NCBI GenBank assembly: GCA_963721455.1
Contig: CAVRJG010000052.1
Span: 64,001-128,000, forward strand
Direction of reading: 5' to 3'
Source of the DNA: an uncultured Methanosarcinaceae archaeon
GTDB taxonomy: Archaea > Halobacteriota > Methanosarcinia > Methanosarcinales > Methanosarcinaceae
Length of the DNA stretch: 64,000 nt
Positions 1-64,000 of this stretch are shown here, in pieces. Each line of letters begins with the position of its first letter. Positions within the stretch are counted from its first letter, which is position 1. Position numbers and translations under genes: made by a program. The notes beneath the pieces were generated by a model that saw only the letters and a program-made list of their open reading frames with translations, searched no databases and was not told the DNA's origin.

Positions 1-1
1 G

Positions 2-850
2 TTTCCGATCAAGATTTCACGGGTACTCATAACAGCAGTTACCAGGCGCTGGGCCCTTGTGGCAGCTACTGAAGCCACCGGCTTTGGGACATCCGTTATT
101 ATGTGTCCCGCAGAAGCAGGGATTGAAAGGTTAGCGAGCCCCAGTGAAACCCCTGATGGAAGGCCTGGAGTTTACATCCAGATCTGTACTTTCAAATACG
201 AAGCACTGGAAGAGCAGTTGCTTGAAAGGATTGGACAGTGTGTACTTACGGCTCCTACAACTGCAGTCTTCAACGGGCTTCCTGAAGCCGAAAAACAGTT
301 TAATGTGGGCTTTAAACTCAAGTTCTTCGCAGACGGTATGGAGTCTGAAACCCAAATTGCAGGTCGAAAGGTATATAAAATCCCTATCATGGAAGGGGAC
401 TTCCTGAACGAAGAAAATATTGGGGCTATAGCTGGAATTGCAGGCGGGAACTTCTTCATTTTCGGAGACTCTCAGATGAGTGCCCTGACCGCAGCCGAAG
501 TTGCTGTTGATGCAATTGCAGAACTTGAAGGCACAATTACCCCCTTCCCTGGCGGCATTGTAGCTAGCGGCTCCAAATCCGGAGCAAACAAATACAAGTT
601 CCTAAAAGCTACTGCTAATGAGAAATTCTGCCCCTCCATAAAGGATAAGGTTGAGAACACCGAAATTCCGGCAGATGTCAATGCTGTTTATGAAATCGTC
701 ATCAATGGGCTTGATGAAGAGAGCATAAAAGCTGCCATGAAAGCAGGAATCAAAGCCGCTGTAACTGTTCCGGGCATCAAGAAAATCTCCGCAGGAAACT
801 ACGGCGGAAAACTCGGGAAATATCAGTTCAAATTACACGAGCTTTTCTGA
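2..850 (+). CDS. ftr: formylmethanofuran--tetrahydromethanopterin N-formyltransferase (5' end outside window)
   Basis: ATGFGTSVIMCPAEAG, TPDGRPG, PFPGGIVASGSK and ISAGNYGGKLG motifs; frame is open back to the window edge. Confidence 0.96.
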   Translation, partial: FPIKISRVLITAVTRRWALVAATEATGFGTSVIMCPAEAGIERLASPSETPDGRPGVYIQICTFKYEALEEQLLERIGQCVLTAPTTAVFNGLPEAEKQFNVGFKLKFFADGMESETQIAGRKVYKIPIMEGDFLNEENIGAIAGIAGGNFFIFGDSQMSALTAAEVAVDAIAELEGTITPFPGGIVASGSKSGANKYKFLKATANEKFCPSIKDKVENTEIPADVNAVYEIVINGLDEESIKAAMKAGIKAAVTVPGIKKISAGNYGGKLGKYQFKLHELF

Positions 851-878
851 GCTATAAATCTTTTTTATTTTTTTCTTG

Positions 879-1125
879 TATATTTTTCTTGTATATTTTT
901 CTTGTATATTTTTCTTGTATATTTTTCTTGTATATTTTTCTTGTATATTTTTCTTGTATATTTTTCTTGTATATTTTTCTTGTATATTTTTCTTGTATAT
1001 TTTTCTTGTATATTTTTCTTGTATATTTTTCTTGTATATTTTTCTTGTATATTTTTCTTGTAAATTTTTCTCTTGTAAATTTCTCTTGTAAATTTCTCTT
1101 GTAAATTTCTCTTGTAAATTTCTCT
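879..1125. repeat. tandem repeat, 13-bp unit TATATTTTTCTTG (about 14 perfect copies, then TAAATTTCTCTTG variants)
   Basis: direct reading; lies between convergent ftr and TraB-family genes. Confidence 0.95.
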
Positions 1126-1318
1126 TTTACAGAGTAAAGGTAGAGTAAGAAAAAGGACAGAGAAGCGATAAGGTTAATAAAAAAGAAATGCAAAAAAAGG
1201 GAAGGTTGGCTTCCCTGACTGATTTTCGAAACTATATGAAATAAAAAAGTAATATTCTGTTGCGGGCTGTTTCAGCGCTACCGGGACTTCAGGGCTATTA
1301 GAGTCCTCTTAAAGTATT

Positions 1319-2839
1319 TCAGAACCCAATAGCGTTGAAGCCGGCAAGGAGAATATCCCTCGGGTCAAGGCCAGTAACCTGCATCATGACATAAGCTCCA
1401 ACAAAAGTCCCTGTCATGCTTCCGATATTTGCGAAGCTTGCAACAAGAAGAACTCGCATAAACTTATTTTTGAACATTTCCTTGAAGGTTTCTATCCCTG
1501 CCAGGGCTTTTATGTCTGCAGTCGTAGGATTTCGCTGTCTTGCTTCTACCAGGCCAGCAAACCAGCCTGCGGCAATCAGAGGATGTAGAGTGGTTAGCCA
1601 GGCAACCGAAAAGGCGGTCAGAACTGAGTAAGGATGGCCGCCTGCGAGCAGAGTGCCGGCTGCGCTCAGGGTCCCGGTGATAATGAACCACCACCCGAAA
1701 GCTATAAAAAGAAGCTTCAGCGGAACGCCAGAAAGAAGCAGCAACAAAAAGAACGCAACTATAAGGCCGACAAAACCAAAGCCTATAACTTTGCCAATGC
1801 CGATGCGTTTCTTCGGAATCTCCATGAGAGTATTCAGGGAGGGGACACTTTTCGGATTTTTTAGATAGTTCATTACTCCGGGTTTGTGTCCAGCTCCGAT
1901 CACCACAACGACAGTTTTGTTTCCGCCTGCAACGACCCTGAGGATGCTTCCTGCAAGATACGCATCCCTTTCGTCAATGAGGACCTCAGCCGCAGTCGGG
2001 GCAAATCCCCTGAGTTCACTTACAAGGGCAGTCACAACGTCCTGCTCTGTGATCTGATCGATATCGATCTCAGTTCCTTTCCCGATTCCTATGAGGCCGC
2101 CTAGCAGGGAGCCAATCATCTTGATTTTTTCCAGGAACTTCATCTTTCCCCAGAAACGCTGAAGCGTCACCTGGATGTCCCGGTCAATTAAGGCAACTTT
2201 AGCCCCGATAGACTCGGCTTCCTCGATCGCAGAAAGCATCTCAGCGCCGGGTTTTACGCCCATATCATCGCCGATCTTTTTCTGCATATATGCAAGCAAC
2301 CACTGAATAACGTAGTAGGAGATTTTCCCTTCAGAAAGAATTTCCTTGATAGGAACCTGGCTTTCCTGCATATTTCCCTTCATACCTTCATAGCGTCCCC
2401 TGCAGAGTTCGACGGCTACAATATCTGGCTTCAGATTTCTGATAGCAGCCTTGACCTCGGCGACACTCTTTTCCGAAACATGGGCCGTACCTATGAGAAC
2501 TATTTTTGAAGGCTGGCATTCGGCCTGGTTCCCATCTGGAGATTGCGAAGATAAAGGAATTAAGATTGAATCAGGAATAGGTTCTTCAACAAATTCGGAA
2601 TTTACATCAAGCTTTGCTTCAATCCCCCCGGAATCTACTTCGGATGCCGACACAGAGACTTTACCATCCTCTGGCATGTTAATTGAATAATCAGAAAGTT
2701 TAGACTTTCCGACAGAAATTGAATTTTCTGCGGATTCTGTCACAAGTTTGTCCATAGAATATATTGACTCCTGAGATGAATTATGAAAACCGTAGTCAGG
2801 GTCCTTGTCCTGAGAATCTGTAATTTCAGGTTTGTCCAT
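1319..2839 (-). CDS. TraB/PrgY (pheromone shutdown) family membrane protein
   Basis: IGTAHVS, VAVELC, GAEM, LIDRDIQVTL, LIDERD and VVIGAGH motifs; C-terminal TM helices. Confidence 0.9.
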   Translation of the reverse strand: MDKPEITDSQDKDPDYGFHNSSQESIYSMDKLVTESAENSISVGKSKLSDYSINMPEDGKVSVSASEVDSGGIEAKLDVNSEFVEEPIPDSILIPLSSQSPDGNQAECQPSKIVLIGTAHVSEKSVAEVKAAIRNLKPDIVAVELCRGRYEGMKGNMQESQVPIKEILSEGKISYYVIQWLLAYMQKKIGDDMGVKPGAEMLSAIEEAESIGAKVALIDRDIQVTLQRFWGKMKFLEKIKMIGSLLGGLIGIGKGTEIDIDQITEQDVVTALVSELRGFAPTAAEVLIDERDAYLAGSILRVVAGGNKTVVVVIGAGHKPGVMNYLKNPKSVPSLNTLMEIPKKRIGIGKVIGFGFVGLIVAFFLLLLLSGVPLKLLFIAFGWWFIITGTLSAAGTLLAGGHPYSVLTAFSVAWLTTLHPLIAAGWFAGLVEARQRNPTTADIKALAGIETFKEMFKNKFMRVLLVASFANIGSMTGTFVGAYVMMQVTGLDPRDILLAGFNAIGF

Positions 2840-3241
2840 TGTTAATCTCTCTGCTGCGACGAATTAGAAGTGATGAATAAGAATACATCACTTAAAGGAT
2901 TGTATTTAATCGTATGAATAATTAAGCTCCCCACATAAAATAACCGAGCTACAAGCAGATAATTAACTGATGGTAATTACCTGCCAGGGATTTATATTTT
3001 GCTGCCTTTTGAATTTTCACCCTTTAGTTCTATAGTCCTTATTTTATATAATTATTTATAAACTTATTTGATATATTTCTGTAAAGCCTCTATCCATAAA
3101 GAACTTAAGAAAGAAATATCTTTTGATAAAATTTTCTTTTGATAAAAAGCCCTTTTTAATAAAAATTTCCTTTTAATAAATTTTTTTTAATAAATTTCCT
3201 TTGATTAAAAAAATTTCTTTGATGAGGAAGCATTTTAAATA

Positions 3242-4336
3242 TTACTCTGACCTGAGTTTCAAGATTCGTACAAGATCTGTTCTTGAAAGGATTCCTACAA
3301 CCTCCCCATTATCAATGACCATAACCCTTCCTATGTTCTTAGACGAAACCAGCTTCAGGACATCGCTGGCCTGCGCGTCCGAAGGTACGGATATGATATC
3401 TTTGGTCATGATATCCGAAACCAGGGCAACAGGGCGTTCAAGATATGGAACACGCTGGATGTCAGTAAAGGTCACGATTCCTCTCAGGCTGTCTCCTTCT
3501 ATTACAGGATAACCCATGTGTTTTTTCTCAAACATAAACTGGACCAGGTCTTCAACGCTCATGGAAGGATTAACGGAAACGACATTCTTTGTCATGATAT
3601 CCCTGACCATGATATTTTCGAGAGTTACCTCGGCCCGAGTAGAACGTTCCTCTTCAGATGCGCCGACGTAAATAAAAAGCGCGATCAGAGGGAACCACAG
3701 ATTCCCGACAAGAATTCCAAAAATTGCCATTAGAATGGCAAAAAACTTCCCGACGGCTGCTGCACTCTGGGTAGCTTTCACATAAGACATTTTTCTTGCA
3801 TAGAAGGAGCGGAGCACTCTGCCTCCGTCCATTGGAAAAGCAGGCAGCAGGTTGAAAATCCCGAGTATGAGGTTCATGGCTCCAAGAATCCAGAGAGTAA
3901 AGTATACCGGGTTTTGAGAAAGCGAAGGGTTGGGAAAAATAAGATTTCCATATATAAAGAGGCAGATAGAGCCTATTACAAGGCTCGTCAAAGGTCCGGC
4001 AAAGGCCATTTTTGCTTCCTGTCCGGGTTTCCTGGGCATCTCTTCCATAGCCGATACTCCTCCAAAAAGGAAGAGAGTGATACTCTCAATATTGACCCCG
4101 TAACGCCTTGCCATATATGAGTGTGCAAGTTCATGTAAAAGAATTGAAGCAAAAAGCAGAATAGCAGTCAGGACTGAAAGCGCATACCTCGTGATAGGCG
4201 GCTCAACTCCCTCAAAACCAAATGGCTGCGGGTTTATCGCAAACAAATAAGCAAACATGGGCAGTATCAGAAGAAAAGTTATGTGCAGTTTGATAGGTAT
4301 ACCCATTATACTCCCTATTTTCAATGACGATTTCAT
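3242..4336 (-). CDS. site-2 (M50) membrane metalloprotease with C-terminal CBS pair
   Basis: HELAH zinc motif, NLLPAFPMDGG, two CBS repeats. Confidence 0.93.
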   Translation of the reverse strand: MKSSLKIGSIMGIPIKLHITFLLILPMFAYLFAINPQPFGFEGVEPPITRYALSVLTAILLFASILLHELAHSYMARRYGVNIESITLFLFGGVSAMEEMPRKPGQEAKMAFAGPLTSLVIGSICLFIYGNLIFPNPSLSQNPVYFTLWILGAMNLILGIFNLLPAFPMDGGRVLRSFYARKMSYVKATQSAAAVGKFFAILMAIFGILVGNLWFPLIALFIYVGASEEERSTRAEVTLENIMVRDIMTKNVVSVNPSMSVEDLVQFMFEKKHMGYPVIEGDSLRGIVTFTDIQRVPYLERPVALVSDIMTKDIISVPSDAQASDVLKLVSSKNIGRVMVIDNGEVVGILSRTDLVRILKLRSE

Positions 4337-4842
4337 GAAATAAATGCCCCCATCCTCATTTCTATAATATCAGATACGTGATAAAACGGTAAATTTGAAT
4401 TTCAAAAAACTCCTGGCTTATTATATCTTTATTAAATTATGAATTTTTAAGTTATAAACCTTAACCTGAAATCTGAACTTTAAACACTGAATCCAGAATA
4501 CTGCAAATCCCTATTACTTATCGGCAAATCAGAACTTGTCATTAGTTCCAGTCATAAAGTTCTCCTCATAAAGTTCTCCTCATAAAAATAACTGATCCAT
4601 GTGCTATTTGGCAATAATATTATAGATATTTGCTTGTGTGTGATTAACAAACTAGCAAATTTAGAAAAAATACTGAGAGAAAGAAATGTAAGGTAAGTGT
4701 AGATAAAGGGAAGGAAAAGAGAAAGAGAAGGAAAAGAGAAAGAGAAGGAAAAGGGAAGGAAAAGGGAGATATCAGGTTGAAAAAGATAATTAATAGTTTT
4801 AAAGTTTTTAATTAATAATTTTAAAGTTTTCAATTCATGGCT

Positions 4843-6030
4843 TTAAAGTTCTGCTGTTACTTTTTTTAGATCTTGGAGAAATTCTTCGATGTCCCGGGCT
4901 GTGTTGTGAGGCATCAGAACTAGACGGAGAGATCTGGGGGTACGGGTAATTGAGACGTTCCACCCGAACTTCCTGAGGAGCCGCTCCCGGACAAGGTCAG
5001 GGCTCGGAACTCTCAGGGCAATTACGTTCATTACAGGTTCGAGCAGAGGTTCAAAACCGAGTTTTCGAGCTTCTTCGACCAGTTTTGCGGTAAGCTGCAT
5101 GCAATATTGTACATTTTTTACGTATCCTTCACGGCCTAGATGCTTCATGACAGCATATGTGGCAGCAGCTGAAGCCCCGCTGCGGGTGCCTGTAAGAGTA
5201 AACTGCGCCTTTGTGGTAAGATATGGAGTACTCACCTTGAGGGAATCCAGGAAAGAAGGAGACCTGAATAACAGGGCACCTGATGGGATTGTGGAAAGGC
5301 CCATCTTGTGGGGATCTAGTGCAATGGATGTAACGCCTGGTACTTTGAAATCAAAAGGATACGGATTTTCAAGGAAAGGGATTACAAAGCCTCCGAAAGC
5401 TGCATCGATGTGAAGGAAAAGTTCATGTTCAAGAGCAAGTTTTGCGAGTTCCTCAACAGGATCTACCTGGCCAAATTCCGTGTTTCCTGCAATCCCTACG
5501 AGCCCTATAGTATTTGCATCTATAAGGCTCTCCACAGAGGCCGGGTCCACTTTGAACTCAGAATCCAGAAGAGCTCTTTTAACTTCGATACCCATCATAT
5601 CGGCGACCTTATCAAATGAAAAATGAGCCGATTCTGGAATGACTATATTGGGAATTTTCCCTAACTCTTTCTTTCCTGCAATTACGATGTTTTTCATGCC
5701 CCTGACAGCCTGGATGTTGGATTCGGTGCCTCCTGTCGTAAGGTAACCGCAAACCGAGCTCTCACAGAAATCCCCAAAGTGGGTTTCGACAGACGGAGCA
5801 TGAAGAAGTTCCCCCAGCATCCTGATCACTTCTTTTTCCAGCCTGTGAGCGCCTGCAAAAAGCCCCAGGTCGCCCAGGTTGGCCTCAATAAAGAGCCTGT
5901 GAGCTTCAACCGCGATTTTATGAGGGTGAGTGCACATTGAACTTAAAACCCTATAATAGTCCGTATCTTCTGACTTTACATTTTCCAGATAGGAAAATAT
6001 TTCTTTTTCAGAAAGACCCTGCTCATTCAT
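4843..6030 (-). CDS. mfnA: L-tyrosine/L-aspartate decarboxylase (methanofuran biosynthesis, PLP group II)
   Basis: SSMCTHPH, ANLGD, GGTESN, HIDAAFGG and DPHKMG (PLP lysine) motifs. Confidence 0.92.
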   Translation of the reverse strand: MNEQGLSEKEIFSYLENVKSEDTDYYRVLSSMCTHPHKIAVEAHRLFIEANLGDLGLFAGAHRLEKEVIRMLGELLHAPSVETHFGDFCESSVCGYLTTGGTESNIQAVRGMKNIVIAGKKELGKIPNIVIPESAHFSFDKVADMMGIEVKRALLDSEFKVDPASVESLIDANTIGLVGIAGNTEFGQVDPVEELAKLALEHELFLHIDAAFGGFVIPFLENPYPFDFKVPGVTSIALDPHKMGLSTIPSGALLFRSPSFLDSLKVSTPYLTTKAQFTLTGTRSGASAAATYAVMKHLGREGYVKNVQYCMQLTAKLVEEARKLGFEPLLEPVMNVIALRVPSPDLVRERLLRKFGWNVSITRTPRSLRLVLMPHNTARDIEEFLQDLKKVTAEL

Positions 6031-6414
6031 ATAGATAAGGTAAAACCAGTTTTAGTTAAAAGACTTATGGAATATGACCATGAAATTGCTTAATACGCTC
6101 TTTATGATACTCAAAGAAAGTCCAACTAATCTGTGATAGTATAATTACAAAAAAGGTTCACAAGAAAAATATGTGAGCACTCATAGGTTGAGTAAATACT
6201 AGCAAAATAGATGAAAAAATGAGAAATTTCAGTGGTAGAAAAAAAATGAAAAATGGAAAAAATAAAAAAAATGAAAAAAACCTGGAATTTAGATAGTAGA
6301 AAAAGAAATGAAAATATGAAGCAAAATATGGATATTATGTTTACTTAGTATAGATTTTATTAAAAACAGGAACGGAAGGGTATTGTAATCGTAAGAATGT
6401 CCTGAGCAAAGAGG

Positions 6415-6762
6415 GACCCCTTCATTTCCACTGGAGGGGTTTCAAGGATTGTAAAGAGAGCAAATTTTCCTTAAGATATCAAAAATATTAATAATAATAG
6501 TAAAATAAAATTTACTAAAACAACAGAATTGAGATTAAATTTTACAATTAATTTCTCAAAAATTTCTCACAAAATTCTAAATAAAATTTATTTTATTATA
6601 ATAAACTATATATACTATTAATTTTATAACTAAACAACGGTATTTTGCTCTTTAACTAAATAAAACAAAGTTTTATTTTGCTACTTAGAATATCTAAACC
6701 TCTTCACTGGAAACAATGGGGTCCGGGGGTTATATAAACGTTCCAGTGGAAATACAGGGGTC
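6415..6762. promoter_or_regulatory. putative replication origin core: inverted ORB boxes flanking an AT-rich DUE
   Basis: minus-strand ORB CTCCAGTGGAAATGAAGGGGTC (6415-6436); very AT-rich 6480-6700; plus-strand ORBs TTCACTGGAAACAATGGGGTC (6703-6723) and GTTCCAGTGGAAATACAGGGGTC (6740-6762); same intergenic region as cdc6. Confidence 0.85.
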
Positions 6763-6784
6763 TCTACTGAAAAATCCCTCGCCT

Positions 6785-6968
6785 TCTTTCATTTCCTTCG
6801 TTTTCTTTCATTTCCTTCGTTTCTTTCATTTCCTTCGTTTCTTTCATTTCCTTTCGTTTCTTTCATTTCCTTCGTTTCTTTCATTTCCTTCATTTCTTTC
6901 ATTTCCTTCATTTCTTTCATTTCCTTCATTTCTTTCATTTCCTTCGTTTCTTTCATTTCCTTCGTTTT
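6785..6968. repeat. tandem repeat, 18-bp pyrimidine-rich unit TTCTTTCATTTCCTTC(G/A)T, about 10 copies
   Basis: direct reading. Confidence 0.9.
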
Positions 6969-6996
6969 CTTTCCATTTACTTTTTTTACCCATTTA

Positions 6997-8266
6997 GGCA
7001 GTGTACCGAAAGTTCTGTAAAATATGATTGACTCTGTATCCTTTTCTTTTCACCACAAAAAAACAGGATGCAGAGTCAATGGTTAATTTGTTCTCACTCA
7101 TAAAAGATTATCTTGTCGATCAGGAAGATGGAATTCGCCAGCTAATTACCTGGTTTTTAAACCTTGCAATGGAGGAGGAAGCCCTCCTCCAAGCTGGTGC
7201 ACAACGTTATGAGCGGACTGATTCCCGTAAAGCCAGTAGAAATGGCTACAAACCCCGAACTCTCCTGACCAAGCATGGGAAACTCGAATTATTAAAGCCT
7301 CAATTCCGTGAGTTTCCCTTTGAAACCCAGGTGTTTGAGAAGTATTCGAGAGTTGAAAAGGCCATCTTAACCGCTATAGCGGAATCTTACCTTCAGGGTG
7401 TTTCCACCCGTAGGGTGGAAAGAAGATCATGATCGCTTTAGGAGTAGGTGAAATCTCAGCCTCTTCTGTTTCCAGGATTACTAAAGAACTGGATGAAAAG
7501 GTTGAAGAATTCCTCTCAAAACGAATAGAACATGAAATTCCTTACTTGTTTATTGATGCGACTTATTTCAAGGTAAGAGATGGGCTTCATTATGAAAACA
7601 AAGCTCTCTTCGTAGTTGCTGGGATCAGGGATGACGGTTACCGAGAGATACTTGGAACAAGATTGGCAGACAGTGAAGCTTCTATGTTCTGGGAAGATCT
7701 ATTCGAGGATCTGAAAGAAAGAGGGTTAAGAGGTGTCAAGTTAATCGTTTCTGATGGTCATAAAGGAATACAGAAAGCAGTCAGAGAATCCTTTATTGGA
7801 TCAAGTTGGCAGATGTGTCATGTACATCTGACAAGACAAGTTCTCAAGAAGGTGCCAAAAAAGAAGCAGAAAGAAGTGGCTGAGAAGATAAAAGAAGCAT
7901 TAGTCGACCGTCAGAACTTGAATCACCTGATTAGGGAACTGGACAGTATGGGGTATAAAAGCGCAGCTGATACCCTTGAAAGTTTTCAGTATGATGTAAT
8001 GAACTATATGCAGTTTCCAGAAAAACACTGGAAAAAAATAAGGACAACAAATATGATGGAAAGGACTAACAAGGAACTCAAAAGAAGAAGCAAGGTAGTT
8101 GGAGCATTTCCTAACCAGGACTCAGTATTGAGACTTGTAGTCTCAATACTAATTGATATAAATGAAGACTGGATCACAGGAAACAAGTATATAGTAATGG
8201 AACAGTAATCAAAAAAGAAGACGAAGGGGTAGAGAGTAGATTTTACAGAAAATTAGGCACACTGCC
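6997..8266 (+). mobile_element. IS256-family insertion sequence (1270 bp)
   Basis: 27-bp imperfect terminal inverted repeats GGCAGTGTACCGAAAGTTCTGTAAAAT / GGCAGTGTGCCTAATTTTCTGTAAAAT; 8-bp target duplication CCCATTTA at 6989-6996 and 8267-8274; encloses a Mutator-type transposase. Confidence 0.95.
7079..8208 (+). pseudogene. IS256-family DDE transposase split by a frameshift near 7420
   Basis: ORF 7028-7432 (RNGYKPR, YLQGVSTRRV) continues in another frame as 7429-8208 (FIDATY, VSDGHKG, WQMCHVH, RTTNMMERTNKELKRR). Confidence 0.88.
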
Positions 8267-8758
8267 CCCATTTACCTTCCTTTTATCCTTTTAACTTCGT
8301 TTACACCACTTTAATCTCTTTTTTCACACAAATTTGGAGATAATTTGTTAAACTCCCAGTTCGTTAAAACTTTCGATGAATAAAAGTCCCATAAAAATAG
8401 ATCAGAGTAGGAAGTATTCAAGGAAATTCTCTGGAGGAAAAGTACTTTGGAGCTTATCTAAATTCGATCCTATTTTACCATGCCTAATTGTACGATTGTA
8501 CGATTGTACAGGTAACATATTGAACTGAAATAATTTGAAGTAAGAACTAAAACTGCCGCATAAGCAGTCCTATTTTATATAAAATTTTTTATTCTTTAAA
8601 TTTAAGTAAAAAAGTCAAAAATATTTATACTATTTTCCATACGAAAAGAGGGATTTAAATTTGACCTCCATTGTTTCTGGAATCCTGAATCTTTTGTTTT
8701 AAAAACACTGTGTCTGTTGATATTGGTTTCGGTGGTAGATATTTAAGGTAATAGCCAT

Positions 8759-8780
8759 TTCCAGTGGAAGTGAACGGGTC
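8759..8780 (+). promoter_or_regulatory. ORB-like box upstream of cdc6
   Basis: TTCCAGTGGAAGTGAACGGGTC resembles the origin ORBs. Confidence 0.6.
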
Positions 8781-9859
8781 TTTACCATAACTATTAATAT
8801 GGTGTACTTCCATTGCATCTACTGCAAATATAGCTTAAAATTACTTGCTTATATATCAATTCCATCTAAAATTTTGAATAAAGAATGTCTCGAATATAGG
8901 TTTTATCAGGGCTTGAGAAGTGGTCCAACACTTCAGACTTGCCCGCCATTTAAGAAGCAGTTTGTAGAGAATAAGAATTTCAGGCATTAACTATAAGAAA
9001 CATGTATTTTCTATCCCCTTCTCTTATGAGCGGAAATTCATAAGGTTTCTTATAAAAAGCGTAAAGAATATGAAGTAAAATTCCAAAAATCATAAAGTAA
9101 ACTTTAGTTCTAAGTTTTGAGAACCAAAAGTTTATCTCTTTCCAAATGCCCCAATGTTCACAACCATCTAAAGACCCTTGATAATCATTACAGTAATCAC
9201 CTGAAAACGATGTAATGTCTATTACAATGTTAATTGAAAGCTGTCCAGTAATATATGATCATAAATATGATCATAATTATCTAAAATATTTGAGCAGGAA
9301 GACTATGAAAAGATAGCTCTAAAATCTAAAAAGATAGCTCTAAAAGGACAGATATTCGATGGCTGTGAATTCAGAAAACTGAGAATTGAAGGCAGCTTAA
9401 ATTCCCCCTGGCTTCAGGCAACAAGTAAACGCTTAAAAGCACTTAATATCGCTTAAAAACAGTTAAAAAAGCTTAACTTCTGAAGGCATTCTGGCCTTAA
9501 GAAGTATGATCTTCAGAATCCCAGAGAGTTTGAAATTGAAATTTGCAGGTTTATCCTGCAGCTGAAAGCTTGAAAAACATAATAACACAGCTCCCTAAAA
9601 ACATACTTCCTGAACAGGATTTTCAATTACTTGAACTTATGACAGTAATTGGGAACATAATTGGGAACATAATTGGAAAAAATATATTGTATGGTTTATC
9701 TACTGTATTAATTAATTGTATCTATTATTTAAATAATTGTATCTATTATTAATTACTGTATTAATTTAATTGAATTTATTAATTATCTTCGCTAAAAATA
9801 TATCTACTGTCTTAACCCGTTGCATTCTGGGTATCATCAATTTTTATAGAGGGTCATTC

Positions 9860-11104
9860 ATGATAAAAGCTCAATCATTAGACGGCTTATTCGAAAAATT
9901 ACTTGACGGAAAATCAATTTTCAAAAACAAAGAAGTTCTTCGACCTTCTTACACGCCTGACCTGTTGCTGCACAGGAATGAACAGATTAACAGCCTTGCA
10001 ACAATCCTGGTCTCCGCACTCAGGGGGGAAACTCCTTCCAATGTACTGATTTATGGGAAAACAGGAACCGGAAAGACTGCGGTGACCCGGTATGTGGGAA
10101 AAGAACTTGAGAGGGTAAGTGAAGACAAATCACTTTTTTGCTCGGTTGTCTATATCAATTGTGAAGTGATCGACACGCAGTATCGGCTCCTTGCAAACCT
10201 TGCCAGGCATTTCGAAGAAGATGTTCCTATGACCGGGTGGCCGACTGACCAGGTCTTCATGAAATTCAAGGAAGCAATTGATTCGAGAGAGCAGGTCGTT
10301 ATCATAATTCTGGATGAAATTGACAAGCTGATCAAAAAAGGCGATGATGTTCTCTATAATCTCTCCAGAATTAATACAGACCTCCGGCAAGCTAAAGTCA
10401 GCATGATCGGGGTTTCAAACGATTTAAAATTCACTGAGTTTCTGGACCCAAGGGTCAAAAGTTCCCTGGGTGAAGAAGAACTGATTTTTCCGCCTTATGA
10501 TGCTGAGCAGATCAGCGATATCCTGAAACAAAGGGCAAAAATGGCTTACAACGACGGAGTACTGGGTGAAATGGTAATTCCCCTATGCGCTGCTTTTGCA
10601 GCCCAGGAACACGGTGATGCCCGCCGCGCACTTGACCTCCTGAGGGTGTCAGGGGAAATTGCAGAAAGGGAAAACCAGCCCCAGGTCCTTGAAGAGCATG
10701 TAAGGCGTGCTCAGGAAAAGATCGAAATCGACCGCGTTGTCGAAGTAGTAAGGACCCTCCCTACCCAGTCCAAACTCGTACTCTATAGTATTATTCTTCT
10801 GCGGAACCGCGGCAGAGAAGGTAAGAATGTCACAACTGGCGAGATGTACAATGTCTACCGCCAGCTCTGCCATCACATTGATGTGGATATCCTTACCCAG
10901 CGCAGGGTCACTGACCTGATGTCCGAACTTGATATGCTGGGAATAGTCAACGCAGTGGTCGTAAGCAAAGGTCGTTACGGCCGGACAAAAGAAATTTCCC
11001 TGAGCGTTCCAGTAGAAAACACTCGCAAGGTACTTCTTGAGGATTACAGGCTCAAGCCCCTGGTGGATTTTAAGGCGTCAGTTTTCAACAAGATGTTTTC
11101 ATGA
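9860..11104 (+). CDS. cdc6: Orc1/Cdc6 replication initiator
   Basis: Walker A GKTGTGKT, Walker B IILDEID, GDARRALDLL, C-terminal winged helix (SKGRYGRT); ATG at 9860 chosen over the upstream TTG. Confidence 0.97.
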   Translation: MIKAQSLDGLFEKLLDGKSIFKNKEVLRPSYTPDLLLHRNEQINSLATILVSALRGETPSNVLIYGKTGTGKTAVTRYVGKELERVSEDKSLFCSVVYINCEVIDTQYRLLANLARHFEEDVPMTGWPTDQVFMKFKEAIDSREQVVIIILDEIDKLIKKGDDVLYNLSRINTDLRQAKVSMIGVSNDLKFTEFLDPRVKSSLGEEELIFPPYDAEQISDILKQRAKMAYNDGVLGEMVIPLCAAFAAQEHGDARRALDLLRVSGEIAERENQPQVLEEHVRRAQEKIEIDRVVEVVRTLPTQSKLVLYSIILLRNRGREGKNVTTGEMYNVYRQLCHHIDVDILTQRRVTDLMSELDMLGIVNAVVVSKGRYGRTKEISLSVPVENTRKVLLEDYRLKPLVDFKASVFNKMFS

Positions 11105-11345
11105 GGGTTGAGACCCTCCCATTCTACTATCTCTGGCTTTTCCTTGTCCTTTGCCCTTTTCTTGCCTTTCGTCTTTCCCTGTCTTTTGCCCTTTCCTTGT
11201 CTTTCGTCTTTCCCTGTCTTTTGCTCTTTCCTTGCTCTGATTTGCTATTTTTTTTCATTACTTCAGGTGCCAGTTTTCAGGAAATAATATATATGATCCT
11301 GTGGTTTGACTAGGATCATATCATATTCATAGGTTAACGTACAGG

Positions 11346-11628
11346 TTATATTATTCAAGTTATTATTCAAGTTATTATTCAAGCTATTATTTAAGTTACT
11401 ATTTAAGCTATTATTCAAGTTACTCTTAAGCTATTATTTAGCTACTATTCAAGTCTATTATTCAAGTCTATTATTCAAATTTCCACTCAGGTTTATGATT
11501 AACGTTTATTAAATCGAGCTTTTAATTTATATTACAATTGAAATCTAATGATTCAAATCTGTAATTCAAGTCTATTATTCAAGTTTAAAAATTCAAGTCT
11601 ATTATTCAAGTTTAAAAATTCAAGTTTA
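11346..11628. repeat. degenerate tandem repeats of (C)TATTATTCAAG-like 11-13-mers
   Basis: direct reading. Confidence 0.75.
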
Positions 11629-11642
11629 AAAGGTAATTTTTG

Positions 11643-12230
11643 ATGAAGATAATAGCATTCGTAGGCATGCCAGCATCTGGAAAATCAGAAGCTGCCAGAA
11701 TTGCCGCTGAAATGGGCATTCCCGTTATTAATATGGGTGATGTGATCCGGAGGGAAGTCTTGAGGCGTGGGCTTGAACCCAACGATTCCAATACCGGAAT
11801 GGTTGCAACAGACCTTCGCAAATGCGAGGGCATGGACGCAGTCTCCCGACGCTGTGTTTCTCAGATCAGGGAAACAGGCTCCGAACTTGTGGTTGTGGAC
11901 GGGGTACGTGGAATTGCCGAAGTTGAGTGCTTCAGGCGAGAATTCGGAGAAGGTTTTGTCCTGATTTCCATTTATGCTCCTATCGAAATCCGCTTTTCCA
12001 GAGTTCAGAAGCGAGGCAGAAGCGATGATATGAACAGTATAGAAGGGCTCCGCAACCGGGACGAGCGAGAACTTGGCTGGGGCATGGGGGAAGCTATAGA
12101 AGCATCCAATGTCGAAATTGAGAATAATTTCACTCTGGAAACTTTCAAAAAGGATGTCGTTGATGTTTTGAGCAATTACTCAGGAGAAAATCCGGCACAG
12201 CAGCTTTCAAAGACAGATCCGGAAAAATAA
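11643..12230 (+). CDS. UPF0200 family P-loop nucleotide kinase (dephospho-CoA kinase-like)
   Basis: GMPASGKS P-loop, MGDVIR, VVDGVR, RDERELGWG. Confidence 0.8.
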   Translation: MKIIAFVGMPASGKSEAARIAAEMGIPVINMGDVIRREVLRRGLEPNDSNTGMVATDLRKCEGMDAVSRRCVSQIRETGSELVVVDGVRGIAEVECFRREFGEGFVLISIYAPIEIRFSRVQKRGRSDDMNSIEGLRNRDERELGWGMGEAIEASNVEIENNFTLETFKKDVVDVLSNYSGENPAQQLSKTDPEK

Positions 12231-12295
12231 TTTTTCTGAGAAGAATTTTATTAAATGATTCCTGGAAGACCCTTTTAAATTACTGGAGTAAACTT

Positions 12296-12775
12296 ATGAT
12301 ACACGTTAAGGTTTCAGCAGCTGTATATCCCACGGAAAACCCGGAAAAAGTTACCAGAGCAGTTTCATCCCTTTTTACTGGCATAATAATCGAAAAGAAG
12401 GCTATTGAGGCCACTGAACCTGAGAAAGGAATTTCTCCCTCTTTTCTTATCACAGGGGAAGGAGGAATTGACCTTCTGCTAACCATGTATGGGCTGATTC
12501 GCAGAGAAGAAATTATAGATAGCATCCGCAACAAGGCATTCGGGAAAGGCTTATCCCGTGATAGGCTTTCAGTCCGCTTTTTGCTCAACAAACAGGCTGC
12601 TTTTGTCGGAATTCCCAGTATTCCTGCTCAAGAAGAACCTATCGGGTCCATTGAAGTCTTTATCAGGGCCGATTCTCAGGAAGAAATGGAAAGACTTTTT
12701 GAATGGCTTTTGCCCCTTACCGAAGAAGGGAAACCTGTTATTGAACTGGATATGGACTATGTGGAGAAGGGTTGA
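12296..12775 (+). CDS. UPF0201 (DUF54) family putative RNA-binding protein
   Basis: VYPTENPEKV start and LNKQAAFVG motif; usual partner of UPF0200. Confidence 0.78.
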   Translation: MIHVKVSAAVYPTENPEKVTRAVSSLFTGIIIEKKAIEATEPEKGISPSFLITGEGGIDLLLTMYGLIRREEIIDSIRNKAFGKGLSRDRLSVRFLLNKQAAFVGIPSIPAQEEPIGSIEVFIRADSQEEMERLFEWLLPLTEEGKPVIELDMDYVEKG

Positions 12776-12914
12776 AACGTTTTAAGGTTTTAATGCTCTG
12801 TAAGCCTTTAATACGCTTTTAATGCTTTGTAGATCTTTAATATGCCTTTAATGCTCTAAAAAACATTTAATTCCCTGTTGAAATCCATTGAAAGAGCGCG
12901 TTAAATTAATCCGA

Positions 12915-13035
12915 GTTCAGTTAACTTAATTCAGTCCATTTAGTTCAGTCCATTTAGTTCAGTTAACTTGGTTCAGTTAACTTGGTTCAGTTAATTGAGT
13001 TCAATTAACCGAATTCAGTTAAATAATTCAGTTAA
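12915..13035. repeat. degenerate tandem repeats built on TTCAGTTAA-like units
   Basis: direct reading. Confidence 0.65.
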
Positions 13036-13096
13036 ATATATCTTAATTCGCACCCACAAATCTATATTAACAAATTAAAAGGAATGAACTTTCGTC

Positions 13097-13870
13097 ATGC
13101 AGTTGCACAGAATCAGTTATTCGTCGCGTGCAGTCGTTGAAGACCCTTTCAAATGGGCTTACACTCTCGAAGACCATGGGTATACCGGTTGGGAAATCGT
13201 ACAGGAAGGGTCCCAGTGCCTGAACAGCAAGAATATTCAGAATTTGAAAAATATCAATGAGACCACTGGCCTTGAGCTGACCCTGCATCTGCCTTTCTCG
13301 GATATGAATCTGGCAGGTCTGAACGACTCACTCAGGGCAGAAGTTCTCAGGCAGATGAAACACTACCTGACTCTGGCTTCTAACTATGTCAATCTGGCTG
13401 TAATACACCCTGGCTATCTTTCTCCTTATGGTGTGCAGGTCCCGCAACAAGCCTACTTTACTAACCTTGCCTCTCTCCGGGAAATCTGCGATTTTGCAGC
13501 GGATTTCGGAATTCTCGTTGCTGTTGAGAATATGCCCGACCTGCCGAAAATCTTCGGAAAATATCCTGACGAAATGATTGAGATGCTTGATTCCATTGGA
13601 AGTCATAATGTGGGCTTTACCTTCGATGTTGGGCACGCAAATACAGTTGGGCTTGTTGACGATTTCCTGGATTTCCTGACAGAAAGAATTTCCCATGTAC
13701 ATATTCACGATAACATGGGCAAAAAAGACGAACATCTCCCTCTGGGAAAAGGTACGATAGACTGGAAACAGGTTATGAAAAAGCTTTCGGACTATAAGGG
13801 AATTTTTGTCACCGAAATGAGCTCTGTCGAAGAGGGAATTGAAAGCCTTGAATTTTTAAGAAAGTTGTAA
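13097..13870 (+). CDS. sugar phosphate isomerase/epimerase (xylose isomerase-like TIM barrel) family protein
   Basis: HLPF, IHPG, VENM, FDVGHA and HIHDN..DEHLPLG motifs. Confidence 0.85.
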   Translation: MQLHRISYSSRAVVEDPFKWAYTLEDHGYTGWEIVQEGSQCLNSKNIQNLKNINETTGLELTLHLPFSDMNLAGLNDSLRAEVLRQMKHYLTLASNYVNLAVIHPGYLSPYGVQVPQQAYFTNLASLREICDFAADFGILVAVENMPDLPKIFGKYPDEMIEMLDSIGSHNVGFTFDVGHANTVGLVDDFLDFLTERISHVHIHDNMGKKDEHLPLGKGTIDWKQVMKKLSDYKGIFVTEMSSVEEGIESLEFLRKL

Positions 13871-13917
13871 AAGAGAACTCTTCAATCTCTTCTTCAGTTA
13901 TTAGATATTTTTTATTT

Positions 13918-14301
13918 TCAGCCCTTCTCACGTTTTTCTCTCAGGTAATATACCCAGTCGCCATGCTCGATTTTTTCCGTTTCTGGCTTTTCATCATAAA
14001 CATAGATGAAGCCTCTAATCTTCCTTTCATCTATTTCAAGGTCCACATATTCCCTGTGGTATCCTCCGAAAAGTTCCATATAATCAATTGATTTCGCGAC
14101 TTCAAGCTGCTGTTTTCCCGAGAACCTGCGCACTTCAGCGACGACAGAAGAACCTTCCGAAGGGTAGATGCCAGGGTAGGGGCCCAGAGAATAAAGAGCA
14201 TATCCTCCTATTTTTGTTGTTCCCAGGAGCTCCGACCTGTTTTGCAGGTCAAAACGCCGGCTATTGTAGAGGCCGTCTCTGAGGCTACCATATAGTGCCA
14301 T
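13918..14301 (-). CDS. gamma-glutamylcyclotransferase (AIG2-like) family protein
   Basis: YGSLR motif, YPG, acidic DYME..Y.R; SD-like GGTGAGGAG before ATG 14301. Confidence 0.8.
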   Translation of the reverse strand: MALYGSLRDGLYNSRRFDLQNRSELLGTTKIGGYALYSLGPYPGIYPSEGSSVVAEVRRFSGKQQLEVAKSIDYMELFGGYHREYVDLEIDERKIRGFIYVYDEKPETEKIEHGDWVYYLREKREKG

Positions 14302-14482
14302 AATAATCTCCTCACCTTCCGGCCTCTGGTAAGAGCGTTGCCAGCAGATATTTCTGTGGAAGACATTCCCATAAAGAGTCCCATCTTTCACTTTATAGTT
14401 TCTGTCTTCACACGTGCTTTTATTTTTCCCTGAATCGTTTTCCATATGCTATTCTCTTAAAATAATTTGTTTTTAAAGAAAC

Positions 14483-15553
14483 TTACTTCGAAAAGCCATA
14501 AGCTGCAAAGCGCTGTGTCAGGTCAAGGTTTGCCAGCAGGAAGCGGTCCTCTTTGCTGTAAGCTACTTTTTTGTTACCCGAGAGTTCCAGCACGCAGGTA
14601 CTGCCAGGCTTTGCTTCTTTGACTTCCTGGCCGTCAACCAGAATCTTTTCTACACGCACAGGTTCGGACTGCAGGCCAACGAAGAGATGAAGTACACTTG
14701 AAGCTTCAATTTTCCGTGTGAATTTTGAGAGAGCACATTCCAGGGTGTAGTCAGTGCTTACGATTTCTTTATCGGAAATGATAAATCCCCTTTCTATGTC
14801 TTTGGCCTGCACATTTTTAAGGCGCATCCCAACTCTGGTGCCTGTAGGCGCACTCTCGATATCCACATCGTGGCTCTGAATGGAACGGATTTCAATGTCC
14901 CTGTCCAGAGGGAAAATTTTGGTCTTATCTTTATCTTTTGAGATTCCCTGTTTGACAACTCCAAGAACAACACAGCCTTTTCCAGTCACATTGAAGGCAT
15001 GGTCTATAAACACCCTTGCAGGCAATTTATTTAACTCAGCCTGTTCAGCTTCGATTTCTTCCGATATCTCATTAATTCTGGCTTTGAGATCTTCAACACC
15101 TTCAAAGGGGATTTTTGCACTTTTGTTGGTATTCAGGGAAATGCATTCCCAGTCCTGGAGAGAAGTGCCTGCAGTCATTAGTTTTATTTTATTTTTCAGC
15201 TCATCGATTGCATGCATGTGAGTGCTGTCGGATTTTGTCAGGGCAATTATCCCGTGCTTAAAGCCAAGCAAGTCCAGGACAACAATGCATTCTCCGGTGT
15301 AAACACTTACAGGACTATCCCTGTCCAGGCCATCAGGAGGAATGCAGAGGATTGCCATCTCTGAAATATTAAGTGCCGTTACCAGGGGTTTTAAGGTCTT
15401 AGGATAGCCTTGAGGGTCCACAAAAACCATTTTCCGGCTTTCTTTATCGTTATTATACATGGTTATGTCGGAAGCTGTCCCTTTTTTCCCGAGGTTTGCG
15501 GCAAGGGATGTCCTTCCGCTTTTTTCCGTCCCGATAATTGCAAGGTTTGTCAT
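14483..15553 (-). CDS. SelB/EF-Tu-like translation factor (archaeal SelBL)
   Basis: degenerate G domain (GTEKSGRTS, TKSD), IDHAFNVTGKGCVVLG and IRSIQSHD..GTRVGMRL domain II motifs. Confidence 0.85.
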   Translation of the reverse strand: MTNLAIIGTEKSGRTSLAANLGKKGTASDITMYNNDKESRKMVFVDPQGYPKTLKPLVTALNISEMAILCIPPDGLDRDSPVSVYTGECIVVLDLLGFKHGIIALTKSDSTHMHAIDELKNKIKLMTAGTSLQDWECISLNTNKSAKIPFEGVEDLKARINEISEEIEAEQAELNKLPARVFIDHAFNVTGKGCVVLGVVKQGISKDKDKTKIFPLDRDIEIRSIQSHDVDIESAPTGTRVGMRLKNVQAKDIERGFIISDKEIVSTDYTLECALSKFTRKIEASSVLHLFVGLQSEPVRVEKILVDGQEVKEAKPGSTCVLELSGNKKVAYSKEDRFLLANLDLTQRFAAYGFSK

Positions 15554-15774
15554 GGTGGGTCCCTTCTAATTACTATATCTAAAGATTGTCTGAATCCGGA
15601 TCATTTTGAATAAAGCAAATTCAATTTTATAATGCTTTCTTGAATCACTGGAATCTCTGAAATTTCTGGAATCTGCAACTGGTATTAATTATACTGCAAT
15701 ATATTTCTTTTCGAAACGTTCTAAAAAGGGTTATTGAGGATTCAAATCTCGAAACCCATTCTCGAAGGAGATGA

Positions 15775-16947
15775 TTACCAGGGTTCACCCTGCCAGATTG
15801 CCTGAGTTTTATCGCTGGTGCTTTTGTTGAGCTTTCTTATAATTATCAGATACTCTTCTCCGATAGATTGAGGCTCTTCAAAAACTGCATCGATCCCAAG
15901 TCTTTTAAGATGATCTTCGAAATCTGCTGCAGTTTTTAAATCCCTCACCCGGATCCTTGCTTCTTCATAGAGCCTCTGGCCATTTTTTACACTTCTGATA
16001 GATTCCCTGAGAGGGTTCAGTATGCTTTCCCCTAGCTGCATGCAGCGTTTTTCTAATTCGGTTTCGTTCTCATTCCATTCAACTGTCTGGAAACCTTCTC
16101 TGACAATCCGGGAAAGCATATAGTCTCTGCCTGTCTCATTGTAGAACTTAAAGGCATGCCTGAGATCCGAACAATTACTCTGGGAAGAGGTATATTTTAA
16201 TGGGGAAAGAACCATTTCGGGGTCCTTTATTACGACACCTTCATGCTCTTTTTCTCCCAGTTCCCGGATGATTTTTCCGATCTCTTCAGGGGCTTTTTCA
16301 AGGGAAATTTCCTTGAAGAACCTTACATGGAAAAAACCATATTTTTCCAGAATTTCCTGCTTCCTGTTTATTGGAAGAGGCTTGCCGCTGTTTTTCTCCC
16401 GAATGTCGAAGATATAAAACTCTACCGACTTGATACCATAGATATCTTTTGAGACATAAGGATTGTCAGGGCCTATCATTTCTCCATAGAGTACGAGTTC
16501 CGGGAAATCGTCAAAAAATTTCAGGTTCAGTTTCTCTTTTGCCTTTTGAGTCGTATAAGGGCAAACATATCCGCTCCGGGTAATTGCAAGTATCTCCTCC
16601 TTTGCGATTGCTATGCGGACATTGTATCCGTTCATTTTCTCTTCCACAGCTATCTTTTCAAGACCGCTGAAGTGCTTTTTAATCGTAGGATCCAGCACCA
16701 TGGCTCTCCGGATCTTCGGAAAACCCATAATTATTTCGAAAGAACCGTCTTTCTCATAAAGCACTGTTCCCCTTTCGATATGGGAAATTTCCTTGTCGAA
16801 GCGGAGCAAATACTCATACTTTCCCCAGTTTCGGGCAAGATAATTCTTCTCAAAAAGGTGATGAACCCTCTCCTGATCAAACCCCAGGCTACTGGCAAGT
16901 CGAGCTACAAATTCAGGATCTATTTCCTCATTACCCTCTCTACTCAT
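15775..16947 (-). CDS. ATP-dependent RNA ligase, Pab1020/Rnl3 family
   Basis: motif I EEKMNGYNVR, TRSGYVCPYT, YGEMIGPDNPY, EGVVIK, LKY. Confidence 0.9.
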   Translation of the reverse strand: MSREGNEEIDPEFVARLASSLGFDQERVHHLFEKNYLARNWGKYEYLLRFDKEISHIERGTVLYEKDGSFEIIMGFPKIRRAMVLDPTIKKHFSGLEKIAVEEKMNGYNVRIAIAKEEILAITRSGYVCPYTTQKAKEKLNLKFFDDFPELVLYGEMIGPDNPYVSKDIYGIKSVEFYIFDIREKNSGKPLPINRKQEILEKYGFFHVRFFKEISLEKAPEEIGKIIRELGEKEHEGVVIKDPEMVLSPLKYTSSQSNCSDLRHAFKFYNETGRDYMLSRIVREGFQTVEWNENETELEKRCMQLGESILNPLRESIRSVKNGQRLYEEARIRVRDLKTAADFEDHLKRLGIDAVFEEPQSIGEEYLIIIRKLNKSTSDKTQAIWQGEPW

Positions 16948-17123
16948 GTTTATTTATCTGTTTTCAGGCCTGAAATAAGTTATCATTCTCAGGGATATCT
17001 TCAGAATAGCCTGCTTTTCAGGTGACAGATTGAGAAATGAAGTAGTCCACTAAAAATCTTTATAAGTATTTGGTTTCTAATTTCTGCTGTATCTAAATTT
17101 CCAAAAAGATTGGAGACTTCAAA

Positions 17124-17915
17124 ATGGCAGATGAAATCGACTACAAGATAATTGGCGACGACATGCAGATCGTTGAAATTGAGCTTGATCCAGACGAGGC
17201 CGTTCAGGCAGAGGCTGGGGCTATGGCGTATATGGGTCCCGGAATTCAGATGCAGACTGGCATGGGTAATGAAGGTGGCGGATTCCTGGGAGGACTAAAA
17301 AAAGGACTTAAACGAGCCCTGACAGGAGAAAGCTTTTTCATTACAAGTTTTATTCACAAAGGTTCCGGAAAAGGGCATGTAGCTTTTGCAGCTCCGTACC
17401 CGGGCAAGATAATTCCCCTTGACCTTTCCAAGTTTGGAGGTAGTATCCTCTGCCAGAAGGATGCTTTTCTCTGTGCTGCCCGTGGAATAGAAATGGAAGT
17501 AGCTTTCACTCGCAAGCTCGGAGCAGGGCTTTTCGGTGGTGAAGGTTTCATTCTTCAGAGACTGCGGGGTAACGGCCTGGCCTTTGTCCATATCGGAGGC
17601 ACAGTGATTAAAAAAGATCTGGCTGCTGGCGAGACTTACCGTGTTGACACTGGTTGTGTGGCAGCTTTTACCGAAACCGTGAGTTACGACATAACCTGGT
17701 CAAAGGACTTTAAAAACGCCCTCTTCGGTGGTGAAGGAGTTGTCCTTGCAACCCTCACAGGTCCGGGCACTGTGTACCTACAGAGCCTGCCTTTCTCCCG
17801 CCTTGCCGACAGAATATTTGCAGCTTCTGCTTACCGCCATAACAAAGACGAACAGAACGGAATTGGAGGAAGTGGCGTCCTGGGGGGTCTGATTGGTGGA
17901 GATAAATCGTTCTAA
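17124..17915 (+). CDS. TIGR00266/AIM24 family protein
   Basis: AEAGAM, TGESFF, CQKDAFL, FGGEGFILQ, VDTGCVAAF, GPGTVYLQS. Confidence 0.9.
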   Translation: MADEIDYKIIGDDMQIVEIELDPDEAVQAEAGAMAYMGPGIQMQTGMGNEGGGFLGGLKKGLKRALTGESFFITSFIHKGSGKGHVAFAAPYPGKIIPLDLSKFGGSILCQKDAFLCAARGIEMEVAFTRKLGAGLFGGEGFILQRLRGNGLAFVHIGGTVIKKDLAAGETYRVDTGCVAAFTETVSYDITWSKDFKNALFGGEGVVLATLTGPGTVYLQSLPFSRLADRIFAASAYRHNKDEQNGIGGSGVLGGLIGGDKSF

Positions 17916-17965
17916 AGCAAAAATCAACTCATAAAAGGCTAGCAATAATAGAAAAAGTAATATCG

Positions 17966-18034
17966 AAAACAGGAATTTCTCTAAAACAGGAATCTCTAAA
18001 ACAGGAATCTCTAAAACAGGAATCTCTAAAACAG
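17966..18034. repeat. tandem repeat, 15-bp unit AAAACAGGAATCTCT, about 4 copies
   Basis: direct reading. Confidence 0.85.
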
Positions 18035-18202
18035 GTAATACGGAAGCAGATAAAAAACTGAGAATTTGAATGTTTAAAAATCGGGAATTCAGGAAGTTCA
18101 AAAGGCCTGCCCCTGTCGGGACAGGTCCTCTTTTTAATCACTTATTTTTTAATTATTCTGATCAATTCAGGTTTTTCAGGCTCTTTTTCTTTATATTTGA
18201 GC

Positions 18203-19054
<852 letters not shown>

Positions 19055-19146
19055 CTATGTTCTTACTTCACATCCTTCTTTTATTTTCGGCTGTCTTTAC
19101 CTGTTGCTAATTTTTCTTTGCCGTATTTACCTCCATACTGCGTATT

Positions 19147-19992
19147 TCAGAGTATGGCTTTTATGATGTCGATCCTGCTTAGTATGCCCACTATATCTTC
19201 TCCATCGCTTACAGGAAGAGCAGTAACTTCTTCCTCAATCATTTTCTTTGCAGCTGCACTGACATTTTCATTTACGTCAATGGAAATTATCGGAGAAACC
19301 ATGATGTCTTCTGCGGTCAAAGGCACCTCTTTTACGTATCTGTAGATTTTCTGACCTGCAGGGGAAGATTTGCGCGCCATTTTAATATTTTTTGTGGAAA
19401 GTTTGCCTTCATTGTCAGTTAAGAGGTTTAAGGCAAGGCTTTTCCTGGAAATAATCCCTACAGATTTTCCGGCGTCATCTTTAACGACCACTCTTTCGAT
19501 CTCGTTTCTGTTCATTTCGTCAATTACATGGTTGATGGTATGGTGTCTGTGAACAGAAATGACATCCTCGGTCATTAATTTGGGAATTTTTGTTTTTATT
19601 TCCTCGGTGTTTTCCGCAACATAGCGCACGAGATCTGTCCTGGTCACAATACCTACGATATCATTCTTTACCACCGGAATGTTGTGCACCCTATTCTCAA
19701 GCATTAAGGCGGCTGCCTGGGAAATGGAAGCTTCGGGATAGATGGTAATAACCGATTCAGTCATCAATAGCTTGATAGGGATCTGATCTATCGGCCTCCT
19801 CCTCCAGAGGGGTTCGGCTTGAGCCAGACGGTTGCTGAGGTCTGATTTTGTGACGATTCCCACCATCTTGCCCTCGTTGAGGACAAGCAACGTACTGATT
19901 TTATATTTTAACATCAGTTTTCTTGCATATGACACGGGCTCATCTGCGTTTAGGACATACACAGGTGAACTCATGATGTCCGCCACATTCAT
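19147..19992 (-). CDS. CBS domain protein (4 CBS)
   Basis: VADIMS, GIVTKSD, GIVTRTD, GILSRID. Confidence 0.9.
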
Positions 19993-20324
19993 GGAATACC
20001 TCCTTCACTTTTACAATATATAAGTATCAATTATTATAGTTTTTGAATCGGATGTAAACTTCACAATTTTAGCTGTAAATGTCGAAGTTTTAGAGAAGTA
20101 ATACCTGTCTTTTGCTGAAATGAAGACTAATTTGAAAAGACCCTTATTTTAGATCATCTACAACATAGAATCTCCAGATCTCAGAGTTGCCTTTCGGTCT
20201 ATCCGGCCAGAGAATTATTTTTCTTTCTAAAATTCCTGAAAAATTGAACCCGGAGGTTTTTCGGGCTCGGTTTAGCTCCAAACAAATTTCACTTTTGGAC
20301 CAGTTTGATTAGCCATCCTGGAAT

Positions 20325-21323
20325 TCATTCAAAAGATCTCAGGAAATCGCTTTCTGTAATTATGCCACGCAGCAATCCTTCTTCCAGGATTGGGAGCGAA
20401 CCGATTTTTTTATCGAGCATGATTTTCATCGCTTTTCCCATGTCTGTGTCCGGGCTGGTCCATATCAGTTCTTTGGAGATAATAGAACCTACAGGCTGGT
20501 CAAGAGCTTCATGAATATTTCCTGTTGTCAGCTTTCTGAAAGCGTCTCCTCTTCCAAGGAAGTGGACGATGTCAGAGGCGGTAACTATTCCGGCAAAAAT
20601 ACCATCCTTAACTACAGGAAGCCTTCTGAGCCTATTCTCTACCATTACTTTTGCTGCGTGTCCAATGGGCGTATCTGTTGAAACCATCTTGACATTCCTG
20701 GTCATGTATTCATCAACAGTTTTGTTTGTCACGATTCCGCCCATCAGTTCTACTGCGTTTCTTTCGGTAAAAATTCCAACTACCTGCATGCCATCGTTCA
20801 CGATTGGCAGACCCCCTGTCCTTCTCTCAAGCATCGTCGAAATGGCATCTTTAAAGTCTGCGTGCTCATGAAGATAAGCAGCATCAATTTCCATTATCTG
20901 CCTCACTTCCTCATTTATTGCAGCAAGAAGGTTACCTTTGAAGCGGTTTTCAACAAGCAGGTTCTTTTTCCCACCTCCCAGGAAATCGATAATATCCACG
21001 GAAGTGACGACTCCTTCCAGCCTCCGCGTTCCGGCGTCTGTAATAGGAATACGCCTGAACCTCCTTTCAGTCATGATCTTAATTGCTTCCATAATTGTTG
21101 CAGTGGGAGGAAGGGTTATTACGTCCCTTGTTGCAAGGGAGAGGATCCGTCCCGGGTGTTCCGAAATGCGGGACTTGAAATCAGGGCCTATCCGCATCGT
21201 ACCCATGCTGCTTATCATGTGAGGGTCTTTCTGTTGCGCGTTCTTTCCCGGTTTGTTCAGATTTGGCTGAACTTTCGTTTTGTCGGCTGATACAAATGTC
21301 TTATTTTTGTTCAATAGGATCAC
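20325..21323 (-). CDS. CBS domain protein (4 CBS; start uncertain)
   Basis: FRRIPI, GGLPIV, RRLPVV, GSLPI, GIITESD. Confidence 0.88.
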
Positions 21324-21624
21324 CGAATTCGAGTTGCAATTAATTGCTTTTTTTCATATTCCGTTTTTCTCTTCCTGCCAAGTTGCAAGAATTTTCCCGG
21401 AGTCTGCCGTTTATTTCTCAGCAAACCCGGGTTTGCCCCTGGAAAAAACAAAACCTGAAAGCAATTTCTCCCGAATCTTTCCGAGCGCTTTCTTTACTTG
21501 CCAATCTATAATCATTATTAATGATAATCTTTAATGTTATAATCTTTTTGCGTGAGAGTTTGCTCTTTACTTTTTCACATTAATTCTTTGGCCGGTTTTC
21601 ACCATTTCACTGGAAGTTTTCCTT

Positions 21625-22440
21625 TCAAAAACGGTTTTCAGAGGTTTGTTCAGGCCATCCACTGACAATGGATCTCAGAAGGTCCTGTCTGTCAGCGATT
21701 CCGGATACTTTTCCATGTTCATCTACTACGGTGACTCTTCCGATATCATGGTGAATAATCATCTCAATTGCACGCCGGACGGAATCGCTTTCTGAAAGAG
21801 TATATGTGGGAGTTGACATTACCGTTTCAACCTTCGGACTGTCATTGGGCCTTGTTGCTCTTTCATCTTCCACAGATATCCGCACAACGCCCGATTTGAG
21901 TATATCCCTTCGGGTTATCATTCCAATGGGTTCACCCTTCTTTGAAACTACAGGAATTCCCGTGTAATCTGTCTCAAGCATACGCCCCCAAATCTTGGCC
22001 ACTCTTTCCTCTTGAGAGCAGGTTTCGACTTTTTTTGTCATAATTTCTTGTATGGTTTTGGGAAGATTTCTTGGAAGCTCCACGTTTCTAAGAATATCCA
22101 CATTACTCAGGACACCGACAACCGTATGGTCAACAGTTGATACGACAACCGGAACCCTGTTTTGTTTCGACTGCACCATCAGTTTTGCAGCTCTCATCAC
22201 ATCCATATCCGGAGTGACTGTCGGGGACTGCCCTGCATATCCACTCACCGTGACATTCGACTTGGTAGACGTAACCCTCAGGATGTCCTGGTCACTCAGC
22301 ATTCCCACAAGCCTGTTCTCTTCGTCAACAACAACAAGACTTCGAAGAAGGTGATCACGCATCAGCTGACGGGCGTGAGTTACGAAGTCTTCTGCTTTGA
22401 CACTTATAGGCCCTTCTGACATAATCTCGCTGACATTCAT
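21625..22440 (-). CDS. CBS domain protein (4 CBS)
   Basis: VSEIMS, RVPVV, GIPVV, GMITRRD. Confidence 0.9.
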
Positions 22441-22503
22441 TGTTTACCTTCCTATGGTTTCTTTAAGACAGAAGATTTGAAACTCGAGATTTCAAGGTTG
22501 TAT

Positions 22504-23133
22504 TCATTCGTAATTCTCTCCTTCTTCTTGCCGACAGTTTTCGCATAAATACCTGCCGTCAACTAATTTCAGGTCTGCTGAGTGATACAAACAGGACTCA
22601 CATATTCCTGTACTGAAGTCTTCTTCAATCTCCTCAATTGAAGGAGTAGAGAGGAGAGCTTCCCGATTCATATCAATAAGGTCCTTGAGTATGGTACTGA
22701 GCCCCGGTGTTACCATCAGAATATCAGTATTCGAAACCACTCCTATTATTGTACCGTTTTCCAGGACTGGCAGCCTTTTGATATTTGCTTTTAACATGAT
22801 TTCGGAAGCTTTTACTACACTTGTTTCAGGCTTCACGGTTACCAGTGGAGTGGAGAGGATTTTGCTCGCAGCCACCTCACTTGGTTTTCTGTCCTCTGTA
22901 ACTATGCCCTTCACAAGGTCCCTTTCAGTTATGATTCCCATGGCCTTTCCGCTTTCAGTAATAACAATGCTCCCTGCATCACGACTGACCATTTCCCTTG
23001 CAATAGCAGGAATATCTGTGTTGATATCCATTGTTATGACTGTTTTATTCATAACTTCAGCAACCGAGATCTCTCTCTGAATCTCTCTATTGTGAATGTC
23101 GGTACCTATTTCCCTTTCAGGGTCATCTGCCAT
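22504..23133 (-). CDS. CBS domain protein with C-terminal zinc ribbon
   Basis: CBS pair (GIITERD, KRLPV) followed by CESC...CENC. Confidence 0.88.
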   Translation of the reverse strand: MADDPEREIGTDIHNREIQREISVAEVMNKTVITMDINTDIPAIAREMVSRDAGSIVITESGKAMGIITERDLVKGIVTEDRKPSEVAASKILSTPLVTVKPETSVVKASEIMLKANIKRLPVLENGTIIGVVSNTDILMVTPGLSTILKDLIDMNREALLSTPSIEEIEEDFSTGICESCLYHSADLKLVDGRYLCENCRQEEGENYE

Positions 23134-23203
23134 TGACCGCCGTTCCCCCTTTACGTTCCGCATTTCCAAACCCGGCAATTTAAAATATAAAAGATCTTCA
23201 GGT

Positions 23204-23728
23204 TTCCAGTGGAAAAACACTTCATATTGTTTTAGTTTTCCTTCTTAATTCAGGCCCCGCAATCATACTTTTTAAAGCCGATATTCCGGTGAGGCCTGTC
23301 ATTTCCGGATATATTTTTTATCCGCTCCTTCTGAAGTGTCTTCCCCACACTTTTCGGACGTTTTTATAACACTTATATATACGAGTCAATGGTACATAAC
23401 GATAACGGCATTTGTTTTTTTTGTAGAGAAAAGAAGCTTGCATAATGTCAGGAGCGCATTTTTTTTAAGGTCCCTGCTCTTTCGTTCATGATGAGAAACT
23501 TATGGAAGTTTCGCAGGAAATTTTTCAGAACCCCGTTGTTTCCACTGGAGGCTTTTGCTGAGAATGAAAAATATCCAGTTATCTGGAAAAAGTATAAGAA
23601 TAAATGCAGAAGAAAAGTATATTTTAGAAAGCAGGTTTATGCAGTTTAGAAGAAACCCCAATTATATTTGTAATGCTTTCTATTTTTCTCACAGGAAATT
23701 TTTCAGACCCCCAAATTTCCACTGGAAC
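23204..23728 (-). promoter_or_regulatory. second cluster of ORB boxes with no adjacent cdc6
   Basis: CTCCAGTGGAAACAACGGGGT (23530-23550, minus), GTTCCAGTGGAAATTTGGGGGTC (23706-23728, minus), core TTCCAGTGGAAA (23204-23215). Confidence 0.7.
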
Positions 23729-23813
23729 TTACTTCCTAATTTTTTATCGTGAAAAATTGCAGGTTTAAGGAATAAATAAAAAAGCAAAAGCCGGATAAAA
23801 GAAGGAAGAATGA

Positions 23814-25268
23814 TTAAAGCATAATCACTCTGCTGCGGTTCCCAATACTCAACTCGATTTCTTCATTCAGACCATACTTCGCATACGCGTCAATGATCTG
23901 GATTTCGGAGTCAATATCAAGATCCTCGATCACATATGCCTGCTCTCCCCAGAGAGTGAGCCTGATGCTGCCTGTTTCGTCTTTAAGTTCGAGATTTGCA
24001 ACCACACTTTCGGTCCCGTCTTCCCTCTCAAACTCCCGGAGTTCCCCTATTTCGGAAACCTTACCCTGGACTGAATAGCTTTCTCCAGGGATAATATCGG
24101 CAATATTCGTAAACTTTTCCCTGTACTCAATTTCTTTTTCAGTCTTCTGGATGATCCCTCTGGCTCCCAGGTTCAGTTCCACCTGCTGGCTGAAGGCATT
24201 TTCTCGAGAATAAGCATGGAATACTTCTATGGTCTGGTCAAAATCCACTTCGTCCAGAAAACTGGTTTTTTCATCCCACAGTGTCAGCCTGATTTTGCCT
24301 GTGGAATCACCAAGAAGGAGGTTTCCTATTCTTCCTGTAGACCCGTCTTTTTTCTCAAAGGTCCGGATTTCCGCTATATCAAGTACCCTTCCGGAAATGT
24401 TAATATTGTTCATATCAGCCTTGATATCAGCAATCGGGGTAAATTCCTCTTCGTACTCTACCGTTTTCTCACTTTTCCTGATAATACTTCGGTTTCCCAC
24501 CTGCAGTTCAACTTTCTGAGTAAAGGCGTTTTCCCGGGCATAAGCATTGATTAGCTCTACAGTATCTCCACATTCTATCTGGTTCAAAAACTCGGTTTTT
24601 TCGTCCCAGAGAGTGACTCTGAGTGTGCCTGTAGCATCTCCAAGCAGCAGGTTTCCTACCTTGCCGCTGCTGCCGTCTTTTCGCTGGAAGGTTTTTACTT
24701 CTGAAATGTCCAGGACTTTTCCTGTCAGATTCAGGTCTCCCGTACCGTCCTTTACATCCTTTATCTTCTGGCTGCTCGCAGCCACATCGATTTCGTCCTC
24801 ACTTTCGGTCAGGACTCCATTATTTCCGATATTGACTTCCACTCCTGAGTATCCCTGCTTCGCATACCCGCTGATCTGGAGGTTTTGTCCTGCCTTGACT
24901 TTTTCAGCTTTTATCAGGTCTGCCATATTGTCCCAGAGAGTTACCCTGATTTTACCGGTCTCGTCTCCGACGATCATATTTCCGACTCTACCTATGGTCC
25001 CGTCGTTTCGGGTAAATTCTTTAGTATCGAAAACTGAAACGACCCTTGCAACAAAGTTAACCGGTCCGCTTTCGGCTGTAATGTCTTCAATTTTCACACT
25101 GTCCCGACCTACATCCGAAAATCCGAGTTCGTTGGCAACCAGCATGGCAGCCATAGGTTCATCGCAAAGCCCTCCCATGTTCTCGACCTTTTCCTGGACG
25201 CGCTGCAGGAAGTCTTCCTTACTGATCACATGGCTGAGCTTTTTATAGATCGATTCAATATCTGTCAT
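23814..25268 (-). CDS. rpa: replication protein A (single-stranded DNA binding, four OB folds)
   Basis: four repeats of F.R.DG..G.V.N...GD.TG.IR.TLW. Confidence 0.92.
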   Translation of the reverse strand: MTDIESIYKKLSHVISKEDFLQRVQEKVENMGGLCDEPMAAMLVANELGFSDVGRDSVKIEDITAESGPVNFVARVVSVFDTKEFTRNDGTIGRVGNMIVGDETGKIRVTLWDNMADLIKAEKVKAGQNLQISGYAKQGYSGVEVNIGNNGVLTESEDEIDVAASSQKIKDVKDGTGDLNLTGKVLDISEVKTFQRKDGSSGKVGNLLLGDATGTLRVTLWDEKTEFLNQIECGDTVELINAYARENAFTQKVELQVGNRSIIRKSEKTVEYEEEFTPIADIKADMNNINISGRVLDIAEIRTFEKKDGSTGRIGNLLLGDSTGKIRLTLWDEKTSFLDEVDFDQTIEVFHAYSRENAFSQQVELNLGARGIIQKTEKEIEYREKFTNIADIIPGESYSVQGKVSEIGELREFEREDGTESVVANLELKDETGSIRLTLWGEQAYVIEDLDIDSEIQIIDAYAKYGLNEEIELSIGNRSRVIML

Positions 25269-25555
25269 ATTATCCCCTTTAATGTTGATTCTTATCTTCA
25301 GTATTTGTTATTTGCCTCAATTCTCGTGGCAATACATGTTAGTGACTGTTATTATTCTGAATCCAGTTTCGGTATTACAGCGTAAAATTCAAAAACTGTT
25401 TTATGAGAGTGGTAGATTAGATTAACAGTTATGAGAGTAGTAGATTAGATTAACAGATCTGAGCATTGTTATGGAAATTCAAAATGTTTCCGGTTAAGTT
25501 TGAGGTGAAATTTCAGATTATAGTTTCGGACGTAAATATTTAAACTAATTCCCTC

Positions 25556-25765
25556 AGAGTCTATAACCACGAAGGTACGGAAACTGTACTCCGATTTTCT
25601 TTCTTCCGGGTTGCTGGTGCTTTCAGCAGTTCTAATTCATTAAATACTCTACACCATGAAGGACACGGAAAACTCAATCCAGACTCTATAACCACGGAAA
25701 ACGCTCAAAGCACGGAAATCTCTGTTCCCGTACTTCCTATATTCCTTATCTCCCGTGTTTCACCT
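25556..25765. repeat. degenerate dispersed repeats TCTAYA(A)CCAYG..ACGGAAA (3 copies) with partial inverted copies
   Basis: copies near 25560, 25647 and 25684; TCCCGTAC/TCCCGTGT downstream. Confidence 0.55.
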
Positions 25766-26335
25766 TTTCGTTTGAGATCGGAAAGGAGATCAGGTAATTA
25801 ACTGTAAATGTATTCCAAACTTTGTAATCTTTTAATGAATTTATTATAAGAAAGATTGTGGCTGAAATACTTTTGTAAGTCCATTATATTCATTTTAATT
25901 TCAAATTCCCATTATTTTAAGTTTTATTTTTTATGTTCCTTTTGTCTCTGCCGCAGCAGCCACTCTACTGGCAGTGCAGCTGTCTTTTTCAATATAAGGC
26001 TTCTGGGATTGCAGCTTGACACTGCGTTTGAAATGGAATTCATACACAGTACCTGAAGAGACCGCGGAACTGAATTTCAACTGGAAGTCGAAAGATCCGA
26101 ATCTGCCTTTCAGGATAGTGCTTGATTTAGCGCTTGAAAATGGAGGCCGGATAAAAATACTTCAGATTTACGTGCTACCGTATGCAAGGCGTCCTACTAA
26201 AGATTACCGTATGCCCTGTGAAAGTATTTTTTAACAAATCAGAAACAACTTAATAAACTGTGCTCATGCTCTTCTGGTGCTGATTGGCTTGATGCAGGTA
26301 AATAAAATCCAGTTCCTTTCAAATATGGCACAAGT

Positions 26336-26704
26336 GTGCTCTCCAGACTTTTCGTTCCTGTTTTTGCCAGTAATCCCGTTACTCTCATGCTTTCAAGAGC
26401 TTTTACCGGTTTCACTGGGGGGATTTGTCCTGGAGTATTGATTGCCTATTTGCATTACCCGAACCAGAGTCGGGAAAGGTTTATTTCTCCGGGTTCTCTG
26501 GGCTGGATGGCAGGCTTCTTGTTAAAAGGACTTATAGGGGACAAAATGAGCATGCTTTTTCTGCTTTCTGCCTTCTTTTATATATTCTGTTTCCTGCAGG
26601 CTTTTGGCTTCAGGGAGGTAGCATTAGGAGCTGCAGTTTTGGCCATTTTAGGTTTCTTATTCTACATAGGGCTTGGAACCAATTATAAGGCAGAGAATCG
26701 TTGA
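26336..26704 (+). pseudogene. fragment resembling an MFS transporter
   Basis: LMLSRAFTGFTGGI.P..LIAY and SLGWMAG resemble MFS helices 4-5, but the ORF is only 122 aa. Confidence 0.5.
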
Positions 26705-26784
26705 GACATAGTAAATTTCGAACTCCGTATCTTTGTCAAAACAAAACCTTATTTATGGTAAAGTTTCATTATGTACATGATACC

Positions 26785-27408
26785 ATGATTCGAAAATGCA
26801 CTGAGCACGGCTATTTTAGAGGAGGCAGCTGTCTGCAGTGTAAACGCCCTGGCAGATACCTGCTGGATGACGGCAGAGAGGAAAAGCTCGGCAGGTTTGT
26901 ATCAGGTACTCTCCGGCATTTTCCAGCATCTGCGGGAGTTGAAATGGACAGGTATGGCTGGGTGGATCTGAATGCTTTCTGTGACGTCATGAGAAAGCGG
27001 TACAACTGGATGAGGAAGGAATACCTTTATGCCCTTGTGGAATCCGATGAAAAGGGCAGGTATGAGATCCGGGAGTCCAGGATCAGGGCACGTTACGGGC
27101 ACTCTGTCAATATTGACCTGGACTACAGGGAAAGCAATATTCCATACCTGTATTATGGGGCAAGCCCTGAGGAAGTCGATGTTCTGCTGGAGAACGGAAT
27201 TTTCCCAATAAAACAGCGATATGTCCATCTCAGCACTTCTTATGAAAAGTCGACAGAAGTGGCTCTTATTCATACTGAAAACCCTGTCATCCTTCAAATC
27301 GACGCTTTGAAAGCTCAGGAAAACGGGATCTCCCTCAAACTTGCAACCGATTACATCGTACTTGCGGAAAAGATACCTCCCGAATATATTTTTGTCGTTG
27401 AAGACTGA
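26785..27408 (+). CDS. kptA: RNA 2'-phosphotransferase (Tpt1/KptA)
   Basis: SGTLRH, DRYGWV, KGRYE, IRARYGHS, RYVHLS; N-terminal C..HG....C..C. Confidence 0.92.
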   Translation: MIRKCTEHGYFRGGSCLQCKRPGRYLLDDGREEKLGRFVSGTLRHFPASAGVEMDRYGWVDLNAFCDVMRKRYNWMRKEYLYALVESDEKGRYEIRESRIRARYGHSVNIDLDYRESNIPYLYYGASPEEVDVLLENGIFPIKQRYVHLSTSYEKSTEVALIHTENPVILQIDALKAQENGISLKLATDYIVLAEKIPPEYIFVVED

Positions 27409-27564
27409 TTTTAAAGGTTTCCCTGCAAATTCTTTTCGGTACCTTTTCCTTTTCTTCTTCTTTTTCACTTTCTTTTTCTTCCCTCCCTCTTCCTATCTTT
27501 TCTTCTATCTTTTTTTCTTTCCTTTTTTTTCGATTTTTCCTTTCTCTGTCTTTGCTTTCTTCTT

Positions 27565-28581
27565 TCAGTTCACCGATACTTCAAAAAGGTCTTCCTTTTC
27601 CTCTATCCTGAATTTGACATCCAGAAACTGTTCAGTAACCCAGATATTTGTCGCAGCATGGAGAGAGAGTTCCCGGACAGTGTAAGAACTGTTTCCTGCA
27701 AGAGCCATATATGGTATTAGCTGGTCTGCCAGATGCATGTCCACAGAGGCTCTTGCTTTAAGTTCAGTAATAACTTCTTCTGCAGCACGTTTGCCGACTT
27801 TCTCTGCAGGGAGTCCTCTTTCACCAAGCGCACTTCCACCTACATAGCCTGCCCAGAGAGTTATTCCACTTCCAGTGGAAAAAGCTTCAAAGGATTGGGT
27901 TTCGATCAGGGAGGAGTATCCGGCTTCAAGTAATCTGGCACTGGCGGCTTCTGCCTGGCGTAAAGGCACATGAGCCGGAAGATTCGACGCATGAGAAATC
28001 CCTCTGATTTCTTCCTCTTCTTTTAAAAAGTGAAATCCCCGAAGCCTGCATGGCTCAAAAAAAGCTGAAACTTTTCCTCCCCCCTTCGGATAGTAACCAT
28101 GTTCCTTCAGGGCCACATTACCTGCATAGCCCAGCCGCTCCAGAGCCCTGAAAGTTACCTGCTGCAGGTAGTCCACTGTCGGAGCCCAGGCTACATCAGT
28201 TCCTCCCCTTACCGTGAGTTCGACCTTTTCTCTCGCAAAGGGCAGGGCAGGCATAAGGCACTGGAGGAGCAGGGTTATGCTTCCTGCGGTCCCAATATCA
28301 ATATCATACTTGCCCCCCTTTATTTCCACTGGAGCAAAGGAAAGCTCTGTTGAGCCTGGAAAAAGTCCCGAAACCCGAGCCTCACAGATCCTGGCTGTAA
28401 CTTCCAGAGCTTTTAAATGCTGCTGCTTCAGGCCAGGATTTGGCCTGTTTCTCCTGATATTCGTGACCCTGATCTCTTTTCCAGTGACTGCGGAAAGAGC
28501 AACAGCCGTTCTGACTAACTGCCCTCCTCCCTCCCCGTAGGAACCGTCAATTTCTAACACTCCCTTCCCCCACATTTTCAT
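27565..28581 (-). CDS. rtcA: RNA 3'-terminal phosphate cyclase
   Basis: IDGSYGEGGGQ, RPNPGL..QH, GGTDV, GYYPKGGG, VDMHLADQL. Confidence 0.95.
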   Translation of the reverse strand: MKMWGKGVLEIDGSYGEGGGQLVRTAVALSAVTGKEIRVTNIRRNRPNPGLKQQHLKALEVTARICEARVSGLFPGSTELSFAPVEIKGGKYDIDIGTAGSITLLLQCLMPALPFAREKVELTVRGGTDVAWAPTVDYLQQVTFRALERLGYAGNVALKEHGYYPKGGGKVSAFFEPCRLRGFHFLKEEEEIRGISHASNLPAHVPLRQAEAASARLLEAGYSSLIETQSFEAFSTGSGITLWAGYVGGSALGERGLPAEKVGKRAAEEVITELKARASVDMHLADQLIPYMALAGNSSYTVRELSLHAATNIWVTEQFLDVKFRIEEKEDLFEVSVN

Positions 28582-28582
28582 C

Positions 28583-30058
28583 TTACTTTATCTTGTTGTC
28601 TTCTTTTTCCTTCATGTTTCGGATTGCGGCTTTTACAGCTGGCCGGAGGGGGTCCACAAGCATGGAGACCGGCGGTGCGTAACAGGTTTCCAGGCTAAGG
28701 AGGTCCCAGATGGTAGCTTTCTTTCTGACTGCAAGGGAAAGGGCATCGATCCTTTCTTTTATCCCCTCTCCTCCGGCAAGCTGCGCACCCACAAGATAAT
28801 CATCTTTGAACAGAAGTTTAATGTACACGTCTTTTCGGCCTGGGTAATAGGAAGCTCTTGTGCGCCCGCGGGAAAATCCTGTAACCACTATTATTCCATG
28901 GCTTTCAGCCTTTCTTGAGGTAATCCCCACTCCACCAAATTGCAAATCTCCTGCCACGGCCACCCAGGGGTCTGCAAGGGGCCCGAAAGTAGTATGCTTT
29001 CCTGTGATATTGTTTCCGATTATGTCGGCCATGCGCCGGGCTGTTGTGCCCAGTTGACTTAGTCTGGCTTCCCCTGTTACAAGGTCTGTTACTTCTACAC
29101 ATTCTCCACCTGCATAAACGCAGGGAAGAAATTTCTCTCCTGCCTTTACCTGGAGCATTTCGTTTACAACCATTCCTCCGGCTTTTCCGATTTCGATCCC
29201 GGCTTCCAGGCCGAGGGAGACTTCAGGTTTTACACCGCTTGCAAGGAGCACAAGATCTGCAGGAAACTGCCTAGCTCCTGCATGTAGAGTTTTTTCTTTC
29301 CAGAAGTTTTCAGGAAAGACCACAGGCTCCCCGGAAACTACTTTAATCCCCAGGCCTTCCAGATGTTCCCTTATAATTTCAGAAATATCGGGGTCCAATT
29401 GTCTGGAAAGCAGGCTTTTGCTTCTGCTTATGAGGACGGTTTTAATTCCCCTTTCCACAAGCGCCACTGCACATTCTATTCCTATTGTCCCTCCGCCTAT
29501 GATACAGACTTTCCCCACATTTTCCAGAGATTTTTCAAAAAGTATTCCATCAGCAAGGCTTCTCAGGGTAAAGACCCCATAAGGGAGAATATTTGTGCCA
29601 CCTGTTCGAGGTACAAAGGGCAGGCTGCCTGTTGCAATCACGAGTTTGTCGAAAGGATAAACCCCCACCCTTGTCCGGACAATTTTCAAATCCAGATCTA
29701 TTGACCTGGCGCCCTCGTTTAGCCTGACATCTATCCCGTTTTTCCTGAAAAAATCCTGGGGTTTTACTATCAGTTTTTCAAAACTGTCGATTTCCCGGCC
29801 CAGAACAAAAGGGATTCCGCAGTGACTGTAAGCGGTATGGGAATCCCTTGAAAGTACGATAATCTCAAAATCACTCTGTCTTCTAATTTTGGTGGCAGCT
29901 GCCATGCCACAGGCTCCCCCTCCTATAATAACCACTCTCTCATGACTTTTTTTTTCAGGGTTCTGCGCGGACACTCTTTTCTGAGATCCTCCTTTGTCTC
30001 CAGCTGCTTTCTGGATATCATCGCCTACAGCACTTTGCGTGCCAAAATCGCTTCCCAT
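28583..30058 (-). CDS. FAD-dependent pyridine nucleotide-disulfide oxidoreductase (NADH oxidase/CoA-disulfide reductase-like)
   Basis: IGGGACG, YSHCGIP, IATGS, IGGGTIG, ETCYAPP. Confidence 0.88.
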   Translation of the reverse strand: MGSDFGTQSAVGDDIQKAAGDKGGSQKRVSAQNPEKKSHERVVIIGGGACGMAAATKIRRQSDFEIIVLSRDSHTAYSHCGIPFVLGREIDSFEKLIVKPQDFFRKNGIDVRLNEGARSIDLDLKIVRTRVGVYPFDKLVIATGSLPFVPRTGGTNILPYGVFTLRSLADGILFEKSLENVGKVCIIGGGTIGIECAVALVERGIKTVLISRSKSLLSRQLDPDISEIIREHLEGLGIKVVSGEPVVFPENFWKEKTLHAGARQFPADLVLLASGVKPEVSLGLEAGIEIGKAGGMVVNEMLQVKAGEKFLPCVYAGGECVEVTDLVTGEARLSQLGTTARRMADIIGNNITGKHTTFGPLADPWVAVAGDLQFGGVGITSRKAESHGIIVVTGFSRGRTRASYYPGRKDVYIKLLFKDDYLVGAQLAGGEGIKERIDALSLAVRKKATIWDLLSLETCYAPPVSMLVDPLRPAVKAAIRNMKEKEDNKIK

Positions 30059-31442
30059 ACTCTTAATAATGGTATTTCACGCCTATTATAAGTATTTAAA
30101 GGCAGAACAGCTTTCAGGTTCCTGAATAGGGAATTTTTCAAAGCAATTTCCAGAGTGGTCTGAACGAGCGAGTTTGGGAGTGGGGGGTTAGTACATAAAA
30201 AAGTTTATGCCTCGCCCGTTCAATTTTTTACAAGTCTTTCGTTTTATATATACTTTTCTAAATTTTTCCAGTTTATTATTTTATACAATTTCTAAATCTC
30301 TTCTGGAGTTGTTCTGAAAATTTAAGATTTTCAAAGATATCGGGCACGAAAAAATGACACGGGTTTGATGAAACTTTTTATATAACCACAAAGTTCTTAA
30401 AGCCTGCAGACATTAAACATATGAATTTAAAATATATGGCGTACAGGTTCCTTCTTTTGCCGAAATTCCTTTAGAGGCAGGCGGGAGCTGCTCTGTCAGG
30501 TCATATCATAAACTAACAACTTCATCTACTCATCATTGCTAAATTCGTAAAGATAATCCAATGTAACTAATTCACATGCAAATATAATAAAAATTTCAGA
30601 TTTACTGCATTATCACCTAGGGCTAAGATAAATCATTCAATGAAAACTAAATTCATACATTATCACCCATGAAGTAAAAGTCAAAAAGTGCTCTCAATAA
30701 ACCTGATACATATTTCACTTACCGCTTTACCACTTATCATTAGGGAGTTCCTTGTTTACGGAACAGGGCATTTGGCACCTTCTGGCTGCTCGTGCCCGGA
30801 TTACCCGCTTTTCGGGGGTATTTCTGGAAAACTTGAGTTATCAGGCCCATTGAACGATAAACACACATTTTGGCTTCTGACTCTGAAGTTTATTTCAGGG
30901 TCACGATGAAAACTTATGTTAGGGCGAGGGCTTTCGGGCAGGTATAGAAAGCCTCGGGGACATCGCAGGTATTATTGTCTGCCCGGATCGAAAGTCAGGA
31001 GCGTCTTTGTCTAAGGGAGCTTTAAGCCAGGCTAACACAAGCCTGGAATTTTGTCTAGCTCTCATAAAATAAGAGCTTCCATCAAATAGCTTCACTTCTG
31101 GCATTCTGCCGGATCAAGTCTCCTAGCATAAGCAATAAATAGAAATCGCAGGCAGATTCGGAATTCTCTTTCCGGTCATAGTCGTCTTTAATTCTCAAAT
31201 CTGCCTCTTCAAGGGTGTATTATCCCTGACCAGGTCTGAAATCTGATTTTTACTATTTTTTGCATAGTCTAGACCTTTGCGAATTTTCAGAGTATAGAGG
31301 ATAGTTTGTATTATCAGGAGACTGCCCGGATCATAATCTGGAAAACCAGTCTGTCATAATTGTTAGGTATAAAACTTCCTGTGGGAAGTAGTTTAAAAAA
31401 TCATCACGATAAATCATTTACAATAGCTAGAGGAGAATTTAC

Positions 31443-33020
31443 ATGCAAAATACGGATACTACAAAGTATATCATTCATTCTAAAATTAATGCTGATGGGG
31501 TAATTGAACGTCCTGATATCGTAGGTGCGATCTTTGGCCAGACCGAGGGATTGCTTGGGGCTGATCTTGATTTACGTGACCTGCAAAAGACCGGCAGAAT
31601 TGGCAGGATCGAGGTAATGGTTACTGCTAAAGGAGGAAAGACCAAAGGAAATATCTTTGTCCCCTCAAGCCTTGATAAGGTTGAGACCTCCATTCTTGCC
31701 GCATCTCTTGAGACCATTGACAGGGTGGGACCCTGCAGTGCTAAAATTGAGGTCTTCCAGGTAGAAGACGTACGAGCTGTAAAGCGCAAGAAGATCATTG
31801 AAAGGGCAAAACTCATTTTCACCAAAATGTTTGATGAGACAGTGCCCGAATCACAGGAACTGGCAGATGAAGTCCGACAGTCTGTAAGGATTGATGAACT
31901 TACTTATTATGGAAAGTCCAGAATTCCCTGTGGGCCTAACGTTCTTAACTCCGATGCCATTATTATTGTTGAAGGTAGAGCTGACATCCTGACCCTGCTC
32001 CGCTACGGTATAAAGAACACTATCTGCGTGGGTGGAACAAACATTCCTCCTGAGGTTGCTGAGCTTACTAAAAAGAAGACCGTAACTGCTTTTACGGATG
32101 GAGATCGCGGGGGAGAACTCATTATACGTGAACTCCTGCAGGTGGCAGATATCGACTATGTTGCTCGCGCTCCAGATGGAAAATGTGTGGAAGATCTTGT
32201 TCAGAAGGAAGTTATCAGAGCCCTTCGCAGGAAAGTTCCTGTAGAACAGATCATTGAGAAATATGGGCTCCAGGAAAGGGACGGCGAAGAAAGTGTCTGC
32301 AGAGTAGAAAGGAGTTCTAAGAGAAAGATAAGGGCACCTGAAGTTGTTCCCAGGATTGCTGAGAAGAAGCTGCACAAGCGTGTTAAAGTACACAGGGTTT
32401 CCTCAAAATCAGACCTTTACGAAGAGGAGCCTTCGGAAGAAGAGACGGAAGAAGCAATCTCTGAAAAAGCTTTTGAAAAAACCTTTGAAAAGATCCCTGA
32501 AAAAGTTCCCGAAAAAACCTTTGAAAAGGTCTCTGAAAGGGTTCCCGTGATGGCAGAAAAAGTCGAAGCAAGACATGTCGTCGCAAAACCCCCGGTTTCC
32601 GCACGGGCAGTTACTGCTACCAGAGTCCCCAGAGGAAAGCCTCCAGCTGAAATGGTTTCGGCCGTGAAAGTTCCTGGGGGTGAGGCCGTCAGGGTCTCTC
32701 CTGCCCCGGTAAGGACAGTGTCTGTCTCTCCTGAGGCCGTCAGGTTCAGGCCTCATGTTGAAGCTCTGAAAGGGACTCTTACGGCCAGAATTCTTGACTC
32801 CGAGGACAAGGTAATAGAGGAAATTGCAGTCCGGGATCTTGCCAGCAGGTTGAAAACCTATAAGGACAATATCCGGAGTGTAGTCTTTGATGGTGTGATT
32901 ACCCAGAGGCTTGTTGATATCGCTTCAAGTAACGCAATTAAGAACCTGATAGGTGTAAAAATAGGAAATATTGCCAAAGTACCTGCTGATATGGAAGTTT
33001 TGACCTCAAGTATGATCTGA
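31443..33020 (+). CDS. dnaG: DnaG-like primase (archaeal, exosome-associated)
   Basis: [29 protein letters not shown] / FTDGDRGG, C-terminal [11 protein letters not shown]. Confidence 0.95.
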
Positions 33021-33494
33021 GAGATCTTTACTTCTTTCAGTTTCTTTTTTCTGTTTTCAGTTTCCTTTTTCTGTTTTCAGTTTCTCTTTTGTTTTTTCAA
33101 GATTTTACTCTCTTTTTTGTTTCTCTTCTTAATCCGAATTTTTTTATTTTTTCATAATTTCACTTTCTTCCAACCGTAATTGCCTCATCTCCCACCGATT
33201 TTCTAAAACTGGTATTCTTATATTCCTCATTCCCTCCTGAAGTCGATCATCTCCTGGCTATTATCTTATGTATAATATTTATGTATGGGGCCTTTGGAAT
33301 CACTACGATTTGGCATTATTTCACACTACGGTGCTAAACTTCACACTTTCTGCCATAATCCTTCATTATTTATCATACACATTATATGAAAAACTTTATC
33401 ATGGAAAACTAGGAAATAAGTTTCCTCGGGCAATTCTTTTATCCGATTCAAGATAATATTCAATTGATCTTGTAAAATTGTAGGTCTGTTCGCT

Positions 33495-33773
33495 ATGCAC
33501 AAGGAAGAGCTCATACAACTGCACACATATATGGCCCAAATGAAGAGGTACTTTGAAAGGCACGGGGTAACGCACGAATTCGATGATTACAAGGCTTTAT
33601 CCATAAGCCCTGTACATATTCACCGGAGCAAGGCAGACCACAAGCGCGCAATTTTTATTTTAGGAGGCGAGCTTGCGACCCTTATGTCCCGGGATGACCC
33701 TATCTTTGAGGAAACATCGGTCCAGATGAGGGAATCTCTCAATTCCGTCATCAAGCTCATGGGTAATAACTGA
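33495..33773 (+). CDS. UPF0058 family protein
   Basis: MHKEELIQLH...Y..L.ISPVHIHRSKADHK.AIF. Confidence 0.85.
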   Translation: MHKEELIQLHTYMAQMKRYFERHGVTHEFDDYKALSISPVHIHRSKADHKRAIFILGGELATLMSRDDPIFEETSVQMRESLNSVIKLMGNN

Positions 33774-34287
33774 TAGGACCCCTGAAGGTAGCAAAGAATT
33801 CGTTGTCTGAAAATATTGGTTCAAGATATTTTTGTTTTGAGATCAAGAGACGGTATGGGTGCAGGTGCATTTTCATCACCATACCATCCTCTCCATCTGA
33901 GTAATATTTTTTTTCGGTCCAGCAGGGTACAAATCCTATGGATCTGTATAATTTTTGTGCTCCTGTATTACTACTTCTCACTTCCAGTCTTGCGTATTTA
34001 AGTCTGTTTGCCACAAAGATGTCACAGATAGCATGGATCAGTCCAGTACCTATTCTTCTTCCCCGATATTCTTCTTTGACACCAATGGAAAAAATATGCC
34101 CTTCGTTTTCTGCGGAACGGTAGCCTACGACATACCCCACGACTTTTCCGTCCTGTTCCGCGACAAGGAAACTGTCTCCCACCATTTCGTAAAAACTCAT
34201 ATAAACGAGGGAGTTATGCTCCGAAAAGGCCTCTCTTTCAATTTCGACTACTTCTTGGAAGTCCTCAGGTGCAAAACGCCTTATCAT
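33757..34287 (-). CDS. rimI: RimI-like GNAT N-acetyltransferase
   Basis: IGV..EYRGRRIG, LEVRSSN..AQKLY..GF, YYSDGED. Confidence 0.85.
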   Translation of the reverse strand: MIRRFAPEDFQEVVEIEREAFSEHNSLVYMSFYEMVGDSFLVAEQDGKVVGYVVGYRSAENEGHIFSIGVKEEYRGRRIGTGLIHAICDIFVANRLKYARLEVRSSNTGAQKLYRSIGFVPCWTEKKYYSDGEDGMVMKMHLHPYRLLISKQKYLEPIFSDNEFFATFRGPISYYP

Positions 34288-34502
34288 AATATCTTATATT
34301 TATCATAATATCTTATATATTCCTGCCATTTTATTATTTCTTCGCGAAGAAAGTGTCCCTTTCTGGAATCCTGCAGTTAGGATTTCTCATAAATCTGTTT
34401 CATAATTCATGGATTACAGAGTTCATGATAATCCAGGCTGACAGCACCAGGTCCAAAGGTTCTAAATATATCTTTTATAGCTCATTTTAAGGATCAGTGT
34501 AC

Positions 34503-36383
34503 TCAGAGTTTCTTAACGTGCCGGATATCCACTGCAACTCCTCTACGGGATTCCACCATCTCCTTTCCGCTCATCATGGCCCGGCCTACACAGAGGGCTC
34601 TTTTTCCAATGACAATTACTTCATCATTCGGCCTTATTCCCGGATCTGCCTGAATCACTCCGGGGGCAAGAATGGAACCACGTGGGACAAAATCATCAAT
34701 TTTTACCATATACTTCTCACTTTTTACCATCAGTTCCGCCCCTTCGAGGGAAAGGGCAAGCATCCCGTACTGCGGAACCAGAGTTGCAAGCTGTTTTTTC
34801 CCGTCAAAGAGCTGGTGCTTTGGGAAACGGCCTTTGACCGCAAGCTTTCCAGCTTCTTCAGAGAAAAGAAGTCCGGCATCTTCTCCAAACTGATAACCTG
34901 CAATTGCTCTCAGGAAATTCTTTTTCTCCTCTTCCGCATTCAGGCTTTTCTTGCTGAAATTTTCGGCTGCGCAAAGAGATTCAACGGTATTCTTAAGGTT
35001 TGACAGGGCCTCCATAGACACAAGGCTTTCTCTGGCAGTGTAGACTATTTCGATGCCCAGTTTGCTCGCCACTCTTTCACAGATTTCCCTGTATGCCCCT
35101 TCTACATGGGCAACCACTGCCTTATACCTGTATTTTGAGAGATAAGCCTCAAGGCAGCCGGAAACCCAGGCTTTTTCTTCTTCGTCCCAGTGCCCTGTAA
35201 CCGCAGTGTCGTAATGGGATGCAGGGTATGTAAGTTCCAGTTCCCTGGGCACTATTCCAAGGGGCGAGGTTAAAATCACTTCATGGACAAATTTCCGGTA
35301 TTTTCCAAGGGCCAGAATGAATTTCTGATGGGATTGGGAAGTTGAATAAGGTTTTCTGGCCGCACACGGGAGGAGCAGGAGGATATCAAGATCAGGAGGT
35401 GTATACCTCTCCTGTATGCGCCGTGCAAACCTTGCCACTTCTATTCTGGATAGGGCTTCGGAAGTATCTGCAAGGAGCTGGTTTTGCCGGAAAGCAGGAA
35501 CTCTTTCCTCAAGGTAAGAATATTCGAAATCCCCAAGCCTGAGCAGGGCTGTAAGCCAGGGCCTGACCCTGCACTGGCCTTCAACATATTCCCTGAGTGT
35601 TCCTGCCCGGATTTTTTCTCGCACAAGAGAAAGTTCGGCTTCGAGGGCATCCCTGTTATGAGCTGAAATGAGCTTTGCTCTTTCGATTTTCGGGAGCTTC
35701 CGGACCTCTGCGGGACTGGTTGCAGCACATGCCCTGCATCTGCAGGGGAACTCTGTAAGGGAGTCAAGATAAAAACGGCCTGCTGCTGTCAGATAGATGT
35801 CTGAATAGGCTGCAATTTCTGCCCTGGTATCATCCAGAATATCGATTCCGAGATAAGCCAGCATCGCTACATTTTCAGGAAGAGCCAGGTTGGGGGCGTA
35901 CAGAGCTGTATCCGGAGGTATATGGCTTTTGAGATCTATCACTGTCTTCAGAAATCGTCGTGCATTATTTTCTAGAGTACCTGCCCCTTCCATTACATAA
36001 AGGTCGGTTTTCTCAAGTTTTCCTCCTGTTCTTAGAAGAGAACCTGTTGGGCCTTCATCTTCAGGGTTTCTGCTATTGGTGGCAGTAAACGTTTTTGCTT
36101 CCCCGACCGATTCGACTGGAATGGCAGGCGGATAAGCCTGATGAGGCAGGATTATGAGGGTCCCGTTTCCTGCTTTTTCCCGGATTTGGTTTACGCGTGC
36201 TTTAAGCTCTGCCCGGGATTCCGTACCCCAGAAGCTGCCTGCATCAACAACAGGGCCTGGGCTCTCAAGGTTTCCAAGCTCTGCCGTATTCAGAATGCAG
36301 GGAGTACGAAGTTCGGGAGACAGCAGGAGTTTTCCGATCCTTGCTGCTCCGTCTCTCTGTTCTATCTCAAAGTACTGTGTCAT
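34503..36383 (-). CDS. arcS: archaeosine synthase subunit alpha (TgtA2/ArcS)
   Basis: TGT-like N-terminus DGAARIG, LLPCAARKPYS.SQSH, TSPLGIVPRELE, C-terminal PUA domain. Confidence 0.9.
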   Translation of the reverse strand: MTQYFEIEQRDGAARIGKLLLSPELRTPCILNTAELGNLESPGPVVDAGSFWGTESRAELKARVNQIREKAGNGTLIILPHQAYPPAIPVESVGEAKTFTATNSRNPEDEGPTGSLLRTGGKLEKTDLYVMEGAGTLENNARRFLKTVIDLKSHIPPDTALYAPNLALPENVAMLAYLGIDILDDTRAEIAAYSDIYLTAAGRFYLDSLTEFPCRCRACAATSPAEVRKLPKIERAKLISAHNRDALEAELSLVREKIRAGTLREYVEGQCRVRPWLTALLRLGDFEYSYLEERVPAFRQNQLLADTSEALSRIEVARFARRIQERYTPPDLDILLLLPCAARKPYSTSQSHQKFILALGKYRKFVHEVILTSPLGIVPRELELTYPASHYDTAVTGHWDEEEKAWVSGCLEAYLSKYRYKAVVAHVEGAYREICERVASKLGIEIVYTARESLVSMEALSNLKNTVESLCAAENFSKKSLNAEEEKKNFLRAIAGYQFGEDAGLLFSEEAGKLAVKGRFPKHQLFDGKKQLATLVPQYGMLALSLEGAELMVKSEKYMVKIDDFVPRGSILAPGVIQADPGIRPNDEVIVIGKRALCVGRAMMSGKEMVESRRGVAVDIRHVKKL

Positions 36384-36646
36384 GTTTGTCCTCTTATGTC
36401 TACCAGAATGTAAAGGTTTGTCCTGCACTTTTTCCTGAAAGTTTCTTTTACTGCCTGCTTTTTTAGAGCTGAAGGGTTCTCTTCTTTACGTTTTATTTCT
36501 CAGTGGCTTTTCAGGAGGAAGAATTATGGTATATTCTTATATATTATTACTCTTGATTATTTGCTGCAACTCATTCCTTATTGATCTGTCTCCAGCCGTG
36601 ACAGAAATTCTATTTTTCACATCTGAATCCTAATTTGAGGTCTATA

Positions 36647-38017
36647 ATGGATATAACTGCAGAACTTCGAAAAATTGTCGGCGTGCGGCTCTCGGTCTCG
36701 CCTTCGGAACTTTATTGTTACTCTTCTGACGCATCCCAGGTCAAGGGAATGCCTGATTACGTAGTACGCCCGGAGAGCACTGAAGAGGTAAGCCGTATTG
36801 TCAGGCTTGCTTATGAGAATAATATCCCGGTGACTGCAAGGGGAGCAGGCACCGGACTTGCAGGCGGGGCAGTTCCTGTTAGAGGGGGTATCGTGCTGGA
36901 TATGTCGGGTATGAACCGCATTCTTGAAATCGATATTGACAATATCCAGGTAATGGTGGAGCCTGGAATAATCCAGGACGCTTTAAATAACGCGCTAAAG
37001 CCGTATGGGTTTTTCTTTCCTCCCAATCCCGGCAGTTCAGCTATGTGTACTATCGGGGGCATGATAGCTTATAACGCAAGCGGAATGCGCTGTGTTAAAT
37101 ACGGTACCACGAGAAACTATGTCCGCGACCTGGAAGTGGTTCTTGCAGACGGAACCGTTATCCATACAGGCTCAAAAATGCTGAAATCCGCTGCAGGCTA
37201 TGATCTGACTCAGCTTATTATAGGTTCAGAGGGCACACTCGGAATCGTCACGAAAGCCAGCCTGAAAGTTGCCCCTCTCCCGAAAACCCGAAAACTGGTT
37301 ATCGCCTCCTTTGAAAATGCGGAAATTGCAGGGAAAGCGGTTGTAAAAACGTTCTCAAACGGGGTCGTTCCTTCAGCCTGCGAGATTCTGGATAGAGTTT
37401 CCCTGCAGGTTCTCAAACGTTACGACCCGAAACTCGTGCTTCCTTCGGAAGGGGACGTCCTTCTCTTCGAAGTTGACGGCACTGAAAGCTCGGCACGTGA
37501 AGCTGCAGAGCAGATAATGAAAGTCTGTTCTCCCCTGGCTCTTTCCATAAAGCTTGCGGAAAGTGAAAAGGAAATGGCAGACATCTGGGCAGCCCGGAAG
37601 CTTGTAGGAGCCGCAGTTTCCCGCCTGGACCCTACAAAAACCCGTATTTATGTCGGAGAAGACGTGGGAGTTCCCATAAAAAGGATTCCAGAACTGCTAA
37701 GGAGGGTACAGGAAATTTCTGAGAAATTCAACCTTCCTGCTATGAAGTACGGACACATAGGAGACGGAAACCTGCACCTTGCCCTCTTTATTGATGTCCT
37801 GAATAAAGACGAGTGGGACCGCCTGAACAAGGCCGCAGACCTGATCCACAGGACAGCGATTGAGCTTGGGGGCACAGTCAGTTCCGAGCATGGTGTAGGT
37901 GCAGCCAGGGCTGAGTACATGGAAGCCCAGTGGGGCCCCGCCCTTGAGGTAATGCGTGCAATCAAAAAGGTCCTTGACCCGAAAGGTATACTAAATCCGG
38001 GCAAATTGGGGTTGTGA
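36647..38017 (+). CDS. FAD-linked oxidase, GlcD/D-lactate dehydrogenase-like
   Basis: ARGAGTGLAGG, PNPGS..CTIGG, KYGTT, GSEGTLG, GHIGDGNLH, EHGVG, NPGK. Confidence 0.9.
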   Translation: MDITAELRKIVGVRLSVSPSELYCYSSDASQVKGMPDYVVRPESTEEVSRIVRLAYENNIPVTARGAGTGLAGGAVPVRGGIVLDMSGMNRILEIDIDNIQVMVEPGIIQDALNNALKPYGFFFPPNPGSSAMCTIGGMIAYNASGMRCVKYGTTRNYVRDLEVVLADGTVIHTGSKMLKSAAGYDLTQLIIGSEGTLGIVTKASLKVAPLPKTRKLVIASFENAEIAGKAVVKTFSNGVVPSACEILDRVSLQVLKRYDPKLVLPSEGDVLLFEVDGTESSAREAAEQIMKVCSPLALSIKLAESEKEMADIWAARKLVGAAVSRLDPTKTRIYVGEDVGVPIKRIPELLRRVQEISEKFNLPAMKYGHIGDGNLHLALFIDVLNKDEWDRLNKAADLIHRTAIELGGTVSSEHGVGAARAEYMEAQWGPALEVMRAIKKVLDPKGILNPGKLGL

Positions 38018-39174
38018 AAACCATGAAAAACGAAGGAAAAAAGGAAACTGAGCAGGCAAAAGAGCTGGATAAAATCGAAATAAGAGAGGAAAAAGGAAAA
38101 GAGCAGCCCTTTGAAGTTGACCGCAGATCGGTTTATAGATGCGTGCAGTGCGGGACTTGCCGCTCTGTCTGCCCTGTCTTTGATGTTGTCGGCTGGGAAT
38201 CTGCTAACACGCGCGGAAGAATGCTCATTATAAAAAGTCTGCTCGAGGGCAGGCCGCCGTCAGAAGATGTCCTCTCAAGCCTGGCTTCGTGTACAACCTG
38301 CGGGATCTGTGCTGCCAAATGCCCTGCAGGAGCAAATCCGCCAGAGGTCGTGGAAGCCGCCCGTGCCCAGCTTGTTAAATGCGGCATTACAACTGAAGCC
38401 CAGGAAAAATTAAAGTCAGCGGTCATGACATACGGAAACTCTTTCGGGGAAACGAAGGATCGCAAACACTGGCTTTCCGAAACAGAACGCTCAAAGCTGC
38501 CTGAAAAGTCGGATTACGTCTATTTCGTGGGCTGCTTTGATTCTTACCGCTACCCGGAGTTTGCAAAAAAGACATTTAAAGTTCTGCAACGCTACGGAGT
38601 AACTCTCCTGCCGGATGAGCAGTGCTGTGCTTCTCCTCTTCTGCGTACCGGATTCAGGGAAGATGCAGAAAAGGTCATGGAACGCAACCTTGAGCAGATC
38701 AGGAAAGTGGGAGCCCACACAATTATCACAAGCTGCGCCGGCTGTTACACAACCCTCAAGAACAACTATCCCGGAGAGCTCCGCGTCATCAGCCTCCCCG
38801 AGTTCCTTGCCGAGCATCTGGATGAACTCAAGCTGAAGAAACTTGACCTTACAGTCACCTACCATGATCCCTGCCACCTGGGCAGGCACAATAAGATTTA
38901 TGATGCTCCAAGGAAAGTCATCCAGGCAATCTGTACCCTCAAAGAAATGAAAAATATCAAAGAAGATTCCCGCTGCTGCGGCGGCGGAGGAGGGGTAAGG
39001 ATAGGGTATCCTGACATTTCCCTTGAACTTGCAAGAAAAAGGCTTAAAGACGTGCCCGAAGGCGTGGACTATATAGTTACCTCCTGCCCCCTCTGCGTAA
39101 GGAACCTCAGGGACGCAGGTGGAGATATCGAGGTTATAGATATTGTAGAACTCGTGGCAATGGCGATGAAGTAA
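38014..39174 (+). CDS. Fe-S oxidoreductase, GlcF/HdrD-like (2x4Fe-4S plus CCG domains)
   Basis: two CxxCxxCxxxCP motifs; YHDPCHLGR, CCGGGGG, SCPLC; start overlaps the upstream stop. Confidence 0.88.
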   Translation: MKTMKNEGKKETEQAKELDKIEIREEKGKEQPFEVDRRSVYRCVQCGTCRSVCPVFDVVGWESANTRGRMLIIKSLLEGRPPSEDVLSSLASCTTCGICAAKCPAGANPPEVVEAARAQLVKCGITTEAQEKLKSAVMTYGNSFGETKDRKHWLSETERSKLPEKSDYVYFVGCFDSYRYPEFAKKTFKVLQRYGVTLLPDEQCCASPLLRTGFREDAEKVMERNLEQIRKVGAHTIITSCAGCYTTLKNNYPGELRVISLPEFLAEHLDELKLKKLDLTVTYHDPCHLGRHNKIYDAPRKVIQAICTLKEMKNIKEDSRCCGGGGGVRIGYPDISLELARKRLKDVPEGVDYIVTSCPLCVRNLRDAGGDIEVIDIVELVAMAMK

Positions 39175-39421
39175 TTTTAGCTGCCTGTTTCTCACTTGAT
39201 TTTTACTGCGGGCCGGCTTTATCCGGCTCAACCCATTCTTTTTTCTGCTCCTGAGAAATTGTTTCATCTTTCAATTTTATATTTCAGGATAGCGCACTAG
39301 AAAACTCTCTGTCTTCTATTAACGGCGTATCACAGCATATTTTTATCTCCGTAAAACGATTCTTGTTTACTGAATTCTATAACAAATATAAGTTTTGGAA
39401 GTAAGTTAGGAGAATAGGATC

Positions 39422-39679
39422 GTGAGTTGTAGACCGATAACATTTCGTAAAGTTCCGCCTGATACATTTAAGTGTATGAAAAAGAAGCTTCAGAATTACG
39501 GTATCCATGTCCCGCCGGGAAACAGAGGAGAACTTTCTGGCAAAGGGATTACTGCGGATTTCGAATGGGACGGAATGTCCAATCTTACCATCAGAATCAC
39601 GGAAAAACCTTTTATCGTCAGCTGTGAAATCGTGGCCCAGAAGATAAAACATTTTGTAAAAGAGTGCCACGGTTCGTAA
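39422..39679 (+). CDS. small hypothetical protein (paralog of the next gene)
   Basis: shares CMKKKLQNYGI..PGN.G...G.GI.A.F.WDG with the next ORF; SD-like AGGAG upstream. Confidence 0.75.
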   Translation: MSCRPITFRKVPPDTFKCMKKKLQNYGIHVPPGNRGELSGKGITADFEWDGMSNLTIRITEKPFIVSCEIVAQKIKHFVKECHGS

Positions 39680-39704
39680 AGGAAATCCGGAATCGGGATG
39701 AAGT

Positions 39705-39986
39705 ATGGGCGAAAGAAAACTGGATACTGAAGGCTGCCAGGGAATTAGATTCAAAAATGTGACTCCTGATGTGTTTTCCTGCATGAAGAAAAAACTCCAG
39801 AATTACGGGATTGAAACTTCACCCGGAAACTCCGGGATGCTTGAAGGAAACGGAATAGTTGCCAGTTTTAGCTGGGATGGGGAGGCAAACCTGATAATTG
39901 AGATCAAGGAAAGGTCTCTGAACACTTACTGCGGGCAGGTAAGCGGAACACTCAGGGCTTTCCTGCGCGAGTGCCAGGGATTTTGA
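39705..39986 (+). CDS. small hypothetical protein (paralog of the previous gene)
   Basis: conserved with the upstream ORF at protein level despite DNA divergence. Confidence 0.75.
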   Translation: MGERKLDTEGCQGIRFKNVTPDVFSCMKKKLQNYGIETSPGNSGMLEGNGIVASFSWDGEANLIIEIKERSLNTYCGQVSGTLRAFLRECQGF

Positions 39987-40074
39987 GGGAAACCTGACTT
40001 TTCCCCGAAAACATAATTTCTTCCATTCCTGGTTCTTTGAAGCCCGCACGTTTTTGATAAGTTGGGCTCCGGAT

Positions 40075-42285
40075 TTACCCTCTTTTTCTTCTTATCAAAC
40101 ATTTATGGGCATTTCCTATAAGGTCAAGTCTTCCTGCCTTTTCCAGGGCTTCATATACAAGCTCATAGTTTGCAGGGCTCCTGTAGTGCATAAGGGCTCT
40201 CTGCATGGCTTTTTCTTTTTTGCCCCTCGCAACGTATATTTTTTTGCCGGTGAACGGGTCAAGCTCTGTGTAATACATGCAGGTCGATACTGTCATAGGG
40301 GTTGGAGTAAAATCCTGTACCTGTTCTGTGTAGCCCCCGTGGTCCCGTACATACTCTGCCATTTCGATCATATCTTCAAGAGTGCAGCCCGGGTGGCCTG
40401 ACATCAGGTAGTTTACAATGTACTGTCGCTTGCCGCACTTCCTGTTGAGAGCTGTAAATTTTTCGGCAAATTTTTCGTAGACTTCTCTGCCGGGTTTGCA
40501 CATCGCATTCGTGACTCGCTTTGAGAAATGTTCAGGTGCGATTCTCAACTGTCCGCTAATGTGGTGGGCGCAAAGTTCTTCGAGGTACTTTTCATCCTCA
40601 AGAGCCAGGTCGTAGCGCACTCCATAGCCTGTAAAGACCTGCCTGACTCCTGGAAGTTCGCGCAGGCGGCGCAGGAGCTCGAGCAGCTTTTTGTGGCTGG
40701 TATCCAGGGCAGGGCAAATGCGGGGATAGAGGCAGGATTTGTCCAGGCAGGCTCCTTTCTTCCCCCAGGTTTTGCACTCCAGGCCGTACATGTTGGCGCT
40801 GGGGCCGCCTACCCCGTTTATAATGCCTTTGAAATCCGGCTTTTCTGTGAGTTTTTTTGCTTCACGCAGGACGGACTCGATGCTGCGGCTTGCAATCATG
40901 CGTCCCTGGTGCTGCGTAATTGCACAGAAAGCGCAGCCTCCGAAGCAGCCCCTGTGCGTTGTCAGGGAGAATTTTACCATTTCCAGGGCAGGGATAGGTT
41001 CTGTATAGGAGGGGTGGGCTTCGCCAGTGAACGGCAGCTCATATACATGGTCCATTTCAGCGTCTGTCAGGAGACGCATAGGCCTGTTCTGCACGATGAC
41101 GGTTTTCGGGTGAGGCTGGACAACACCTTTTCCAGTAACAGGATTCTGTTCCGTGAAATATTTGCGGAAAGCCTCTGCAAAGGCTGCTTTATCCTGAGAA
41201 ACGTCGGAAAAGGAAGGAATTTCAACGTATTCTTTTAAAAATTCGGCTGCATCCTCAGTTGTTTTCCCAGCTTTCTGTTCAGGTCCGTCCTGTTCATTCT
41301 GTTCTTTCTCTGTCTTTTTGCCTCTTTCTTTGAGTTCTTTCCAGGCTTTAACTTCCATCTTCCAGACCGTGCCCGGAATGTCTTTTATATCTCTGATACT
41401 TTCCCCGGCCTGTAAGCGTCTTGCAATTTCTACGATCTGAAGTTCTCCCATGCCGTAGACCACGAGATCGGCAGGCGCATCAGCCAGAATGGATTGCCTG
41501 GCCTTGTCCGAAAGATAGTCGTAATGGGCAAAACGCCGTAAGGAAGCCTCAATACCCCCCAGCACGATAGGCACATCAGGAAAAGCTTCTTTTATCCTGT
41601 TTGAGTAAATAATTGTAGCTCGGTTCGGGCGAAGCCCTGTTTTGTTTCCGGGGGAATATGCGTCCTTTTCTCGAGGCTTCAGGCCCGCGGTCAGGTTGCT
41701 GACCATTGAATCAGTATTCCCGGCGCTTACGGAAAAGAAAAGTCTGGGTTTTCCAAGTTTTCTGAAGTCTTCAGGGCTGTCCCAGCGCGGCTGGGCAATT
41801 ATTCCTACCCTGAAGCCAGCATTTTCAAGAACCCTTCCTATTATTGCGGTGCCGAAGCTGGAATGGTCTACATAGGCGTCTCCGGTGACCAGGATAATGT
41901 CCAGATCCTTCCAGCCGCGAGCTTTTACTTCTTCAGGGCTCATTGGAAGGAATTCTGATGCAGGTATGCGTGAAGAAACAGATTTTTCCGATTTTTTTGC
42001 CTTTTTTCCGGTCTTAGTTCCGGATCTTTTTTCCGGTTTTTTCCCTGTCTCTGCTGAGGGCTTTGCTTCTGTTTTCTGTCCGTCTGTTTTTTCGGATTTT
42101 GTCCTGGATCTCACTCCTGACTTTGCTTCTTCTCTTGCTTCTTCTTTTGCTTCTTGTCTTACTTCTTGTCTTACTTCTGCTTTTTTTGGGACAAAAAAAC
42201 CCTTTTTTCTGCTCAGCCCTTTTTTATCCGGTTTCTCCAGGCTGAATTTTTTATTTTCTTTTGAAACTTCCGTATCTTTCGCCAT
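40075..42285 (-). CDS. YgiQ (UPF0313) family radical SAM protein
   Basis: VTGDAYVDH, GNTDSMV, GGIEASLRR, HRGCFGGCAFC, QVQDFTPTP. Confidence 0.92.
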   Translation of the reverse strand: MAKDTEVSKENKKFSLEKPDKKGLSRKKGFFVPKKAEVRQEVRQEAKEEAREEAKSGVRSRTKSEKTDGQKTEAKPSAETGKKPEKRSGTKTGKKAKKSEKSVSSRIPASEFLPMSPEEVKARGWKDLDIILVTGDAYVDHSSFGTAIIGRVLENAGFRVGIIAQPRWDSPEDFRKLGKPRLFFSVSAGNTDSMVSNLTAGLKPREKDAYSPGNKTGLRPNRATIIYSNRIKEAFPDVPIVLGGIEASLRRFAHYDYLSDKARQSILADAPADLVVYGMGELQIVEIARRLQAGESIRDIKDIPGTVWKMEVKAWKELKERGKKTEKEQNEQDGPEQKAGKTTEDAAEFLKEYVEIPSFSDVSQDKAAFAEAFRKYFTEQNPVTGKGVVQPHPKTVIVQNRPMRLLTDAEMDHVYELPFTGEAHPSYTEPIPALEMVKFSLTTHRGCFGGCAFCAITQHQGRMIASRSIESVLREAKKLTEKPDFKGIINGVGGPSANMYGLECKTWGKKGACLDKSCLYPRICPALDTSHKKLLELLRRLRELPGVRQVFTGYGVRYDLALEDEKYLEELCAHHISGQLRIAPEHFSKRVTNAMCKPGREVYEKFAEKFTALNRKCGKRQYIVNYLMSGHPGCTLEDMIEMAEYVRDHGGYTEQVQDFTPTPMTVSTCMYYTELDPFTGKKIYVARGKKEKAMQRALMHYRSPANYELVYEALEKAGRLDLIGNAHKCLIRRKRG

Positions 42286-42390
42286 AATTTGCTTCCAGGC
42301 TCCTCATTCGCTTCAATCCCCGGTTAAACAGGCAGTGGGACTATTTTCATATCCGGCCCTTCTTTCTCAGACTGTCTTCCCAGACCGTCT

Positions 42391-43032
42391 TCATACTCCC
42401 ATCATCATTCTTAGCATCCTGTATGAGGCCATGATCTGGTTGTTTCCATCCCTGTCCGTAGGGGCTCCATGTCCAGAATACAGGGCTTTTACATCAAGTT
42501 TTGTTAGTTTTTCCACTGAGCCAAGCATCTTTTCAGGTTCTGAACCTTCAAAATCCATTCTTCCGAAACCTCCGCCCGGAAATACAGTGTCCCCGGAAAA
42601 GATGCTTTTTGAGACCGGTTCATAAAGGCAGATACTCCCCTTTGAGTGGCCAGGCGTGTGGATGACTTCCAGGTATTCCCCATTTCCGATGTCAATTTTG
42701 TCCCCTTCTTCATATGTAATTGTAGGCTTGACAGCAGGTGCGCGGTCTCCGAAGAGTACAGACACACTAAGGTATTCGTCACTTACGCCCTGAAGGTCGG
42801 CTTTGTGTATCCCGACTTCTGCACCGCTTTTTTCTGCAATTGCTGCTGCTGCCGCAGTATGGTCATAATGGCAATGGGTCAGGATTATAAGTTTCAGGTC
42901 TGTAAGCTTGATATATTTCTCCAGTTGTTTAATAATCAGATCACTATTCATTCCCGCATCGATCAGGACCTTCCCATTTACCAGATAGACACTGGAATCG
43001 TAAGCTGTGGGGCAAATGTACCGGACTTCCAT
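42391..43032 (-). CDS. MBL-fold metallo-hydrolase (glyoxalase II-like)
   Basis: THCHYDH, HTPGHS, SGD, GHG. Confidence 0.9.
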   Translation of the reverse strand: MEVRYICPTAYDSSVYLVNGKVLIDAGMNSDLIIKQLEKYIKLTDLKLIILTHCHYDHTAAAAAIAEKSGAEVGIHKADLQGVSDEYLSVSVLFGDRAPAVKPTITYEEGDKIDIGNGEYLEVIHTPGHSKGSICLYEPVSKSIFSGDTVFPGGGFGRMDFEGSEPEKMLGSVEKLTKLDVKALYSGHGAPTDRDGNNQIMASYRMLRMMMGV

Positions 43033-43105
43033 GTTTTTTCCTCTCCTATTTCTCTCTCTATTTTCTCTTTTTCCTTTCTTTTTTCCTTAGAACTATTTTA
43101 AAACC

Positions 43106-43879
43106 TTATATATTGAAAGCCCTGCGTGCATTTGCTGTGGCGGATTTAGCGATTTCCGACGGCTCCATATCTTTAAGTTGAGCTACCACAGGGATTGAAT
43201 CCACTATGAAGGCAGGCTCATTTCTGCCTTTTCGGGAAGAAAGGAAGGGACTGTCTGTTTCCAGAAGCAGGTTTTCAAGTGGCACCTCTGCTGCGAGAAC
43301 CTGGTGATGCTTGGAAAAACAGACAAGAGTTGCCAGGGAAATGTAGTACCCCATATCTACGATTTCCCTCATGGTCTCAACAGAGCCGCTGTAACAGTGA
43401 TAGATAACTGTATCTACACCCCTGACAAGTTTCAGGACTTCAGCTTCAGCCAGCCGGGCGTGCACCACAAGAGGTTTGTCCAGGTCTTTTGCAAGCTCTA
43501 TTACTTTTTTGAATGACGCTGTCTGACTTTCCCGTTCCTCATTTGTTTTGCAGTCCTGAAAATCAAGGCCTGCTTCCCCAATACCAACTGCTTTTCCTGC
43601 ATTGGCTTCAATCTGGGAAAGGATAGCATTTATTTCTTTATCTTCACCCTCTCTACCGATATCAGGACTCAGGCCAAGTGTGGCATGAATATCTTCGTGC
43701 TTTTCCGCAAGTTCAAGACTCATGCGGTTGCCCTTCAGCGAAATTCCGGAATTGATCATTCCGACAATTCCTGCTTCCCTGGCTCGGAGAATAGTCTCTT
43801 CCCGATCGCGGTTGAATTTAGGAAAATCAAGGTGACAGTGAGAATCAATAATTGGATAAGGCATGGGTTTGTATTCCAT
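43106..43879 (-). CDS. tatD: TatD family hydrolase/nuclease
   Basis: IDSHCHL, GEAGLD, VHAR, HCYSG, LETDSP. Confidence 0.9.
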   Translation of the reverse strand: MEYKPMPYPIIDSHCHLDFPKFNRDREETILRAREAGIVGMINSGISLKGNRMSLELAEKHEDIHATLGLSPDIGREGEDKEINAILSQIEANAGKAVGIGEAGLDFQDCKTNEERESQTASFKKVIELAKDLDKPLVVHARLAEAEVLKLVRGVDTVIYHCYSGSVETMREIVDMGYYISLATLVCFSKHHQVLAAEVPLENLLLETDSPFLSSRKGRNEPAFIVDSIPVVAQLKDMEPSEIAKSATANARRAFNI

Positions 43880-44019
43880 CTCATTTTATTTTACTTTTCA
43901 TATATGACTTGTGGAATACAAACCCCAAAAACGAATAGACACCAGTCCTTATCCGATTTTTTTGTCTGAAATTATCTTTGAACTACAGTTTTTGGGCTCT
44001 TTTAGCCGTTTCTGTCAGT

Positions 44020-45570
44020 TCAGATCTTTGCTTCCTTTTTATACAGCAGGTTCATGGCATTCACAAGGGCTTCTACAGAGGCCATAACTATGTCCGTGTT
44101 TGCAGACCTGGCAGTTACAATTCTGCCCTGTTCGTTTTCAAGACCTATGTATACATCTGCAAGGGCATCTGCTCCTCCGGTAATGGCATCGATCCTGAAA
44201 TCCTGGAGTTTAAAGTGGTTACTCTCTCCCAGGATATCCCTTACAGCATTGAGGGCGGCATCTACAGGGCCAACTCCGGTCCTTGCTGCAATGACTTCTA
44301 TGCCTTGAATGTCTGCCTTGACCACTGCCGTGGGCGTCAGGATGTTTCCTGTCATTACAGATACTTCTTTAAGTTTGATCAGTTCTTCTTCGGAACTTGC
44401 TTTTCCAAGCGCGGCCGAAGCAACTGCATAGAGGTCGGCATCTGTGATCTGTTTGCCCTTGTTTGCAATCTCTTTGATTCTGGACACAATTTCATCGAGC
44501 TGCTTGTCATTTGTTATTATCCCGGCAGATTCGAGGGACTGCTTGACTGCATGTTTGCCTGTATGTTTGCCGAGGACAATACGCCGTCTGTGTCCTACCA
44601 TTTCCGGAGTCATTATTCCAGGCTCGAAGGTATCGGATTTTTCAAGCACTCCCTGGCTGTGGATTCCCGACTCGTGGGAAAAGGCATTCTGGCCGACCAC
44701 AGGAGTGTTTGGAGGAAGCCTGATTCCAGTATAGTTTTCAATCATTTTAGAGGTTTCAACAAGGTATTCGGTCCGAATGTTCGTTTTTGCCCCATATATT
44801 GCCGTAAGGCTCATTACTGTCTGGGAAAGGTCGGCATTTCCTGCCCTTTCTCCTATGCCGTTTATCGTGACCTGAACCTGGGACGCGCCTGCTTCGACAG
44901 CCATGAGGCTGTTTGCTACCGCAAGCCCGAAATCATTATGGCAATGTACATCGATAGGAATTGTTATTTCAGCAGCGATGTCCTTTATCTGCCTGTACAT
45001 TGCGGACGGAACCATAATGCCGACAGTATCTGGCACGTTAATGATATCGCATCCTGCTTCCTGAACTGCCTTGAAAACCTGCATGAGGTATTCAGGATCA
45101 GTCCTTGTAGCGTCCATTGCAGAAAACATGCACTTCCGCCCATGGTCTTTGATGTACTGGACAGCTTCTACAGCCAGTTGAATGACTTCTTCCTGGCTTT
45201 TTTTAATGGTGTATATCCTCTGTACATCTGAGGTAGGGACGAAAGTATGCACTAGGCCAACGTCGCTATCAAAACAGGCATCGATATCTTTTTTCAACAC
45301 ACGGGCAAGCCCACAGACTTCGGTATCCAGTCCGGCATTAGAAATCGATTTTACGGATTCTTTATCTCCTTCTGAAGAGATAGGAAATCCAGCTTCTATT
45401 ATGTCTACCCCGAGTTTGTCAAGTTGACGGGCAATTTCCAGCTTCTGAGTAGAAGTCAGGGAGACCCCGGGGGTTTGTTCTCCGTCACGCAGTGTTGTGT
45501 CAAAAACAGTTACTTTTTTATTCTGCATGGGTTCGATGTAAAAATCGATCCCTTCTTTCAGTTCGTACAT
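44020..45570 (-). CDS. leuA: 2-isopropylmalate synthase (LeuA/CimA family)
   Basis: DTTLRDGEQ, HCHNDFG, GIGERAGN, HESGIH, C-terminal regulatory domain (GVGPVDA); the paralog cimA is not excluded. Confidence 0.75.
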   Translation of the reverse strand: MYELKEGIDFYIEPMQNKKVTVFDTTLRDGEQTPGVSLTSTQKLEIARQLDKLGVDIIEAGFPISSEGDKESVKSISNAGLDTEVCGLARVLKKDIDACFDSDVGLVHTFVPTSDVQRIYTIKKSQEEVIQLAVEAVQYIKDHGRKCMFSAMDATRTDPEYLMQVFKAVQEAGCDIINVPDTVGIMVPSAMYRQIKDIAAEITIPIDVHCHNDFGLAVANSLMAVEAGASQVQVTINGIGERAGNADLSQTVMSLTAIYGAKTNIRTEYLVETSKMIENYTGIRLPPNTPVVGQNAFSHESGIHSQGVLEKSDTFEPGIMTPEMVGHRRRIVLGKHTGKHAVKQSLESAGIITNDKQLDEIVSRIKEIANKGKQITDADLYAVASAALGKASSEEELIKLKEVSVMTGNILTPTAVVKADIQGIEVIAARTGVGPVDAALNAVRDILGESNHFKLQDFRIDAITGGADALADVYIGLENEQGRIVTARSANTDIVMASVEALVNAMNLLYKKEAKI

Positions 45571-45931
45571 CCATGATAATCATCTACATAAATGTACACT
45601 GCTGGTATATAAATTGCATGCGCGTTTTTGAATGGTTTTATGAAATTTTATCTCATCGAGCCATCAACGGAAAACTATTTATACTAAATGAACCCCTACT
45701 AGGGTTGCTTCTTAGGGCGTCACAACGCATCTAAGAGAGGAAAAACGGAACTTGAAAAACGAAGTTCGAAAAACGAAATCTTAAAAACAGAATCAGATGG
45801 TTCCTTGGAGCATTGTTTTCTAAACAATGGTTCATAAAAACGGACGAAGTTAAGGATTCGAAAGTATAACTCTTTTGAAATCTTTTACTCATTCACTTTC
45901 CATCTTTCAAATTTGTTCAATCTCCTTTCAG

Positions 45932-45949
45932 GGAGAAGCTTTATATACA
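45932..45949 (+). promoter_or_regulatory. putative rRNA operon promoter (BRE/TATA)
   Basis: GAGAAGCTTTATATAC about 250 bp upstream of 16S; a second TTTATA lies near 45678. Confidence 0.5.
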
Positions 45950-46198
45950 AGAAACGTCTTGTATGTATTCCTCACACAAAGCAGTTGTGTGGGTTGAATT
46001 ATATATCTCTTTCATCTTTTAATGGAGCCAGGAGTTATTTCCTGTCTGACGAGGATTTTGTCGGTTCGGTTAATTCTGGGCGGTGAGAGTTTTTTTACAA
46101 AAACACATCATCGCGAAACTTAGAATAACTGAATTGATAGTTGTTAGTGCAAGTTTCTGCGACCAAGACCTTTAATTTCAAGCAAGTGTGCTATAACA

Positions 46199-47676
<1,478 letters not shown>

Positions 47677-47866
47677 AAGCATAAAAAACCCACCGCCCAG
47701 ATGCCGATAAACCGACAAATCCTCAAATCATTTCATTCTCTAATGCACCCGGAAAGTAAATTTTCGGGGAAGGACGGATTGCCTGTGTGGAAACTCAGGT
47801 ACATGAAGTCATGTATAGGTGCTGTATATTGAACGCTAACTGGACCTGGTTAGGTGTAACAGGAGT

Positions 47867-50754
<2,888 letters not shown>

Positions 50755-50840
50755 TTTCACCATATCAGGTCCAGGCGAAATTCAATATGCAGCACACCTA
50801 TACATGACTTCATCATTTTCCCCAATCCCATTTATAGGTA

Positions 50841-50967
50841 GAGTCTGGCGGCCATAGCGGCAGGGCAACTCCTGTACCCATTCCGAACACAGAAGATAAG
50901 CCTGTCCACGTTCCTTACTGTACTGAAGTACGCGAGTCTTCGGGAACTCTGGATCGCTGCCATGCTC
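50841..50967 (+). rRNA. rrf: 5S rRNA
   Basis: TGGCGGCCATAGCGG...CCCATTCCGAACAC...CGCTGCCA with paired ends. Confidence 0.95.
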
Positions 50968-51176
50968 ACCCTATACTACTTTAAATCTATTCTAAAATTG
51001 TTCTTTTTCTAATACTGTTTTACTGATCATTTACTGATGTTTTTACTCCTTTGAAACTAATTTCCTCTTTAATTTTTGATAATTACATCTCTCTTATTGT
51101 TTCTTAATTTGCTTGAGCGAGCGAAGAAGTCTAAATTACAAAATAAAATTAGTCATGAACTTGGAAAAGTTTAAAA

Positions 51177-53359
51177 TCATTTATTACTGCTCTCAAGTTC
51201 TTGATATGCTTCTTTAAATTGTTCTTCTCCCATTTTTTCTTTCAATCCATTCATACATTTTAGCGCTAATTGCATGTATGGAGAGTTAAGATTCTTAAAA
51301 ATTGAAAATGCAGTGAAGTAACATTTGAGTGCTTCTACGTATTTTTCATTATCTTCATTAACTCTACCAAGCTGACCCATTGTTATTGCAATTCCGCTCT
51401 TGTCCCCCAGTTCTTCTTCCATTTTCAGGGACTGGTCATACTTTTTCACGGCTTCTTCGTAATTGCCCTGAGAATAATGAACATTTCCAAGCTGGTGCAG
51501 TGTTCCTGCAATTCCGCTCTTGTCCCCCAGTTCTTCTTCATTTTCAGGGACGTCATACTTTTTCACGGCTTCTTCGTAATTGCCCTGAGATAATACATTC
51601 CAAGCTGGTGCAGTGTTTGCAATTCCGCTCTTGTCCCCAGTTCTTTTAATTTTCAGGGACTGGTCATACTTTTTCACGGCTTCTTCGTAATTGCCCTGCT
51701 GCTGATGAATCATTCCAAGCTGGTGCAGTGTTCTTGCAATTCCGCTCTTGTCCCCCAGTTCTTCTTCAATTTTCAGGGACTGGTTGTACTTTTTCACTGC
51801 TTCTTCGTAATTGCCCTGATGCTGATGAATCATTCCCAGATTATGACTTGTAGAAGAAATTCCGACGTTATCATGGTTTCTTGTGAATATTTCTTTAGCT
51901 TTTTCCAGGCATTTTCTGGCTTCGTAGGGCTTTGATATCTTTATGAGGAATATGCCCAGATCTTGAAGATCGTTTCCATCATCCAGAGTTTCATAATCTG
52001 TCCAGAATTCTCCAAGTCTTTCTGTAACGAGATTTAAGTTGCCAAACCCGTCATAAACCGTTATTCCTGTTTTTATTCTTCTTTTCTTTTGTTCGGTATC
52101 GGGTTCGAGATTATCAACGATTTCCAGCAGTTTTTCTGCGGCTTTCCGGTATATTTCCCTTTCATCTTTGAGTTTTATTATGGAGTTAAGTATTTCCGGA
52201 ATATAGGCACCATTTTCTGCTTTGGCGAGTTCTTCAAAGCTGTGCTTCAGGATTGTTCCGGTAAAGAACTCACGGTTGATGAGATATTCAGATAAGACGT
52301 CGGGGGTCAGGTGATATTTTGATTCGTGCCTGGCAATATGACCGCCTTTTTCCATTTCTATAATTATTTTTTCATACTTTTGCGGGATGTCTGTGACTCC
52401 ACCAGTAATTTCTCCTCCTGCAAGAAATTCTATAAAATCTTCTCCGTATTCTTTTTGGAAGTCTCTTATAATTTTGTCAAAGAATTCTTTGCTTGTTCTG
52501 ATGCCCTGAAATATCTCTTTTGCACTTCTGTCAGGGAGTTGCTTTATGTAATCGAGAGCCAGAAGAGCTATTGCAGGGTTTCCTTCCGATATTCTTTCAA
52601 TTCCCTCTTTTAAATCCCCGTCTTCCATATCTTGCAGTATCCCGCTTATATCCATTCTTTCCAATTTGAGGTATCTGATTGAAGCTGCCCCTATCTTTTC
52701 CTTCAAAGCCTCAACGAATATTGGTCTTGTGGTAATGATGAGCTTTGAGTTTCTTTTGAATGCATTATTTTTTATTTCGTTGAATACTTCCATATTATAC
52801 TGATAATCATCGAAGATGAGTACCGTTTTTTCCGAAAGTTCGGTATTTAATTTTTCTTCAATATCTTTCGGGCTTTTATAATGCCTTAAATTTGCAAATA
52901 GGCACTTCCCTTTGAATTTGAAGTCTCCCGCAAGTTTCCCTGATTCATTAATTCTTTTGGAGATTTCAATTGCAAGTCTTGTTTTCCCGATTCCACTTTC
53001 CCCTGCTATTATAAGGACTTGCTCCGAACTCTTTAAAAAATCGGTTGCTTCTTCTATTACATTTCTTTTAATGTTGTTTTCGATTCTTTGAACATAGGGA
53101 ACGTTAAGCTTTTCCAGTTCTTTTTCCGTAAAATATTTGTTGTATTCTACAAGTGCCTCAGTATCTCTTGGAGTCGAAGTTTTCTTGGAATGAGAAATTT
53201 CTTAATGAAATTCCTGAATAAATAGCCCACAAAACCTACCAGTATCGCTAACGCACCAAGTATTTCACATACTAAAGAAATATCTTCTTTATATGGATAA
53301 ACAAGTGCTCTTATCTCCGATAAGTTTGTCAATGTTGAAATAAGAATCAGGGTATACAT
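51177..53359 (-). pseudogene. membrane-anchored P-loop ATPase (STAND-like) with C-terminal TPR array, frameshifted
   Basis: TM-containing ORF 53147-53359 is out of frame with the following open frame, which carries Walker A GESGIGKT (about 52980-53003) and LIFDD and runs into ORF 51177-52793 with 40-aa TPR repeats. Confidence 0.75.
51387..51845. repeat. near-identical 120-bp TPR-coding repeats (4 units)
   Basis: TGCAATTCCGCTCTTGTCCCC recurs at 51387, 51507, 51618 and 51735. Confidence 0.9.
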
Positions 53360-53910
53360 TCAAAATCAGTAAAGGTTTAGAGTAAGTTCTATTAATGAAT
53401 TTTGATTTTATTGGGCGTTTAAATAATTAGTCTGTCAATAAAAGTTGATATTTTTTCCAGAATATTCACATACTTGCATTCTGCCTCTCATTTTCCTTTT
53501 TGTTCATTTTTTGGTTTTCTGTACGCAGGTAGGCTTAGAAAACAGGTGCAGATGAATAAAGTGTATTCTAAGATGAAATCTCAACCAGCTAATGGCGCAC
53601 GATCTTCAGGTATAGCTTAATGTTTAACCTGCTGTTCTCTTGGATTAAGTTTGAATTTGGGCAGCCTGTTTATTCATGTTCTCATTTAGCCTTCCTATCC
53701 GGTCATCCTTTGTGTGCAGCTTGTCGTAACGTGCCTGAATTTGTATTTTTAGAAACTTTTGTAGACTTTTTAATATTTTCTGGGTTTTTGAGTGATGGCA
53801 GTCAACTGCCAGCGGAATCAACGTTAAATTTTGACAATTCCTGAATATTATAAAAATCGTCTAAAATTGTTAAATATCATGAAGCCTTTAATTATTATGG
53901 AGGAATTTTT

Positions 53911-54294
53911 ATGGAAGGCGAAAAAAAAGTCGATGTAGACGATGGAGATATTTTTAAGTATAAACTTGGTAAGTGGGTTCTAAGCGTAGATGAATGTGCT
54001 TTTATGAGTCTGAGAGATATTGAAAAGAATAAATCTATGCGTCAATACCTGATCGAGTCAGTTGATAGTTGGGTTAACAAAAAAGAGGTATTTTTAACAG
54101 ATGAATTTATTTCTGAAATGTGCGACTTTATTAAAAGCGAAAATGAAGACCTTTACTACCGTTTAATGAAGAAATGCGCTCTAAAAGGAATAAGTGTAGG
54201 TGAAGGTATATTTGAAGCACTGAATTTGTTGCAGTGTGGAACAATAAGTGAGCAGCAGTGCAGAGAGGCTAGCGATGACTTCTCTGATGTGTGA
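53911..54294 (+). CDS. hypothetical protein
   Basis: 127-aa ORF with GGAGG SD; no recognised family. Confidence 0.6.
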   Translation: MEGEKKVDVDDGDIFKYKLGKWVLSVDECAFMSLRDIEKNKSMRQYLIESVDSWVNKKEVFLTDEFISEMCDFIKSENEDLYYRLMKKCALKGISVGEGIFEALNLLQCGTISEQQCREASDDFSDV

Positions 54295-54456
54295 TGTCTT
54301 CTGTCTGTTTTTATATCCGCCACGCTGAGCCCCAATAAATTTCAGCATTTCCATTTTTATGTAGTTCCGAATTATCCTGTTTAATCTGAAAACAGAATTT
54401 CATTTTTTGATAAATTTATTTAAATAAAAATCTAACCTATATTTATTGGGATAACT

Positions 54457-55029
54457 ATGGGTTACATCGAAACCTGGAAAGAGGTTATGCAAAGACCGTC
54501 TGATTTTTACAGGGGAATGCCAGAGACCGGAGGATATGCTGATCCGCTCACCTTTGCAGCAATTAGCTTTTTAATATACGGGCTTTTAACCGCACTTTTT
54601 AACCGTGGAATGTATATGGGCGGCATGTACGGTGGGATGTACGACGGAATGTACGGCGGCGTTAGAGAATTCAGCTTTTTCATGGTACTTATGGTTGCGA
54701 TAATAGCACCTATTGCAGGTATCATTTCTCTCTTTATCGAAGCTGCAATATTCTATATTATTTATAAACTTCTTGGGGGGACTGGAAGTTACGAAGGCAC
54801 TGTAAGGTTAATATCTTATGCAACTGCTGTGCTGGTACTTTCCTGGATCCCTCTTGTCGGTTGGATTGTCGGGATTTACGGTATATATCTGTATATCGTG
54901 GGCGGTAGGTTTGTGCATAATGTAAGCATGGGGAGATCCGCAATAGCCGTATTCCTGCCCACCTTACTGGTCTTCCTGCTGGCTATGATTATCGTAGGGC
55001 TGTTAGCTTTTTCCGGAATTTCTTTCTAA
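54457..55029 (+). CDS. YIP1 family membrane protein
   Basis: V..RP..FY, LLGG.GSYE.T.R...YA, WIPLVG; several TM helices. Confidence 0.8.
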   Translation: MGYIETWKEVMQRPSDFYRGMPETGGYADPLTFAAISFLIYGLLTALFNRGMYMGGMYGGMYDGMYGGVREFSFFMVLMVAIIAPIAGIISLFIEAAIFYIIYKLLGGTGSYEGTVRLISYATAVLVLSWIPLVGWIVGIYGIYLYIVGGRFVHNVSMGRSAIAVFLPTLLVFLLAMIIVGLLAFSGISF

Positions 55030-55174
55030 CCGGGTTACTTTTTTATAGGAAAAACTCCTTCTACTTTTAGAGTCTGTACATCTTAAAAATTTAAGACACT
55101 ATTGCCTCGAACTAAATATTTATATATTAGAAATTCCTTTAATTGAACTACACGAGCAAGACATGCTCAAGAAT

Positions 55175-55246
55175 GCCAAGATGGCGGAGCGGCTACGCAA
55201 TCGCCTGCAGAGCGATACCATTCCGGTTCGAATCCGGATCTTGGCT
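55175..55246 (+). tRNA. tRNA-Cys (GCA)
   Basis: cloverleaf GCCAAGA/TCTTGGC, anticodon loop CTGCAGA, GGTTCGAATCC; TTTATATA about 55 bp upstream. Confidence 0.95.
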
Positions 55247-55323
55247 CTTTATTAAATAATCAATTAATCTAAAATTACATATTTAATTACATATTTTAAA
55301 GTGCTTTGAAAACTCTACACGGT

Positions 55324-55395
55324 GCCAAGATGGCGGAGCGGCTACGCAATCGCCTGCAGAGCGATACCATTCCGGTTCGAATCCGGATCTTGGCT
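55324..55395 (+). tRNA. tRNA-Cys (GCA), identical second copy
   Basis: identical 72-nt sequence followed by a T-run. Confidence 0.95.
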
Positions 55396-55498
55396 TCTTT
55401 TAAAAATTTTCATCTCTTTTTCATAACTTTTTAATTCCGTGGCTTTTCTTGATTTCGAGGGCCTCGGCTTTTATATTAGAGAATACGAATTCCTGAGC

Positions 55499-56113
55499 AT
55501 GGACATCGATGAACTCATGCGGAGGCTTTTCGAACTTTATCCTGAAGGTTATACTGATGGCTTTAGAGACCCCTTTTTTGTGTTAATTTCCACTGTGATG
55601 TCCCATAGAACCCGGGATGATGTAACCTACCCTTCAGCAAGGAAGCTTTTTGAGAAATTTTCAACGGCTGAAGAAATGGCAGAGGCCAACGTTGGCGAGA
55701 TTGAAGCTCTTATAAGGGATGTGGGTTTTTACAGGGTCAAAACAGGAAGAATAAAAGAAATTTCCAGGATCCTTCTGGAGAAATACGATGGCAGGGTTCC
55801 TGATGATATGGAAACTCTCCTTGAACTGCCTGGAGTCGGCCGAAAGACAGCTAATTGTGTGCTTGCTCATGCTTTCCTTAAAGATGCCCTGGCAGTGGAT
55901 ACTCACGTTCACAGGATTTCCAACCGGCTCGGGCTGGTAAAGACGAAAGTCCCTGAGGAAACTGAAACTGAACTAAAAAAGATCTTTCCACAGAGATACT
56001 GGAAACATATAAATCTCTTGCTTGTAAAACTAGGGCAAAATGTCTGTCGGCCTATTTCTCCCAGGTGTGGAGTCTGCGTCCTGAACGATATGTGTCCTAA
56101 AATTCTCCTTTAA
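55499..56113 (+). CDS. nth: endonuclease III
   Basis: HhH LPGVGRKTAN, VDTHVHR, C-terminal CRPISPRCGVC...C 4Fe-4S motif. Confidence 0.93.
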   Translation: MDIDELMRRLFELYPEGYTDGFRDPFFVLISTVMSHRTRDDVTYPSARKLFEKFSTAEEMAEANVGEIEALIRDVGFYRVKTGRIKEISRILLEKYDGRVPDDMETLLELPGVGRKTANCVLAHAFLKDALAVDTHVHRISNRLGLVKTKVPEETETELKKIFPQRYWKHINLLLVKLGQNVCRPISPRCGVCVLNDMCPKILL

Positions 56114-56369
56114 TAGGGAGTTCCCAGTGGCCCCAAAAATTCCGAAATCGAAATTCTGAGGCTCTATCAGGGCTGGAAAAAAACCTTCGGGACGATACGA
56201 GATTATTTATATAAAGCTGGCATTTAGCAGACAAAAGGGTTATGCCTATCCTCAATTTTATTGCAAATCAATTTCAAATATTTGATGGCAAATCAATTTC
56301 AAATATTACCTTACTTGCACGGTTATCAATATTCCGGATATGACATTTATCACATTTACGAGGTCAAAT

Positions 56370-57548
56370 ATGTTTCAAATAGGAGAAGCGTTAATGGGGC
56401 AGGGCCCAGAACTTGCCCATGTTGATTTGATGATAGGAGACAAGGGAGGTCCCGTAGGGCAGGCTTTTGCAAATGGCTTCACTCAGCTCTCAGCCGGACA
56501 CACACCGCTTCTGTCGGTTATCAGGCCAAACCTGCCGCCTAAGCCTTCAACCCTTATCATCCCGAAGGTTACGGTAAAGAATATGGAGCAGGCAACAAAA
56601 ATTTTCGGACCTGCCCAGGCAGCAGTTGCAAAGGCAGTAGCAGACTCTGTCGAAGAAGGTGTAATCTCAAAGGACCAGGCTGAAGACCTTGTCATTGTAG
56701 CCAGCGTCTTTATCCACCCCGATGCCCAGGACTACAACAAAATCTATAGGTACAACTACGGAGCCACAAAACTCGCAATCAAGCGCGCTCTCGCCGGCTT
56801 CCCGGATATTAACACTGTTCTTGAGGAAAGCAACAAGTCCACTCATGCCATCATGGGGTTCAAGGTCACAAGGCTCTGGGATCCACCATACCTGCAGATT
56901 GCTTTTGACAACCCGAACCTCGAATTTGTGATGTCTGCCATTTCCCAGATTCCTAACAGCGATCACGTCATCATCGAAGCAGGCACACCCCTTATTAAAC
57001 GCTATGGCGTGGATATCATCTCGAAGATTAGACAGGTCAGGCCCGACGCCTTTATCGTGGCTGACTTAAAGACCCTGGATACCGGAAACCTTGAAGCAAG
57101 AATGGTTGCAGACGCTGCAGGCGATGCCGTCGTGGTCTCTGCCCTTGCCCCGATCAGCACTATTGACAAGCTCATTGAGGAAGCCCATAAGACAGGTATC
57201 TATGCGGTAATGGACACTCTCAACCACAACGACCCGATTTCTGTCTTAAAGCAGCTCAAGGTCATGCCTGATGTCATTGAACTCCACCGTGGAATTGACA
57301 TTGAGGGCACTGAACATGCCTGGGGCAATATCGCCGAGATCAAGAAGGTTGCTCCAAAGGCTCTGATTGCTGTTGCAGGCGGAGTCCGTCTCGACAAAGT
57401 ACCTTTGGCTCTGAGCCAGGGTGCTGACATTCTTGTGGTCGGACGTGCGATCACCAACTCAAAAGATATCAGGGAAGTCGCCGAGCAGTTCATCAACAGC
57501 CTTAACAAACCGGAAATTGACCAGTTCAGGGTCATGACTGACTTCTGA
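56370..57548 (+). CDS. fae-hps: bifunctional formaldehyde-activating enzyme / 3-hexulose-6-phosphate synthase
   Basis: [21 protein letters not shown], then [25 protein letters not shown]. Confidence 0.93.
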
Positions 57549-57708
57549 GCAAGTTTAAGAATTCTTAAAGAAAATTCCTTAAAGAAAATTGCCGGAAAAA
57601 TGTTGCTAAAGAGCAAAGCCATGCAGCACTTTCCGGCAGAAACCTGTACCAGAGAAAGCGTTGAAATAAGCTTTTTCATTTTCTTTTTATTTTTCAGGAG
57701 GGGATTTC

Positions 57709-58377
57709 TTGGGTTTACCATTCATTTTACTGAATTACAAGACTTATTTACAGGGCACAGGCCAGGGAGCAATTGAAATTGCAAAAGCCTGCAGAGCTGT
57801 GTCCGAAGAATCGGGCATCGAGATTGCAGTAGCTCCCCAGATTCCGGATATTTACAGGGTAGCCTCGGAAGTTGAACTTCCGGTCTTTTCCCAGCATCTG
57901 GATGGGATAGGGGCAGGAAGCTTTACAGGCCATATTTTCGGAAAATGCATAAAAGAAGCAGGAGCTGTCGGGACTCTGATTAACCACTCTGAAAGGCGCC
58001 TTACCCTTGCAGAGATCGAAGCGTCGCTGAAGGCTGCAAAAGAACTCGGGCTCAGGACAGTCATCTGTACTAACAATGTTCCAACGACGGCAGCAGCCGC
58101 AGCTCTCGGTCCAGAGTATGTTGCAATAGAGCCTCCGGAGCTTATAGGTAGCGGAATCCCTGTCTCAAAGGCTGACCCTGAAGTCGTTAGCGGCTCGGTT
58201 GAGGCAGTTGCAAAAATCAATCCCGGGGTAAAAGTGCTCTGCGGAGCCGGGATCTCAAAAGGTGAAGACCTCAGGGCCGCCCTTGACCTTGGCTCGCAAG
58301 GCGTACTTCTGGCATCCGGAATCGTGAAAGCTGCGGACCCCAGGGCTGCCCTGGAGGATCTTATCCGTCTGGTTTAA
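57709..58377 (+). CDS. tpiA: triosephosphate isomerase (archaeal type)
   Basis: NYKTY, INHSERR, AIEPPELIG, CGAGI, LLASG. Confidence 0.95.
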   Translation: MGLPFILLNYKTYLQGTGQGAIEIAKACRAVSEESGIEIAVAPQIPDIYRVASEVELPVFSQHLDGIGAGSFTGHIFGKCIKEAGAVGTLINHSERRLTLAEIEASLKAAKELGLRTVICTNNVPTTAAAAALGPEYVAIEPPELIGSGIPVSKADPEVVSGSVEAVAKINPGVKVLCGAGISKGEDLRAALDLGSQGVLLASGIVKAADPRAALEDLIRLV

Positions 58378-58446
58378 AGTTTCAGAAGGAAACTTTATTC
58401 CCAAAAATATGGATAGGAATAACGAAAACATCTGAGTGAATCCGGT

Positions 58447-58480
58447 AAAAAAGAATGCGGCTTTTTCAGCCGCTTTTTTA
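58447..58480. terminator. hairpin with flanking A/T runs between convergent genes
   Basis: AAAAAA...GCGGCT TTTTC AGCCGC TTTTTT. Confidence 0.45.
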
Positions 58481-58496
58481 TAATCTCTTTTTTGAA

Positions 58497-60035
58497 TTAC
58501 TGATACGCCAGGATAAGAGGCTTAACTGCTCTCGGGTCCCCGATTTCAATAAGAATTAAGGCTGTTTCATCCTTGAGTTTCTGATCTTTCGTTTTCAGAT
58601 TACCTATAAGAGGATCAACTGCCGTTTCTCCCATATCTATAAGTGCTTTTCTGGCACTAGCTACAAATTCTCTGTCTCCCAGTTTTTCTATAAGAACTCC
58701 TGCAGTTTCCTGGTCTTTGTTTTTGGTAAGAGCAAGAAAAGCCTCATTTCTAATGTCTATACTCATATTTTTGTCATCAAACACTTTTTTGAGAGTTTCT
58801 ACAGCTCTGGGATCTTCTATTTTCCTCAGAGATGAAGCTGCAGCTGTCCTGACCTCAAGCGCTTCCCCTTTATCGGTCAGTATGTCGATTAAAGTTTCCG
58901 TAGCCTCAGTGCTTCCTATTTCCCCAAGGGCGAGGACAGCGCTTTTTCGAACATCTTCGTTTGCATTCAAGGAATTCACTTTTTGTCCTTCAGAATCCTT
59001 CCCGGTTTCCAGGGTTTCTATCAGGGGGCTTACTGCGGTCTCGCTTCCTATTTCTCCGAGCGCAAGAGCTGCACTACTTCTTACCCTGACTTTCTGGTCT
59101 CTCAGTTTATCGATAAGAGAGGGTACTGAGCTTTCTCCTCCTATCTTCCCGAGGGCAATTGCAGAACTGTCCCTGACATATTCGCTGTTGCTTTCTTTCA
59201 TTTCTTTCATCAGGGGTTCTACTGCCCTTTCGTCCCCAATTTCTCCAAGGGCAATGGCTGCACTGACTTTCGCCAGAGGATAATCCCGAATCAGAATCCC
59301 GAGTATGGGGTCTACTGCAGCCTTTTCTCCCACTTTCCCAAGAGCCATCATAGCCGCGACTCTTGTGTTTCCCTTTTCGCTTTTAAGAGCTTTAAGAAGT
59401 TTTTCGGTTTCGCTTCCTGGCTCTTCAGGTCCGAAATCTGAAAGAGCAACAGAAGCGTAAATACTGGAGTTCTGTATTTCCGAGTTAAGGACTCTTTCCA
59501 GAGCATCTGTTTCTTCGTCGTATTCACTATTAATTGAGTCGGCAATGTACTTTCTCATGACTTTATCTTTTGCTTCTATAGCCTGCAGGGTATCTTCTGA
59601 GACTCCTTGCTTCCATTCTTCGGCTGTACTTTCGTTTGCAGCCTTATTTGAAGCCTCCTTTTTTCTAAAGTTTCCGGAAAGGATGTTTTCTGCTCTGTTA
59701 TCCCCGGTTTCAAGAAGCGCAAGAAGAATGTAACTGTTTGTTTTCTCCGAACTCGAAGTGTTCGACCCGATTTTTTCAACAAGAGTGTTGGCTGCAAGCT
59801 TTCCAAATTTCCCAAGTTCGGCTGCGGCGTTCAATCTCGTTTCAGGGTCACCGGTTTCCAGCTGATTTGTGAGATTTATTATCAGATCTTCGCTTGAAAC
59901 TCCAGCTTTTGTTTGGTTGTACGTTTCATTTTGACTGGCCTCAATAAACCTATCACTATTTGATAGAAGTGAAAAAACTATAGAAAGAGTAATGAGGACA
60001 AATAAAAGAGAAATTTTCCATTTAACTTCGGACAT
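58497..60035 (-). CDS. HEAT-repeat (PBS lyase-like) protein with N-terminal TM/signal segment
   Basis: repeated VR..AA.ALGEIG...AV.PLI; hydrophobic ISLLFVLITLSIVFSLL after MSEVKWK. Confidence 0.85.
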   Translation of the reverse strand: MSEVKWKISLLFVLITLSIVFSLLSNSDRFIEASQNETYNQTKAGVSSEDLIINLTNQLETGDPETRLNAAAELGKFGKLAANTLVEKIGSNTSSSEKTNSYILLALLETGDNRAENILSGNFRKKEASNKAANESTAEEWKQGVSEDTLQAIEAKDKVMRKYIADSINSEYDEETDALERVLNSEIQNSSIYASVALSDFGPEEPGSETEKLLKALKSEKGNTRVAAMMALGKVGEKAAVDPILGILIRDYPLAKVSAAIALGEIGDERAVEPLMKEMKESNSEYVRDSSAIALGKIGGESSVPSLIDKLRDQKVRVRSSAALALGEIGSETAVSPLIETLETGKDSEGQKVNSLNANEDVRKSAVLALGEIGSTEATETLIDILTDKGEALEVRTAAASSLRKIEDPRAVETLKKVFDDKNMSIDIRNEAFLALTKNKDQETAGVLIEKLGDREFVASARKALIDMGETAVDPLIGNLKTKDQKLKDETALILIEIGDPRAVKPLILAYQ

Positions 60036-60091
60036 TATACCATCTTTTTTTTTATTGTTTATATCACTTTCTCCCCTTATTAATACAGACA

Positions 60092-61558
60092 TCAAGAGCA
60101 AGATTCTTTCGATTCCTTCAGTCTCAGATTTTTCTCTCTTATCCGGCATCCGAGACCGCAAAGAAGGGCTGTAACTTCGGTTTCGACAGAATCTGCATCA
60201 CAATCCCCAAAAATTGTTATCCTATAAGTAACTCCGAGCCTTTCCACCTTTCTTTCTTTTTGGGTTTCTACCCAATTAAGTCCTCTGTAGATATCACTGA
60301 TTTCGCAGGCTGCAAGCTGTCTGGTTGTGTTTATAGCATTGAGGATAATTTCAGGGTCAGCGCCTTCCGGAATAATGACTGAAACGTCCTTGGTAGAGTG
60401 TTCAAGGTTTTCTTTTCTCCATTCCGTCAGTTCTGGTTCTGAAAGGAGGCGAAGGTTTTCAAGCTTGAGTTTTATGAATTTGTTTTTTATAGAAGGGGCA
60501 GTACCTTTTGAGACCAGTTTTGTAAGAACTATTTCATCCGGTCCCACCTTTTCCAGAGTACCGACATGGATTTTTCCGGAATAAAAATGGGAAAAGCCAC
60601 AGACTTTTCCGACGGAGTTCAGGATAGTTTCGTATTCGGCTATTCTGGAATTTATGAGTTTGTCCGATTTGCGCAGGGCATGAGCAGTATCTCCGTATTG
60701 TCGGGCAGCAGCCTTCATTTTTCTAGCAAAGCCTTCTTCGTCATGGGCCCTCACAAGACTTGAGAGTTCTTCGCATTCCCTGATGAATGCCTTATGAACC
60801 TCCAGGACGCCAGGGTTTTCCATCTGGATAAGGGCATACAGGTAAGGATTCTGGCCGAGAATCCTGCCTACGAAGTCCAGCATTATGTCGTAAACGGGGC
60901 TTACGAATTTTCTGGATTTCTTTACATCAAAGTCTAACCTGTCAATGGTCGTACCTATGCTAATATAAGCAAAATGAGTAAGTCCCTGCACAACCGAGAC
61001 AAGGCTATCGTGTTCGGCTGCAGTGGTAATTTCAACATGGGCTCCGCTCTCCTCAAAGAGTTCTCTTACTATCGGAAACCATTTTTCCGAGCGCCCCTTT
61101 ACAGGGACAAGAATGACAGTCTGCCCTCTGATAGTGCGAATTGTGGGGCCGAACATTGGATGAGTGCCCAGAATTTCCACATCCGAAGGGGCGAATTTTC
61201 TCATAGCTTCTACAGGCTTTACTTTGATGGAAGTAAAGTCCATAAGAAGGCTTCCAGCTTTCATTTTTGGAGCAATTTCTGCAATAGTCTCTTCAGTTAC
61301 ATTGATGGGTACAGAGACTATTACTATATCACTTTCCGGAACAGCTGCTTCAAGATCCGAGGCAAAAGGGACTTCCAGTTTTCTGGCAATTTCGGTTTTT
61401 CCTCCTTTTCCCCAGACTGTAACTTCGTAACCTCTTTCTTTGAAAAAACGGGTAAACCACTGTCCCATTTCTCCGGTTCCGCCCAGAATCAGAACCTTCG
61501 TTTTTCCAGGACTTCGATCCCGACGGTTTTGGTTCCGGGTTTCCAGATCCGCACTCAA
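60092..61558 (-). CDS. tyrA: prephenate dehydrogenase with C-terminal extension
   Basis: GGTGEMG, DFTSIK, HPMFGP, EHD...VVQGLTH. Confidence 0.9.
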   Translation of the reverse strand: MSADLETRNQNRRDRSPGKTKVLILGGTGEMGQWFTRFFKERGYEVTVWGKGGKTEIARKLEVPFASDLEAAVPESDIVIVSVPINVTEETIAEIAPKMKAGSLLMDFTSIKVKPVEAMRKFAPSDVEILGTHPMFGPTIRTIRGQTVILVPVKGRSEKWFPIVRELFEESGAHVEITTAAEHDSLVSVVQGLTHFAYISIGTTIDRLDFDVKKSRKFVSPVYDIMLDFVGRILGQNPYLYALIQMENPGVLEVHKAFIRECEELSSLVRAHDEEGFARKMKAAARQYGDTAHALRKSDKLINSRIAEYETILNSVGKVCGFSHFYSGKIHVGTLEKVGPDEIVLTKLVSKGTAPSIKNKFIKLKLENLRLLSEPELTEWRKENLEHSTKDVSVIIPEGADPEIILNAINTTRQLAACEISDIYRGLNWVETQKERKVERLGVTYRITIFGDCDADSVETEVTALLCGLGCRIREKNLRLKESKESCS

Positions 61559-62397
61559 GCCTGCAAAGCCTCCAGAACAGTTTTTTTCATGAGTTCCACT
61601 GGAGGTTCAATTCCTGTCCAGAGCCTGAAAGCTTCAGCTCCCTGATAAACAAGCATTAAGACCCCACTCACAGTTTTTGCGCCTGCAGCTTTTGCTTCCC
61701 TTAAGAGCCTGGTTTCCAGGGGGTTGTAGACAATGTCAAAAACAGTAAGTTCAGGGTGAAGATTTTCTGCTGTGGTAATGGCAGTGTCTGTATTCGGGTG
61801 CATCCCGAGAGTTGTGGTATTGATCAGGACATCTGCATCTTGCAGCAGGGCTTTTAATCCTGAGAGCCCTCTTCCCCTTACATTCCCCAAAATGGCTGCG
61901 GCTGAGATATCTTTTGCAAGTTCAACTGCCCTTTCTTCGGTCCGGTTTATTATTGTGATTTCAGCACCATCGGCTGCAAGCTGGAAAGCTATCGCCCTTG
62001 CTGCTCCGCCTGCCCCTGCAACTACTATCTCAGACCCCCTTATTTCCACTGCAGCCTCACGAAGCGCCTGTTTTGCCCCTAAGCCGTCGGTATTGTACCC
62101 CTTGATTTCTCCGTTTTTCCCGAAAACGACAGTATTTACAGCTCCTATCCTTTCTGCCAGTGGGTCGGGCCTGATGCAGTCGAGTTTTAAAGCTGCCTCT
62201 TTCAAGGGCACTGTCAGGTTGAGCCCTCCAAATCCCATAGCTTCAGCCCCGAGAATTGCTTTTTCCAGTTTTTCGGGCTTGACCCTGAATGCATGATAGA
62301 TGCAGTCCATTCCAAGGGCTGAAAAAGCTGCATTATGCATTGCAGGAGAAAGGGAATGACCTATGGGGTCCCCAAATACGCCAAAAACTTGCTTCAT
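61555..62397 (-). CDS. aroE: shikimate dehydrogenase
   Basis: HSLSP.MHN, NLTVPLK, GAVNT, NTDG, GAGGAARA, MLVYQG. Confidence 0.96.
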   Translation of the reverse strand: MKQVFGVFGDPIGHSLSPAMHNAAFSALGMDCIYHAFRVKPEKLEKAILGAEAMGFGGLNLTVPLKEAALKLDCIRPDPLAERIGAVNTVVFGKNGEIKGYNTDGLGAKQALREAAVEIRGSEIVVAGAGGAARAIAFQLAADGAEITIINRTEERAVELAKDISAAAILGNVRGRGLSGLKALLQDADVLINTTTLGMHPNTDTAITTAENLHPELTVFDIVYNPLETRLLREAKAAGAKTVSGVLMLVYQGAEAFRLWTGIEPPVELMKKTVLEALQA

Positions 62398-63176
62398 TCG
62401 AGCAGCTCCATTATTTTCTTTAACTTATCTACCGGAAGCTGTCCCGGAGCCGCGGAAACTGTACCTTCGACAGACGCGTATGTCAGGACTGAACCATAAA
62501 AAGGAGCAATTACCCTTGTATGTTTTCCGGCTTTGCCCATAGCGATTGTACATACGGCTCTTCCAGATTCCCTGGCATCCAGTGTAACTCTTAACAGGTC
62601 AAGCACGTCCCTCATCGAGTGCGGCATAACAGCAAGCTTGGCAATGTCTGCTCCTGCCAGAAATGCCTCTTCCAGAGTTGCTTTTATTTCCTGAAAAGAA
62701 GGAGTTTTTAAAAAATCATGGGAGGAAATGATTATAGTTTTTCCAGAGGTTCTTGCCGCTTTTACTACGCAGTCTCTCTCTCCTCTCTCTGCAGAGAGCT
62801 CGATATCTACTGCGTCTGGCCCGTCTTTAATGGAAAGGAGGGTTGTAAGAAGTCCGATTCTTTCTGCCTCTTTTCCTTCCCATTTTCCTCCTTCCTTATT
62901 GGAGCGGTTTGTGATAATTACCGGAAGTCCGGTTTCGGATTTTATTTTTCTGATTGTTTCTGTAGCCATTTCCAGATCCCTGATTCCCAGCAGGTCAAGC
63001 CGAATTTCCAGAACGTCGGCTCCCATTTCGGCTGCTTTTTTTGATGTTTCAAGGGGTTTTTCAAGGATTACTGCAACAACTGCAGCTTTTTCTTCAAGGT
63101 CAAGCGGGCCAATATGAATCATTGCTTTCTCCGGGTTTCCGTTTCCGCTGACAATTATTTCTCTTTTACAGGTCAC
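62394..63176 (-). CDS. aroD: type I 3-dehydroquinate dehydratase
   Basis: EIRLD, TNR...EGG, SSHDF, IAKLA, AMG..G..TR, APGQ. Confidence 0.93.
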   Translation of the reverse strand: MTCKREIIVSGNGNPEKAMIHIGPLDLEEKAAVVAVILEKPLETSKKAAEMGADVLEIRLDLLGIRDLEMATETIRKIKSETGLPVIITNRSNKEGGKWEGKEAERIGLLTTLLSIKDGPDAVDIELSAERGERDCVVKAARTSGKTIIISSHDFLKTPSFQEIKATLEEAFLAGADIAKLAVMPHSMRDVLDLLRVTLDARESGRAVCTIAMGKAGKHTRVIAPFYGSVLTYASVEGTVSAAPGQLPVDKLKKIMELLE

Positions 63177-64000
63177 TTTTCTATAATCGTTTCTTCGATC
63201 TTTTTCCCGAAATGCCTGGCTCCCTCTTCCAGGCGAACCAGAACTTCATCGCCTTTCTTGAGTTTGGCAACCGAGATGGGATTTCCGTCTTTTCCAACCA
63301 GCTTGATAGTTTCTGCATTTTGCAGGATGGCGCTCAAAGTCCTGTCTCCTGCTTTTGCTTCAATAAGCATGAGAGGGCGGCTTTCTATCTTGACCCTGCC
63401 AACAATGCCTTCTCGCTGTTTTCCTTTTGAATCTACGATAGTTACCGTATCTCCGGTCTGGAGTTCCGAGAGGTAGCGGGTTTTGTCTCCGATTTTGATA
63501 TAAGAGTGAACTGCGCCCGCATTTACCCTGAACGGGCGGGCTGCAACATAAGGGCTGTCATCGGATTCGGAATTTACCAGGAACATTCCGCTTGCCTGAG
63601 AGCCTATGAGCATGCCTTCTCCCCTTTGCATGAGGTTGCATGTGTCCACACAGACTCGGTCTCCCATTCCAAGAGGTTCGACCCGGGTTACGACTGCAGA
63701 CTCAAGTTCGGCGCTTTCGTTTTCCAGCTCCCTTGCGGCCTGAATCGTGTCTTTTATTTCCTGGGGATTCCCGCTGTCCAGAAGCACTCCATCTGCTCCG
63801 GTTTCAAGAGTCTGGAAAGCCAGTCTTGCTTCTTCTGCACTCTTCACCCCAAAAATGATCTTCACTTTATAACGCTGAAGCTCGGCTATCAGGTTCTCTA
63901 GAGGGATAACCTTCCAATCCGTGCCTGTTACAAGCAGGAAATCGCAGACCTTTCCCATTTCGGCTGCAAAATGCTCGTAGCGTTTGTCTCTTATTACGAC
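63173..64000 (-). CDS. aroB': 3-dehydroquinate synthase II (5' end outside window)
   Basis: IPLENLIA, GDRVCVDTC, RPFRVNAGAVHSY, KIESRPL, LQNAETI, ARHFG. Confidence 0.94.
   Translation of the reverse strand, partial: VVIRDKRYEHFAAEMGKVCDFLLVTGTDWKVIPLENLIAELQRYKVKIIFGVKSAEEARLAFQTLETGADGVLLDSGNPQEIKDTIQAARELENESAELESAVVTRVEPLGMGDRVCVDTCNLMQRGEGMLIGSQASGMFLVNSESDDSPYVAARPFRVNAGAVHSYIKIGDKTRYLSELQTGDTVTIVDSKGKQREGIVGRVKIESRPLMLIEAKAGDRTLSAILQNAETIKLVGKDGNPISVAKLKKGDEVLVRLEEGARHFGKKIEETIIEK

Follow-up and report, generated by a model that had tools for sequence, protein, structure and literature searches.

Introduction

In Escherichia coli, datA and DARS are clusters of initiator boxes that lie away from the origin and do not initiate replication; they act on DnaA-ATP/ADP by defined catalytic effects and need IHF or Fis. 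We know of no datA- or DARS-like biochemistry for archaeal Orc1/Cdc6, and, to our knowledge, ORBs outside the origin have been shown to be initiator-bound only in Pyrococcus, with no function assigned to them. Orc1-2 of Sulfolobus islandicus, which is not known to be the origin initiator, is a transcription regulator of the DNA-damage response that recognizes a different, short motif. Gene-regulatory roles for Orc1/Cdc6 have been suggested (PMC5333045). Pyrococcus and Thermococcus possess a second conserved ORB cluster, located inside dp1 and outside oriC, to which Cdc6/Orc1 binds both in vivo and in vitro (Matsunaga et al. 2007, PMC1904270). In Haloarcula hispanica, an ORB-rich negative regulatory region adjoins oriC2, and its effect was shown genetically (Wu et al. 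2014, as cited in PMC5333045). The Methanomicrobia ORB motif of Ori-Finder 2 is TCCA[GC]T[GT]GAAA[CT][AG]A[AT]GGGGT (PMC4164010, Table 1).

Here we analyze a pair of ORBs located between rpa1 and a CBS-domain gene in DNA from an uncultured Methanosarcinaceae archaeon; the whole stretch of 64,000 nucleotides is referred to as the window. Like the dp1 cluster as described in PMC1904270, the pair consists of conserved boxes of the origin type that lie close to replication genes and outside the core of the origin; they are bound by initiator in Pyrococcus and known here from their sequence. The dp1 cluster lies 1.5 kb from oriC and flanks cdc6 (PMC1904270), whereas the rpa1–CBS pair, although conserved, is 12.4 kb from the cdc6 stop codon and ∼16.9 kb from the AT-rich core, or unwinding element, of the origin (6441-6702). 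The pair is also intergenic and linked to rpa1 and the CBS gene, and its two boxes keep a fixed geometry of 177 bp. The H. hispanica region likewise consists of extra ORBs that are not an initiation site yet modulate an origin, a role for which the rpa1–CBS pair is a candidate, but that region adjoins its origin and the pair is 17 kb away (PMC5333045). The pair resembles datA and DARS in being a box cluster outside the origin and, judging from its anatomy, probably also in not initiating replication, the initiator in E. coli belonging to another family (DnaA). It would resemble the Orc1-2 system in placing an initiator-family protein near promoters outside origins, if Cdc6-1 binds there; the rpa1–CBS boxes differ in being full origin-type ORBs situated far upstream of the putative transcription start. 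With the cdc6-adjacent oriC ORBs of Methanosarcina and other Methanomicrobia the pair shares the dyad core, the G-string, and the GGGGT-n-CTGAAA extension seen at the origin's right ORB, but its boxes are direct, and it has neither an 84% AT element nor an adjoining initiator gene. In the full-text papers searched on Methanosarcina origins and replication protein A, we found no description of ORBs at rpa1. The view of the initial annotation that this might be an undescribed system holds for the locus within those papers and is tempered by the close precedent of the Pyrococcus dp1 cluster as presented in PMC1904270.

The locus bears on how archaea that use Orc1/Cdc6 limit origin firing and on the roles of initiators away from origins. 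It is a sharply defined module, with two boxes, fixed geometry, cross-genus conservation, and measurable selection, and there are good genetic tools for M. acetivorans, M. mazei, and M. barkeri, so that box mutations could tell apart regulation of adjacent genes by the initiator, control of the initiator by these sites, and initiation there.

Anatomy and Rarity of the ORBs

The minus strand carries two full ORBs, ORB-A (23531-23549) and ORB-B (23708-23726), each composed of TCCAGTGGAAA-N4-GGGG followed by a CTGAAAAATTTCCTG tail. Sharing the minus strand, the two boxes form direct repeats whose starts are 177 bp apart. In the ORB-A unit (23511-23549), the core TCCAGTGGAAA occupies 23539-23549 and is followed by N4, the G-string at 23531-23534, and the tail CTGAAAAATTTCCTG at 23514-23528; in the ORB-B unit (23689-23727), the core is at 23716-23726, the G-string at 23708-23712, and the tail at 23692-23706. 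The dyad core TCCAnTGGAAA is exact in both boxes, and the G-string GGGG[T] is found four bases 3′ of it in each. Core and G-string agree with the Methanomicrobia motif, and a by-eye comparison of N4 with that published regular expression puts ORB-A one position off and ORB-B three (PMC4164010). A longer unit is common to the two boxes (23511-23534 versus 23689-23712, 92% alike). The CTGAAAAAT tail is found after an origin ORB too (6742-6775). There are three occurrences of the CTGAAAAATTTCCTG tail in the genome, two of them at the rpa1–CBS locus, where it is kept together with the boxes, and its start, GGGGT-n-CTGAAA, is also present 3′ of the origin's right ORB and of an ORB at a third locus. 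A TTAGAAGAAA motif that is common to this third locus was rejected as a specific signal, since it has 23 genome copies.

The spacer between the units (23550-23688) contains two near-invariant blocks, TTTTGCTGAGAATGAAAAA (23553-23571) and the TATA-like AATTATATTTGTAATGC (23660-23676). An invariant TATA-like AATTATATTTG lies ∼25 bp ahead of the ORB-B unit, and upstream of ORB-A there is no comparable TATA-like element. The pair is placed in a 680-bp intergenic region that adjoins rpa1 (23814-25268, minus strand), encoding replication protein A with four OB-folds as identified by OB-fold families; the rpa1 stop codon is 88 bp from ORB-B, and dnaG is 8 kb away. On the other side is a gene for a CBS-pair protein (22504-23133, minus strand; 209 aa from the ATG at 23133; Pfam CBS, E 3e-23), the first of five tandem CBS-domain genes (18203-23133). 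The initial annotation had described two full minus-strand ORBs with G-strings, direct and ∼180 bp apart, each in a longer shared repeat whose tail recurs after an origin ORB, located just downstream of RPA, without cdc6, and ∼17 kb from the origin core, all of which was borne out. Its AT-rich spacer proved only moderately so, at 70.6% AT compared with 84% in the origin element. A third ORB core, absent from that annotation, is found at 23205-23215 on the plus strand, in what is putatively the 5′ leader of the CBS gene, and is inverted with respect to ORB-A; this mini-ORB has no G-string and is kept, with at most one mismatch, in just 10 of 30 genus loci.

The canonical origin core (6417-6760) comprises a minus-strand ORB (6417-6435), the unwinding element (6441-6702; 82-84% AT), a degenerate plus-strand ORB (6703-6721), and a plus-strand ORB (6742-6760), and the least stable 100-bp stretch of the whole window falls within it. 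A degenerate third origin ORB (8760-8778, plus strand) lies upstream of cdc6-1 (9860-11104, plus strand), which encodes the Orc1/Cdc6 initiator (Pfam Cdc6_C, Cdc6_lid, and AAA families), and a Mutator-family transposase gene (7028-8208) is inserted between this degenerate box and the origin core.

Exact full ORBs are present in five copies in the 3.94-Mb assembly, all of them between window positions 6417 and 28333 and thus within 22 kb: two flank the cdc6-adjacent origin, two form the rpa1–CBS pair, and one, of the same polarity as the pair, is inside rtcA (28315-28333, minus strand). When up to two mismatches were allowed, the full-ORB pattern gave eight matches in the window, compared with a mean of 0.15 and a largest value of 1 in 100 shuffles, and the dyad core with at most one mismatch gave 15 matches against a shuffle mean of 1.8. 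Exact ORBs were found in 57 of 59 genus genomes, and a reversed control pattern had no matches in any of the 59. The ORBs of the window are far more numerous than expected by chance.

Conservation across Genera

A comparison across Methanosarcina genomes, as put forward in the initial annotation, showed the pair, scored as two cores with at most two mismatches each, to be retained in all 30 loci retrieved. ORB-A and ORB-B are separated by 177-178 bp at 28 of the 32 genus loci measured; the exceptions include G029 (247 bp) and G027 (168 bp). In an alignment of 29 sequences (A1), ORB-A has a mean identity to G000 of 0.86, the spacer 0.81, and ORB-B 0.89, whereas rpa1 third codon positions reach 0.70 and flanking non-coding DNA 0.55-0.62. 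Boxes and spacer are therefore under purifying selection, and, as far as sequence comparison can tell, the boxes are shown to be true, selectively maintained ORBs of the origin type.

Five further genera (g13, g2, g5, g12, and g11) were scanned for rpa1-adjacent ORBs. These encode full-length rpa1 orthologs, with matches covering query residues 1-482 or more at 48-90% identity, and matches to rpa1 in the remaining genera were shorter. At least one ORB is present on the rpa1 strand between rpa1 and the CBS gene in four of them (g13, g2, g5, and g12). The pair is found in all five g13 loci, with the boxes 167-168 bp apart, and in one of two g2 loci, 135 bp apart, the second g2 locus being cut by a contig end. 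A single ORB is present in each of three g5 loci, and in g12, where only a single box occurs, six of eight loci have an ORB with at most two mismatches and one more has a degenerate one.

In G090, a g5 genome, an origin-like structure has a DnaG-KptA-RPA-ORB-CBS block on its TraB side. The G-string of the G090 ORB points away from that structure and those of the window ORBs point toward the origin, whereas the boxes keep the same orientation with respect to rpa1 and the CBS gene in both. This arrangement contradicts a fixed polarity relative to the origin, which was consequently rejected as a conserved trait, and it hints that ORB polarity may follow the neighboring genes rather than the origin, a weak argument because translocation of the block would move the box regardless of its function.

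Length Coupling to the CBS Promoter Region

The promoter block of the CBS gene (23346-23440, minus strand) contains a TATA-like TTATATATA (23373-23381) and a near-invariant upstream block, TCAATGGTACATAACGATAACGGCATTT; its mean identity is 0.84, and it is also kept in g13 and g2. The distance from the block to the ORB-A core is 140-171 bp in 36 of the 37 loci where the block was found, and this length is steady even though the linker shows low sequence conservation (0.55). Between ORB-B and the rpa1 stop codon, the distance ranges from 75 to 421 bp across loci. Length coupling on the promoter side, together with slack on the rpa1 side, favors a local, transcription-linked role at least as strongly as a datA/DARS-like control site. 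Helical phasing of the ORB-ORB and ORB-promoter distances (periods of 8-13 bp) was also considered; the mean resultant length R was 0.2-0.3 for the promoter distances, and for the ORB pair a single cluster of near-identical values accounted for the higher figures, so the idea was dropped.

Four metatranscriptome runs were placed on 22400-25400 as assembled contigs and consequently give neither strand nor level. RNA contigs from three runs of two studies terminate without a loose end at 23342-23346, which hints weakly at a CBS transcription start at ∼23346; positions 23347-23633 are without cover, which is uninformative either way, and a single RNA-library contig bridges 23634-23978. The ORBs would lie ∼185 and ∼365 bp upstream of this putative start. 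Known archaeal regulators act much nearer to TATA/BRE elements, and the distance therefore counts against a promoter-type role.

The locus is probably a non-initiating binding site for Cdc6-1 (Orc1/Cdc6) rather than an origin core, to judge from its boxes and their setting. The Cdc6-bound dp1 cluster of Pyrococcus (PMC1904270) is a precedent for such a site. As to what such a site does, we tentatively favor an accessory Cdc6-1 binding module coupled to the downstream CBS promoter region, whose main role would be local transcriptional coupling; in this we infer Cdc6-1 binding at the locus, the start at ∼23346, and any regulatory effect. Two Cdc6-1 monomers would sit in tandem on the two full ORBs, ∼177 bp apart and with matching polarity, and the spacer elements and promoter block would complete a fixed nucleoprotein architecture of ∼480 bp (23346-23727), placed 3′ of rpa1 and 5′ of the first CBS-domain gene. 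The likeliest output would be local, in that initiator occupancy, and possibly its ATP/ADP state, would change transcription of the CBS cluster and perhaps also alter rpa1 3′-end formation or antisense transcription. Expression of origin-proximal genes would thereby be coupled to the initiator level, and any buffering of free initiator would arise as a by-product.

Satellite ORBs and a Possible Role in Replication Control

Other ORBs outside the origin have a different setting. The rtcA-internal ORB is kept with at most one mismatch in 28 of 30 rtcA genes, and its seven third codon positions are conserved at 0.95 compared with 0.705 for the gene, ranking first of 333 windows. This box is under DNA-level selection on synonymous sites, and its position inside coding sequence parallels that of the dp1 cluster (PMC1904270). 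Another extra-origin ORB cluster is found in a 1.1-kb spacer between two convergent genes. Since neither the rtcA box nor the convergent-gene cluster is a promoter element, a function shared by all these sites would more likely concern replication or chromosome organization. The rpa1–CBS module is also steadily near the origin: in g1, g13, and G090, an origin-type ORB/AT-rich structure is ∼16-18 kb away, and an origin-linked role fits this equally well; in two g12 genomes the module is 8-31 kb from the nearest other exact ORBs, and in G090 cdc6-1 itself is 96 kb from the rpa1 ORB.

These observations bear on an appreciable, if unlikely, alternative to local transcriptional coupling, namely that the locus is a replication-control or architectural element whose satellite ORBs bind Cdc6-1 to buffer or sequester it, change its nucleotide state, or loop to oriC, thereby tuning firing. 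Such an element would be a functional analog of datA/DARS, an option that the initial annotation had raised. The ORBs are of the type present at oriC, exact copies are confined to the 22 kb around it, and synonymous-site selection on the rtcA ORB is unexplained by promoter logic. Precedents exist in the Pyrococcus dp1 cluster (PMC1904270) and the negative region of H. hispanica oriC2 (PMC5333045). Two or three boxes, however, would offer little titration capacity, polarity relative to the origin differs between the window and G090, and the close length coupling to the promoter block of the CBS gene would be unneeded. Nor do we know of any catalytic mechanism of nucleotide exchange or hydrolysis for archaeal Orc1 on DNA, which also counts against control of this kind. 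Four complete genomes (G001, G003, G005, and G012) have an additional ORB cluster at a distance of 275-520 kb from the origin, so that origin proximity is not general.

A broader proposal is that the satellite ORBs of Methanosarcinaceae (the rpa1–CBS pair, the rtcA box, and the convergent-gene cluster) form a network that serves as an initiator-control system, capturing or remodeling Cdc6-1 soon after firing and coupling re-initiation to how much single-strand-binding protein is available and to CBS proteins that sense adenosine nucleotides. We regard this as speculative and unlikely; if true, it would be the first functional datA/DARS counterpart outside bacteria.

Comparison with the Replication Origin

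The initial annotation had raised the possibility of an auxiliary or bipartite origin, for which we found little support. At the real origin, as examined for both arms in G000 and G005, the ORBs are inverted with their cores facing the unwinding element, whereas ORB-A and ORB-B are direct; their sole inverted partner, the mini-ORB at 23205, has no G-string, and the G-string sides would face inward, the opposite of oriC. The locus also lacks a strongly AT-rich, easily melted element. The AT content of the spacer, which 5.5% of all 143-bp windows reach, exceeds the window average of 56%, but 15 other 100-bp peaks in the window are more AT-rich, and the spacer's least stable 100 bp has a value of −113.9 kcal/mol compared with −97.0 kcal/mol at oriC. 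The AT, MK, and RY disparity maxima of the 226-kb contig (C52) are at 75.0-75.1 kb, corresponding to window ∼11.0 kb and next to cdc6, although gene orientation confounds these curves and their resolution is limited; they are already falling across 23.5 kb. In the orientation of its boxes and the composition of its spacer, the rpa1–CBS locus is without origin-type anatomy.

An auxiliary or dormant origin without an adjacent initiator gene, at which Cdc6-1 on the ORBs would load MCM in 23550-23690 or the flanks under some conditions at least, is in our estimation distinctly unlikely. Archaeal origins without an adjacent initiator gene exist, the full ORBs are of the high-affinity type, the spacer is moderately AT-rich, and the 680-bp intergenic region is beside replication genes. 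The RY maximum of G090 (52 kb) is nearer to the rpa1 ORB (49.6 kb) than to the origin-like structure (31 kb). Haloarchaea have documented dormant origins (PMC5333045), and the number of origins in Methanosarcina is presented in PMC3984812 and PMC5333045 as a Z-curve prediction, never mapped. Beyond the direct boxes, a spacer less AT-rich and more stable than the origin element, and the position of the disparity peak, this reading is opposed by the conservation of spacer sequence and not merely composition, which is unusual for unwinding elements, and by the presence of a single ORB only in g5 and g12. Caution is warranted in that motif-based origin predictors may label such intergenic regions as origins.

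RNA and Protein Candidates

It is highly improbable that the 40-bp units serve something other than Cdc6-1, whether Cdc6-2, another protein binding the tail or spacer, or a short noncoding RNA from the TATA-like element before ORB-B, because the rarity of the tail and its conservation with the boxes, the invariance of AATTATATTTG, and the RNA contig across 23634-23978 are outweighed by a core and G-string identical to those of origin ORBs, the recurrence of GGGGT-n-CTGAAA at the origin and the third locus, the lack of a comparable TATA-like element at ORB-A, and the finding of neither covariation nor an Rfam family. An Rfam search of the whole window at gathering scores detected only rRNA and tRNA matches, and at a permissive threshold 22400-24400 gave chance-level matches only, the best archaeal one being sRNA162 (20.2 bits, where the gathering score is 78). 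Folding of 29 sequences with RNAalifold yielded −10.26 kcal/mol and a covariation term of −0.16, indicating no conserved RNA structure in this alignment, and the long-range pairs that it predicted merely join the two palindromic ORB cores. A small protein was rejected as a candidate, since, among the 22 of 30 loci examined, the 62-aa ORF at 23564-23752 stays at least 60 aa long in only 4. A scan for bacterial promoters and terminators was set aside as not applicable to archaea; its two terminator-like matches were the ORB palindrome itself.

Two Direct ORBs between rpa1 and a CBS-Domain Gene

The initial annotation described two full minus-strand origin recognition boxes (ORBs) arranged as direct repeats with a shared tail, and this description is borne out. 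ORB-A (23531-23549, TCCAGTGGAAACAACGGGG) and ORB-B (23708-23726, TCCAGTGGAAATTTGGGGG), each comprising a dyad core and a G-string, lie 177 bp apart on the minus strand, and each is continued by a common tail, (T)CTGAAAAATTTCCTG, forming minus-strand repeated units of ~40 bp at 23511-23549 and 23689-23727. The plus strand holds a third ORB core at 23205-23215, this one lacking a G-string. In published Orc1-DNA structures, the dyad core is occupied by the winged helix and the G-string side by the AAA+ domain. The boxes occupy a 680-bp intergenic region whose right-hand neighbor is the gene for an RPA with four OB-folds (rpa1, 23814-25268, minus strand) and whose left-hand neighbor is a CBS-pair gene (22504-23133, minus strand). 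The latter is the first of five tandem CBS-domain protein genes on the minus strand (18203-23133), between cdc6 and rpa1; in genus g5 of the same family, orthologs of two of the five likewise come after rpa1.

The canonical origin (6417-6760) consists of a minus-strand left ORB (6417-6435), an 82-84% AT unwinding element containing the window's least stable 100 bp, and plus-strand right ORBs, degenerate at 6703 and exact at 6742. A further degenerate ORB at 8760 lies beyond the origin core and before cdc6-1 (9860-11104), parted from the core by a Mutator-family (IS256-like) transposase gene (7028-8208) split in two ORFs. In the relative G005, the AT-rich element is likewise bordered by inverted ORBs, and the origin-core and cdc6-proximal ORBs are only ~440 bp apart. 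An 18-bp tandem repeat, TTCTTTCATTTCCTTCGT (6784-6982; 10.8 copies, 95% matches), directly adjoins the right-hand origin ORB.

At ≤2 mismatches, the full-ORB pattern has 8 matches in the window against 0.15 expected, and 22 across the source assembly, 11 of them on the 226-kb contig that holds the window and 3 in one other intergenic region. Exact full ORBs number five in the entire 3.94-Mb assembly, all within window positions 6417-28333: two at the origin, ORB-A and ORB-B, and one within rtcA. Exact ORBs occur in 57 of 59 Methanosarcina genomes, and the reversed pattern, used as a control, had no match in any of the 59.

Conservation and Coupling to the CBS Promoter

Positional conservation, which the initial annotation had proposed checking, extends throughout the genus. 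An 801-bp query (23100-23900) matched in all 59 Methanosarcina genomes searched; where a complete genome has its numbering start at the origin, the match falls ~15-26 kb from coordinate 1. Both boxes with their tails were on the same strand in all 30 loci fetched. Box-to-box spacing in 32 Methanosarcina loci was 177-178 bp in 28, 179-180 bp in three, and 247 bp in one (G029); another, G027, present in the exact-pattern list only, has 168 bp. Spacing was 167-168 bp in five loci of genus g13 and 135 bp in one of g2. Mean identity to the source assembly across 29 other species was 0.86 for the ORB-A unit, 0.89 for the ORB-B unit, 0.84 for a promoter block upstream of the CBS gene (23346-23440), 0.55 for the linker (23441-23510), and 0.61 for 23728-23813. 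The spacer between the boxes reached 0.81 versus 0.70 at rpa1 third codon positions, which argues that the spacer itself is under selection. Its steadiest parts, TTTTGCTGAGAATGAAAAA adjoining ORB-A and the TATA-like AATTATATTTGTAATGC ahead of the ORB-B unit, are both still discernible in g13. The feature at the rpa1 locus is real, conserved, and specific.

RNA-library contigs over the CBS gene, from three runs in two studies, all stop without a loose end at 23342-23346, about 30 bp downstream of the TATA-like element TTATATATA (23373-23381); this common end is a weak hint of a CBS transcription start. A near-invariant block, TCAATGGTACATAACGATAACGGCATTT, lies upstream of the putative start and is kept in g13 and g2 too. 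Of the 37 loci in which this block could be located, 36 place it 140-171 bp from the ORB-A core, and in g2 it is 72 bp away, even though the linker itself varies in sequence. Between ORB-B and the rpa1 stop the interval is anywhere from 75 to 421 bp. Given this steady promoter side and variable rpa1 side, the ORB pair and promoter block behave like a single module of constrained length, with insertions tolerated towards rpa1. One RNA-library contig (23634-23978) extends from within rpa1, past the stop codon and over ORB-B, as far as the spacer.

The Module in Other Genera

The family was searched with the RPA protein, and the flanks of the matches were scanned for ORBs on the rpa1 strand downstream of the gene. 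An ORB pair was found in 5/5 g13 loci, a single ORB in 3/3 g5 loci, and an ORB in one of two g2 loci, the other being interrupted by a contig end. In g12, six of eight loci carry an ORB at ≤2 mismatches and one more a degenerate copy. None was found in the single g11 locus scanned, nor in the three from g3 and g14, where the RPA match is shorter. The g5 loci, and four of the five g12 loci with flanks read for ORFs, have a CBS gene after the ORB, so that the box is always within the rpa1-CBS spacer.

The distance from cdc6-1 to rpa1 is 16 kb in g13, 42-62 kb in g12, and 96-129 kb in g5, and cdc6-1 is not always located at the origin. The complete g5 genome G090 has a typical origin structure at C1:30865-31207, adjoining a TraB ortholog, in which inverted ORB-like boxes, each with a single mismatch, enclose DNA reaching 88% AT. 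The disparity curves of this genome stay on a plateau between about -100 and +70 kb, have their maxima at 25-52 kb, and are already declining at cdc6-1 (145134-146360). This cdc6-1 lies 114 kb from the origin-type structure and has its own upstream pair of one-mismatch boxes (146698 and 146865). The G090 rpa1 ORB, at 49.6 kb, is 18 kb from the origin-type structure, and in two g12 genomes 8-31 kb separate the rpa1 ORB from the closest other exact ORBs; the module is thus origin-proximal wherever this can be judged. In G090 the DnaG-KptA-RPA-ORB-CBS block is on the TraB side with the G-string directed away from the origin, whereas in the window the G-string is directed towards it. Box polarity is therefore not conserved with respect to the origin but is constant with respect to rpa1 and the CBS gene.

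Possible Functions of the Module

Judged from sequence, the boxes are probably a non-initiating binding module for Cdc6-1. The closest precedent is a second ORB cluster inside the Pyrococcus dp1 gene, 1.5 kb from oriC (PMC1904270; also PMC2643942). In the first report, Cdc6/Orc1 binds that cluster in vivo as well as in vitro, and the cluster is conserved across Thermococcales with no function assigned to it (PMC1904270); binding at the rpa1 locus is predicted. The literature searched on Methanosarcina origins and replication protein A yielded no description of ORBs at rpa1.

Tentatively, the main role of such a module would be to couple locally to the transcription of the CBS cluster and of rpa1, because of the length coupling to the promoter block, the polarity that follows the genes, and the TATA-like element between the boxes. 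What speaks most against a purely transcriptional reading is a pair of other sites, which cannot be ordinary promoter elements. One is the exact full ORB within rtcA (28315-28333, minus strand, in the sense direction of rtcA, 27565-28581), which encodes the peptide APVEIKGG and is retained by 28 of the 30 rtcA genes at ≤1 mismatch. Across the seven third codon positions of this ORB, conservation is 0.95 versus 0.705, the highest of any such run in the gene (rank 1 of 333), and this freezing indicates selection on the DNA site itself. The other is a locus of two to three direct ORBs at C45:97816-98600 of the source assembly (L031 4725-5821; orthologous loci L032-L034), in a 1.1-kb spacer between convergent genes for a DeoC-family aldolase and a radical-SAM protein and with no adjacent initiator gene. 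A role in controlling the initiator or the architecture of oriC is less probable for the rpa1 module; in Haloarcula hispanica, a review describes negative regulation of oriC2 by an ORB-rich region (PMC5333045). Other factors take the remaining probability.

An auxiliary origin, as the initial annotation had suggested, or a dormant one is unlikely, and the module is probably not an origin. The Methanosarcina origin is itself a single Z-curve prediction, never mapped according to the sources (PMC3984812, PMC4164010, PMC5333045), and under Ori-Finder 2 rules intergenic ORB regions beside replication genes may be listed in DoriC as predicted origins. The ORBs are genuine, but origin anatomy is absent: they are direct, whereas those of the true origin are inverted with cores towards the unwinding element. 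The spacer is moderately AT-rich (70.6%); 5.5% of all 143-bp windows attain that level, and the 15 windows of 100 bp with the highest AT content do not include it. At its least stable 100 bp the spacer measures -113.9 kcal/mol versus -97.0 at oriC, and it is kept in sequence, beyond mere composition. Along the contig, the AT, MK, and RY curves are highest at ~11.0 kb in the window and fall over 23.5 kb, where a minus-strand gene run confounds them. The locus beside the aldolase gene looks more origin-like and, compared with the rpa1 locus, is the better candidate second origin: it has the same flanking genes in 3/3 other species checked, behind its last ORB comes a 100-bp stretch with 83-86% AT, and four complete genomes (G001, G003, G005, and G012) place it 275-520 kb from the origin; its G-strings in the source assembly carry one mismatch. 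An RNA gene (no Rfam family, no covariation-supported structure) and a small protein (a 62-aa ORF disrupted in most of the relatives, with 22 of 30 loci read) were rejected.

Related organisms have good genetic tools, and the function of the rpa1-locus module is directly testable in such tractable hosts.

One-mismatch ORB variants sharing the change TGCAGTGGAAAT occur at 62035-62053, within a minus-strand ORF (61555-62397), and at C52:52434-52452, ~55 kb right and 18 kb left of the origin, towards which both G-strings point; the two variants could be chance occurrences. Two more RPA1-like sequences in the source assembly (C3:107143-108486, with an in-frame TAA, and C49:5976-7319) are 75% and 70% identical to the window RPA and may be paralogs or second-strain DNA.
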